The notes under the pieces were generated by a model that ran no database searches, was not told the DNA's origin, and worked only from the letters and a program-made list of their open reading frames with translations. A DNA stretch of 64,000 bases from Eledone cirrhosa (Eukaryota). Shown here one piece after another: positions 1-64,000 of this stretch; the first letter of the stretch is position 1; each line of letters starts with the position of its first letter. Made by a program: the position numbers and the translations under genes. Where the stretch lies: the NCBI GenBank assembly GCA_964016885.1, contig OZ024746.1, forward strand, positions 67,146,001 through 67,210,000, written 5' to 3'.

Positions 1-334
1 ATCAGCGATCTTCCAACCTTCATAGGTATTTCATCGCTTTAAAGACCATATACCTACGATTGGTGCGAGCAACGGCTAAAGAAAGTCGTGGGACACGTAA
101 ATAAGGGGAACGAGCGAGACTGTAAATAATCAAAGATGGTAATGCAATGAGAAGTGAGGAAGAAGGAGTCAAGTCCCAGAAATGGATGAATATAAGTTCT
201 GTGAAATATTGGACGAGAGAGAATAAAGACCATCAAACCTGGTCGAAATGTGAGCAAGGAAAGAATTTCGCACAGGTCAAACGGGAGGAAGAAGGAGTCA
301 AGTCCCTCAGCACGCCATGTTTTCATATTCACAC

Positions 335-380
<46 letters not shown>

Positions 381-613
381 ATAGATATCATTCACGATTA
401 AAAGAGACACAAATACTATAGTTAAACAATGACTTGCTAGTTTCACGCGTGTAGGACAAGGATAAAGAATATCAGAATCTCTCTCTATCTATCTATCTAT
501 CTATCTATCTCTCGCTTTCTCTCTTTCTTTCTCTCTCCCTCTCTCTGTGTACATGTATATATATATATATATATATTATTCATATTTATATATAAATATA
601 TATATATATTAAT

Positions 614-674
<61 letters not shown>

Positions 675-862
675 CATAGGTAAAACAAATATAAATATAC
701 ACAATTCGTGTTAAACGACTTACTTAAAAGTACTGTAATGTAGCTATAATTTTATTTGACATGATTTTCATCAATATATAAGAAAATCAATATTATGTAC
801 AATATTATATACAACTTCCTAAGTATTTATATTGAGAAACATTATTTTGGACATATCACATA

Positions 863-1047
863 GGGCGGGGAATTGGCAATATCGGTAGAGAGTTGAACGC
901 CATGCTTTCTAGCATAGTTACGTCCCTTTACAGTCTGAGGTCAAATCCCGCCGAGGTTAACTTTGCCTTTCATCCTTACGGGGTCAATAAAATAAAGTAC
1001 CAGTAATGTACTGGGTAATTGCTGGCCTTGTGCCTAAAGTAGAAACA
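863..1047 (+). mobile_element. tRNA-derived SINE, family S1 (full length)
   Basis: tRNA-like head (GGCGGGGAATTGGCAATATCGGTAGAG ... GGTCAAATCCCGCC, A/B-box-like), body TTTGCCTTTCATCCTTACGGGGTC-ATAAAATAAAGTACCAGT, tail GGCCTTGTGCCTAAAGTAGAAACA. Flanked by the direct repeat TTATTTTGGACATATC (842-857 and 1049-1064), which looks like a target-site duplication (TSD). About 10 copies in the window. Confidence 0.85.
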
Positions 1048-1452
1048 CTTATTTTGGACATATCTATGATGAAAGACAATTCAAGAAACAAAAATGAAAT
1101 ATACAGACGTCCTTGTTGTGAGCTAAGTTAGAAGAACATTTGGTACATTAAAGCGAATGTATGCTAAACAAAACACAATAAGTCAAAATCAAAGTACATA
1201 AATTGCATACACGTATATATATATATATATGTGGGTGTACGTATATGTACATACACACATATATATATATTTCTATTTATTGCCACGAGGGCGCAAAAGA
1301 AGGGGACAAATACAAGGGGGGGGGGTCGTACACACGCCCGAAAAAAGTGTGCAACCCTTCTCCTCAGGAGCACAGAGAGAGGGTGCTCCCTCGTTCCTTC
1401 ATCTTTTCCATCTACAGGCTATATATATATTTATATATATATATATATATAT

Positions 1453-1850
1453 ATATTATAAAGAAAACGAAAAATCAGTGATGCATTATTTCGTGTTACA
1501 AATGTTTCGCCGGCATGTAGCTCGAGTCATGGTCCTTGTATGGATCTGGCTGATTCTACTTCTGCAGGTGCTTTCAGACATGGGTGTTACGTCAAAATTT
1601 GCTGCGGACGTAACACCCGTGTCTGAAAGAACCTGCAGAAGTAGAATCAGCCAGATTCATACAAGGACCATGACTCGAGCTACATGCCGGCGAAACATTT
1701 GTAACACGAAATAAATTAAGTCCAGATGCATCACTGATTTTTTGTTTTCTTTATAATATCTACACTCTACTCTGATGAATATCGAGTGCTAATTTTGGCA
1801 TACCGCCTATGGAAGCACCATAGCTACCACTATACACAACTATATATATA
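1453..1850. mobile_element. Fold-back (inverted) insertion in (TA)n, probable PLE 3' end
   Basis: Arms of about 140-150 bp (1453-1593 and 1607-1759) are near-perfect reverse complements with a 13-nt spacer. The right arm continues as an unpaired tail to (TA)n at ~1840. HHR-like topology at 1618-1708. Confidence 0.7.
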
Positions 1851-1854
1851 TATA

Positions 1855-2045
1855 GGAAAAAGTATGACCCCATCGGCAGAGCTCAAGCCGTTTCGACGGC
1901 TATTTCTGAGTCCAGAAATAGCCGTCGAAACGGCTTGAGCTCTGCCGTCGGGGTCATACTTTTTCCTATTTCCCACTCTACTACCCTAAGTATTGAGTAA
2001 TCTGGTGCGTTATGGTCCATCTGGTTCCTTACCACATTTCCTTTG

Positions 2046-2048
<3 letters not shown>
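1855..2048 (+). mobile_element. Fold-back PLE-tail family F2, copy 1
   Basis: ~54-bp inverted arms around the loop AGTC (1909-1912), then an unpaired tail to (TA)n. Homologous to 14734-14930 and 39525-39720. Carries the 3' half of a hammerhead: GAAA CGGC-loop-GCCG TC. Confidence 0.8.
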
Positions 2049-2090
<42 letters not shown>

Positions 2091-2093
<3 letters not shown>

Positions 2094-2443
2094 CGTTTCT
2101 GAATTTGTTTAACAAGATTCTTTATCTGAAAACGTGTGTTGAAACCGATATTGTTATGCTTTGGGAGGGTCATGTTGCCAATAAGAAACACACGCACCAG
2201 TTGCTTTCACTCCAATTTATTATAAATTAAATTTATAAATTTAAGAATTTATAAATTTCCGGTTGGTTGGTTGGTTGGTTCCATAACCGGACGGTTGTTC
2301 ATATATCGTCAAAGTTCTTTCGTCACACATTCTATGACCTCTTCAGTGACTGGGGATTCTTTTCCTTGTTTTTGTGCATCTCCTTTGTTCTGTCCTACGC
2401 CATCTTGTTTTTTGTTGGCGTGTGTTTCTTATTAGCAACATGA

Positions 2444-2446
<3 letters not shown>
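2091..2446 (-). mobile_element. PLE family A' 3' end (pseudo-LTR, pLTR) with short terminal inversion
   Basis: Homologous to 8360-8690. HHR on the minus strand at 2308-2350. Ends with GTGTGTTTCTTATTAGCAACATGAC, the reverse complement of 2169-2193. Flanked by (TA)n. Confidence 0.8.
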
Positions 2447-2532
<86 letters not shown>

Positions 2533-2974
2533 ACCTTTATGCTAGCGGTATCGTCGCGTTGACACGTAATTTAGTAATATATCAGAGAGAAAATAATGGA
2601 AAACAATGATAGAGAAAATAGTGAAAAAAATAAGATACCTGATACTCATCGTTTCTAAGATTTACAACACTTGTCAGATATAAGAACCGTTGTCTATAGA
2701 ACACTATAGATTTATAGCACAATCTTCTTTGGTGTCTTATAGAATTGGTAATCGATTTGTTTATGCGTCATTTGTTGATGAATAGACGAAACATGCTATT
2801 CTTCAGAAAATTTAGAAGTTAAGAATCAAGTGATGTGAGTTCGAATATCGAATGATGGATGTTATTTTTTTTTTTTAAATCAATTTTGTTTACTGTGTTA
2901 CTTTATAGCAGTGATAAACGTATGGAATTATTCTCTAGAAATATATTGTTTCCTTTCATTATTACTTAGTTTTT

Positions 2975-3082
2975 AGTCCCGCCGAGGTTAACTTTGCCTT
3001 TCATCCTTCCGGGGTCGATAGAATAAAGTACCAGTAATGCATTGGTGAATTGCTGGCCTTGTGCCAAAAGTAGAAACAATTA
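2975..3082 (+). mobile_element. SINE S1, 5'-truncated
   Basis: Matches the S1 body and tail from TCCCGCCGAGGTTAACTTTGCC to GTAGAAACAATT. Confidence 0.8.
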
Positions 3083-3211
3083 TTACTTTGTCTTTAATTA
3101 GCCTTTAAATTAGCTAAAGTATATTTATTTGTTTACATATGTACCCCTTTATATTTTTACCTCAAGTATCAGAAATATAATGCGGCTAAATGATTCGGTT
3201 CTATTTCACGT

Positions 3212-3390
3212 GGATTGGCAGTATAGGTAGAGGGTCGGACGCCATTCCTTCTAACATATTTACGGCCCTTGCCATTCTAAGTTTAAATTCCGCCGAGGTT
3301 AACTTTCCATTTCATCCTTACGGGGTCGATAAAATAAAGTACCAGTTATCCACTGGGTAATTGCTGGCCTTGTGCCAAAGTAGAAACAAT
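3212..3390 (+). mobile_element. SINE S1
   Basis: GGATTGGCAGTATAGGTAGAGGGTCGGACGCC ... GGCCTTGTGCCAAAGTAGAAACA. Confidence 0.8.
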
Positions 3391-4251
3391 TAATTGCAAT
3401 TATTTAATTGTTTAGATTGGATTATGTATGGTATGGTTGCATAAAACCTTTACTAATGTAAGACACATTTTCCTCGTCATAAAGTATAACAAACTAGTGA
3501 TTCAAATAAACCCCATATGACTCACACACCCATGTTTGTTGAGTTGTGTTTCCTTCTAGGTCAACGGATGTTTTTCCTGGGTGTTTACAAATTTACAACA
3601 TATCACAGTCTAAGTTATTTTCGCTCTTCCACCTCTACTCGTTCGACACGCCAACCCAGGAAAAGTAGTAACTTATGGAAGACACTGTAAATGATCCTTA
3701 CTTTGTTTAGCTGGTGATTCTCGACTTTAGTTGATAATCCCATATTTTATATTAGTTCAAATATAGACCTCAACGAGCGTACGTGAAAAAATTTAATTTA
3801 ACCTTTAACCTTTAACCTTTCCAAAATTAATAGATATCTCCCACTCAGATAGAAATTAAAGCTGATTCCTTATACATCAAAAAATATCTATCTCTACTAA
3901 CAACTATCCACCAGCGGTGTCATGAAAATACATGAAAATATTTCAACTATGATGCATTATTTCGGGTTATTCAGAATATTTTACTAAATCGCTATTATTA
4001 AATAGGTAAAGTTCTTTACTTATTGAATTTCTAGTTAAAATTTAAGCATAAGATGTAACATAATACGCAATTTCCATATTAGAGCTTTGTTGCGAACATA
4101 GATTTTTCCCTGTTGCGACGCCAGTGGTATTATCTATTTTAATGTGATAGTATATAGCACCAATTTTAAATAGAGAATCGTGAATAAATCATGAAGAATA
4201 TAATTTATCTACATTAAAGCCTATCCGAGATGAACTTCATATGCATTTTTG

Positions 4252-4288
<37 letters not shown>

Positions 4289-4289
4289 G

Positions 4290-4360
<71 letters not shown>

Positions 4361-4362
<2 letters not shown>

Positions 4363-5655
4363 CGGCGATGAATTAGTTTTGCGAGGTTTTTTATATGAAA
4401 TCGTGTGTCAAAACAAATATTGTTATACTTGGGAGGGTCATATTTGTGTAATATTGCCAGAATTAATAACAGAACACACTCACTGTTTGGTTGGTTTTCG
4501 CTTCTCGCTGTCTTTTATATCGGTAATCTAACTTACTCGGTCCTAAATGTTGCCATTGACTGAACGACGGTCAAAAATAATACAGATACAATATAGACAC
4601 AAACACATATATATAGTTTATCATAAATCTTTCGTTGCACATCTGCAACATCGTCAGTGGTGTTATATTTTCCTCCTGTTGTGTTGTATGTCTACGCCAT
4701 TTTTATTCAATCTGTCTATATATTTATTTATTTATTTGCTTGCTTGTTTATTTTATTTTGTCTTCCTTGCGCATGCGTTTGCGTGTGTGTATAGTGTTTT
4801 GTTTGCTGTGTGATGGGTGACTAGTGTGTGTTTATGTGCTTGTTGTTATTTTGCTTGTGTATGTATTTATTTATTTATTTATTTTATTTTATTTACTTAT
4901 TTATACTTCTCTTAGGTCAGTGTTGTTTGTTTCGGTGTTGTTGTTATGCCATTCATTCTTTCTGTTTAGCCTTGGTCTTCTAATTTCTATTTCACTGGCC
5001 TCTCTGATTTGCCTATCTGCTGGGTCATTTCTATGTTTAGATATTATTCTAATTTCTATGTTGTCTATGTTACCGTCATGTTGTTGTCTAGCATGTTCGC
5101 ATAGTACTGACCCGTTTTTTCGTCCTTTTAGTTCCCCCCAGTGCTGGTCTATACTTTCACCTATGCTACGAGCTGTCTCGCCTATGTATGTTGTCATGTT
5201 TCTGCAAGTATCCTCTGTACATCTTATGCTATAGACTACGTTTCTAGTTTTACAGTTTATTCGGGGGTTCACCTTACATATGATACATTTCCTATTGGTA
5301 CAGTGGGTTTTCTTAAAAGGGTCGGTTTTGCTGATCAGGGATTTTATGGTGGTTCCTGGCTTTTCTACCACCTTTATTTTTAAGTGGGTCTTTCTCAGGG
5401 CCTTTCTACACCGGTTAGCTAATTTCCCTCCAGGGGTGGCGTCCACAAACATGACACTCTGGTATCTCTGGTTGTCGTACCATGAGGTGGCTTTCCCTAT
5501 CTTATGTCTAGCCCTATCTAAGCTATTCCATGATTTGCTCCTGTATAATGGGCAAATTCCTTTCATGTCCAGTTCTATGAGGGTCTTATACTTTTCCATG
5601 GCACCTTCGTATACTCTGACTCTGTCTCTTTGGTTGTAGCCAGGCTGCATTTTTT
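4361..5655 (-). mobile_element. Penelope-like retroelement family A, 5'-truncated (C-terminal GIY-YIG endonuclease plus 3' pLTR)
   Basis: ORF 4901-5650 has a Cys-rich linker (CTNRKCIIC), the GIY-YIG motif VVYSIRC..C..YIGET.R and His residues (EHARQQH) of the PLE CCHH motif. The 3' region has an HHR core at 4620-4662 and ends in (TA)n. Confidence 0.9.
4901..5650 (-). pseudogene. PLE ORF fragment: post-RT linker plus GIY-YIG endonuclease
   Basis: Motifs MFVDATPGG-LA, KVVEKPG, VVYSIRC, YIGETAR, RQIREA, LNRKNEW. No RT catalytic core is present. Confidence 0.85.
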
Positions 5656-6094
5656 GTCTGTATCTGAATGTCTACATGCAGGAGACATTTCTACCGTTTA
5701 TAAGATCCTAAATGAAAAAAATAAATGAGCCATAAAATTAAACTAATTATATGAAAATAATTTTACATTTGTGGTTTAGTTTTATTGTTCGTACAAAGAA
5801 GTACTTGATATCGTGTTGATGAGTGAATATTTCGATATTTGTTTTGATAATTCTGGAAGATAATGAGTTAACAATACTTTTCTAATGCAAGGTTCATTGC
5901 ATTGGTTGTTCAGTGCTGGTTGTATTAGGGAGTAGTAAACACGTCGGTTTTCGTTAAGTACCATCCGTTGTTAAGAAATATTTTCCTTCTCGTTTGCTTT
6001 ACATTACCTGAATGGGTTCTAGAAATGTAAGAACCCAAAGGCTTGTTAATATAAAATTAATTGATTGATTTTGCTTCTCATCTTTCACGGTATA

Positions 6095-6840
6095 TAAGAA
6101 GATGGAAACCAGAAAGGCCATTTGGCAGTTTGAGTTATTTCAGACCTGACTCACTTCTAAACAACAATTGTTCATCTGTCATATTAATCATGTCGAAAAC
6201 GGGAATTAAATGTCAGTTTCCCTAAACAATACATGCCAGAAGATCCAGGAAGTGTGGAGGGAAAGAAATACCTCTAGTAGAATAGAAAAAAAAATTCGGC
6301 GCTTCAATTGATAAATTGTATAAGGAGTATTAAAGACGGAAAAAAGAAGTCAAGGATGACTGACAAGGCATTGCATAGCGTAAGATTTAGAAAGTTGATC
6401 TTGATGATCTATTTGACATTGCGAGCTAGGACGTTCTAGAATGAGAGGATTTCCCATCTGAAGACAAAGCTTTCCTTGAGACACAGCGAGAAAATCGGAT
6501 GTCTACATTATTCGCTGGTGTTGATGCAGAACCATTCAGAAAACGATAAAAAGAATTAGTGATATGAAAGCAAGACAGAGAAAGCAGGATGAATAAGTCA
6601 AGAAGATGTACGAGATAATTCTTGAAAGTTCATCATTCAGCTCAGCTATTAATGATGGTGATGAAAAAATCTTCAGGTCAGCACCACCCCAAAAATCACC
6701 ACAAATAAACCCGACACTTGATTCCACTATTGTAGCCACGTGTGAACGGGAGAAAGTAGCGGTATGACAAGCACGTACTTCTTACATATCCTTTGCGAAG
6801 AGACTTGGTTATAATGTGCTTGAACTCTCAGTTTCCCCCT
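6095..6840 (+). mobile_element. Decayed DNA-transposon (possibly Sola2-like) transposase N-terminal relic
   Basis: Translation from 6394 gives VDLDDLFDIAS*DVLE*EDFPSEDKAFLETQRE, resembling the LDDLFDIAH..ED..FL..QR N-terminal block of a widespread invertebrate transposase. Many stops; assigned from memory of the motif only. Confidence 0.45.
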
Positions 6841-7024
6841 CAAATATATATAGAGAACAAGAACCTGTCACCGTGAGAAGATGGCTTGGGAATTCGAGCT
6901 TTCCCACCCTAAGACAGATATATATATATATAAATATGTGTGTGTGTGTGCGTGCGTGTATGTATTTGTGTGTGCGTATATGTGTTTATATATGTATGTA
7001 AAGATTCGTTTATGTATATTTTAC

Positions 7025-7150
7025 AATTTTTTCATGTGAAATCGGGTATTGAAATATATATTGTTATATTTGGGGATGGTCATGTAGCCAATAATAACAC
7101 ACGCAGTATTTGGTCTCACTTTAGCTTTAATAGTATTATATATTGGTTAT
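7025..7150 (-). mobile_element. Degenerate PLE family A/A' 3' tail
   Basis: GAAATCGGGTATTGAAA..ATATTGTTATATTTGGGGATGGTCATGTAGCCAATAATAACACACGCA aligns with 2127-2197. Confidence 0.65.
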
Positions 7151-8080
7151 CGGTTATTATCAACCAGTAGGTAAATAACGAATCGCACTTTATAAAAGCT
7201 ATACGAGAGATCAGATTTAGATTCCTACAGGCGATGCTGTCCATATTTACTCTCTCTAGAGGCTTATATGCCCACATTTGAATCCTTCGTCGGATCATTG
7301 AATGAGAGTGAAATGAAGTCATGAGAAGTGAGATATGTTTAAGGAAAGATAGAAAACGGAAAATATTCGACAGAGAAAACACACGTGTAGTTATATTATA
7401 CGCGTGTACGGATATATTCTTCTTTCTTGTAATATATCAAATATCATGTGCTCCGGTATCCAATGAAAGAAATCAGTATTGTTTGAGTATCAGAAAATTC
7501 GTTTAACATTCATTTAAATCAATTACTATAACGTTCATTCATATTTGGGTATTTCATCATGTGTTGTTAATATTCAATCTCAGATTTTCTTACATTACTA
7601 ACTTACTTTAGTAATGCATTTCTCAGTCTGCTACAATCTACTTGGCTCATTTCAATGAGTCTAGTAAATACTAGAACTGCATCAATAAGTATCAATGCTC
7701 TTTAGACTTGAACTGCTTAACTACAGGCATACTCTACCAATGAATGGCCAAACATAATAATGATACTTTGAAAACTTGAATGATAAAAGAAACCATAATA
7801 AAAGAAATTAAACTGACTTCGCTTCAGCGAAGCATAGGCTTGCTCGTATTTGCAAAACGTTTCAAATGAAATAGAATACATAGATTTAGTAGAAAAACAT
7901 TCATTGGTTAAGAAACTGAAAAAAGAAAATAGAGAGAGCTTTGTACATCTGTGGTATACACATACACCCGCCCACACACACATACATATATATATGGGGG
8001 GGGGGGGGTATGTGAATGCACACACACACACACACATACATACACGCATACATATATATATACATAGAGAGAGATGGAGT

Positions 8081-8152
<72 letters not shown>

Positions 8153-8306
8153 GATGATGATGATTTCGCTAAAGAAATAGTTCAGTTTGTAATTACCAAT
8201 CAGCTGCCTTGCTCTAAACTTGTGCTATTACTTTTCCTGAAAGACATTTTCTGATTAAGCTATTGAAAATCATGACACAGATATATACTTAAGAGTATAT
8301 GCCTAT

Positions 8307-8362
<56 letters not shown>

Positions 8363-8582
8363 CGTTTCTGAATTTGTTTAGCAAGATTCTTTATCTGAAA
8401 TCGTGTGTTGAAACCGATATTGTTATACTTTGGGAGGGTCATGTTGCCAATAAGAAACACACGCACCAGTTGCTTTCACTTCAATTTATTATATATTTAT
8501 AAATTTATAAATTTACAAATCTACAAACTTATAAATTTCTGGTTGGTTGGTTGGTTCCACAACCAGATAGTTGTTTATATAT

Positions 8583-8627
8583 AGTCATAGTCCTTTCGTC
8601 ACACACTCTGTGACCTCTTCAGTGACT
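8583..8627 (-). ncRNA. Minimal type I hammerhead ribozyme (PLE A' pLTR)
   Basis: AGTCA CTGAAGA g GTCACA-gagtg-TGTGAC GAAA GGAC TA TGACT: stem I 5 bp, intact CUGANGA and GAAA, NUH = CUA. Confidence 0.8.
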
Positions 8628-9577
8628 GGGGATTCCTTTCTTTGTTTCTGTGCCTTTCCTTTCTTCTATCCTACGCCATTTTGTTTCTGTGTGTGTGTTG
8701 TGTGTTCAGTTTGCGCATGCGCCACATCCGGGTGTCTGTGTGTGTTTGTGTTCATTTATCTATTTGTTTATTTATTTATTGTTGGTTGGTTGTTTGTTCT
8801 ATGTGTGTGTGTGTTTTCATTTTGTCCTGTGTGTGTTTTCATGTTGTCCTTAATTGTAAGTTGTTTGTTCTATGTGTGTGTGTGTTTTCATTTTGTCCTG
8901 TGTGTGTTTTCATTTTGTCCTTAATTGTAAGTTGTGATGTTGCTGTTCCACTCATATTTTCTATTTAATTTTGGTGGTAATTCTTTTATGCTTACTGCCT
9001 CTGTAATTTGCCTAAACATTGCATCTTTTCTGTGTGTGGATTCTATTTTTATTTCTATGTTCTCTAATCTACCCCTGTGTTCTATCTTAGCATGTTGGTA
9101 GAGCACAGATGATTCTTTATTATCTTGAAGGTCTCGCCAGTGTTCATTTATTCGTTCCCCTATATTACGAGCTGTCTCACCTATGTACACTATATTTTTG
9201 TTTCTACATTGTCCTTCAGTACATCTTATGCTATACACTACATTTCTAGTTTTACAGTTAATATGGGGGCTTATTTTACAGGTTATACATTTCTTATCTA
9301 TACATGAGGGTCTTTGGAACGGGTATATCTTGCTATGAAACGGTATGTCTTGCTAATGAACGGGTATGTCTTGCTAATGAAAACACACACACACATAGAA
9401 CAAACAACCAACCAACAATAAATAAATAAATAAATAAACAAATAGATAAATGAACACAAACACACACAGACACCCGGATGTGGCGCATGCGCAAACTGAA
9501 CACACAACACACACACGGAAACAAAATGGCGTAGGATAGAAGAAAGGAAAGGTACAGAAACAAAGAAAGGAATCCCC

Positions 9578-9622
9578 AGTCACTGAAGAGGTCACAGAGT
9601 GTGTGACGAAAGGACTATGACT
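9578..9622 (+). ncRNA. Minimal type I hammerhead ribozyme (inverted arm of PLE A')
   Basis: Same motif as 8583-8627, on the plus strand. Confidence 0.8.
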
Positions 9623-9784
9623 ATATATAAACAACTATCAGGTTGTGGAACCAACCAACCAACCAGAAATGTATAAGTTTGTAGATTTGTAAATTTATAA
9701 ATTTATAAATATATAATAAATTGAAGTGAAAGCAACTGGTGCGTGTGTTTCTTATTGGCAACATGACCCTCCCAAAGTATAACA

Positions 9785-9820
<36 letters not shown>

Positions 9821-9948
9821 GTGGGGGGGGGGGTATGTGTGTGTATGTATATTATATGTGTATACATTTTAAAAATATATATATATTCATTTTATTAAGG
9901 CTGACTAGTGGAATAGTGAGATTTGTTATTGTGGAGTGTCACATATAA

Positions 9949-10002
<54 letters not shown>

Positions 10003-11309
10003 ATGTGTGTGTGTGTTTAAAGCTGCTTCTATAATTACATATCAGCAGCGTTGCTCCAATTTTTCGATTCTGCTAGGATGTTGGTATTTTATTTGTGTCT
10101 AACCCTCGTTTGACATATATTTATGCATACACTTTTATCTATATGATGTAGTTAATGAGATCAGGCCGTCACTATTACTATATATATCCAGGTTCAAAGT
10201 TTTGCTTAATTTTCCATATATTTTTAGATATTTGATCCATCAATAATTAATTTTTATAATGAAAACACAACGTCTATTTAATTCCACGCTGTATTTCCTT
10301 ATATTATTTGATCTATTCGTTCATTGTAATCGTAACGAACATCCGTTTATATACGAGTTTTTAATCAAAAGCGTAGCTAACGTTACGTCTGGTTCTTTCA
10401 GAAAAATTATTTTCCATAATATATGTCCGTAATATACTAAGACCATTTTTATTGACTAAGCATTTTCAGAAAACTATGATTATGTGTGTAAATAGGAACT
10501 CGCTATTATGGGATATATTTAGATATTTATTTGCCTTGCACAGGGTGTATCATATATTACGTCTGTTTAAATATCTTTATGAGTTTTTCTATTATTGTTG
10601 TAAATTTTTTGCGTTGGTGTTTAGGCCTGTGTCCTTCATTCTTTTGATATCTTATTTCTGGTCATTTATTTCCACACAATGTGTAGCCATATCAACATTA
10701 TGCGGAATATATTAATAATATATCTAAATATATTCCCATCCCTAGTTGAAAGACAAGAAATATTTTCTGTCTATTATTATAGTGGTATTGAAGATGTTAA
10801 TGGTTATTTAGGAATACTTGTTATTGTCGCGTTTTGTTCTCTTAACTTGAACTTTGTCTTCTACGTGACAGGACGCCTTTATAGGAATCAATTGTTCGTT
10901 ATTAGTGGTTGTCATTTATTTAAATTCTGATCGTCTCTATTGTCTTGTTTGATATTTCCTTTATTGGATTTATATTCTTCAGACTCCCATTTTTATTGAT
11001 AATCTATTTTACTTCAAATTTGTAGTTATGTGTTGGATCTCCTAGCAGTTTTTGTATTTTATTGTATGTCTGTTTAAATATATTAATAATCATTCGTATA
11101 AAACTGGTAATTACGATGGATAAACATCAACCACCACTCCATCCTCTACTTCCAGATATAACTAGGGTCAATGGCCAGAATGGCACAGCAGTAATAACTG
11201 AAAATCCCCAAAGCGTTGATATAAGCTACTAGTCACCACAAAATCACCAGCCGGAACATAATAGTTTTACCATCAACTCACTGCCACTGTTTCTGAGGTA
11301 CCTCCCACA

Positions 11310-11860
11310 TGATGTGCTAATTATTGGCGATTTTAACGCGTTAATTACAGGCAAAGTTCAATAAAGCCAGTGTACTGCCAGAAACGGCTTGTTTCTAGAA
11401 TAGTTTCTACATGAAAATAATATCTTGGCCGGGAATACCATTTTCCAGAAAGCGAAACGGAAACTGTGAACGAGTAGACCCCAAGCTGGGCATCTTTTCC
11501 GAAATTGATTTTATCATTTACAGAAAATGATAGTGAAACAACGTCCATGGTTTTCAGCGGCATACTTATCCTGCAGATGTAGGAAGAGATCATAAGAACA
11601 TCACGGGTAAAGTTAAACGAAGTCTTCGCTCAAACAGGAGATCCAGTAAGAAAGAGGTTTACCGGAGGGCGCTAAGTGGAGATGTCAATATTGCAAGAAC
11701 AGTTGACAACTTAATTGCTGATAAAATTGAATCCTTGCCAGCTGAAGAGAAAAGTTATACTTCATTGGTGCCCAATTGTAATGAAGTGGTGGGGAGGACG
11801 TTGTAATGGGAACATATTCCGGTCTAAACACAGCCAACGAATGAATTGACGGAGCTGGAA
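11310..11860 (+). mobile_element. Decayed RTE-type LINE, AP-endonuclease region
   Basis: Translates to VLIIGDFNA (APE motif) and FLHENNILAGNTIFQKAKRKL*T; frameshifts and stops. Confidence 0.65.
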
Positions 11861-11886
11861 TATATATAAATATATATGTATGTATA

Positions 11887-12346
<460 letters not shown>

Positions 12347-12486
12347 TAGAGAAGTGACACAGGAGTTGATATATATAATAGTAAAAGAGAAAAAAACAGT
12401 AACAAAATGCTAAAGGGGTTTGGTTTTCCATGAGAAAATCCTTTTAGCATTTTTCTACTGTTTTTTTTCTTTTTAATTATTACATT

Positions 12487-12522
<36 letters not shown>

Positions 12523-12524
12523 TA

Positions 12525-12575
<51 letters not shown>

Positions 12576-13182
12576 ATGTATATATATGCATATATATGCG
12601 TGTGTCTGTGTGCGCCTGTGAGTGAATGTGTGTCTGTGTGTGTATGTGTGTGTATGTGTGTCTGTGTGTGTCTGTGTCTGTGTGTGTATGTGTGTCTGTG
12701 TGTATGCGCATGGATATGTGAGTATCAGTGTGTGTGTATATGAGCAGGTGGGTGTTTGTGTACCGTTTGTGTATTTGGGGTTTTATTTTTCATATCACTC
12801 TCGTTATTTACCACTTAATTGTGTTTCACTCTATTTTAATCTGGTATATTCTATTGTAAGCTATGTTCCTCCATTGCAACAGTTATCATTATATAGTATA
12901 AAATATTTCCTTTTATTTTTCTTCTCTTTGTCAAGTATCTTAAAAAGCCCATAAAACAATAGCTGAGATTTGTTGTCCCTACACTGACATTTAATGTATT
13001 TTGTTATATTTTAATCTTAGTTATATACTTTCAAAAAATGTTTTCGACATCCTATATATGTCACTCCTCATTATATACACTTTTTACAACACCTCATATA
13101 TTTCTGATATCTCTACACTCATTAGCTGTCTGTCTGATACGGAGTCGGTAACTGATGAAGTATTTTGTTTTCACTCTTAACT

Positions 13183-13346
<164 letters not shown>

Positions 13347-14414
13347 CTGTGTCTATGTCTGCGCCAGTGACTGTAAAAGGAAAACATTACACCAAACGAT
13401 ACAGTAAAATAAAGATATATATTAGTTTAATATTTGAAATAATAGTGAAAGAGTTTCAGCGGTTTAGACGTTAGACTTTTATCAGAGGATAGAACGAAAA
13501 ATCAAAGAATGAATAAAAAGATAAAAGTGAGTAAATAGAGGAAGACAGGGGAAATGACGTATGTAAATTCACGTACGTTCAGTTCGTCATTTGGGGGGAA
13601 AGCGTTTGTCTGAATGTATATTATATAGTAGAAAGATTTGAATGGGAGATAAATCTTCTGTGTTTTGAATGTAAGTGCGAGTGAGTATATGTGTGTTTTT
13701 GTGCATATGTGTGCGTGTATTTGGGTGCATATGTTCGTATGTTCGTATATGCATCAATCCGTGACAAAGCTGGTATCTCCGTTGGAATTGTGTAGGTGTG
13801 AGTATAGGCCAATTGACCTACGCAGGGAGCTTTACCTTAATATGTGAAATTCTGCTGACATATCCTGAGAAACAAACAAGAAAAATACTTGATAATGTGT
13901 TTAGTGAAAGGGAGACGGCGGCGAACATGATCATCGCTCTATCTCGTTAGTGTATGATCCGAAGAGAAACTACAGAACCTTAGGTACGAAGATACAGTGA
14001 TACAACTGCAAATGGATGAACTATGGTGTGTTAATTCACTGCGTGCTTGGAGAGGGAACGAGTTTTACAATCTCGTGTTTTCCGTGTACGTCTATTTCTT
14101 GTCCCTCCGACTATCACCCTATTTCGTTTTATATTCAATTACATCAATTCACTGAATGTCTTCGTTATTTTCTTTAGTTATTATCAAGCATATGGCCATT
14201 AAACTATGACGACTTTTTCTACCTTTGTATCAATCTAACTTCGGAATTCTATTGGGCTGTTTGCTTTGGTTCTAGTATTTTTTTGTTGTTGTTCTTGTCG
14301 GAAGATACATACATTTATGTACATAGATGAATGAATAGCTATAAGTAGACAATCAGTCTGCCAGATACATAGTCACAGATATGTATATACATATATATAT
14401 AAATATATATGTAT

Positions 14415-14640
14415 ACGTTATTCCGGGTTGAATCGGAGGTAACCACAGTAAGTAAGGTACTCAGTACATAGCAGAGTATAACAGATTTAATATAGATGAG
14501 ATTCTACAGGACTAGTACTGTTTCATTCTTTAGAAATCATCAGATATCTGGGTATCAAAAAATAAATTTGATACCCAGATTCCTGATGATTTCTAAAGAA
14601 TAAAACAGTTCTCGTCCTGTAGAATCTCATCTATATTAAA
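14415..14640 (-). mobile_element. Fold-back PLE-tail family F3 with hammerheads in both arms
   Basis: Inverted arms at ~14487-14560 and 14567-14640; unpaired tail to the left. HHRs at 14499-14549 (-) and 14577-14627 (+). Homologues at 36545-36645 and 39020-39473. Confidence 0.8.
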
Positions 14641-14664
14641 TATATATATATGTGTGTGTGTGTG

Positions 14665-14733
<69 letters not shown>

Positions 14734-14735
<2 letters not shown>

Positions 14736-14930
14736 CGAAGGAAATGTGGTAAGGAACCAGATGGACCATAACGCACCAAAGTACTCAATACTTAGGGTAG
14801 TAGAGTGGGTAATAGGAACGAGTAGGACCCCGACGGCTGAGCTCATGCCGTTTCGACGGCTCATTCTGCACTCAGAATTAGCCGTCGAAACGGCTTGAGC
14901 TCAGCCGTCGGGATCCTACTCGTTCCTATA
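14734..14930 (-). mobile_element. Fold-back PLE-tail family F2, copy 2
   Basis: Same sequence as 1855-2048 in opposite orientation; loop CACT at 14869-14872. Confidence 0.8.
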
Positions 14931-14986
14931 TATATATATATAGATATATATATATATATATAGTGAGAGAGAGAGAGAGAGTGAGA

Positions 14987-15041
<55 letters not shown>

Positions 15042-15624
15042 ACATATATAATATAGAAACGTAGATGAATAGATAGAAACATACATTCACAGATACATAG
15101 ATGGATTAATAGATATAGCGACAGACAAATGCATAGTTCCTTGCCAATCCACCACCCTCCATGGATCTATTTTAATAATACATGTAATTAGGCAATTGAA
15201 GGAAAAGTTCCACAAAGTAAATATCGCCTTTCTGTTATTGTAAATATTTCTTCTCCAAATCTTGAGTGAGTTTCTCTGAGTCGCATTTTATTTTTCAGTT
15301 AGTCTCATTCCGATTACCTCGAGTCTTGATTGTCTTCATTCTTTCGTTTCATGTCGTTTTACAGACACTATTCTCTCCAATTTATATTGAACATCAACGT
15401 CTTCTTTCTGCAGATCGAAATCGATTTAGTGTATCCTATGGTTGAAACATTCTGGATGTTTTTCACTAGATTTCACATATGTCCCCTATTCTCTACACTC
15501 CATCACTTCACTCACCAAGGCACTCAGATAGCTCATAATGAGTCATTAAGTTCCTTTTCTATGACGTATTACCTCTCTATTTATCTCCCTGTCTATTTAT
15601 ATATATATATATATATATATTTAA

Positions 15625-16980
15625 AAGAATAGAGGTGTAACACACGAGTTGTGATATATTAGTAAAAGGAAAAGAAAATGCTGACAAATTTTTTCCCAGT
15701 GAAAAATAGTTTAATTAGGAATAAGTAAAAATTGGTAATAAGTATTGGTTACTATTCAGTTTTAGTTTTAAGTTTTAACCGGTTGCGCATTTCTAATGCT
15801 TTTCAAAAATAATTTTGAGATAGAGCGCCCGTGATGTTTGCTCTAATCTGATCAGTTTTGGAAATTCTACCTGTTTTATGTGAAAAAAGTGGCTCCAGAG
15901 ATATTAAGATTCGGTTGGTTGTTGAATGTCACGTGAATGAGTACTATAAGTTTCGCGCCAATTTGTGTTGCAAAAATTCTTGTAGTCAAAACAATTTTGT
16001 GTGTGTGTGTGGATGGACCAGCATTTTTGTGATACTGGTAAAAATGGTGTACATTATTCGATATTTTCAGTAATTTGCAAAAACGATTCTCTCAAAAGAA
16101 CATCAAAAACATTAATAATAAAAGGGATGAAATGATGTATAGTATTGTCATAACATAATGTTGCAACACACACACACACACACATACACACATATACATA
16201 CACACACATATACACACACACATACACAGGCGTACACTAACATACAAACAGACATATATATACACACACGCACACTTCTCCGTATAAGACAAGAGCTGAA
16301 AAATATCTTTCAACATGTTAAAATATCCCCCACACACGTACAGACACATTCCTACTGACCGATCCCTCTACCACGAATTACTCTGCTACACACACACATA
16401 TTTGTCTTAATAGGCATCTGAACTGTTGACCTTTCAACATGACTGCAATTCACACACACACATCCCTACTGACCATTATCACAACAATGAACCTCTTTAC
16501 TACACACACACACACACACACACATATTTGTCTTAAAAGACATATTTTTCAGTGACTTCTCAATCAGGCGAAAAAGTACACTCTTCGACAAACCTACATT
16601 TGGCGCAAAATCAATTTTTAACATTCACGTGACCTCTACCGACCAATCAAAATTGTTTTGACTACAATAATTTTTGCAACACGAATTGGCGCGAAACTTA
16701 TAGTACTCATTCACGTGTCATTCAACAACCAACCAAATCTTAATACCTCTGGAGCCACTTTTTTCACATAAAACAGGTAGAATTTCCCAAACTGATCAGA
16801 TTAGGTCAAACATCTCAAAATTATTTTTGAAAAGCATTAGAAATGCGCAACCGGTAAAAACTTAAAACTAAAACTGAATACTAACCAATACTTATTACTA
16901 ATTTTTACTTATTCCTAATTAAACTATTTTTCACTGGGAAAAAATTTGTCACCATTTTCTTTTCCTTTTACTAATATATA
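15625..16980. mobile_element. 1.35-kb fold-back element with ~340-bp inverted arms
   Basis: 15655-16000 and 16648-16980 are reverse complements (estimated ~90% identical by eye). The arms contain an HHR-like motif (16824-16860) shared with the 27.1-kb palindrome. Flanked by (TA)n. Confidence 0.8.
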
Positions 16981-17000
16981 TATATATATATATATATATA

Positions 17001-17170
17001 ACAACAGTTACCATGCCGAGAATAATTGTTTCACCTTAAGTGGATCCGCATAAGGTGAAACAATTAATCTCGGTATGGTGAACTAACTGTTGTGTTACTA
17101 CTTCTACCAAACTCGTCCCATGGACTGAGTGCTCTACTACTACGGATATTACCTTCCAGTGTTCTACCTT

Positions 17171-17172
<2 letters not shown>
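17001..17172 (+). mobile_element. Small fold-back insertion in (TA)n
   Basis: ACAACAGTT..ACCATGCCGAGAATAATTGTTTCACCTTA pairs with TAAGGTGAAACAATTAATCTCGGTATGGT..AACTGTTGT across a 12-nt spacer, then an unpaired ~80-bp tail. Confidence 0.7.
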
Positions 17173-17249
<77 letters not shown>

Positions 17250-17252
<3 letters not shown>

Positions 17253-17362
17253 GTAATAATAAATGTGAAGACTAAAATCCGAAGAGGGCTCGATAAGTAT
17301 AATATATATATGAAAATATATAAAACCATAGAGCAAATATTTATTTTTAATCTGTTGTTTTA
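17250..17362 (-). mobile_element. PLE family C extreme 3' tail fragment
   Basis: Reverse complement of 53930-54040 (GAAGACTAAAATCC-AAGAGGGCTCGATAAG). Further copies at 30190-30290 and 46635-46715. Confidence 0.75.
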
Positions 17363-17544
17363 ATATGTTATTTATATATATATATATGGCAATACTGGAA
17401 TTTAATAATCAAAACCGTAGCGGTATGTCACATATCAAATCATATATTTTGTCTGATGAAAACGTACTGTACAATGAAATATACATTTTGATTATGAGAA
17501 TATTTCCATTTGTTAACATTTTGAATAATATTATATATATATAT

Positions 17545-18025
<481 letters not shown>

Positions 18026-19017
18026 ATCTTTGTTTTTGTTTTTGTTGTAGTTGTTGTTCTTTTATCTTTCCAATATTTCGGGATCTAAATGTCCCTTCTT
18101 CGGGGTTTCAAGGAACTTTCAGTGGATAATATTCCAATTTCCTTTCTGTGGGATTAAATTTTCATATATATATATGTGTATGTGTGAGTGTGTGTGTGTT
18201 CGTGTGTGTGTGCGTGTGTGAGTGTGTGTGTCTCAACTCAATACATGATATGTACTTCATGTTATTGACACCGGTATGATGAAAGGCAAGGATGAGTTTG
18301 ATATGATATCAACTTAGAATCTAAAGAGCCAGAACTTTTTATCCGAAGCTCTACCAATTCTACTCATCAACAATTCGGAATATTATTGATATACCATAAT
18401 TATTTTGTTAGTAAGGATATTTTGATTTTGGCAAATCATTTTATTTTCTCTTTATTTTCTCGTTTTTATCAATGAGAATATTTGGAATTTCTTTCTAATT
18501 TTACTCAAAATTGTTTCTTGAAATTTCGAATCTATTTATTGCTTAGTATTTTTAATGTTTTAAGAAAATGATTTTTCTTTAATCTTAAGTATATATATCC
18601 TACGTTATAGATTCAAATCTATTTAAATATATATTTTTGCTTTTGTTCGCATCTTTCCACCGTTCGGGCGTTTGATTGGTAAAGATGTAGGCAGCCTGTG
18701 TTTCAAAATTGATTTATATAACAATGCAAACATGTTCCTTCAACGGCATTGAATAGGCCAAAGGTAGATTAAGTTAACCGTTCCATATTTTATAGCCTCA
18801 AAAGATACAAGCCCCGAACCATTGAGTGAGATGGAGTAATTATTCATCATAAAACGGACGAAATTTAATACAGAGTATCAGTTTGTCTCGTACACTTCGG
18901 ATTATGCTATCTACTATTCAGAAAACTATTAGTAATATGAATGGATGATGAGATAAGTAAATTAATTTGGAGACAAGACTCCTCTCAGAAAAAAACAATG
19001 TAAATGTTGATTAACCT

Positions 19018-19112
19018 GTAGTAGTAGTAGTCTACTACTACTAGCAGCAGTAGTAGTAGTAGTAGTAGTAGTAGTAGCAGCAGCAGAAGTAGCAGCAGCA
19101 GCAGCAGCAGCA
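19018..19112. repeat. (TAG)n/(CAG)n trinucleotide tract
   Basis: Direct reading. Confidence 0.9.
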
Positions 19113-19830
19113 CTATCCCATACACGTAAGTATTCATATGGAAGAAAGAGTTTGCCTTTTGGGTCGAAGAAATATACTAAATTTTCATAAGAATCGTTGA
19201 TGATGGAAGCAGTTGATCTGGCAGAGAGCACGCACTATTTCAATGTTAACGTCCTCCAACATCCATTAATTGTTGACATTTCTATTGTTTTAGTGAATCA
19301 GGGCAAAGAAAATTATTAAAATTTAATGAAAGGAAAAACATAAAAGAAAGCAGCATTTCAACACAAAGATTGTATATTTCTTTATTCGGTTCTTAAAAGA
19401 AGAATGTATTTTTTATTGATCACAAAAAAATATAATAAATTGAAAAGTAAAAAAGAGAAAAATAATAATTAAAATGAGAAATTAAAAAAGAAAAACAATT
19501 CAACATATAATATATGAAATCAAACTGTTATAAAATTCAATGAATATTCAAGCTTCTTCTTTTTTGTACTTTGTTAATGCTATAATCGATGAAACCGAAT
19601 AAAATAATGTTTCAGCAGTTAGAAGCAAACCAGAATGTTATTGAGAGCAGTGTTGAGCTAGAAGGAAATACATTCTTCGGTTATAAATGATAACGTAGTT
19701 TGTTTGCTTTGGATTTCCAATGTGGAAATTTACTGGAAGAGTCATTATTTGATGAATTGTTGGTAAATATATAGTCAAAACATAGACCCACCCCGCCCAG
19801 ACGGATATATATATGCCTGACAACTATATT

Positions 19831-19867
<37 letters not shown>

Positions 19868-19872
19868 ATCTA

Positions 19873-19930
<58 letters not shown>

Positions 19931-19987
19931 TCTATATATACATATATATGTGTGTGTGTGTGTGTATGTGTGATTACATATACACGT

Positions 19988-20107
<120 letters not shown>

Positions 20108-21490
20108 TGACCACGTGCCCGCACCTTGTGCAGTCAGTTGTTGGGGTGCCACTCTAGACGTTTTCGTAGTCACCCGTCGCCTCTGGTCTGTATTTTTTGT
20201 CATGCGTAGATGGGTCTCGGTATATGATTGCTCCAGTTTTTAATGTTCTCAAACCAGGTTTTCCTTCGTATGCCTCTCCTTTGCCTATCAGGGCTGTGTC
20301 TGTTAAAACTGTTTGTTTTTTTTCCTCCATGTACGGGACGTGTAATAACCTCCTGAAGCATTTGTGCTCAGATGCCTGAATGTTTCGTTCCATGTCAGCT
20401 GTGAGATTCCAACTCTCACATGCATTCCAAAGAAACGAAGTCACCAAGGCTTGTTTGAAAACAGATGGAATTGCTTTTCCATGTGACATTCAGCGTTACA
20501 CTGGCAGAAATGCCCAGGCAGAGTCTTGTCAGTATGTTCTTTTGAGATCTGCCGTTTTTGGTCAGAGTGGATCCAAGGTACTTGAAGGAGACCACGTCTT
20601 TAGATCTTCCTAACTTCAGTATGATATTGGTTGCTATATTCTGATTATGACAATTAACCAGTATCTTGCTGTTTTCTGAGCTGATCTCCATTCCATAAGC
20701 TCCTGATATAATTTGCCGTCTGATAATGAGCTCCTAGACTTCTGCTTCACTGCGTCATAACAAATCGATGCCATCAGCAAATCGGAGGTTGGAAATGGTC
20801 CATCCTCCAATGGAAACAGAGGTGTGGAAGTTTTGGAGTATTTCATGCACGATCATTTTTAGGAAGATATTGAAAAGCACTGGAGAAAGAAAACAACATT
20901 GTCGAACTCCCACTGTTGTTCTGAAGAATACTCTCAGGTTTGTTAATGGAACTGCACTGAGTTGTCATACATGATTTATTTGAATGAGCTTGATGTCAAA
21001 GTTATTATCCTTCATCTCATTCCACAAACCGTCATGCCAAACACAGTCAGGAACTTTTCAAAAGTCAATGAAGTTACGTTAGAGGTCAGATTGGCGCTGC
21101 AGGTGTTTCTCGGTGAGATTTCTGATGTTAAATAGCGGCTCTGTTGTACTTCGTTTTCGTTTGAATCCTGTCTGTTCTTCTACCCTCCCCTTACGCCCGT
21201 TTAGATGAACTCTTAGCAATACTTTGCTGGGGAGACTAATTAGGCTGATTGTTCTGTAGTTCTGGCAGAATCTTAAGTTACCCTTTTTTGGAATGGGTAT
21301 CATCAGTCATTGCGTCCAGTCTTTTGGTCTAATTTTGTTTCCATATCTTCTGTCAGTTAACTATTAGTACCTTGATAGATTTTGACCCTCCATGTTTTTG
21401 GAGGTCTGATGAATATCATCGACGTTGTGGATCTACCATCTTTGAGCACGTGCACCACCTCTTCGATTTCCTCCTGGATAATTGGACTAT
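20108..21490 (-). mobile_element. RTE-clade LINE, decayed reverse-transcriptase and 3' region
   Basis: IPIPKKGNLRFCQNYRTISLISLPSKVLL, EEQTGF, degenerate (R)FADGID, SFKYLGSTLT, ACESWNL and EHKCFRRLLHVPY motifs spread across several frames. Confidence 0.9.
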
Positions 21491-22495
21491 CCTCAACTGT
21501 TTTGTACTTGATGGAATTATCCATGATGTTGTAATCGATGATATAGTAAAGAAACACCAGTTTAAATTGATATCACAAATTAGCATACCAATGGGATTTA
21601 GAATTTTATGTTTTACATATGTGGTGGAGTCGTCGAATTCCCAGACTTGAGAGGAAATAAAGACACTATGTATAATTCAACAATTTTCATTAGGCCGATA
21701 TTGTAGTAAACTTTCAACTACTGGGACCGTAACTTATAATTCACTATGGGAATTAGATTCAATGCAACACATTTTTACAGTGATAATTATAACATAGATA
21801 CAGACTATATCTCAACCACGTACATCTGTCTTCATGAAACTGCAAGTAGGATGACGTGATATGTACCGATACTATTATTAAATGTGATTAAATATGCCAG
21901 ACAAATATTACGAAAATGAAAATACTGATACACATTACATTGAATTCTTGAATAACTGAAACTCTAATGATTCTAAATCTTTGATATATCATTAGTCTAG
22001 AAAAATGTGCCATCTTATTTACATTTAATGAATGAAAAAACAAAATATGCATGCGATATAGAATACAGCATATTTTCTTAATACATGCAGTATTTGTATT
22101 TGAAAAATTCTAGTTAAATATGTTCCAAACTTATATCTCAAATCTCGTGCTGTGTCTGCTATGTAAAGAAAAACATATTTTACGGCCAATTGTCAGAAAC
22201 GGGTTATGGATTATCCTAATCTCTTACATTCAATTCCTCTTATGTAGTCCATCTAACCCTTCAAGGATGTCGAGTAAGCCTTTCACCAAATATATTCCAG
22301 TTGAGTTCAAACTATATATTTTAGATTATCGAATAAAACAGTTCGACTTGAGGTTTGATTAAATGTCCATGGTACATTTATTTCGATACGAATGTTGCAA
22401 GATTGAAGATTGAGAATAAGTTAAACTTGAATGGTGAGGCATTAATTCTAGAGTGTGATGTCGCACACTTCCAATTCATATAAAATGCAAAACCC

Positions 22496-22529
<34 letters not shown>

Positions 22530-25500
22530 GAATATGGAAGAGTCAGTGAAGCGTCGGTTAGCATCCAAAGGTTGTCAACGTTGCCTTGCATATATACAGG
22601 GTCAATAATTAATGGACTAGTCAATTATTCCTTCGACTATTTAGTATTTCTGCCTATCTAACACCCCTGTCTCATTGTTTATGTAATAGCCCTTAAGGTA
22701 TGAGAGACAAAATTGTAATTGTCAGCAGTTGATCTCAGAGAGGTTAACCTGAATATGATAAAGTGCACACAATCCTACACATAGAGCTGTGACAGATATT
22801 AATATTATATGCAAATGAACAATCATTGACTATAAAGTTGAAACACTAATTAAAGTGGTTTTTAAAATATCAAACAAGGCCACATCCGTGGTGGTATAAG
22901 GTCCCTACCTTCTCCTTTCCCACTTATTTCTGGGAGAGTTATGTGGGCATTTTCCTTTGAAGTTTAAGTGACATATATCTATTTTGGTCATAACGATATA
23001 TATTAAATTCGGTCATATAATAAGTGATCACATGGTATATGCTACTGATTACAACTGAAACTGTACATAGAAGTTTGACGTTCCAGTTCACGCTGATATT
23101 TTCGTGCTGTTATATTATCATTTCTTTTTCCTACTCTTTCTCTCTTGTTCCTCTCTTCTTTGGATCGTTCTTTCGATCTTCTTTTATATTGTTCTCGTCC
23201 TGTCTTTCTTATTTTTGTTGTTTTTGTTTGTCTTACGACAAATATATCTACGGCAATTGAGAAAATGCTACCTGGTATTTGTACCGGATCTTAAAGTTCA
23301 GTATTCAAATTCAGAGGGCTATATTTTGTCTCTCATCCTCCAGGCGTTGGTAAAATACAATTCCAGTAGACTGGTTGATTAATGGAATAGTTAATGCGTC
23401 GTATCAAACGTGTTGCTTGATTTGTTCTTACGTTTACCTTCAGAGTTCGAATCTTGTCGAGATATGTGCTTTGTATTTTGTCCTTCCGGAAATGCTAGAA
23501 TAATCTAACTGTCAAATTACCAAGATGCAGCCATATATCTTTCTATTTGTCACGTCATTTATGTTCCGGTAGGTCAATGGTACGTGAGTCATCGGAATAT
23601 ATGTAGCTGTTTGATATTTGCCGAGCAAGTAAATGCGAAAAGAGGGTAGAATATATTCTTCCGAAAGCGAATTGTGAGGAGCGGTCGAATTATAATTATT
23701 ATTATTTATTTGTTTATATGTTCATTACACTTCGTACTTCCTGTACAATCCACAGTTTATGACATGTGTGTTTGTTTTGTTTTTTTTTTGTTTTTTTCTC
23801 ACATCACCTAATTATAAATTTACTCTATGAAGAATCAACCTGTTACCTATCGAATGTAAACAATTGGATACATAATATGATTACATAAATCAATATTTGT
23901 ATTAATTTCTGGAACCCGTGTAAAACAATAAGTTTAGTTATTTGGTTTTCTTCAAGAAAATTACGTTGATGATATTCCTGATAACGATAATAATATTAAT
24001 ATTTATGACGTTGATAATAATAATAGTAATAGTAATGGTAATAACAACAACAATAACAAAAACAACAAAACAATTGTCATGATTTTAATGAAAATGATCA
24101 TATCACTTGGATAGATGTGTGACCCATTTTTGCAGGTGAAATTTTATAAATGTTGTTGGTATCTCTATACTAATTGAGTAATTATATTATTTCTTCCTAA
24201 GATAGAACGGATAAAACCAAATGGCAATAATTAGAACCCTAATAGCTATAAAGAGGGCTACTGTTAGTTTACGATAGGCATCACAATTGGTCACTTAACG
24301 TATGAAGATACACAGAGTGGTGACATTCGTCCTCTCTAGATATTATTCCTGACATTATTACGATGGTTTTAAAAAGTGAATTAACACAAAATCGTGGAAT
24401 ATTTTCTGCTCGGCGCTGCATCACTACATATTTGGGAAGCTATTATTATGATTGACGTTGCAACAAGCAGAAAAGCAAGAGATGTTTAAGATTCATATCT
24501 ATCTCAAGTCCACTAAATATATTGGCTTAAACCATATATGTTTACATGAGTTTAAATTTTCAAATTTTCACATTTGTTTAAAGTGTCTTGAACCATACAT
24601 GTTTACATGAGTTTAAAGTGACCTAAATCATACATGTTTACGTGAGTTTAAATATGCAAGCGTGATATTCTTGCTTCTCTAAGAGAATTAACAGCTTATT
24701 TGAAGTGAAGTTTCAAACAAAAATCAAATTTTTCTTTGAAATTACCTCTGCTCAAAAGGGCTACTCAAGACTGTTATACATTTGTTAGTTAATTCGACGA
24801 GTTTATAGACAATAACAATGAGTTTTGTTTACATTTATATATTTATACGGCATGAGTAGTACAATTTACATCAGTTGATTTCAACCAAGACATTGAAAAT
24901 CTTTTTCGAATTAAACTTACCGAAATCTTATGTTCTGTGTACATACATTTGTATGAGAGGTGTATAATATATTGATATGTCTCAGTGTATATATTATGGA
25001 AACAGATTCATTTTATTTTAGGTGCAGTAATGTAAATTTTGCAAAGGATTTAATCTAATTCTAGAAAGTTTCTGCTGTTCCAGTTATTTCTTCAAAACAA
25101 TGACTTTGACCTTTTGTGTCCATGGAATATCACGCGTTTGTAGCGGAGATGTAAAATCGGTGAAATTGATCCCAATATACATCTTGAATTATCAACTACA
25201 TACTCTCATTGGAAATGCTGGTAACACTCTATAATTTCCGGAGACTAAACATGATAAAAGATGTCAATTATTCAATATCCTGCTGATTTGTTTAACATAA
25301 TAATATGTCCCTTACGTATGATAATATGTACATATTACTTGAAGAAATATTTTTAAAATTGATATACGTTGAGTCGTGTGACTAATTCCCTGTTAGTGAC
25401 ACAGTGTTTATAATCTCTCACATGATATTCCAGTGAAACCTTTAGCGAGTCCATATTTAAATCGCCACATATCAATTCGTAAAAATAAGAATTCAGGTTT

Positions 25501-26087
25501 GCATCTTCTATTATTCACAACCAATATTTATCCGTATGTGTTGGCTCATTCCTTTACGTAAAAAAAGCAACTAACCAATTTTGAACTGCTTGTTTTTCAG
25601 TTGGTGGATTAACCCCTCTCAGTGACGAATACAATGTTTGTTTTATGATTTCTCCGATACAAGTTATGTCTTATCTCATAACATCCACTCTCTATTAACA
25701 TTGATCTTGGGGTTTTTATACAGAAATCGATCAGAAATCAGCATCTTAATGGTCATGATTTGCTTCGAAAAGCTAACTATTTTGATTAGCATGAACCGAT
25801 TTTCCTGTAAATTGCTGATCTTTTTTTAAAAATCTATCCACATGTCACTTTCAAACATTACAGCTCTACCTTCGATTAACCATGAAAATCACATCACAAG
25901 CGTATTGAAGAGAAATGTTATGAATAAGTTCCCATTTAAATTACAGCGTACATTTATCTTTTGAATTCAAATCACACTATGGTGACTTCAAAAATCAATA
26001 AAATGAGGACCAGTAAGGTAGTGGAATAGTTTTACTTGAATATACCTCTCACAAATGATGGCGTTGTGTCTAAATTAGAAACCGCAA

Positions 26088-26096
26088 CTATTGTTG

Positions 26097-26166
<70 letters not shown>

Positions 26167-26180
26167 CATTATTATTATAT
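26088..26180. repeat. (ATT)n microsatellite
   Basis: Direct reading. Confidence 0.95.
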
Positions 26181-26950
26181 CCATTGAGCTCCACAACATG
26201 TGTGGTAATATCACGCCTGGGTACGTCATCTACATAATCAAATTTAGATATTTTCGTATACATATTGATACGAGAGTATTAGTGTTTTACGCAAACGCCT
26301 TTTATATATATATACCAAAGAGGTTAGCCCGAAACGTCAGTAATAAATGCTTTTTACTAAATTATATTTGCCTCCATACACCATCATTATTCTCATTCAT
26401 TTAATTCCACGAATATTTATGACGGCGTGTCAGAGTCAACAATTTATCCTCAAAATGTTTCTTTTATCCATTATTATTTTTCAATTTGGTTGAATGATGC
26501 CTAACCTAAAAACGGCGATAATGATATGCAAAGCAAAAGCCTCAAGTAAAAACAAACACATAATAATTCTATACTCTTATACCATTTCCGTTGATCAAAT
26601 TATGCATAGACTGCTCTATACAAGTGACAACAGGTTATTGTCTGCCACCTGCTCAGTTTAGTATTATATACTCGTACATTCTAATGGTAACTTTTCCAAT
26701 TTGGGCGAACACCCAACTATGTTTCACATAACCAAGCAAAAGACAACCATCTCACTCTTTCTCTTCAGCTGTGCTCCATATACAATATTTCGCGTTGCAT
26801 TCACACTTCCATTTCTTTGCTCATTGACCATGCACACATCCTCCATACACACACAAATGATAAGCAGCACATTCTAAAAAATATATATTAATGAATTAAT
26901 AATATTGCATAGTAATAAATTAGTGATATAAAACATGTTTGATTTGTGTT

Positions 26951-27516
<566 letters not shown>

Positions 27517-29419
27517 TATATACATATATATATATATACACACACATACATATGTACACACATACACACACACACGTACACACACACACGCACACACACA
27601 CATATATATATATTCAAATGTAATATTTGGATATCTCACTTGGCAAATGGAATATTCAGTTCGCATGCGAGACACGATGTTATTCAATTCATACTCTCAT
27701 TCTCTCCCTACTATTAATTTATCTATCTCTATCTATATGCCTTTAAAATACTGTATTCCAATTATTTTCGTATATTTGCAAAGTTTCTGTTCATATTGTC
27801 ATTTCAATTGCCACTCTTATTAATGATGTTACTGTTGTTGTTTTTGTTATAGCTGGTGCCATTCCTTTTCATTCTTGCGCACTTCTCATATTAGAACTTA
27901 TATTAGTGTTTCTTATTATTTATCAATATCCTTGTTTTTGTAAATATCACCATTCTTTCATGTCGTCAGTTCATATAGTTGTTTACTCATTATTGTTTTT
28001 TTTTGTTGTTTTTGGTTGTTAAAGGCAGGTGTCAGCGGGGTTGGTGTGGACTGAAGTGTAAAGGTCTTTCACAATACCTTGGCTAAATAATGGATTTTGC
28101 AAAATATGTTTTTATAAAGGAAAAGCTGAGGTGGGTGTATTTTGAGAACAAAAAAATTTCGAATTTTTTCATACCTAATTTATTGGAAGGGATAAATAAA
28201 GGTGAACCTTTTTGATGTTTATATTATTTATAAATTGAATTGTTTGTTTACTCGTAATTTTATATGGTGTTACTGAGCTGGGAGATATAAGTTCTCTTTA
28301 GAAGCAAGGCAGTAGCTTTCATGCCTCCAAATGAAAGATATTTCAATCTAATAAAAGCAAAGGTTAAATAAAATGTAACACAAACTAAATAGAAAATGAA
28401 TTCAATTGAACATTAGGCACAGCAGAAAGATACAATATAGTAACGAAAAAAATATAATGTGAAATGCAAGAATAGCAGTGTTACTAGCGATGCTCCTCAA
28501 AGTGATGCAATTCAATACAGATTGGATCATGAAAATTGGAACATGAGAGAAACACGTCACACAATACACACTTCTTTAATGCCATGAGAATTGGAAAAGA
28601 AAGAGAGTGGGTTGCATATATTTCTCCACAAATGAGCAGTTTTTGAAGGCGCTGACAATTTATGGCACTGAGTTTGTCCCAGGGAAAGAGACGAGTTGAT
28701 AGCCTGAGATAGTGTGCATGGTACAGGAGGTTAGGGAACGCAGATGTAACAAGAAGTGCAATATGGTTGTCTTGAGTGAGTAAGGACATGCAAGACATGC
28801 TGAAGGTGACCACTAAATATCACAAAGCTATTCCGGAGATGTAACCTACTGGCGATTCACCAAGAAACGCAATTAAATTCATGGTGCTGAGCAGAAAGCC
28901 CACTTACTATATGTGTGCAAATAAGGGCAACCTGAGACATTTCATCCTATAGAATCTGGAAAAGCAAATCAACAGACAGTACTGAGTCCAGAGCCCCTTC
29001 CCTCAGTCGCAGCTCTTAGCATAGTTGAAATCATCCCCTGGTTATATACTGGGTGCTGTTGACCATGAAAACAGATTCCTTTGAACCTACCAATGCTAGT
29101 AGTAACATTGCATCATCTTAGTAGGATTTAAGAAAATGCAGGCGACAAAGTTAAAAAAAGAACGAACTACTGAATTTTCTGAGCCGAAACAATGCAATTG
29201 GAAACGTTATATTGATTCAGAACAAGCTAGCCTCCTATTTTGAAGAACATTATGGTGTGAGAGAATCCTGATAAACATCCAAATCTACAAAGGCCAACAG
29301 TAAAGGGAGGAGTGGAAGGCAATCGTGTTACTGGAGTACTCTTACTGTATCTAGGTGCTAGCTTCAAAATCGTGGGTGGACTGGGGTATTTATATATATA
29401 TATAAACAAATGGTCCTGT

Positions 29420-29566
29420 AACTAGACTAGTACATATTTATCGACCCCGAATGGATGAAAGGCAAAGTTACCCTAGGCTGGATTTGAACGCATAGATCAG
29501 AAAGCCCAAACAAATACCGCAAGGTATTCTATCCGTTGTTTTAACTACCCTGCCAATTCCCCACCT
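29420..29566 (-). mobile_element. SINE S1-related, diverged
   Basis: TTTATCGACCCCGAATGGATGAAAGGCAAAGTT ... CTGCCAATTCCCCACC. Confidence 0.7.
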
Positions 29567-29567
29567 T

Positions 29568-30105
<538 letters not shown>

Positions 30106-30107
30106 TT

Positions 30108-30278
30108 ATTTATTAAAATAACAGATTAAAGTTTAAGCAAAGAATCGCTGCTTTCACCCTTAACGGGATCTTCTGAAACTAATCTGTTATATTAATAAAT
30201 ATTTGCGCTACGGTTCTTATATGTTTGATATATATTTATTCTTATCGAGCCCTCTTTGGATTTTAGTCTTCAAATTTA

Positions 30279-30290
<12 letters not shown>
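30108..30290. mobile_element. PLE family C 3' end, fold-back form
   Basis: 30108-30182 is the inverted segment containing the CAGAAGA-core HHR; 30181-30290 is the direct tail. Matches 52620-52702 and 53875-54040. Confidence 0.8.
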
Positions 30291-30345
<55 letters not shown>

Positions 30346-30540
30346 GCGAAAAGTCAAGAAGGTAAAATTACAGTACAAAGGTAAAATAACAATACAGTAC
30401 AATTACTATATATATTAGTTTAACGTTTGATATAGTAGGAAAAGTCTCTTATATATGTGTTTATGTAATTTATCTCTATACGTATATTTTACCGTTCATG
30501 TAATATAATAAATAATTCAGCATTTGTTATATAGTTCTAC

Positions 30541-30862
30541 ACATAACTGTTTCTACTTTTGGCACAAGGCCAAATCATAAAGGGAGGTAACTCTATGCTG
30601 CAAAGCATGGCGTCCGACCCTCTACTGATACTGCCAATTCACCGCCCTACACATAATTGTTTCTACTTTAGGCACAAGGCCAGCAAATTACCCAGTGCAT
30701 TACTGGTACTTTATTTTATCGACCCCGTAAGGATGAACGGCAAAGTCAACCTCAGCGGTATTTGGACTCAGATCGTAAAGGGACGTAACTATGCTGGAAA
30801 GCATGGCGTCCGACCCTCTACCGATACTGCCAATCCACCGCCAATCCACCGCCCTACACATA
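30541..30862 (-). mobile_element. SINE S1 (full copy 30655-30856 plus internally deleted neighbour)
   Basis: Reverse complement of S1; a duplicated head and tail at 30545-30650. Confidence 0.8.
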
Positions 30863-32383
30863 ATGTAGCCTCTTTGCAATAGGTTTTGTACTAATAAATG
30901 TGTTCTTGTAGATAATATAGATTGGTGTTTATTATTGTTATTATTATTGTTGTTGTTCTTTCTGTTGTTGTTGCTCTTGCTGTTGTTGTTGCCAACACTG
31001 TTGTTGCTATTAATGTTGTTTTTGCTACTATCATCATCATTATCATCATCATTATCACCACTGTGTTAATTATTGTTTATAGTGACTCAAATCCCTTTTG
31101 TTGTTGCTTACAAATATTATTATTGTTTGTTTTTACATAATTGATTTTATTTTTGTCATCGTCTAATTAACACTAGTTAATGGGTTTACACGATATAAAC
31201 GCTCTTGTGTTCCTGGTCCTCTTTGAATATTCCTCCTTTATAGATTACATTGTAGATGGCACTAGTTTCTTGATTTTCTTGATAATATAGGCTCTTGACA
31301 TATATGGTCGGCTGATTTCATATTATTCATTGCCATGATCTCCGTTCAAATTGGCCATACGTTGAGGTTTAATTTTATTGCTGTTAATTTGGCAGTTTTC
31401 TTTTTTTTTATATTTGGAACAGTTATGATACTTTCTAATTATGGAATTTGGGTTTGAGTTATATAGTTGTTTAAATAAGTTCATATAATAAAGCTGAAGT
31501 AGATTTTAAGGTGTACCAGCCTTTGTGCATTGCAGTATGATCAATTTCGTGGAAGGTTTTAGTTTATATACATTGCTGCATAAAGTACAGTGTTAAAATT
31601 TAGAAAGTTTAGCGTTGTTTCATGTAATGTATTGTAAAGTGTATGATTCATATTACCGTATATAGAATGCGTATTGTTGTATGTAGTTATATCAAGTTTT
31701 AAGAATGGTGAAGTAGATGTGTATTCAATGTATTCAATATGCTTTTGCTTCAAGTAAATAGAGATAGGTGCCACAACGCTGTAGCTATATTCTCATATTC
31801 CGATATTTGCATATGGCATAGGCTCGAATTATTGACGCTGTTTCTCCTGTTTTAAAACTTGGTTCTGTATGTATTTCTCTTCGTCTCTTTATAGTCTCAT
31901 TTGATCTGTATTGTATATATTTTTCCATTTTTCACAATCCATTGTCATAGATTATTTTGTATTATTTGCGTATTTCCCAGTTTAGGAGTTTTTTGGTGAT
32001 CGAAATTATTGTTGTTTTACACATGCTGTTGATTAGTTCATAATTATTTACAGTAAGTTTAAACTCCATGCCGTTTGTTTTATAGAAAAAGAAAACAATC
32101 TGATACTTTGCTTACGGTATATTTACGATCATTTTATTTACAGCTGATATCCGATGGGAATATGATAAACTACGGTTTACGCGTCGGAACGTCACGATAT
32201 TATGGAAAAATGATTGGCGGAATGATTTTCAGAATGAAAAAATTATTTTCATTCAGAGCTTTTTCTTCTCGTCACATGGAAAGTACTTATGTTAATGTAA
32301 AAGGGATTTTCACATTAACACGGTAATATGAACATTTTCTGTTCTTGATAATATTTCTATTATTATATATATATATGAGTGTG

Positions 32384-32458
<75 letters not shown>

Positions 32459-32501
32459 ATATCTATGTATATATATGTGTGTGTGTGTCTGTGTGTATGT
32501 G

Positions 32502-32549
<48 letters not shown>

Positions 32550-32565
32550 CAAACATATACGTATC

Positions 32566-32635
<70 letters not shown>

Positions 32636-32712
32636 GCTTCAATATGTGCGTTCCATAAAATCTTAACGTGTTAGATCAGGAATAATATTTTTCATACGCC
32701 TTGAGACTTAAT

Positions 32713-33347
32713 CTAAAGACCCGCACCGTCATCATCAGTCACCAAAAGAGGCACAATTACCAAAATCCCAATAACTGTGCTGATTGTAATGATTAGAAAA
32801 GTCCAGAAGAGTAATTTATCAATGACGAGTGCCACTTGTTTCCATTCGTCCATAATTGCATTTTGATTGTCTTCTTCGTCACTTTTAGCAACCAGCAGCC
32901 TCAAATACTTTAGTGCCTCCTCTGAGAAAAATGATCGACGTTCGTGTTCCGGAAGGTCACTGCCGTTGTCTCCGGCGAAAGGGTTCTGCGCTCTCGTACT
33001 GGAAAACTCTGTCCTTATATCTGATAACATTCCGATTTCCCTTCTATATGGTTTCGGATTTGTTGAAACACTCACCTCGTTCATTAACTTCGTACACATC
33101 TCATTCGGGTCAGCAAGTCTTTCAGCAGCAGCAGCACTTGGCTTCATGTTGACTCGACGACGCCGGGAGAACCGACATACTGGTTTGCAGCGACATCGTA
33201 GGAAACTTGATAGGCCTTTCAAAACGAAACGCCGCACCCACGGTGGAACCTCACGTTGATTTGGGACGCAGTGATGAAGTTTCATCACCATTACTGACAA
33301 TACTACGGACACAGATGACATGGCCATCGAGACTGTGAGATAGATAC
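32713..33347 (-). CDS. Nicotinic acetylcholine receptor-like (Cys-loop) subunit, last exon: M3, cytoplasmic loop, M4
   Basis: Acceptor ttttcttccccAG|GT at 33349-33347. Reads (G)IYLTVSMAMSSVSVVLSVMVMKLHH..EVPPWVRR..EWKQVALVIDKLLFWTF.. to TAG. The phase-1 junction is compatible with the upstream exon. Confidence 0.95.
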
Positions 33348-33703
33348 CTGGGGAAGAAAAGACATAAAAATATTAAGTTATTATTGAAATAAATTTATTA
33401 TAGTTTTCATATCAAACTCTTTAAAATAAGCATCCGTAAATTTAAAGTCAATGTTTCGTATGCTAAAACCATATAAGTCTTAGCCTAATTTGTCTCAGTA
33501 GCGAGTGCTTAAATGTCACTAATGATGGAGAATAAACACGAAATAGGTATCAGGAATTCTCATCACTACTGAAATAACTATGACATGATCACAGCATTTA
33601 TAAATTTCATAGCAAGACTTTCATATATTTATTATACATAAACATATTCTATATGCTATCGTATACAGCTATGTTATGCATACACACACGCTCACACACA
33701 CAC

Positions 33704-33747
<44 letters not shown>

Positions 33748-35233
33748 TATATATATATATACATATACATATACATATATATATATATGTGTGTGTGTGC
33801 GTGCGTGTGTGTGTGTGTGTATATGTATGTAATGACATATATTATATATATATTATTACGTTCATTTGTATATATTTCTGTTTGTTTATGTATGTGTGTC
33901 TACTTATGTAGACGTTCTGTAATATATATGTATTCCTGTAATATACATAACACTTAGAACTTTACCATATCAATTATCTGTGTATATTACAGTCTAGACG
34001 TAGACCACTGATCTTAATTAGAGTCCAAGCGATACTTCACATATAATAAGCTTAAAATCTAAAACATGACTAATAATTTAGAATTTTAACCCATTAAATG
34101 TTTGTAAACATTCATTAATGTATCCTCTAAATATAGATAAACATATTTTGCGTGTGTTTTTTGGAAACAACCGATTTGAAGAAACATCAAAATTTCTAAA
34201 TGCGCATTGAAGAATTATATATTGCTATAAGTCATTCAGAATAAGAATATTTGATATCATCAGTTCCACACTTTGCAGCAGCGTCACTCCCAGTAAGACA
34301 CTGCCTGAGCTATTTTTATTTAATTTCACCTGTCTTACTATTAGATGTGTATCAGAGCATAAGTGATGATATTTTCCAGGAGATTCATAGGATGTTTTGA
34401 AAGCCAGATTTAATTTCATATATGAGCACAAAACAGCAGAAATCTGGGAGGGTAATGTTTGTCGAATTAGATTCACATTAACACACGTCATATAATCGCG
34501 TTTTTCTTCCCATTTCCCATGTAATGAAAACAACATTAATTAGGAACTGGCTGGAGTTCATTTAGAATATAAAAAGGCAATCGCAGTTATTGTGCAATAT
34601 TTATGCTTTATTTTTACAAAAATGTAAATATAAATATAAATACTGTATGGAAACATTTTTATGTAATACATGTCATGTGGAGTTTCCTTTTCTTACAATC
34701 GGACAGGCAATAAAGCTATAAATTTAAGTTATGCTCGGGAATATTATTCCTAAACAAGAAAAAACATTTAAGAATAGATGTTTAAAGATATGAATATTTT
34801 TTTAAAATATCATACTAACAATTGTCTTTGTAGTCTTGGTAGAAGAATATATATTATCTGCCTTAAGATGCAAGAAAAATATAATTGAATTTTAATGTAC
34901 CTTTATGTTTGAATCTTTTATATTATTTCAACAACTATTATTTCATATTTATTAATGTATAGTGTCTCATATCATTGTGATTGTATTTATTCAAGGACTG
35001 AATATAATCTCTGTCACTACTGAGTGGTGGTTGAGGTGATGATTGTTTTGTTGTTTTTTGTTGTTGTGGTGGTAGAAATTGTGGTCGTTATATGGACGGA
35101 AGCTAATTTAGATGCAGTGATGTCATCGATTAACTCTTGTTGTAGAACCTATTTCACAATGTCAAATATATAGCCTGCATAACAACAATATATACAATAC
35201 ATATTTAAGAAATATTATTTTTAAGTTACTTAC

Positions 35234-35769
35234 CGATGAGGGGTACAAATTCCGATGTGGGAGGCATACTGTCAGCTACAAGTAGCATAAAGACTGAGTA
35301 CGATAGAAGAACTGTGATGCCGAGAGTCATTTTCTCACCGGCGTCTGGTGGAAGGGCGAAATTTAACACACTTAGTATGTTCAGCCAGAAACATGGAGCA
35401 ATAATGTTTAGCACGTAGTACAGAACTCTGCGACGAATGACCAAAACAACGGTAACGTCGGGATACACGGCGTCACCGATTGGGTACACTGTCTCGTTAC
35501 GAACGATTTCGAACCTGCTTAGTCGCCACTCTCCATTGGTCACATAACTTGATACGTCAACAAAATCAGCCTGATTGAGCAGATCAACTTGAGCCTTGTC
35601 ATATGTCCATGAGCCAAACTTCAGTTTGCATATTTGTGTGTCAAATGGAAAATATGTTATATCCACTTTACACGAGCTTCGAAGCCGTACGGGTGGTGAC
35701 CAAAACACATTTCCGTTATCATGTACCATTGCATTCACATTCATAAATCCAGTTGTGTAATCATCAGCA
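35234..35769 (-). CDS. Nicotinic acetylcholine receptor-like subunit (alpha9/10-like), internal exon: Cys-loop, loops B/C, M1, M2
   Basis: ttacAG|T GCT GAT GAT ... CTC ATC G|GTAAGT, 536 nt. Motifs SSCKVDITYFPFDTQIC (Cys-loop), FGSWTY, IRRRVLYY, GEKMTLGITVLLS, PPTSEFVPLIG. Confidence 0.95.
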
Positions 35770-36544
35770 CTGTAATATAAAAAAGAAGAGATGAAGTTAA
35801 TATTCCGATTATTACATAATAACGATTAATATTGAGGCACAAATTCCAGATCTCTTTGTAACTGAAAATATGCTGGGGATATAAAAGCTGAAGTCTATCT
35901 ATTCAGAGTTTAAACTCAAAACTAAATAATTACCCGAAGTCTTTAGGCAAGTTGCCGTTCAATTTTCTCCTCTTAAGCAACCGCTTTTCTTATAAAAATG
36001 ATGGGCTGATTTTTTCTCGAATGGGTTCAGTGTTAGATAAACATATTGTGAACTGACACAGCTTCAAATAGGAATCGGGAACATATCGCAGATTCCAGCC
36101 TTTACATTGTCACCAGTATTACTTTGTGATAAATTACCGATCACAATACTTCGATTGGAATTTAACCTGGAAAGATTTATATTTAGGCTAAATCAACAAT
36201 GCTACCAATGTCGGGCGATGAAACCTTTAACAAATGGAATGAATTCGTGTAGCTTACACATCACTCCGTAAGGATTCTTCCTTATTTGATAATTACATTG
36301 CCGATATCGCTTACAATTTATGAATGAACGCACATTCAAGGGGTGATATCAAGTTGAATTTTCATACTTCAGTACCAATGACAGCTCACTAGCCATGTAC
36401 CGAGATGGGTTTAGTCCTTAATACTTTCCCTCATACTATTATGTCAATGCTGGAGGTCAATATATAGTATAACATGCATGTGAATATATCTCCTCTAAAC
36501 ATCACTTGGTGATTTTATTTAACAATATTATTATATATATATAT

Positions 36545-36645
36545 AGTTTTAATATAGATGAGATTCTACAGGACTAGAACTGTTTCATTCATTAGAAATC
36601 ATCATGAATCTGGGTAGCAACAAATAAATAAGGTATTTATAGGTA
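36545..36645 (-). mobile_element. PLE-tail family F3 fragment
   Basis: Matches 14487-14560; the HHR core has C3>A (ATGATGA). Confidence 0.75.
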
Positions 36646-36679
36646 TATAAATATGTGTATATATGTGTATATATGTGTG

Positions 36680-37270
36680 TCATGTCACCAGTTGGTGCTA
36701 TTGGTAACATGTATTCCAGTACAACGTGTCCCATGGTCGGGTCATTGGCGACTAAACTGGCAACCCCACCAAGGTTTCTTGGTGAGGAGGGTAACTTTGG
36801 ACATCCTGCAGGACTAAAAACAAAAGCTGTCAAAGGGCAAAGGAGCTCTTAAGAGTCAATTGCCATCCAAAACCACCGGGAGAGATGACCCCTTAGCCTT
36901 TGTCAAGGCAGAATTCTAGGAGAAGGAAAACTCTGATATAACACCTGCAACCATGATGGTATCCAATGAGTCTGACTTGTTCTTCTTGGTTAACAGAGTG
37001 GGACTGGCTTTGTGCAGTGCCTTTGCTCAGCATAAAAGCTTCACGGCACAGGCTTGCTTTATATCTGGAGATCTCTCTGCACTTGTCGTCACATGGTACC
37101 ATGGGCCCAGCACTATGTGTCAATAATTGTCACAAGTGTAGTGTTTGTACCAGAGTTTTCAAGTCGCTGGCAGGACTAAAAAGGCACACTCGTTCAGCGG
37201 CATCGGTAGGGTTCTCCTACATGGATATAAAGTAGTGGCCGTACTCGAAAACGAGTTGGCAGCCACCATC
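36680..37270 (+). mobile_element. Internally deleted RTE-derived non-autonomous element
   Basis: RTE-like 5' UTR (TAAACTGGCAACCCCACC ... GGAGAAGGAAAACTCTGAT) joined to an RTE-like C-terminal C2H2 segment ([20 protein letters not shown]) and 3' hairpin CTCG-aaaa-CGAG; ends in (TA)n. Confidence 0.6.
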
Positions 37271-37308
37271 TATATATATATATGTACGTGTGTATATGTA
37301 TGTGTATA

Positions 37309-37381
<73 letters not shown>

Positions 37382-37420
37382 ATATATGTGTATACATGTA
37401 TATGTATGTGTGTATGTGTG

Positions 37421-37513
<93 letters not shown>

Positions 37514-37870
37514 ATATGTGCGTGTGTATATATACATGTGTGCGTATATGTATGTATATGTATGCGTGTATGTGTGTGTGTATATATATATATTCGTATA
37601 TGTATGTATATATATATGTGTGTGTATGTATGTGTGTATATGTGTGTGTGTATATTTATATGTATATGTGTGTGTGAGTGTGTGTGTATGTATGTATATA
37701 TGTATATATATATATATATGTATATTTATATATATATGTGTGTATATATATATATATGTATGTATGTGTATGTATATATGTGTGTATATGTGTATATATA
37801 TGTGTGTATATGTGTGTGTATGTATGTATGTATGTATGTATGTGTATATATATATATATGTATATGTATA

Positions 37871-37918
<48 letters not shown>
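37271..37918. repeat. Compound (TA)n/(TG)n low-complexity block
   Basis: Direct reading; source of the 258-aa and 214-aa spurious ORFs. Confidence 0.95.
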
Positions 37919-37923
<5 letters not shown>

Positions 37924-38170
37924 GCCTTAAATAAGAAAATTATGAAAATCGACTTACTAAAATTTCGTAAGGTTTCTCTATGGGTACGCTCCGTAACCAT
38001 ATTTATTCCCTTACAGAAACTAATTAGTTGGAGTGAAATTTTAGTAAGTAAGTCGATTTTCATAATTTTCTTATTTACGTCTTTCATATAATTGTTCTGC
38101 ATCCCCTAGCATAGAACCGCAAAGTTACTAAGACAAAACATATATATTTGCTAGCATAGGTATGCATCTG
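37917..38170 (+). mobile_element. Fold-back insertion with ~50-bp inverted arms
   Basis: ATGAAAG..TAAATAAGAAAATTATGAAAATCGACTTACTAAAATTTC pairs with GAAATTTTAGTAAG..TCGATTTTCATAATTTTCTTATTTA..CTTTCAT across a ~65-bp spacer; tail to (TA)n. Confidence 0.65.
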
Positions 38171-38200
38171 TATACATATACATATGTTGGTAGATATACT

Positions 38201-38247
<47 letters not shown>

Positions 38248-38634
38248 TTTTTCTCGACTGGCCTCTTCCTCGCACTTCCACTCACTCACTCTCTGCTTCT
38301 CCCCTTCTCACTTCCTTCCGTTTGGCCTGAAGTGGGGTCCTATCTTGCTCACACCTCACTCGCGTCGGACGTTCTGCTGTTTCTCTCTCGCCCATGAAAT
38401 CCACACAGCTTAAGCTGATCGGATTCCCATGTGTTTTTTTTCCCTATCTTTGCGTTGCTATCCTTCTATGTTGGTTTACTTGTCCCAATAGCTTTATTTA
38501 GCTATTGCTCGCACCAACTAGAGGTATATGATATTTTATGCGATGAAATACCAATGAAGGTTGGTAAAAAACTGATGAAGGACTATTTTTATCATATGTA
38601 ACACATGTGCAACCACGCAGTATTCATTCTTCTC

Positions 38635-38671
<37 letters not shown>

Positions 38672-38677
<6 letters not shown>

Positions 38678-38985
38678 ATACTTGGGGAGGGTCATATTTG
38701 TGTAATATTGCCAGAATTAATAACAGAACACACTCACTGTTTGGTTGGTTTTCGCTTTTCGCTTCTGTGTCTTTTATATCGGTAACCTAATTTACTCGGT
38801 CCTCAATGTTGCAATTGACTGACCGACGGTCAAAAATAATACAGATACGATATAGACACAATATAAAAGACACAGAAGCGAAAAGCGAAAACCAACCAAA
38901 CAGTGAGTGTGTTCTGTTATTAATTCTGGCAATATTACACAAATATGACCCTCCCCAAGTATAACAATATTTGTTTCGACACACG

Positions 38986-38991
<6 letters not shown>
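38672..38991. mobile_element. PLE family A 3' end, fold-back form
   Basis: 38672-38860 matches 4420-4600; 38861-38991 is the reverse complement of the same tail. (TA)n on both sides. Confidence 0.85.
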
Positions 38992-39019
<28 letters not shown>

Positions 39020-39022
<3 letters not shown>

Positions 39023-39468
39023 TCGTGTGTATTAGCTTTTAAAGAATTTCCCTTTTCTTTAAATCCATCAACCATGACCGACCCCCAACGATCTTATAGA
39101 CACCTGAAATATAGGCATTGTTGGCTTAAGAGAAACTTAAAAATAAGGAGTGGCACCACATTCTAAACTTGTTTATAGAATTCTTTCAGCCTGTGTTACT
39201 CTAAATATAAATTATAGCTTTAAAGAATTAGCTTTTAATGAATTCCCTTTTCTATCAACCAATGACCTCTACCCATCCAACTCCCTACCCTCTCCTACCA
39301 CCTGAAAAGACCTATAAATACCATATTTATTTTTTGATACCCAGATTCCTGATGATTTCTAAAGAATGAAACAGTTCTAGTCCTGAACAATCCCATGTAT
39401 ATTAAAACTGTTATACTCTGCTATGTATTGAGTACCTTACTTACCTGGTTACCTCCGATTCAACCCGG

Positions 39469-39473
<5 letters not shown>
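39020..39473 (+). mobile_element. PLE-tail family F3, longer direct copy
   Basis: Ends ..GGTTACCTCCGATTCAACCCGGAATAA(TA)n, the reverse complement of 14418-14445; HHR core at ~39343-39393. Confidence 0.75.
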
Positions 39474-39524
<51 letters not shown>

Positions 39525-39526
<2 letters not shown>

Positions 39527-39720
39527 CGGAGGAAATGTGGTAAGGAACCAGGTGGACCATAACGCACCAAAGTACTCAAAACTTAGGGTAGTAGAGTGGG
39601 TAATAGGAACGAGTAGGACCCTGACGGCTGAGCTCAAGCCGTTTTGACGGCTAATTCTGGACCAGAATTAGCCGTCGAAACGGCTTGAGCTCAGCCGTCG
39701 GGGTCCTACTCGTTCCTATA
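39525..39720 (-). mobile_element. Fold-back PLE-tail family F2, copy 3
   Basis: Near-identical to 14734-14930; loop GAC at 39660-39662. Confidence 0.8.
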
Positions 39721-39727
39721 TATATAT

Positions 39728-39990
39728 GTAAGAATATTTTCGAAACAGCGAGTGGGTTTGAAATAATTAGAAATGTAAGCTATTGCGCTATTTTGACTAA
39801 AGAAATTAAAGAAATTATTTAGCCTAATAGTGGGGTTAAGAACCCTCGGAGAAATGGAAAAATATGAGTATTGACGTCAATACTCATATTTTTCCATTTC
39901 TCCGAGAGTTCTTAACCCCACTATCAGGCTAAATAATTTCTTTAATTTCTTTAGTCAAAATACGGCGATAGCTTACATTTATAATTATAT
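39728..39990. repeat. Spacerless ~220-bp palindrome with one-sided tail, in (TA)n
   Basis: Centre TTGAC|GTCAA at 39875/39876; arms of ~110 bp with few mismatches. Confidence 0.85.
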
Positions 39991-40186
39991 ATATATATAT
40001 GAATGTAATACTAGTAGCCGGTAACTATAAATAAAACTTAGGAAAATCATGTAAAGTACATCTACGGACGGGAGAAGTGGACAGAGGTGTGTTTGGGATT
40101 AACCCCGCAACGCCCAGATGTGGACAAGTTAGTTAGTTATTATGCTACTGGGTCAGAACTTCTCAACTAATATTCATATTATGTGT

Positions 40187-40460
40187 GAAGGCGCGTGGCT
40201 TAGTCTTTGGGGTATCCGGCTCACAATCATAAGGTCATGAGTTCGATTTCTAGCAACACGTTGTGTCCTTGAGGAAGAGATTTTATTGCGAAGGGCTAAA
40301 ACTTTGATATTCTGTGTCACGCGTAATCTCCCTGAGAACTATGTTAAGGGTAGGCGTGTTTGTGGAATGCTCAACCGCTTGCACGTTAATTTCACGAGCA
40401 GGTTTTCCGTTCATTATATCAACTGGAACACTCATCGTTGTAATCGATGGAATGCCAGTT
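40187..40460 (+). mobile_element. tRNA-derived SINE, family S2
   Basis: GGCGCGTGGCTTAGT (A box) ... GAGTTCGATT (B box) ... TTGTGTCCTTGAG. The 3' half is homologous to 58590-58830 (-). Confidence 0.75.
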
Positions 40461-43400
40461 TATACAAGCAGATATGTCTATGTGTGTCTTTAAATAAAAA
40501 GCAATATTTATACAACTCAAAATTATGAAACTATTGGTTATTGATAGTATCAAATTTGACGATGTGAAATTCCCTTTCAAAGTTATTTTAGGATTAGCGT
40601 TAATGTGAAGTATGTTAAATGTGGGAGACACCGAACGAAAGCCATAGTAATATTTAGCATAGTTCTTCTAAGTCTTAGTAATTCTATAATATACTTACGT
40701 TTATAGCACTACGGTATCTAGGAGATAATCGATATATATTATATATATACATTTATATACATATTTTGTCATATATATATATATATATTATTCAATCCCA
40801 TTGATTACATAAGCTTCTGTGCAAAGTTGGCCTTATGCCTATCTAATATAATTCAATATTACTTTCCAACAGTTACTTAAAGTTATAATGAAATATATTT
40901 TGTACATTGGACTCGCATCTTCATTATCATAACTGAGGATTTCAAATTTACTTTCTGACTACATTGATCATGATATGAATAAATGAGGATAGCTTCGACA
41001 GTGTATAATATAAATATCTTTCAAATGAGTGAAACATTATATGAAACATCACGTTGTGGGATAAGGAAAAAATACATATCTGAAAAATATTGAGACATAA
41101 CAGGATTATGTTATTTGACGAAAATCTAACATGATCTCATGATGCAAAAATTGGAACCGAGTATTGAATATAAATTGTCAATGTGTAACTTTTACATCAT
41201 AAACTTGCATAGTTTTGCTATTCAAATACGAACATTTACCGGAAATGTGTGTAACTTAAATCTAAATATTTGGAATTTTGGCAGGAGAGCTGATATCTTG
41301 TCTGTAATTTCTGATCCGTGTGACGTTGACAAACATTGCAAATTGAAGAGGAAAACTGGTTTTATCTGGTGCTATTCTCGACATATAATGAATTTATCGC
41401 ATGAAAATCGGTCAGCAATTATAAAAATGTTTGCCATTTTATTTGGATTCCAATTTCTGTCAGTGAAAATGTTTATCCACTACATTTCACACAACAAATT
41501 TCTGACGTTAATTTTAGAATTTTCCAAAATAATTTTCTATTCTCTCTTCTTGTAAATTCCTGATATTATGAAATTGGAAATTGATTAATATTGAATTTAT
41601 TTTCAATTCTGATAAAGTATCGGCTACTCACTAATAGATACTAGTCGATCTAGAGTGGTAGAAATATGGCGTGGCATTGACTCCAGTGAAACCTCCCTAA
41701 TTAGTTCGATTGGGATGGAGATGGTCTTCCGTTTGAATCAACCTATTGCGAAGGAGTGACTAATCTGGCACACATCCTTCCTCAGAGTTCTGAGTAAAAC
41801 ATTCGTCATTTTGTCTACTGCTATCATAAAACATTTGCCTGGGACTTTTCGATGTTCATTGTGTCTTGTATGCAACAAAATATAAATGTATCAGAAAACA
41901 TATTTCAACGAAAGAAAATAATAAATAATAAATATAAAAAAATAAATGACTCTGTTGTTTAGTAGACGTTAAACAACCGACATACTCTTTTAATTTATCT
42001 CACTATTATCTTACCAGGATTTTTATTATTTTTAGTATAATGACGTCTTATTTAGTAGTAGGACGCCCTAATATTTTCATAACATGTTCGTTTTGAGTGG
42101 CTTGTGGTGGAGGGCTTTGCATTAGCATCTTGTGAACATATAGAAAACCTACAAGTGGGTTGTACTTGCATGGCCAATATAACCGATGTATTCATAAAGT
42201 TTACAACTTCTATTTTGCCCATCGAACTTACATATTACATTGGTTATTTATAGTTTATCCCGTGATTGCTAAGCCTGTGGTTTGATGTTGATAAGGCAGG
42301 TGTTGATTTTAGCCCTTTTATGTTAATGTTAGTTCCGTTTTATTTACACTTGTTCGTCTGATCTATAATTTGTAAGTTTCCGATCCACCCAGTAGACTTT
42401 GTGTGCGACTTGTGTGTTGTAAATGGCCGTAATGTCTGATACATGTGTTACATTGTATTTATGCCCATCTTAATATGTACTCCGGTCAGCTCAACTGCAA
42501 AAATCTTCGTGTAATTAGTGATAACTGTATAGATTTGGAGTTTTATATTCAGTATGTTATTTTTCAAAGAGTATATAATGATTCTTCTATGTATGGACTT
42601 TACAATAGAAACTTTGTAGCTTTGAGGATATCCGAAGCTTCCGTGTAGGTATATACATGTTTGTGTTTCTGGTGTACACAAACCTAATATAATGTTTTGG
42701 GCTTGTTTAAGCCAAGTGATTCTGTTTCGATTGTTAGAGCTAATTTCTGTTGTTTTTTTAAGTTTCAGTACTTCATACAATGCATCAATTAAAGTATATA
42801 GTCAACGCATTTGCGTTTTATATTGTGGCATGGTATTACATGTCTTCCCATATTATTTTTTAAATTGTTACATGTCTTCCCATATTATTTTTTAAATTGT
42901 TTTATGGAAAATTACATAATCGGAGTAATGGATTTGCCATGTCTTCTTCCTTGGGATTCATGTTCAAAACATTCTATGTAACCCCAATAGAAAACAAAGT
43001 AGTAGCACAATATAAACATAAAATATATACCAGGCATTTTCATAAATATCAGGACTTGTAACAAGGAAATAAGAACATCTTCACGAACTAGATGTATGCC
43101 GTGAATGCTTGCAATACAGTGAAATCCATTAAAAGAACACAAGAGTCAGACTGTGGTGTTAAACCACCAACAGATTAGTCTTTCAAGTAAGCCACAACAA
43201 GAATTTAAAATAAAACGCAAACAGGAATACATATCGCCAAGCAAAACACCTCCTCCGAAGATCTTATCTATTCCATCAATCCAGCTGACCAGTTAATACA
43301 CTCGCCCTGCATCTGATATAAGCAGGTCTCAATTCCTTACATGTCATTCTGTCCAAGACGGCTCCATCTTCAGAGCTACGTTATACAATTCCTTCTAATA

Positions 43401-43529
43401 TTCATAGGTATCGTCTTATTAAAGTCATCTGCATTGGAACAACTACAAATTTCAAATTTTCCCAGTGATTTTAAGTCAACCGGTTGTCTATGTACACACA
43501 CACACACATATATATGTATGTATGAAGTG

Positions 43530-43789
43530 TAAGGTTTGTCTTAAGCCAGATTACTCATTTGGACGGTGCTTATCCCGATTTCATGGCGTGATGAGACTGA
43601 GAGTACAAGACTCCCCCCTGAACAGGACGCCAGTCCATCGCAGGGTTAAGCCTCCAGCTATTGCTGGTACTCAATTTCAGATGAGCATACTGGACCAACG
43701 TGGAATGAAGTGTTTTGCTCAAAACACAACACGCAACCTAGGAATCAAACCCACGACATTATGATCGTAAGTCCAACGCCCTTACCCCT

Positions 43790-43795
<6 letters not shown>
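43530..43795 (-). mobile_element. tRNA-derived SINE, family S3
   Basis: Reverse strand gives a tRNA head (GTAAGGGCGTTGGAC..GGTTTGATTCC), TTGTGTTTTGAGCAAAACACTT and a conserved CCTGCGATGGACTGGCGTCC domain. Confidence 0.75.
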
Positions 43796-43852
<57 letters not shown>

Positions 43853-44120
43853 GGGGAGAGAGAGAGAGAGAAAGAGAGAGATAGAGAGAGAGAAAGAGAG
43901 CGATATATATATATATATATATATATTTTTATATATATATATATATACAACAGGTGGTGATATGCATGTAAGTAAATATTCTCTTTATCTGATATTTTGT
44001 AACTAACCTTACATAGATCGATAACGAAGTATAGTTACGATGTATTATCATCACCTAGAAACGATCGTGAAGCAGTGAAGTATATTTCTAATGACTTGAT
44101 TTTTTATTGCATTGTTTTAA

Positions 44121-44188
<68 letters not shown>

Positions 44189-45292
44189 TATACACATAAA
44201 TATTCTTACACACATACTTACATATGTGTGGGCGTGCGTGAGCATATGTATATGATTGGATTGCGTGCGTGTGTGTTTGTGGTTGTGTCTGACTGTGTTT
44301 GTTGACATTACAGCGACAAAACCGAAATCATCATTCAGTTTTGAAGTATCAGAGTAACTAATTATTGAATAAATACACTAAAACATCATCTCCACTGTTA
44401 AATTCCTTTACAAATGTATGTTCTATCTGATTCGAAATACATTACAATAATCAAATAAATTATATTTACATACAAATGTCTTTTTTCTTTCCTGAAACAA
44501 CATCATGTTTATTAAATAAATTCATGAACGATTAAATAAATAAATAAGTAAATAAATAAATAAATAAATAAATAAATACGTGGGTGTATGATTGTCTGTG
44601 ATTCAGATTTTGCCAGTCGTTTTAATCAATTATAACTTTTAATCATATATGTGGGTTTTGAAATTTATTAGCCCAATCATTCATATGACGCAAGTAAACT
44701 GTAAATCCGGTTTGTGAGTCAGATATGTATGGCATAAATGCGATAATAACAAATAAATCAATTCTTAAATGCTAAGAAGTAGGTTAATCTAATAAGTTGC
44801 AAAGTGAGTGTAAAAAATTATTGTATTGCATGAACTTTACATGAAGCAACAAATCAGATAATCAAAAGCTAGATGTGATGATAGTATATTTCCGAGTATT
44901 TAATCCATTTCATTTTATCGTAAATTTGATGATGCAACGATATAGATTCAAAGTGAAAAAAAAAATGTATAAGTTGTTTAAAGGATAAAATGCGGAGCTC
45001 AATATCAAATAGTATATACTTTCGATACACATCCGGTAAAAGATCTGCAAGACTCATCCCCCCCCCTCTTCATTGACGGAGAAGATATAGTTCGCTTCGA
45101 AAGCTCGTGGTTGTGTTGCATGGCGTGACACCTTGAGCAAGTGTTCCTGCTGTAGTATCAAGTTTACAAAAAGCATTATGTGTTGAATCTGAAAGAGAGA
45201 CATTTCCTAGAAATCTTTTATAAAGGTGTGTTTATGTGTTTGCGTATTTTAACGAAGTAAATTCGATTCGTGCCCCTTTACGCTAAAATATA

Positions 45293-45435
45293 ATTGTTTC
45301 TACTATTGGCACAAGGCCTGCAAGTATCCCAGTGTATTACTGGTACTTTATTTTATCGACCCCGTAAGGATGAAAGGCAAAGTTAACCTCGGCGGGATTT
45401 GAACTCAGTCCGTAAAGGGACGTAACTGTGCTGCA
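45293..45435 (-). mobile_element. SINE S1, 5'-truncated
   Basis: Reverse complement of the S1 body and tail. Confidence 0.8.
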
Positions 45436-46719
45436 ATATAAATACTGATACATTATAAATACTGATTGATAAATAACTACAGTGTATTTACAGGGATTAA
45501 TATGATCGGCTGAAAAAACACAGAGACACAGACACACACACACACACAGACACACAAACACACACACACGCACACACACACATTTAAGACCGGGTCCCTA
45601 CATGGACGCTGAATAATGATTTAAATCAGTATAGGTCTAAACCAATTGTCGACAATATTTTGTTTTCCAATGCCGCCGTGTGTGATCTTCGGCGGCGATT
45701 AATATAACCACGCGATAAAGAAAGATTGTGCACAAGCTTATATGTTCGTCAGAACCTCTTAAAAATGATGCACTTCCATGGTCACTGTTCAATGCCTGAA
45801 AGAAGACAAAGAATAAAATATGTGAATATGTCTGGAAGGGGATATCTGTACATATTTGTGTATGTAACTAATCGAAGTAAAATATGCATATGTGATGCAT
45901 AAATATTCGTTAAATTATTCATGTACCTTTGCATCCGCGTATCATACTTTATATATATTATTTGTAAAATAAACTTTTGATTCACCACAGTCCATTGTGT
46001 TGTAAATATGAAATATTATCACGCATTTATTTCAAATGGCAACCTACATCCTAAAACAAAGGAGATACAAGTAAATATTTTAATAACCACAAGGTATGTC
46101 TGTGTTTATAAGTCAACATGAATAAATCAAATTGTTTCGGGTAGAAATTAATTCCCAGAGTAACTAAGGTATATTTAGAGCTTCATTCAATATTCTAACA
46201 CTCACAGTGATATAAGTTCTATATAATATATAACATAATGCATATACACATTTTTTAAAGGCAGCGCAAAGTCTACGTTTATAATACAAATGAAAGTCAC
46301 CCAAACGTAAAAAATAATAGGCGATCCCTACAAACAATATGTGGGTTTGCGTGTGTATGCACATATATAAGCATGTGTGTGTATATATATATATGTCTGT
46401 CTGTGTTTGTATTTCTTAGTCTATTGTCTATAGATATATATAACCAATACATGCTCATACATATACATATTAGAGAGTTAAATGGAAGTATTATGAAGAA
46501 TGATAATATCTACTATCCCTTCATATAACTGTTGATTGAAAGATCCTCAGAATTGTTATCTTTTACTGAATAGTATTAACATGTTCCTACTTGGGCTATC
46601 GCACACACACCCACGCACGCACACGCATACATATTCGGTTCTTATATATTTGATATATATTTATCCCTATCGAGCCCTCTTTGGATTTTAGTCTTCAAAT
46701 TTATTATTATTCCTATTGT

Positions 46720-46751
<32 letters not shown>

Positions 46752-46869
46752 CATACTTCTATTCATATAAATATATCGATATATCTATACACATACAAAG
46801 ATACACACGCACACATCTATATATATATATATATATACATACATATATATACACACACATATATATATA

Positions 46870-46973
<104 letters not shown>

Positions 46974-48698
46974 CATACATGTAAAGTTATATTTAAAATT
47001 GTTGGGTTACAACTAGTAAATATTTATAACTGATATAAAAGCACTCGACAAATATTTGGAGTATATTTACAATATTAAATAAATGGAAAACTATATTTAT
47101 AAAACCATATTTATTTCATTATATATATTTCGGGGATATCATATTAACAATATGCTATGCCTTCATCAGACAAAATACAATATAAACAGTTTTATAGATA
47201 AATAGATTCGTCATACCGTAATAACACCGACTTCATTTGAAGAGGTTTACGCTGGCAGTGAAAAAATTTTATACAGAGAGAAAGAAAGAGAGAAAAAAGA
47301 AAGAAAGACAAAACGAAGAAAAGGAAGAAAAAGAAGAAAAAGACAAAGAAGAAATGCATGGAACAAAATAGAGAGATGGAAAGATAGATAAAGCGAAGAA
47401 CTTCATGTAAAGAAACAGAAAGAGACATATATATATAGAGAGAGAGGAAATAGAGATAGATACATATATATATAGAAAATTAGGTAGTGGGAGGTCATTT
47501 TGAGTAAATGTATCAATGATACATTTATTTATTTATTTATTTAGCTCAGATAATGTAAGGGAGATATATAGAGAGAAGAAAATATAGAGAGAGGAAAAAA
47601 TAGCGAGAGAAAAAAATTTAAAAATAGCCAGACATATTCGAGGCGCAAAAACCCTATGTTTTAATGTATTAGTATTTATAAAACTTACACTATATTGTAA
47701 ATATCAGTATTCCTGAATGAGACACGTATCCATAATGTGTGAAAATTAATTATCTTATGTTTAGTTTTAAAAAATTCATATGTTTATGTGACAGCTACAA
47801 ACATCCATGCGAATCCAAATGATTCACTCTGCAAACTCTAAGTTCACGGAAAACATTCTCAATGTGGTATAAAAATTTGAGCGTATTATTATTCCTGTCA
47901 TTACTCTACAAGATTATCTATCAAGCAGAAATAGAGAGCAGATTTCAATATACTAATAAAAATATATATTATAAACAAAACTAAAAATAAAAAGATAACA
48001 ATAATAATAATAAGTAAAAATATAGAATAGAAAATTTAAAAAAATATTACGAAAGAATATTACATAATAAAAATATTACATATTAAAAATACTACGTATT
48101 AAAAAATATTACGTATTAAAAATTTACATATTAAAGATATAAAATAAAAAAAAAAAAATAAAAAAAAAAAAATAAAAAATAAAAATATTATAGAATACTA
48201 CAATAATAAAAAAATTAAAAAAAAAAAAAAAAAATTAAAAATAAAAATAAAAATAAAAATAAAAATAAAAATAAAAATAAAAATAAAAATAAAAATAAAA
48301 ATAAAAATAAAAATAAAAATAAATAAAAATAAAAATAAACCACAAAGAACAACCCTTCAAAGTTAATTGACAATATATTGCCAAGTTCATTACAAGACAA
48401 AGCCAAAAATTATCTATCAAATCACATCTAGCAAAGATCATTTCAAAAAGATTATGATGTCCAATTAGGTCTATATATGTTCTTATATTTAATATAGAAG
48501 TTTATCTAGTGTAAGGTTAATTCAAAAAAAATTTGGAGCATCAGCTTTTAGGGTAGTTTAATTTTTCATGAGGAATGTTTAGATAAAAATAAAATAAAAA
48601 TAAACAATAAAAAAGAGTAAAAAGAGGGAATCAAAGATTTAGGAATCAAAAAATTTATCGGATAGTTTCCCATATAAATATAAATCAAACTAAATATA

Positions 48699-49800
48699 CT
48701 ACATTTTAAATTTAAATTTATATTTAAACGTTGAGTTTAATCTATGTTTGCAACAACTGAATAAATTTGTCCGTAGGTTAAGGGAATTTTTAGATTTTAG
48801 TATAAAGAATATCTCCTCTGCGCAGAGGTCACATGTCTCAGAGGATGAATTAAAAGGAATCCCTCTTGAGACTATATTCCAAGCCGTCGAATATCTAACG
48901 TTATCTAGCTTAAGTTGCCAGAGTACGCCTGATAGTGCCGTTGAAGATTTTTTACTTGGATCTGTGAAAGAATTCTTGTGGTTATTATAGCGAATTTTAA
49001 ATTCCGTCGATGTGGAACCGACGTAGTTAAAAGAATTAGAGTCAGTATTAACATTACAATTGTATACTATATTTTTAACTAAGCAGTTGTTATTTAACGG
49101 ACATTTAGATCTATCTCTACAGTTACATTTGTTAACTTGTATATTATTTATGCTATTATCAGTAGGTTTTAAGTTCCTATTATTTATTCTATTAATATTT
49201 TGTGCTAAATTTTTGGTGGATGAGTAGGTTAATTTAATTGTATGCCTATTGAAAATTGAGTGATACCTATGTGTTCTAGGGAAGCGATTAACAAGAGCTT
49301 TGAAAAATAGTTTAGCGATGTGGGTTTTAATGTTTAGTGAGAAAGGGGGGGCAAACCAAATTATGTTCCTAGTTCTATTTCTTTTTTGGCCTTTGGAATT
49401 ATTGTAATGCTTTCTATTATAGTTGTTAAGGTTGTTGCCGTAATTAAAAAAGTTGTTACTTTGTTTAGTTTGTCTATCATTATCTATGTACACAATCTTA
49501 TCAGCATATCCTGCTCTAGCTAATGCTTCATTATAGTATTGCGCTTTTTCGTCGAAAATCTTTCTATTCGACGAGATCCTAGAGATACGCTTTTGAACAG
49601 AGTTTACTATAGTGTTTTTGACAGATGTGGGGTGGTTAGAGTTAAAGTTGACATAGTTTAAGTTTTCATTCAACTTGTGCAAAGGATAGTGAAGACATGT
49701 GTTGAGATTTAATGTTATATCTAGGAAATTGACTATTCTATGGTTGTTCTCAATTTCTATTTTAAGATTAAAGTAATTAAAAATTATATATATTCCAATT
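48699..49800 (-). pseudogene. PLE ORF fragment: end of RT (VNFLDITL), thumb, CxCx5C linker and GIY-YIG
   Basis: Frame is open upstream of the listed ORF (LKIEIENNHRIVNFLDITLNL). Motifs SNHP, IWFAPPFS, IFNRHTIKLTYS, CNCRDRSKCPL, IVYNC..YVGST..FKIRYNNHKNSF, CDLCAEE, LNLR..CCKH. Confidence 0.9.
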
Positions 49801-51010
49801 TTTTTATTTTTTATTTTTTTATTATTGTAGTATTCTATATTTTTATTTTTTATTTTTTATTTTTTATTTTTTATTTTTTATTTTTTATTTTTTATTTTTT
49901 ATTTTTTATTTTTTATTTTTTATTTTTTATTTTTTATTTTTTATTTTTTATTTTTTATTTTTTATTTTTTATTTTTTATTTTTTATTTTTTATTTTTTAT
50001 TTTTTATTTTTTTATTTTTTATTTTTTATTTTATTTTTAATATCTTTAATATGTAAATTTTTAATACGTAATATTTTTTAATACGTAGTATTTTTAATAT
50101 GTAATATTTTTATTATGTAATATTCTTTCGTAATATTTTTTTAGTTTTCTATTCTATATTTTTACTTATTATTATTATTGTTATCTTTTTATTTTTAGTT
50201 TTGTTTATAATATATATTTTTATTAGTATATTGAAATCTGCTCTCTATTTCTGCTTGATAGATAATCTTGTAGAGTAATGACAGGAATAATAATACGCTC
50301 AAATTTTTATACCACATTAGGAATGTTTTCCGTGAACTTAGAGTTTGCAGAGTGAATCAGTTGGATTCGCATGGATGTTTGTAGCTGTCACATAAACATA
50401 TGAATTTTTTAAAACTAAACATAAGATAATTAATTTTCACACATTATGGATACTTGTCTCATTCAGGAATACTGATATTTACAATATAGTGTAAGTTTTA
50501 TAAATACTAATACATTAAAACATAGGGTTTTTGCGCCTCGAATATGTCTGGCTATTTTTAAATTTTTTTCTCTCGCTATTTTTTCCTCTCTCTATATTTT
50601 CTTCTCTCTATATATCTCCCTTACATTAATACCTGAGCTAAATAAATAAATAAATAAATAAATGTATCATTGATACATTTACTCAAAATGACCTCCCACT
50701 ACCTAATTTTCTATATATATATGTATCTATCTCTATTTCCTCTCTCTCTATATATATATGTCTCTTTCTGTTTCGTTACATGAAGTTCTTCGCTTTATCT
50801 ATCTTTCCATCTCTCTATTTTGTTCCATGCATTTCTTCTTTGTCTTTTTCTTCTTTTTCTTCCTTTTCTTCGTTTTGTCTTTCTTTCTTTTTTCTCTCTT
50901 TCTTTCTCTCTGTATAAAATTTTTTCACTGCCAGCGTAAACCTCTTCAAATGAAGTCGGTGTTATTACGGTATGTCGAATCTATTTATCTATAAAACTGT
51001 TTATATTGTA

Positions 51011-51072
51011 TTTTGTCTGATGAAGGCATAGCATATTGTTAATATGATATCCCCGAAATATATATAATGAAA
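51011..51072 (+). ncRNA. Type I hammerhead ribozyme (family B 3' end; mirror copy at ~47114-47175 on -)
   Basis: TTTTGT CTGATGA agg..CATATT-gtt-AATATG..cccc GAAA TATATA TA ATGAAA. Confidence 0.7.
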
Positions 51073-51127
51073 TAAATATGGTTTTATAAATATAGTTTTC
51101 CATTTATTTAATATTGTATATATATAC

Positions 51128-51250
<123 letters not shown>

Positions 51251-51366
51251 TATATGTATGTATATATGCATATCTATATGTATGTATGTAGATCTATATA
51301 GATGTGTGTGTCTGTGTGTCTTTGTATGTGTTTCGATATATAGATATATTTATATGAATAGAAGTT

Positions 51367-51410
<44 letters not shown>

Positions 51411-51417
<7 letters not shown>

Positions 51418-52614
51418 TTGGAATAAATGCTCTGAAATAGCGATATATATGTGAAGATAGACATAGAATATTCTATAAGTCTCTAGCTGTGTCATTCTCG
51501 ATAAAAGCACTGGATATGTAATCCTGAAGATTTCTAATAAGAATGAAACGCGTAGGTTACTTCCCTTGCTTTTATCGAGAATCTAATTGTAATACGTGAC
51601 GTATTCTATTCTATAGCGATTAGGTCTTCAAAATGTTTATTATAAACATACAGAATATTCTCGAATATTCTATGTCTATCTTCACATATATATCGCTATT
51701 TCAGAGCATTTATTCCAATTTCTAATTTCTGCCGGACCGGCAACCGCTCTTTCAAACCAGTTCCTGTACACAGCTAAGTATTCTATAAGTCTCTGGCTGT
51801 GTCATTCTCGATAAAAGCACTGGATATGTAATCCTGAAGATTTCTAATAAGAATGAAACGCGTAGGTTACTTCCCTTGCTTTTATCGAGAATCTAATTGT
51901 AATACGTGACGTATTCTAGTCTATAGTGATTAGGTCTTCAAAATGTTTATTATAAACATACAGAATATTTTCGAATATTCTATGTCTATCTTCACATATA
52001 TATCGCTATTTCAGAGCATTTATTCCAATTTCTAATTTCTGCCGGACCGGCAACCGCTCTTTCAAACCAGTTCCTGTACACAGCTAAGTATTCTATAAGT
52101 CTCTAGCTGTGTCATTCTCGATAAAAGCACTGGATATGTAATCCTGAAGATTTCTAATAAGAATGAAACGCGTAGGTTACTTCCCTTGCTTTTATCGAGA
52201 ATCTAATTGTAATACGTGACGTATTCTATTCTATAGCGATTAGGTCTTCAAAATGTTTATTATAAACATACAGAATATTCTCGAATATTCTATGTCTATC
52301 TTCACATATATATCGCTATTTCAGAGCATTTATTCCAATTTCTAATTTCTGCCGGACCGGCAACCGCTCTTTCAAACCAGTTCCTGTACACAGCTAAGTA
52401 TTCTATAAGTCTCTAGCTGTGTCATTCTCGATAAAAGCACTGGATATGTAATCCTGAAGATTTCTAATAAGAATGAAACGCGTAGGTTACTTCCCTTGCT
52501 TTTATCGAGAATCTAATTGTAATACGTGACGTATTCTATTCTATAGCGATTAGGTCTTCAAAATGTTTATTATAAACATACAGAATATTTTCGAATATTC
52601 TATGTCTATCTTCA
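51411..52614 (+). mobile_element. Non-LTR retrozyme-like tandem array: ~3.7 x 310-bp units, four hammerheads, 5' inverted segment
   Basis: CTGAAGA at 51524, 51834, 52144 and 52454 (period 310). Units differ by only a few substitutions. 51411-51473 is an inverted piece of the unit. No ORF; (TA)n on both sides. Confidence 0.88.
51518..51560 (+). ncRNA. Minimal type I hammerhead ribozyme (repeated at 51828-51870, 52138-52180, 52448-52490)
   Basis: GTAATC CTGAAGA tTTCT-aata-AGAAt GAAA CGCG TA GGTTAC. Palindromic stem III ACGCGT; predicted cleavage after GUA (51554). Confidence 0.9.
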
Positions 52615-52619
52615 TATAT

Positions 52620-54050
52620 ATATATATATTTATTAAAATAACAGATTAAAGTTTAAGCAAAGAATCGCTGCTTTCACCCTTAACGGGATCTTCTGAAACT
52701 AACAAAGTCAATCTGTAAACGCAGAACTGTATATTTCAAAAAACTTTGCAACCGGAGTTCGGCTTGTAAACATAAATTGCACAAAACTTTCCTGTATTAC
52801 AGCCCCACATTATACCCTAACGGATAGTACGATCTATACGTGGAAATTTTACGTCTCGATGTGGGAGCTAAGTATATGTTTTGTTTATACCTTTACTTAT
52901 TTGCATAGGTAAGTATATGTTATCCGTATGTTTTGTGAAGCTACTTATACCTTCTCGTACGTATATTTGATTGTTATGGCGTATAATTTTTTTTTATATA
53001 TTCTGGTACATATGGTTCGACTATGTGTATACGGGAGTTTTGCGTCTGTGTGAGTATGCAGGTTCGTACGTATGTAGGGCGTGTGTATATGTGTACTTCA
53101 TGTTTTGGTTGACTTACGTCTCCGAACATTCGTGTATTTACATGTAGGTATGAGTGTGCGCTTGTTATATACGTATTTATTTATTTATATACGTTTATAT
53201 AATTATTTATTTATTTGTATACACGCTTACACACACACATATTTATATGTGCGTGGTTTTGTTTACCTATGGTAAGTTTTTGCGTATGCTTGTGTATGTA
53301 AGTTTCTGTTTGCGTGTATGTTTTTATTTATTTCTATTACTTCTGTATTGTATTTATTTACTTTGTTCTTAACTCCGTAGCGGAAATTCATTCGGTCTCC
53401 TAGTTAGAATTTAGTCTACGACTTCTGCTATACCATTTACGTGGTTTTGTCTTTGCGTGCTATTGTTCTCAACGCTCCACATATGACGTATTATCTTCGT
53501 TTTTTTCGTTCATCGCCATAGAACGTCTCTATGCACCACCCAAGAGAACATTAGTCTACGAACTCTATTATACTATAAACGTGGTTCTGTCTTTGCGCGT
53601 ATTGTTTTTCACCGCTCCTATTAATGACGTATTATATTCGTTTTTTGCGTGTATGGTTAACTTTGCCTTTCATCCTTAGGGGGTCGATAAAATAAAGTGC
53701 CAGTAATACACTGGGATAATTGCTGGCCTTGTGCCAAAAGTAGAAACAATTATATTCGTTTTTTCCCGTTCTTAACCAGCGAACGTTTCCACGAACCAAA
53801 GTATCGTCTTCCTGTCTTCCTCCGGTTGCAACGTTTTTTGAAATATCCAGTTCTGCGTTTACAGATTGACTTTGTTAGTTTCAGAAGATCCCGTTATGGG
53901 TGAAAGCAGCGATTCTTTGCTTAAACTTTAATCTGTTATTTTAATAAATATTTGCTCTACGGTTCTCATATATTTGATATATATTTATCCTTATCGAACC
54001 CTCTTTGGATTTTAGTCTTCAAATTTATTATTATTACTATTATTATTAAT
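52620..54050 (+). mobile_element. PLE family C 3' region with inverted pLTR
   Basis: 52620-52757 is an inverted copy of 53820-53947. From 52759 the sequence matches the end of the family C ORF (SACKHKLHK) and its 3' UTR. A SINE S1 fragment is inserted at 53655-53752. Confidence 0.85.
53877..53927 (+). ncRNA. Type I hammerhead-like motif with U4>A core
   Basis: AGTTT CAGAAGA tCCC-gttat-GGGt GAAA GCA-gcgattctt-TGC TT AAACT. Same core in the copies at ~30131-30180 and ~52650-52700 (-). Confidence 0.6.
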
Positions 54051-54056
54051 ATATAT

Positions 54057-54400
54057 GTGGAGGCACGTGGCTTAGTGGTTAGAGCATTGGCTTTGCAATC
54101 GAAAGGTTGTGAGTTCAATTCTCAGACCGGGTGATATGTTGTTTCCTTGAGCAAGACACTTTATTTCACATTGCTCCAGTTTACTCAGCTGTAGAAATGA
54201 GATGATAGGGACTGGGGTCCATATCATACCACTGCAAAGTTGTCGTGGAGGTGCCACGGCAAAAAAGCACCCAGCAATCACTGTAAATGAGGTTGGTGTT
54301 AGGAAGGGCATCCAGCTGTAGAAATCAAGCCAGCATCAGTTCCCGTCCCACCCTTGCAAGCAGGGAAAAAGCGGACGTAAAATGAAATGATGATGATGAT
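54057..54400 (+). mobile_element. tRNA-derived SINE with RTE-like tail
   Basis: GGCACGTGGCTTAGTGGTTAGAGC, GAGTTCAATTC, CCTTGAGCAAGACACTT, GTTGGTGTTAGGAAGGGCATCCAGC; ends in (GAT)n. Confidence 0.8.
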
Positions 54401-54451
54401 ATATATATATATATATATAGATACACATATAGATATAGATATATATGTATG

Positions 54452-54482
<31 letters not shown>

Positions 54483-55067
54483 ACATCTATATCTATATAT
54501 ATATCTATCTATCTATCTCTCTCTCTATATATATATATATAGATATATATGTATATATATATATATTTATATATATATTCTTTCTTTTGTTAGTATAGAG
54601 GCATTTTTATGGTTCAGATGAAATAAAAAAAATGAAAATATAACTGAAATTAATTGTCAGATGAAATAAAAAAAATGAAAAATATAACTGAAATTAATTG
54701 TTTTATTGGTAACCACAGACAAATTATCCGTAATTTCTAGTTCGTTGAATTTCCATTGACTAATATTTAAACGAAAAACTGTAACTTCCCAGGTAAATAG
54801 AATGGAAATCAAAATGATAGTAATAAATAAATAAACAGAATGAGTGAAATAAAATAAAAGTTCAGTTTAAATAAAAGCAGGAATGATATTGAATAGACGC
54901 CAATATTTGTGAAAGAGAAATATTTGACCAACATTTAGATGGAATAATATCAGATTGTGATATTGTCGTTATGATTTAGCTGATAGGCTTTTTATATGAT
55001 AAGTGCATAGGAAATATGTCTCTCTTTATCTCTCAGCCCCCCCCCCCACACCTCTATATCTCTCTCG

Positions 55068-55145
<78 letters not shown>

Positions 55146-55329
55146 GTATGTTGTGTGATGGTTGCAAACTCTGCTAAGAGTACTGCAATCGCTTGTCAGA
55201 TTATAGAGTTTGGTGCACGTTTAGGCTACGGCCAGTCACACAAACCTGTAACATATCCTGGACAAGCAAGGCCTGTGTTTGAAGGTTTTTAAAGTGGGGA
55301 AAGGCCTTGCACTCGACCAATCCCACTCT

Positions 55330-57087
55330 CTGAGCATAGAGTGGTTCATAGAGACGGTTCATAGAGTGGTTCATAGAGTGGTTCATAGAGACGTTCTCTG
55401 GCAATAAACGGAAAAAACGAAGATAATACGTCATATGTGGGGCGTGGAGAACAATTGAACGCAAAGATAAAACCACGTAAATGGTATAACTGAAGTCGTA
55501 GACTAAAATTCTAACTAGGAAACCGAATGATTCTCGGCTTCAGAGTTAAGAATAAAGTAAATAAAATACAGAGGTAATTGAAATTAAATAAATACATACA
55601 CGCATCCATATACGTACATACAGAGGCATACGCGAAAACACTCACCATAGGTATACAAATACACGCATTTATATATATGTGTGTGTGTACGTGTATACAA
55701 ATAATTAAATAAACGTATATGAATAAATAAATATAGCGGCGAAGAATTAGTTTTGCGAGGTGTTTTATATGAAATCGTGTGTCGAAACAAATATTGTTAT
55801 ACTTGGGGAGGGTCATATTTGTGTAATATTGCCAGAATTAATAACAGAACACACTCACTGTTTGGTTGGTTTTCGCTTAAATAAATAAATAAATACCTAT
55901 ATAACAAGTGCACACACATACCTACATGTAAAGACACATATGTTCGGAGACAACGTCAACCAAAACACGAAGTACACATATACACACACCCTACATACGT
56001 ACGAACCCGCATACTCACACAGACGCAAAACTCACGTATACACATAACCAAAAGCATATGTACCAGAATATATAAAACTATACGCCATAACATATACAAT
56101 CAAATATACGTACGAGAATGTATACGTACCTTCACAAAACATACAGGTAATATATACTTACCTATACAAATAAGTAATGGTATAAACATAACATATACTT
56201 AGCTACCACATCAAGGCGTAAAATATCCGTGTATAGATCGTAATAGGCGTTAGGGTATAATGTGGTGCTGTAATACAGGAAAGCTTTGTGCAATTTATGT
56301 TTACAAGCCGAAATTGCCTCAGATTTTTTGTTTAAGATGTGGTCTTTGGCGTAGAGTATTTCCAGGGCTTCAGCGGCGCAGATGTCACATGGTCTTTTAT
56401 TTCCGTTATACGATCTATCCCTAGCTAGGATCTCCCAGTGTAACTTATATTGGGTGTGGTTGTCTTTTAGACTCCAGATATAAGCTGAAAGTGACGTCAT
56501 ATTCCTTCTTAGAGGGTAACGAAAAGAATGGGTATGCATGAAAGACGTTGATTGAATCTATTGGCGGTTAACCCTATGTAGGTCCTACGGGATGTGGGTG
56601 TTTCAACTTTACATTTGTAGACAATGTTACTAGAGAGGCATTTCTCGGATAGGGGGCAGTCAACCCGATTCCTACAATTACAGTTAGTACTAACTACAGG
56701 GTTGCACGTGTTTCTACGGCTAGGTGGTTTAGCTAAATTTGAAGCTGTGATGTTATGTGCAAGGTTAGGAGTCGTAGAGTAAGAAATTTTAATAGTATTT
56801 CTATTAAAAATGTTACTATCTTTATGTGTAGGGGGGAAAGATCTTGGCTAATGGCGTGGCCACCTCCATATTATATGGTGGGTTATACCATATAATGCGT
56901 CGGGATCTATTTCTTCTAGGTCTATTCTCGAACTCTGTATATGCAACGTTATCGACAAATCCACTCCGAGCAAGAGCATCATTGTAATATGTGGAATGGT
57001 CGTTGAAAATATGCTCGTTAGTAGATAGATGGGAAAGCCTCAAAGAAACGTTTCTTACCAGGTTCTTGGTTATGTTGACAGGATGGT

Positions 57088-57090
<3 letters not shown>
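55330..57090 (-). mobile_element. Penelope-like element family C (probably Hydra clade), 5'-truncated and frameshifted
   Basis: 56162-57090 encodes NHP, IIWYNPPY, IFNRNTIKISYS, CNCRNRVDCP, IVYKC..YIGLT, SLSAYIWSLK, CDICAAE, LNKKSE..CKH. The 3' UTR is homologous to 52760-53650. A family A tail is nested at 55735-55878. Confidence 0.88.
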
Positions 57091-57145
<55 letters not shown>

Positions 57146-57147
<2 letters not shown>

Positions 57148-57246
57148 GGGTGTCCCCGAAAAATATATGCCTACTTCAACGGCATTCTAACAAATATTAC
57201 CCGTACAAGTAATCAAAATTTGTATACATTTATTTGGGACACCCTA
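57146..57246. mobile_element. ~100-bp Tc1/mariner-type MITE
   Basis: Terminal inverted repeats TAGGGTGTCCC ... GGGACACCCTA. Confidence 0.55.
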
Positions 57247-57363
57247 CGCTCATACATATATGTATATCAATATATATTCATATATATATACAATGATATT
57301 AAATAAATGGAAACTATATTTATAAACACATGCACACACACAGACACAGACACACACACACAC

Positions 57364-57407
<44 letters not shown>

Positions 57408-58048
57408 GTGTCTGTGTGTGTGCGTGTTTTGGCCTATAAATTTAGATCGCTAGATTAACTAAATGGTCAAAATGTTAATGTAGTAGAAAATAAACAGGTA
57501 GTATTCTCTTAAAATCCTAATCAACAGAACCTACACATTTCAGAACATCATCTGTTCTGACAAAATAAATGTATATTCTGTCCATAGATATACTGTAGTA
57601 TATAACATAAGGTGCATAGATGAAGAATGTCGACATATGACCACGACATACATAGTGGAAATGGTTCTTTCTATAGAAGAAAGAATGATGATGCGCTGGT
57701 GAGAAATGGAAGACATGATAATTTCATTTGTGTTCTACTTAAATATCAAACCAGAATATAGTAACTCCCTTGAAAACAGTGAAATTAATATCACATCTAC
57801 ACACCAAACTGATCAATGATCAGACAGTGTAACGACGCCACTCAATTAACATGATATAACCCTAAATCTCAATAGGAAGCATGAATGGAACAACAACACC
57901 ACATCCGAGTTGTCTGATAACAAAAAAAAAAGAACCTATTGACACGTAAAAATACACACAAAGCAGTACACAAACAGACATAAAGCAACCATCGACACAA
58001 AATAGGAATAGAACAATACATACTTATTATCACGTGATACATAGAGAA

Positions 58049-58238
58049 TAATTGTTTCTACTTTAGGCACAAGGCCAGCAATTACCTAGTGCATTACTGG
58101 TACTTTATTTTATCGACCCCGTAAGGATGAAAGGCAAAGTCAACCTCGACGGGATTTGAACTCAGATCGTAAAGGGACGTAACTATGCTGGAAAGCATGA
58201 CATCCGACCCTCCACCGATACTGCCAATCCACCGCCCT
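58049..58238 (-). mobile_element. SINE S1 (full length)
   Basis: Reverse complement of S1; flanking direct repeat ACATAGAGAATAAT. Confidence 0.85.
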
Positions 58239-58589
58239 TTACATAGAGAATAATATAACCCACACACACATACAGAAACGCAAAACTTGGAGGAGAAACA
58301 TATGATAAAGAAATACATGCACACTCGTATGCAGATTCCAAACGGATAAACTTGTGGAAGCGACAGAACGAACAGATACTCACACAAACAGAATAAGATC
58401 GAAATATAGATAAGACACAGAGGAGCAAGAATATTCATGAAGAAAATCACAGAATGTGAGCAGAAGAAATAACATTGAAAATTAAATACTACAATTGAAT
58501 AACTTCCCGATTACTACACTGAACGATGAATGGATTAGTTTCCTATTTCATAACATGTCATAAAATGAGGTCAGGAACCAAGAGCTGGC

Positions 58590-58830
58590 GTATGGAATGC
58601 GCTTCCGTCGGGTTCGACGATGAGTGTTTCAATTGTACAATCAACGGAATATCTTGTTCATGAAATTAGCGCCTAAATCACTGAGCATTCCATTGACAAG
58701 TATACACTTAACGTAATTTTCACGAATATTGAGTGAGACAGAACATGGAGCAGGGCTATCTGTGTGAAGAGTGGCCCTAATTAGCTGGGTGAATGGGCCT
58801 ACATTCAGCATGCACCTGTCATCTGTACAA
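58590..58830 (-). mobile_element. SINE S2-related fragment
   Basis: Homologous to 40310-40460. Confidence 0.6.
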
Positions 58831-59104
58831 AACAAGAGAAAGAAGGAATGTTCCTCTACATGAGAGTAATCGTCAATTTGTGGGGTTTTCCTATTGGCTC
58901 CACTTGATGGTCACCTGTAATATTTTTGACAAGTCTTTTTGTAACACGCCTATAATATCCACATTTCACTTCTTTTATGTCAATGTAAATATTCTGAGAA
59001 CGTCGGACATCATACTTTAGCATAGAGATACGTCTCTTTACGTTCTGCGTTCAAATCCAACAGTATTATTATTATTATTATTTTGTGGATTATTATTATT
59101 AAAT

Positions 59105-59530
59105 TGGTGGATTGGCAGTATCGGTAGAGGGTCGGACGCCTTGCTTTGCAGCAAAGAGTTACGGCCCTTTATGGTCTGAGTTCAAATCCCGCCGAGGTTA
59201 ATTTTGCCTTTCATCCTTACGGGGTTGATAAATAAAGTACCAGTCACGCACTGGGGTCGATTTAATCGACTTTCCCCTCCCCCAAAATTGCTGGCCTTGT
59301 GCCTATATAAGAAACCATTATTATTATTATTTTGTGGATTATTATTATTAAATTGGGGATTGGCAGTATCGGTAGACGGTCTGACACCATACTTTATAGC
59401 ATCGTTATGTCCCTTTACGATCTGAGTTCAAATCCCGCCGAGGTTATCTTTGCCTGTCTTAGTTACGGAGTCGATAGTACCAGTAATGCACTGAGATATT
59501 TGCTGGCCTTGTGCCAAAAATAGAAACTAT
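59105..59530 (+). mobile_element. Two tandem SINE S1 copies
   Basis: Copies at ~59105-59316 and ~59355-59527, each preceded by TTATTATTTTGTGGATTATTATTATTAAATTGG. Confidence 0.8.
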
Positions 59531-59742
59531 TATTATTTTGTTGTTGTTTATTATTGTTATTGATTTTGTTGCAGTCGTTATATATTATTGTTATTGTTAT
59601 TGATGCAGTCGTTATATATTTATTACATTTGTGAACTCTAGATTTGTTTCTCTAAGATACACTTATCATACATTATCGTTGTTATTATTTCTATTCAATG
59701 GCCTTGTATTTCCTGAAATGAAATCATTATTTCTGTGTTCTA

Positions 59743-59928
59743 AGGGCGATGGATTGGCAGTATCGGTGGAGGGTCGGACGCCATGCTTTCCAGCACAGCT
59801 ACGTCCCTTTACGGACTGAGTTCAAATCGCGCCGAGGTTAACTTTGCCTTTCATCCTTACGGGGTCGATAAAATAAAGTACCAGTAATGCACTGGGTAAT
59901 TGCTGGCCTTGTGCCTAAAGTAGAAACA
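59743..59928 (+). mobile_element. SINE S1 (full length, with TSD)
   Basis: 17-bp direct repeat ATTATTTCTGTGTTCTA at 59726-59742 and 59929-59945. Confidence 0.88.
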
Positions 59929-62009
59929 ATTATTTCTGTGTTCTATAAATTATCTGCCAGAAACACACAACGTGATATCTGTTTTGTTTTATTCAACGAA
60001 ATGAAACCAAATGCAGTCTAGAAGGAAACAAATAAAAAATATTTGTTAATAACTTGTCGATCGTTCAATTGAAAATATCATACCAAACATTCGGCTTCTT
60101 CACACGACTGAATTGCTATTTTATATGATCATCTGTCACATACGCCAAATTAATATAAAAAGTCTTGCATTTTCTAAAGTATTCATGCTTAAAATCTGAA
60201 AGTAATGTGATTTGTTTCTTCTTTTTTAATCATTTGATGTATTTATTTATTTCTATTTAGTAAATTTGGTACTTTATATTCAAAACATACGAAAACTGAT
60301 AACTTCAGCTCTGGTCTCTACGAAGTGTGAATATTGGTATCGTGTAGATTGTCATATCTGTTTCCAATCTAATAACAGACGTGATTATGTCGACGCCAAT
60401 TTTCTCTGTTACATATGGGAACTGAAGATTATGAGTTCAAACGTTGTGAAAATAACACATATACTGCTAGCACAATCACATATGAATCTAATTTTCTAAT
60501 GGACATAAGGAAAAACTGAATTCAGATACAAAAAAAGCATAATAAATACATACACAGAAACGAAATGAAATGATATGTACTAGTTATTGTGTATGTCTAA
60601 TGTCATGTAACAGATGTGAGGTGTATGCGAAAATACATAATTTAACAAATTCACCCAACTATCAAATGTTAAAATAGTAACACTTGAAAACGAACTTTCC
60701 TAAACTATACGCTCGCACATAACTACTTAACATATAGATATTCTCCACGTGTTAGATTCAAAGGATTTCTTAAGTTTAAAAGACGTCTAAACATTTTTAT
60801 GGATTCAGCATTTCTTACACATACAGTAAAACTCATAAACTCATAAATACGTTATAAATACCACAATCTGAACGATGTAGTAAGTTTTGCACATGTATGA
60901 TATGGTTAAATCAAACTTATATTGATTAAACATAAGCCAATATTTAAAAGTGGGGCACTTTGTTGTTTCATCTATCTTCAGTGATATGACCGTTTCTGTT
61001 ACTCAAGACGATAACCACCACTTTCACGTTTAGTCAGAATTTATTGTACTCAAATCGTATCTTGTCTTCTTAAAATGAAACGATATATGGTATACGTTAG
61101 TCGTAGAAAAATGTTTAAACCAGAGAGGGTTTGCTTAGGAATGGAATGCATTTGATAATATATCTGTATACTGCAACTAGACCTATTGTTCATAGTTCTG
61201 TTTGATCATTGGAGGTTTATCCTTTCTAAAATGCTGTCATTCACTCCTAGATGTCTATCATCACTATCACCTTCAGTCCGAACCAATATCCTGATAATTA
61301 TTTCTTATATTTGCACAAAGATCTAGATATTTCAATGGTGATTGATTAAGTCATGTCTCACTTTAGAATTAGCTGATAACATTTCATTGACCATGAGAAT
61401 ATAAAATCGAATTCATTTTCCCAAATCTTGAATTATCTTGGCACATATATTCCTTCTATTATACTAAATAATTTTGTCTGATACCGGCTCAAAGGTTCAC
61501 AATTTGACAAGGGGTATACATTTCTTATCGATTATGTATGGATTACAAAATCTAAACCTGAACGATTTCAACTAACATTATTACATGTTACAAGTCATTT
61601 TGTCCGGTGATCTATTTCTCTGGTGGTTGTCCGACACCCAGCATTCTCAATAATATCAATAGACATTGCGTCATTGCCGTTGTCGATATGTAGAAAATTA
61701 AACACACCGGATATATTTATGAGGCAATTCATGAGGCAATTTATTGATTCATTTCACATTTCCAGAAACAAATTATGTCTAGTATAGAAGATTAGTTTCT
61801 TAACTTCGTATGGTATCACTCCAATGATCAAACGAATGAAGCTTTATGTAGAACCGTCGTTAAATAACCACAACCGCATATCAAATCGAACAATGCTTTC
61901 GAATATAAACCTACTCGAACACAGATGAAATGTTTCTGACAGCCATCGAGAACAAATGCCAGTCAAAACATTCCTAGATGATTATTGATATACAGTTGTT
62001 CAATGCTTT

Positions 62010-62300
62010 GGGGAAATTTGTATGCGTCATGAGAAAAGTTGTTTATTCAAGTTGCGGAAGCTTTGTGTGCATGACCGCTGGAACGGCTGTAGAATCACTG
62101 CAAACTCATCTGTCATTCCTTCCGTTAACCTTCTTGTCTTTATCAAAGTTTTTCTCATCAGAGGAAAACCAAAACATTCTAGGCTCTTGATGTTTAAACT
62201 TGCTCAACAAGCGCTTTACAAACAGGATTTTCTCCTGCGCATCAAATATAACTGTTATCGAAAGTCCACTTGTAAAAATTCTTTCGAAAGTGTGCCGTGA
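62010..62300 (-). mobile_element. Tc1/mariner (DD37D/maT-like) transposase relic
   Basis: Translates to KRLLSKFKHQEPRMFWFSSDEKNFDKDKKVNGRNDR*VCSDSTAVPAVMHTKLP, containing the first catalytic D (FSDEK) and the N..NDR motif. Confidence 0.8.
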
Positions 62301-64000
62301 AATCTTGAGGTCCTTATGAATGGCACTAATTGATTTTCTGGGGTCCTTATTGAAACTTTTAGAATTTGTAGGACATTGGCTGCTAAACGTTATACGTTAC
62401 TTTGACTATATGATAGTAAATTTCATTTAAGTTTTAGTCTTTAAATATTAATTAACATCATGCGTAAACATGGTACTAATGCATATGGCATTAATTGCAT
62501 CGGATTTATTTTGAAGTAATTTCCCCAAAATTATTATCCATGGGAAAAAAAGGTGGCATAGAAATACTCATTAATTTAATTTTGTCGAATTCAGTTTAAA
62601 AAATATGGTTGAATTAAATTTCTAGTCAAATTTTCGTTTTTAATTCCTCCATTCAAAATTGGTCTCAATTATGGAAATTAACATGCGTTAGAACATCTAT
62701 TGGGGCTGCGTTCTCTCTTTAATAATTTTGTTTAAGTATTCTCAAATTTTTACACATAATTAAAAATGAAGGAGTAATTGAAGTCAGCATCTCACCACGA
62801 AATCCGTATTCTGAATCAGTGACAAACAAGAAACTTAAAACAAAATGATGTCAAATGTTATTAATGAACACATCAATGAACGCCTGAAACTTTAAGTATA
62901 GAAATAGGTTAGAGCTGGAAATAAGCAACCAACCAGATTACTACAAGAAATGTTGTCACTTTGTGTTGTTTGTCTTTATGCAGAATGCATGGAATGAAAG
63001 TAATAGAGAAAAAAGCAAAAAGAGAGTAAGACAAGAAGAAAAACATGATAGGTCAGGAGAACAGCTAGAATGAGCGGAACTGATTATAGCTTGCAGTAAA
63101 AGGCATTAGCTTCACAAATTCAATTTATGATTGATTCACTTACAGACACTATTATGCCGCCGGAAAAAATTGTTAAAACAACATTTTTTATCAAATTTTC
63201 TACATCCTATAGTTCAAGCACGATCTACTTCACGAGAAAAAATACATGTACAATGTTACGTGTAAATCTAACAGGTAATGTCTTTCTTTAAAAAAACATT
63301 ATTCTGTATGTGAGTGCGATAGCATACATATACACGACATTTTGGGTGGGTTATATAAAACAACTAACGTCCTTAAACGTCATATATTCATTTATAACAA
63401 ACGGGAGCAACAAAGAGTCTAAAATATATTCAACTTATTACACAACCATAATTGGTGGTTAAAAGCACTTTAGTGTAATCTTTCAATGTGCTCATCACAT
63501 ATACGAGGGATCCAGGGTTCAAGTCAAGTATACGCTTCTATCGACTTTGTACCTTCTCGATGAGTATTTTATCTGACTTATCTAACTACTATTTATAGTT
63601 ATCAAATATTTATTATGGTTGTCTGTATTGTGTCTTTACTAACAATAACCGCCATACACCACACCTCATAAAAATTACGCATTCTTTGCTGCTTTCCTGA
63701 TATACAGCGTTTCAGAAAATATGGAACACCATCTTTTTGATTACATTTCATCAAAATCTGCTTGATATTGTATGACCTGGGACTAATAAATATCAAGAGG
63801 AGACATTAATAAAACGATATTCATGTTATTTAGAAAGGAAAGAAACATAAAAAGCTTAGGCAAGGAAGGGGAAATTTGCGGTTTTAAAAAAGGAATCTTC
63901 GATAATTGAGATGAAGAAGATATAATAGGAAGCATGTAATATTCACTAAGTCTCAAATTAGCATTAACTAATTTCTTTTTTGCCTCTAAATTCCACTCTA

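Follow-up and report, generated by a model that had tools for sequence, protein, structure and literature searches.

An ORF-free hammerhead repeat family of Eledone cirrhosa inserts mostly as two head-to-head arms and carries a PLE integration signature

The 310-bp hammerhead repeat found in the window (the whole stretch of 64,000 nucleotides that was analysed) is one insertion of a family, here called family A, which carries the integration signature of Penelope-like elements (PLEs), with an end rule that it has in common with the neighbouring PLE family P1. By the criteria of its sequence, that is short, low-GC, dispersed tandem units with a type I hammerhead in each and no ORF, the family would be classed as a metazoan non-LTR retrozyme. 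It is probable that a PLE enzyme acting in trans integrated this ORF-free repeat by cutting (TA)n on both strands and priming two cDNAs on one RNA, at two sites designated A and B.

The array in the window

The original prediction of an ORF-free array of 3.7 units of 310 bp set in (TA)n was confirmed (Table 1). The tandem array has a period of 310 bp with 98% matches over its 3.7 copies, and its unit is of 35% GC. No ORF of at least 100 aa was found within the forward arm, and the RT plus GIY-YIG ORF by which an autonomous PLE is recognised is absent from the 310-bp element. The units, which had been called nearly identical, are so at the level of 98% matches, with the reservation that C and T alternate at unit position 192 (positions q1 to q310 being numbered from 51469) and that unit 2 has three further differences. 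The inverted piece with a palindromic junction was also present as described, although it extends over 64 bp and the palindrome is the product of the 5-nt microhomology; this piece is the second (B) arm of the one insertion. The 16-nt block downstream of site B is a putative protein-binding signal.

Table 1. Features of the insertion and its surroundings (window coordinates)
Feature	Position	Strand	Remarks
Two-armed autonomous-type PLE copy, family P1	46978..51116	.	ORF piece 48699-49856 (-); one long, one short end; for comparison only, outside the element
(TA)n target, left side	51117..51409	.
Short inverted arm, unit positions 258 to 195	51410..51473	-	BLAST of unit; outer end = site B, facing (TA)n
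5-nt microhomology at head-to-head junction of both arms	51469..51473	.	BLAST overlap -5
Forward arm, 3.7 units of 310 bp (starts 51469, 51779, 52089, 52399)	51469..52614	+	outer end = site A (unit position 216)
16-bp helix extending stem I	51494-51509 with 51567-51582 (span 51494..51582)	+	predicted fold
Type I hammerheads, four	51518-51560, 51828-51870, 52138-52180, 52448-52490	+	predicted cleavage after GUA at 51554, 51864, 52174, 52484
7-bp hairpin with tetraloop, immediately upstream of site A	51653..51670	+
Tail running from site A (in the internal TA run, unit 216-225) to site B (251, 256 or 258 in most cases)	51685..51726	+
16-nt block downstream of site B, same sequence in family B	51735..51750	+	alignment
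(TA)n target, right side	52615..52629	.

Other repeats were noted in the window. A further (TA)n-flanked family starts right of the array (52630 onward) and was also seen at L054:4997-5358, where it is two-armed, and in L072. Two identical hammerhead-like motifs in inverted orientation, at 8630 (-) and 9575 (+), have a canonical G-C helix II and likely belong to another two-armed element, and a tRNA-like match at 54066-54129, barely over the Rfam gathering score, is possibly the head of a SINE.

Hammerhead and predicted RNA fold

In each hammerhead, stem I pairs q50-55 with q87-92, the core is formed by CUGAAGA and GAAA, and the cleavage triplet GUA lies at q84-86. Helices I, II and III are of 6, 4 and 2 bp respectively, the last with a palindromic loop; the 6-nt palindrome of stem III (51548-51553) gives a predicted duplex of -9.5 kcal/mol, and a 2-bp palindromic stem III of this kind would be compatible with action as a dimer. 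The hammerhead descriptor found 2 matches in 3.1 Mb of a Markov control of the unit's composition, or about 0.0002 per unit. The unit has no match in Rfam at gathering score; HH9 aligns on the hammerhead core with E 0.13 (17 bits versus 52). Helix II begins with U.U in place of the usual G10.1-C11.1 pair, which may slow cleavage. According to the definition in PMC4209133, the minimal hammerhead (min-HHR) of PLE pLTRs is without helix III and has the G10.1-C11.1 pair. The type I hammerhead announced for every unit is there, but by this definition it is of the usual metazoan form with helix III present, and the min-HHR class is ruled out by the 2-bp helix III and the U.U at 10.1-11.1.

The monomer fold, compared with shuffles, has a z-score of -4.6. 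The 16-bp helix prolonging stem I appears in the predicted fold as had been proposed, and the GAATATTC-tc-GAATATTC hairpin is better taken as a 7-bp stem with a 4-nt loop, this tetraloop being UUCG in 102 of 103 insertions and CUCG in window units 1 and 3. Ten inherited changes fall within q50-92 (at 52, 53, 60, 63, 68, 70, 71 twice, 88 and 91), all of them in N7, in loop II or pair-keeping, so that both the core and stem III are free of them (about 0.01, estimated by hand). The ribozyme core thus appears to be under selection, since inherited variants spare it and families B and C, described below, keep the fold with other sequence.

Dispersal and sampled insertions

Exact hammerhead cores number 8,826 genome-wide (0 in the control), and exact patterns of the array ends were counted 1,430 times at site A and 870 times at site B, the latter on the forward strand only since the reverse count is inflated by a variable gap. 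The family copy number is put at about 1,400 or more near-identical insertions (about 1,500 loci). BLAST of the unit gave 223 matches in the 40 candidates that were scored out of 272, with 95-100% identity among the 150 matches listed. A young, dispersed, ORF-free hammerhead family is thus borne out; the unit does not occur only in this window, and a local duplication as origin of the window array is excluded by the genome-wide cores and array ends.

The sample comprised 143 insertions from 139 stretches, selected in five ways: the best BLAST matches of three queries (67 stretches), the first 13 core loci along the genome and, to complete it, those not yet included among the first 70 of the 1,430 A ends, again in genome order. 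One piece shorter than 60 bp was dropped, leaving 142 insertions in the counts, in which a probable duplicate in L212 is counted twice.

Two arms with two fixed ends

Two arms, placed head to head, were seen in 117 of the 142 insertions and one arm in the other 25. Where two arms were present and both ends could be seen, 112 of 114 insertions paired an end at site A with an end at site B, and none was A/A; the exceptions are L031, a compound B/B insertion, and L047 (A/other). Outside the group picked by A ends the A/B class made up 64 of 66 (p 3e-17), and in the genome-order subset 10 of 10. Site A fell at q209-234 by BLAST, its true position being q216-225, within an internal TA run able to pair with the target. 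Site B spans unit positions 245-260 (251 in 73 insertions, 256 in 21, 258 in 12, others in 6), lies 35-42 nt downstream of site A and can pair with the target over 1-2 nt only. TA runs are faced by 225 of 259 outer ends. Instead of the permuted array ends that had been expected, the arrays therefore end at two fixed sites. The expected PLE-type integration into (TA)n received strong structural evidence, in that an inverted arm, a tail at one end and an AT-rich or microsatellite target, by which PLE mobilisation is recognised, were all found at the frequencies just given.

The inner ends are of a different nature. Among 118 joints, 72 overlap by 1-10 nt, 8 by more, 8 are blunt and 30 show a gap, many of these gaps being unit pieces below BLAST length, and no enrichment of inner ends was seen at the cleavage site (2/236). 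Arms from site A have a median length of 944 versus 870 for those from site B, with maxima of 7,240 and 8,459 respectively.

Two related families were recognised. Family B (320 bp, 1,648 candidates) is 75-78% alike over q145-298; its hammerhead has U3-A8 instead of C3-G8, and its palindromic stem III is longer. At the place of the stem I extension there is a helix with a different sequence, and a covarying stem with a GCAA tetraloop precedes site A. At least three of its loci are also A/B, and one of its arrays, at L095:1110-9901 (G000:C14:23.50 Mb), has at least 27 units. Family C is a dispersed two-armed non-coding element with 767 candidates (L095:251-762; L127-L140), whose hammerhead shares with family A the U.U pair, the AAUA loop and a palindromic stem III of 6 nt, in other sequence.

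One RNA behind both arms

Both arms of an insertion come from one RNA lineage. In 112 of 117 insertions the six subfamily sites are concordant between them, and in the five discordant ones the difference lies in one unit, at the joint edge or in a mixed centre. In L042, L245 and L258 both arms hold the same rare unit at equal distance from the start unit, and its distances to the two outer ends differ by the exact A-B offset (26 or 33 by BLAST ends); consequently, both cDNAs started on the same unit of one multimer, and these insertions were read from multimers. Haplotypes also switch within insertions, after two units of both arms in L258 and around the joint only in L115.

ADAR performs A-to-I editing of RNA. 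Among variants carried by a whole insertion and read on the ribozyme strand, A>G occurs at 12 sites versus T>C at 3 (p 0.007, a test on 15 sites in total), compared with 21 and 34 respectively among single-unit differences (Fisher p 0.007 between the two sets). The whole-insertion A>G variants lie mostly in predicted stems, and 106G is found on three backgrounds. This bias would be consistent with A-to-I editing of the ribozyme strand before copying and may be taken as an indirect sign of an RNA stage on that strand; for this element it would argue against the antisense template proposed in PMC3846280. A 340-nt cyclic contig (310+30) obtained from each of runs X4-X6 was rejected as a candidate RNA circle: a tandem array gives the same contig, and these runs also contain pieces resembling P1, with a depth ratio close to that of X1, so that they are not taken as evidence of RNA.

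Proposed mechanism and nature of the template

In the mechanism that we propose, hammerhead arrays would be transcribed, the hammerheads would cleave as dimers and a host ligase would circularise the 310-nt monomers. A PLE protein would bind near the conserved block 3' of site B and cut (TA)n on both strands, after which one RNA, possibly a self-cleaved and ligated circle, would be primed at site A and 35-42 nt downstream at site B. Both cDNAs would continue past the cleavage site, over as many as 27 units, and their 3' ends would anneal at a few bases before being filled in. The PAc PLE protein, predicted to be dimeric, is reported in PMC11167929 to cut and extend both strands of AT-rich DNA in vitro and to start at two internal RNA sites bounding the tail. 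According to the same source uncleaved RNA is its main substrate and both start sites are used alike by both strands; this preference and this equal use count against the proposed model.

Judged from the patterns of variants, a monomer circle has somewhat better than an even chance of being the template. In 57 insertions a rarer variant is present in all units, mostly in both arms, which points to repeated monomer bottlenecks in the history of the family. No scar was found at the cleavage site (8/6,240 bases versus 451/322,534, or 0.14%, overall). A 2-bp deletion, the sole whole-array variant searched genome-wide, was found in 77 units of 9 insertions. Consequently, the argument that a private variant proves a circle was abandoned, since this variant is not private to one insertion, and whole-array variants mark a bottleneck once per lineage and not per insertion. 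A more elaborate form, in which a PLE dimer loads once on an ADAR-edited 310-nt circle, passes one end of the cut (TA)n to each of the two fixed start sites, and its two polymerases roll round that circle, displacing each other's cDNA until the strands anneal, is put forward tentatively, at rather less than even confidence.

The alternative that deserves the most weight, although we consider it somewhat unlikely, is PLE twin priming on an uncleaved, linear multimer that arose by transcription of an earlier array, any circles being by-products. It accords with the multimers read in L042, L245 and L258, with the alternation at one site of the window array, with the lineage of 9 pure insertions that the 2-bp deletion defines and with the in vitro preference for uncleaved RNA (PMC11167929), and seamless unit joints are compatible with it too. 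However, another route would be needed to fix one variant in all units, as seen for about 30 variants, and arms reach 8.5 kb while each round can only shorten a linear template. In addition, 3 clear in-register variants were found, whereas about 62 would be expected if the multimer templates had varied as much as the sampled arrays; this expected figure is an upper bound, because the source arrays are the youngest and assembly error contributes to the single-unit differences.

Fold-back of one cDNA (self-priming), as PMC3846280 proposes for PLE inverted repeats, is an improbable source of the second arm. It would leave palindromic overlaps, such as those of 15-43 nt at some joints, and rare variants placed in mirror image on the two sides of the joint, as seen in L033, L035, L065, L099 and L115; it may make a minor contribution to repair there. 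It would not, however, yield a fixed and different outer end; moreover, the inner ends of the two arms show a uniform distribution of offsets (KS p 0.76, 81 joints), either arm may be the longer one (A in 58 of 112) and in-register variants track the outer ends.

The neighbouring PLE and the search for a partner

P1, the family of the PLE copy left of the array, has 86,503 candidates in the genome, many with intact ORFs of 738-745 aa. The P1 piece of the window has no match in Pfam, and by its motifs we take it to be a PLE; its Atlas neighbours carry GIY-YIG and RVT_1 in part of their members, and named relatives of the protein are found in Argonauta at 36-41% identity. In P1 the hammerhead is followed by the short end, by the long end about 90 nt beyond it and then by the ATG, with a hammerhead-like motif near 51010-51070 of the window and its mirror near 47110-47170. 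Among two-armed P1 copies with both ends seen, 19 of 20 paired a short with a long end (17 recognised by pattern and two by reading), the remaining one, L096, being long/long with mirrored flanks; three more copies showed one end only. The original prediction that the array had been integrated by the same machinery as its neighbours would be compatible with the insertion pattern, which is shared with P1, but P1 and the 310-bp unit have no sequence in common and the P1 tail is of about 90 nt instead of 35-42. A broken ORF at 56273-57088 (-) of the window belongs to another PLE family, 30-45% identical to P1.

No autonomous PLE whose terminal repeat matches came to light in P1, in 764 kb of fetched loci searched with a profile of families A and B, or in family C. 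A variant of the conserved block gave 48 matches, of which the 25 that were read are all family B-like, and a partner was likewise not found among A ends without hammerhead match or in the older subfamily. A retrozyme arm is fused directly to PLE sequence at L192:1610-3964, L186:3420-4099 and L061:2740-4740; in L192 a P1-like short end lies opposite a retrozyme B end. These three loci were not retained as retrozyme-PLE chimeras made by template switch, as neighbouring or later insertions with target loss explain them equally.

The failure to find a partner is one point in favour of a satellite origin, by amplification of a solo PLE terminal repeat through unequal crossover (bioRxiv 10.64898/2026.07.22.740005) or as the tandem pLTR of an unseen autonomous element, absence in cis being established for 143 sampled of about 1,500 loci. 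The other is the repeated variant blocks in the long arms of J197 (period 7), L238, L065 and L055, which were reshuffled later by some local duplication. Against it, the unit is the terminal repeat of an ORF in 0 of the 143 insertions, so that it is not always attached to a PLE ORF as a pLTR, and the PLE ORF pieces lying within 700 bp at 8 sampled loci are separate copies. Every insertion also has its own joint, and homogenisation is slow, as single-unit differences are unshared in 233 cases and partly shared in 37. As the main cause a satellite process is thus largely refuted, and we regard it as very improbable. That the palindromes are fold-back chimeras of long-read assembly is scarcely credible: mirrored flanks occur at L062 and at L096 of P1, but the two arms are unequal in length, outer end and inner offset, and at the other loci shown the flanks are not alike.

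Discussion

Overall, the original reading is supported in part: a young, dispersed family of retrozyme type, targeted to (TA)n and probably integrated in the manner of PLEs, stands, whereas the ends are not permuted, and self-cleavage, the 310-nt circle and rolling-circle copying are predictions. The retrozyme is of an ordinary kind and its insertion anatomy is unusually informative. Retrozyme integration by PLE enzymes from circle templates has so far been a hypothesis; on this, and on the way in which PLEs form their inverted arm and one-sided tail, a large and very young family bears with a signature that can be counted, namely one A and one B end, arms from one RNA and A>G on the sense strand. 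If PLE enzymes do copy the circle by rolling, the genome would directly record rolling-circle retrotransposition of an animal circular RNA, and the tail and inverted arm of PLEs would be explained by one obligatory two-site mechanism. Predictions follow for the in vitro PLE system, regarding the pairing of start sites within one complex and the copying of circles, for which the 310-nt unit is a compact substrate.

In L1 twin priming two primers at one target break are extended on one RNA and the inverted arm is joined by microhomology, the second primer acting at variable internal sites so that the arms do not overlap. Here, on the other hand, both starts lie within 45 nt at fixed sites and the same sequence is copied twice.

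Metazoan non-LTR retrozymes are described as short tandem units of 150-450 bp, and those known share with the present family ORF-free units of about 300 bp with a single type I hammerhead in each, low GC, thousands of dispersed copies and the presence of PLEs in the genome; a short palindromic helix III is shared with the salamander retrozymes. Cervera and de la Pena 2020 (PMC7229834) showed circles in coral, mussel and axolotl and proposed PLE or LINE enzymes, and Li et al. 2026 (bioRxiv 10.64898/2026.07.22.740005) linked retrozymes to pLTRs by homology, leaving the mechanism to be elucidated. PLE mobilisation and circle templates are hypotheses in these accounts; circles were shown there, whereas here the circle is a proposed template. 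The arrays that both sources describe are head-to-tail, while here two arms have fixed complementary ends. The pLTR homology reported for Xenopus retrozymes has no counterpart between the 310-bp unit and P1 or the fetched loci. In the accessible part of PMC13282606, on octopus repeats, neither ribozymes nor retrozymes are mentioned, and our literature search found neither two-armed retrozyme insertions nor strict end pairing, although the tail rule may already be given by Evgen'ev and Arkhipova 2005 and by Arkhipova 2006.

Among PLE derivatives, those of Chlamys such as MRC1 (PMC8557442) are likewise non-autonomous, multicopy and head-to-tail; in the account given there, MRC1-type elements are without canonical hammerheads and have 3' sequence in common with known autonomous families. 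The EN+ PLEs are reported to carry an inverted 5' copy and a tail of 30-40 bp, often at one end only (PMC8557442, PMC3846280). With them the present family has in common the head-to-head arm, the one-end tail, the AT-rich or (TA)n target and two internal starts downstream of the hammerhead; unlike them it has no ORF, and both its arms are long tandem arrays. The tail at one end, a feature of PLEs, is thereby now seen on a retrozyme.
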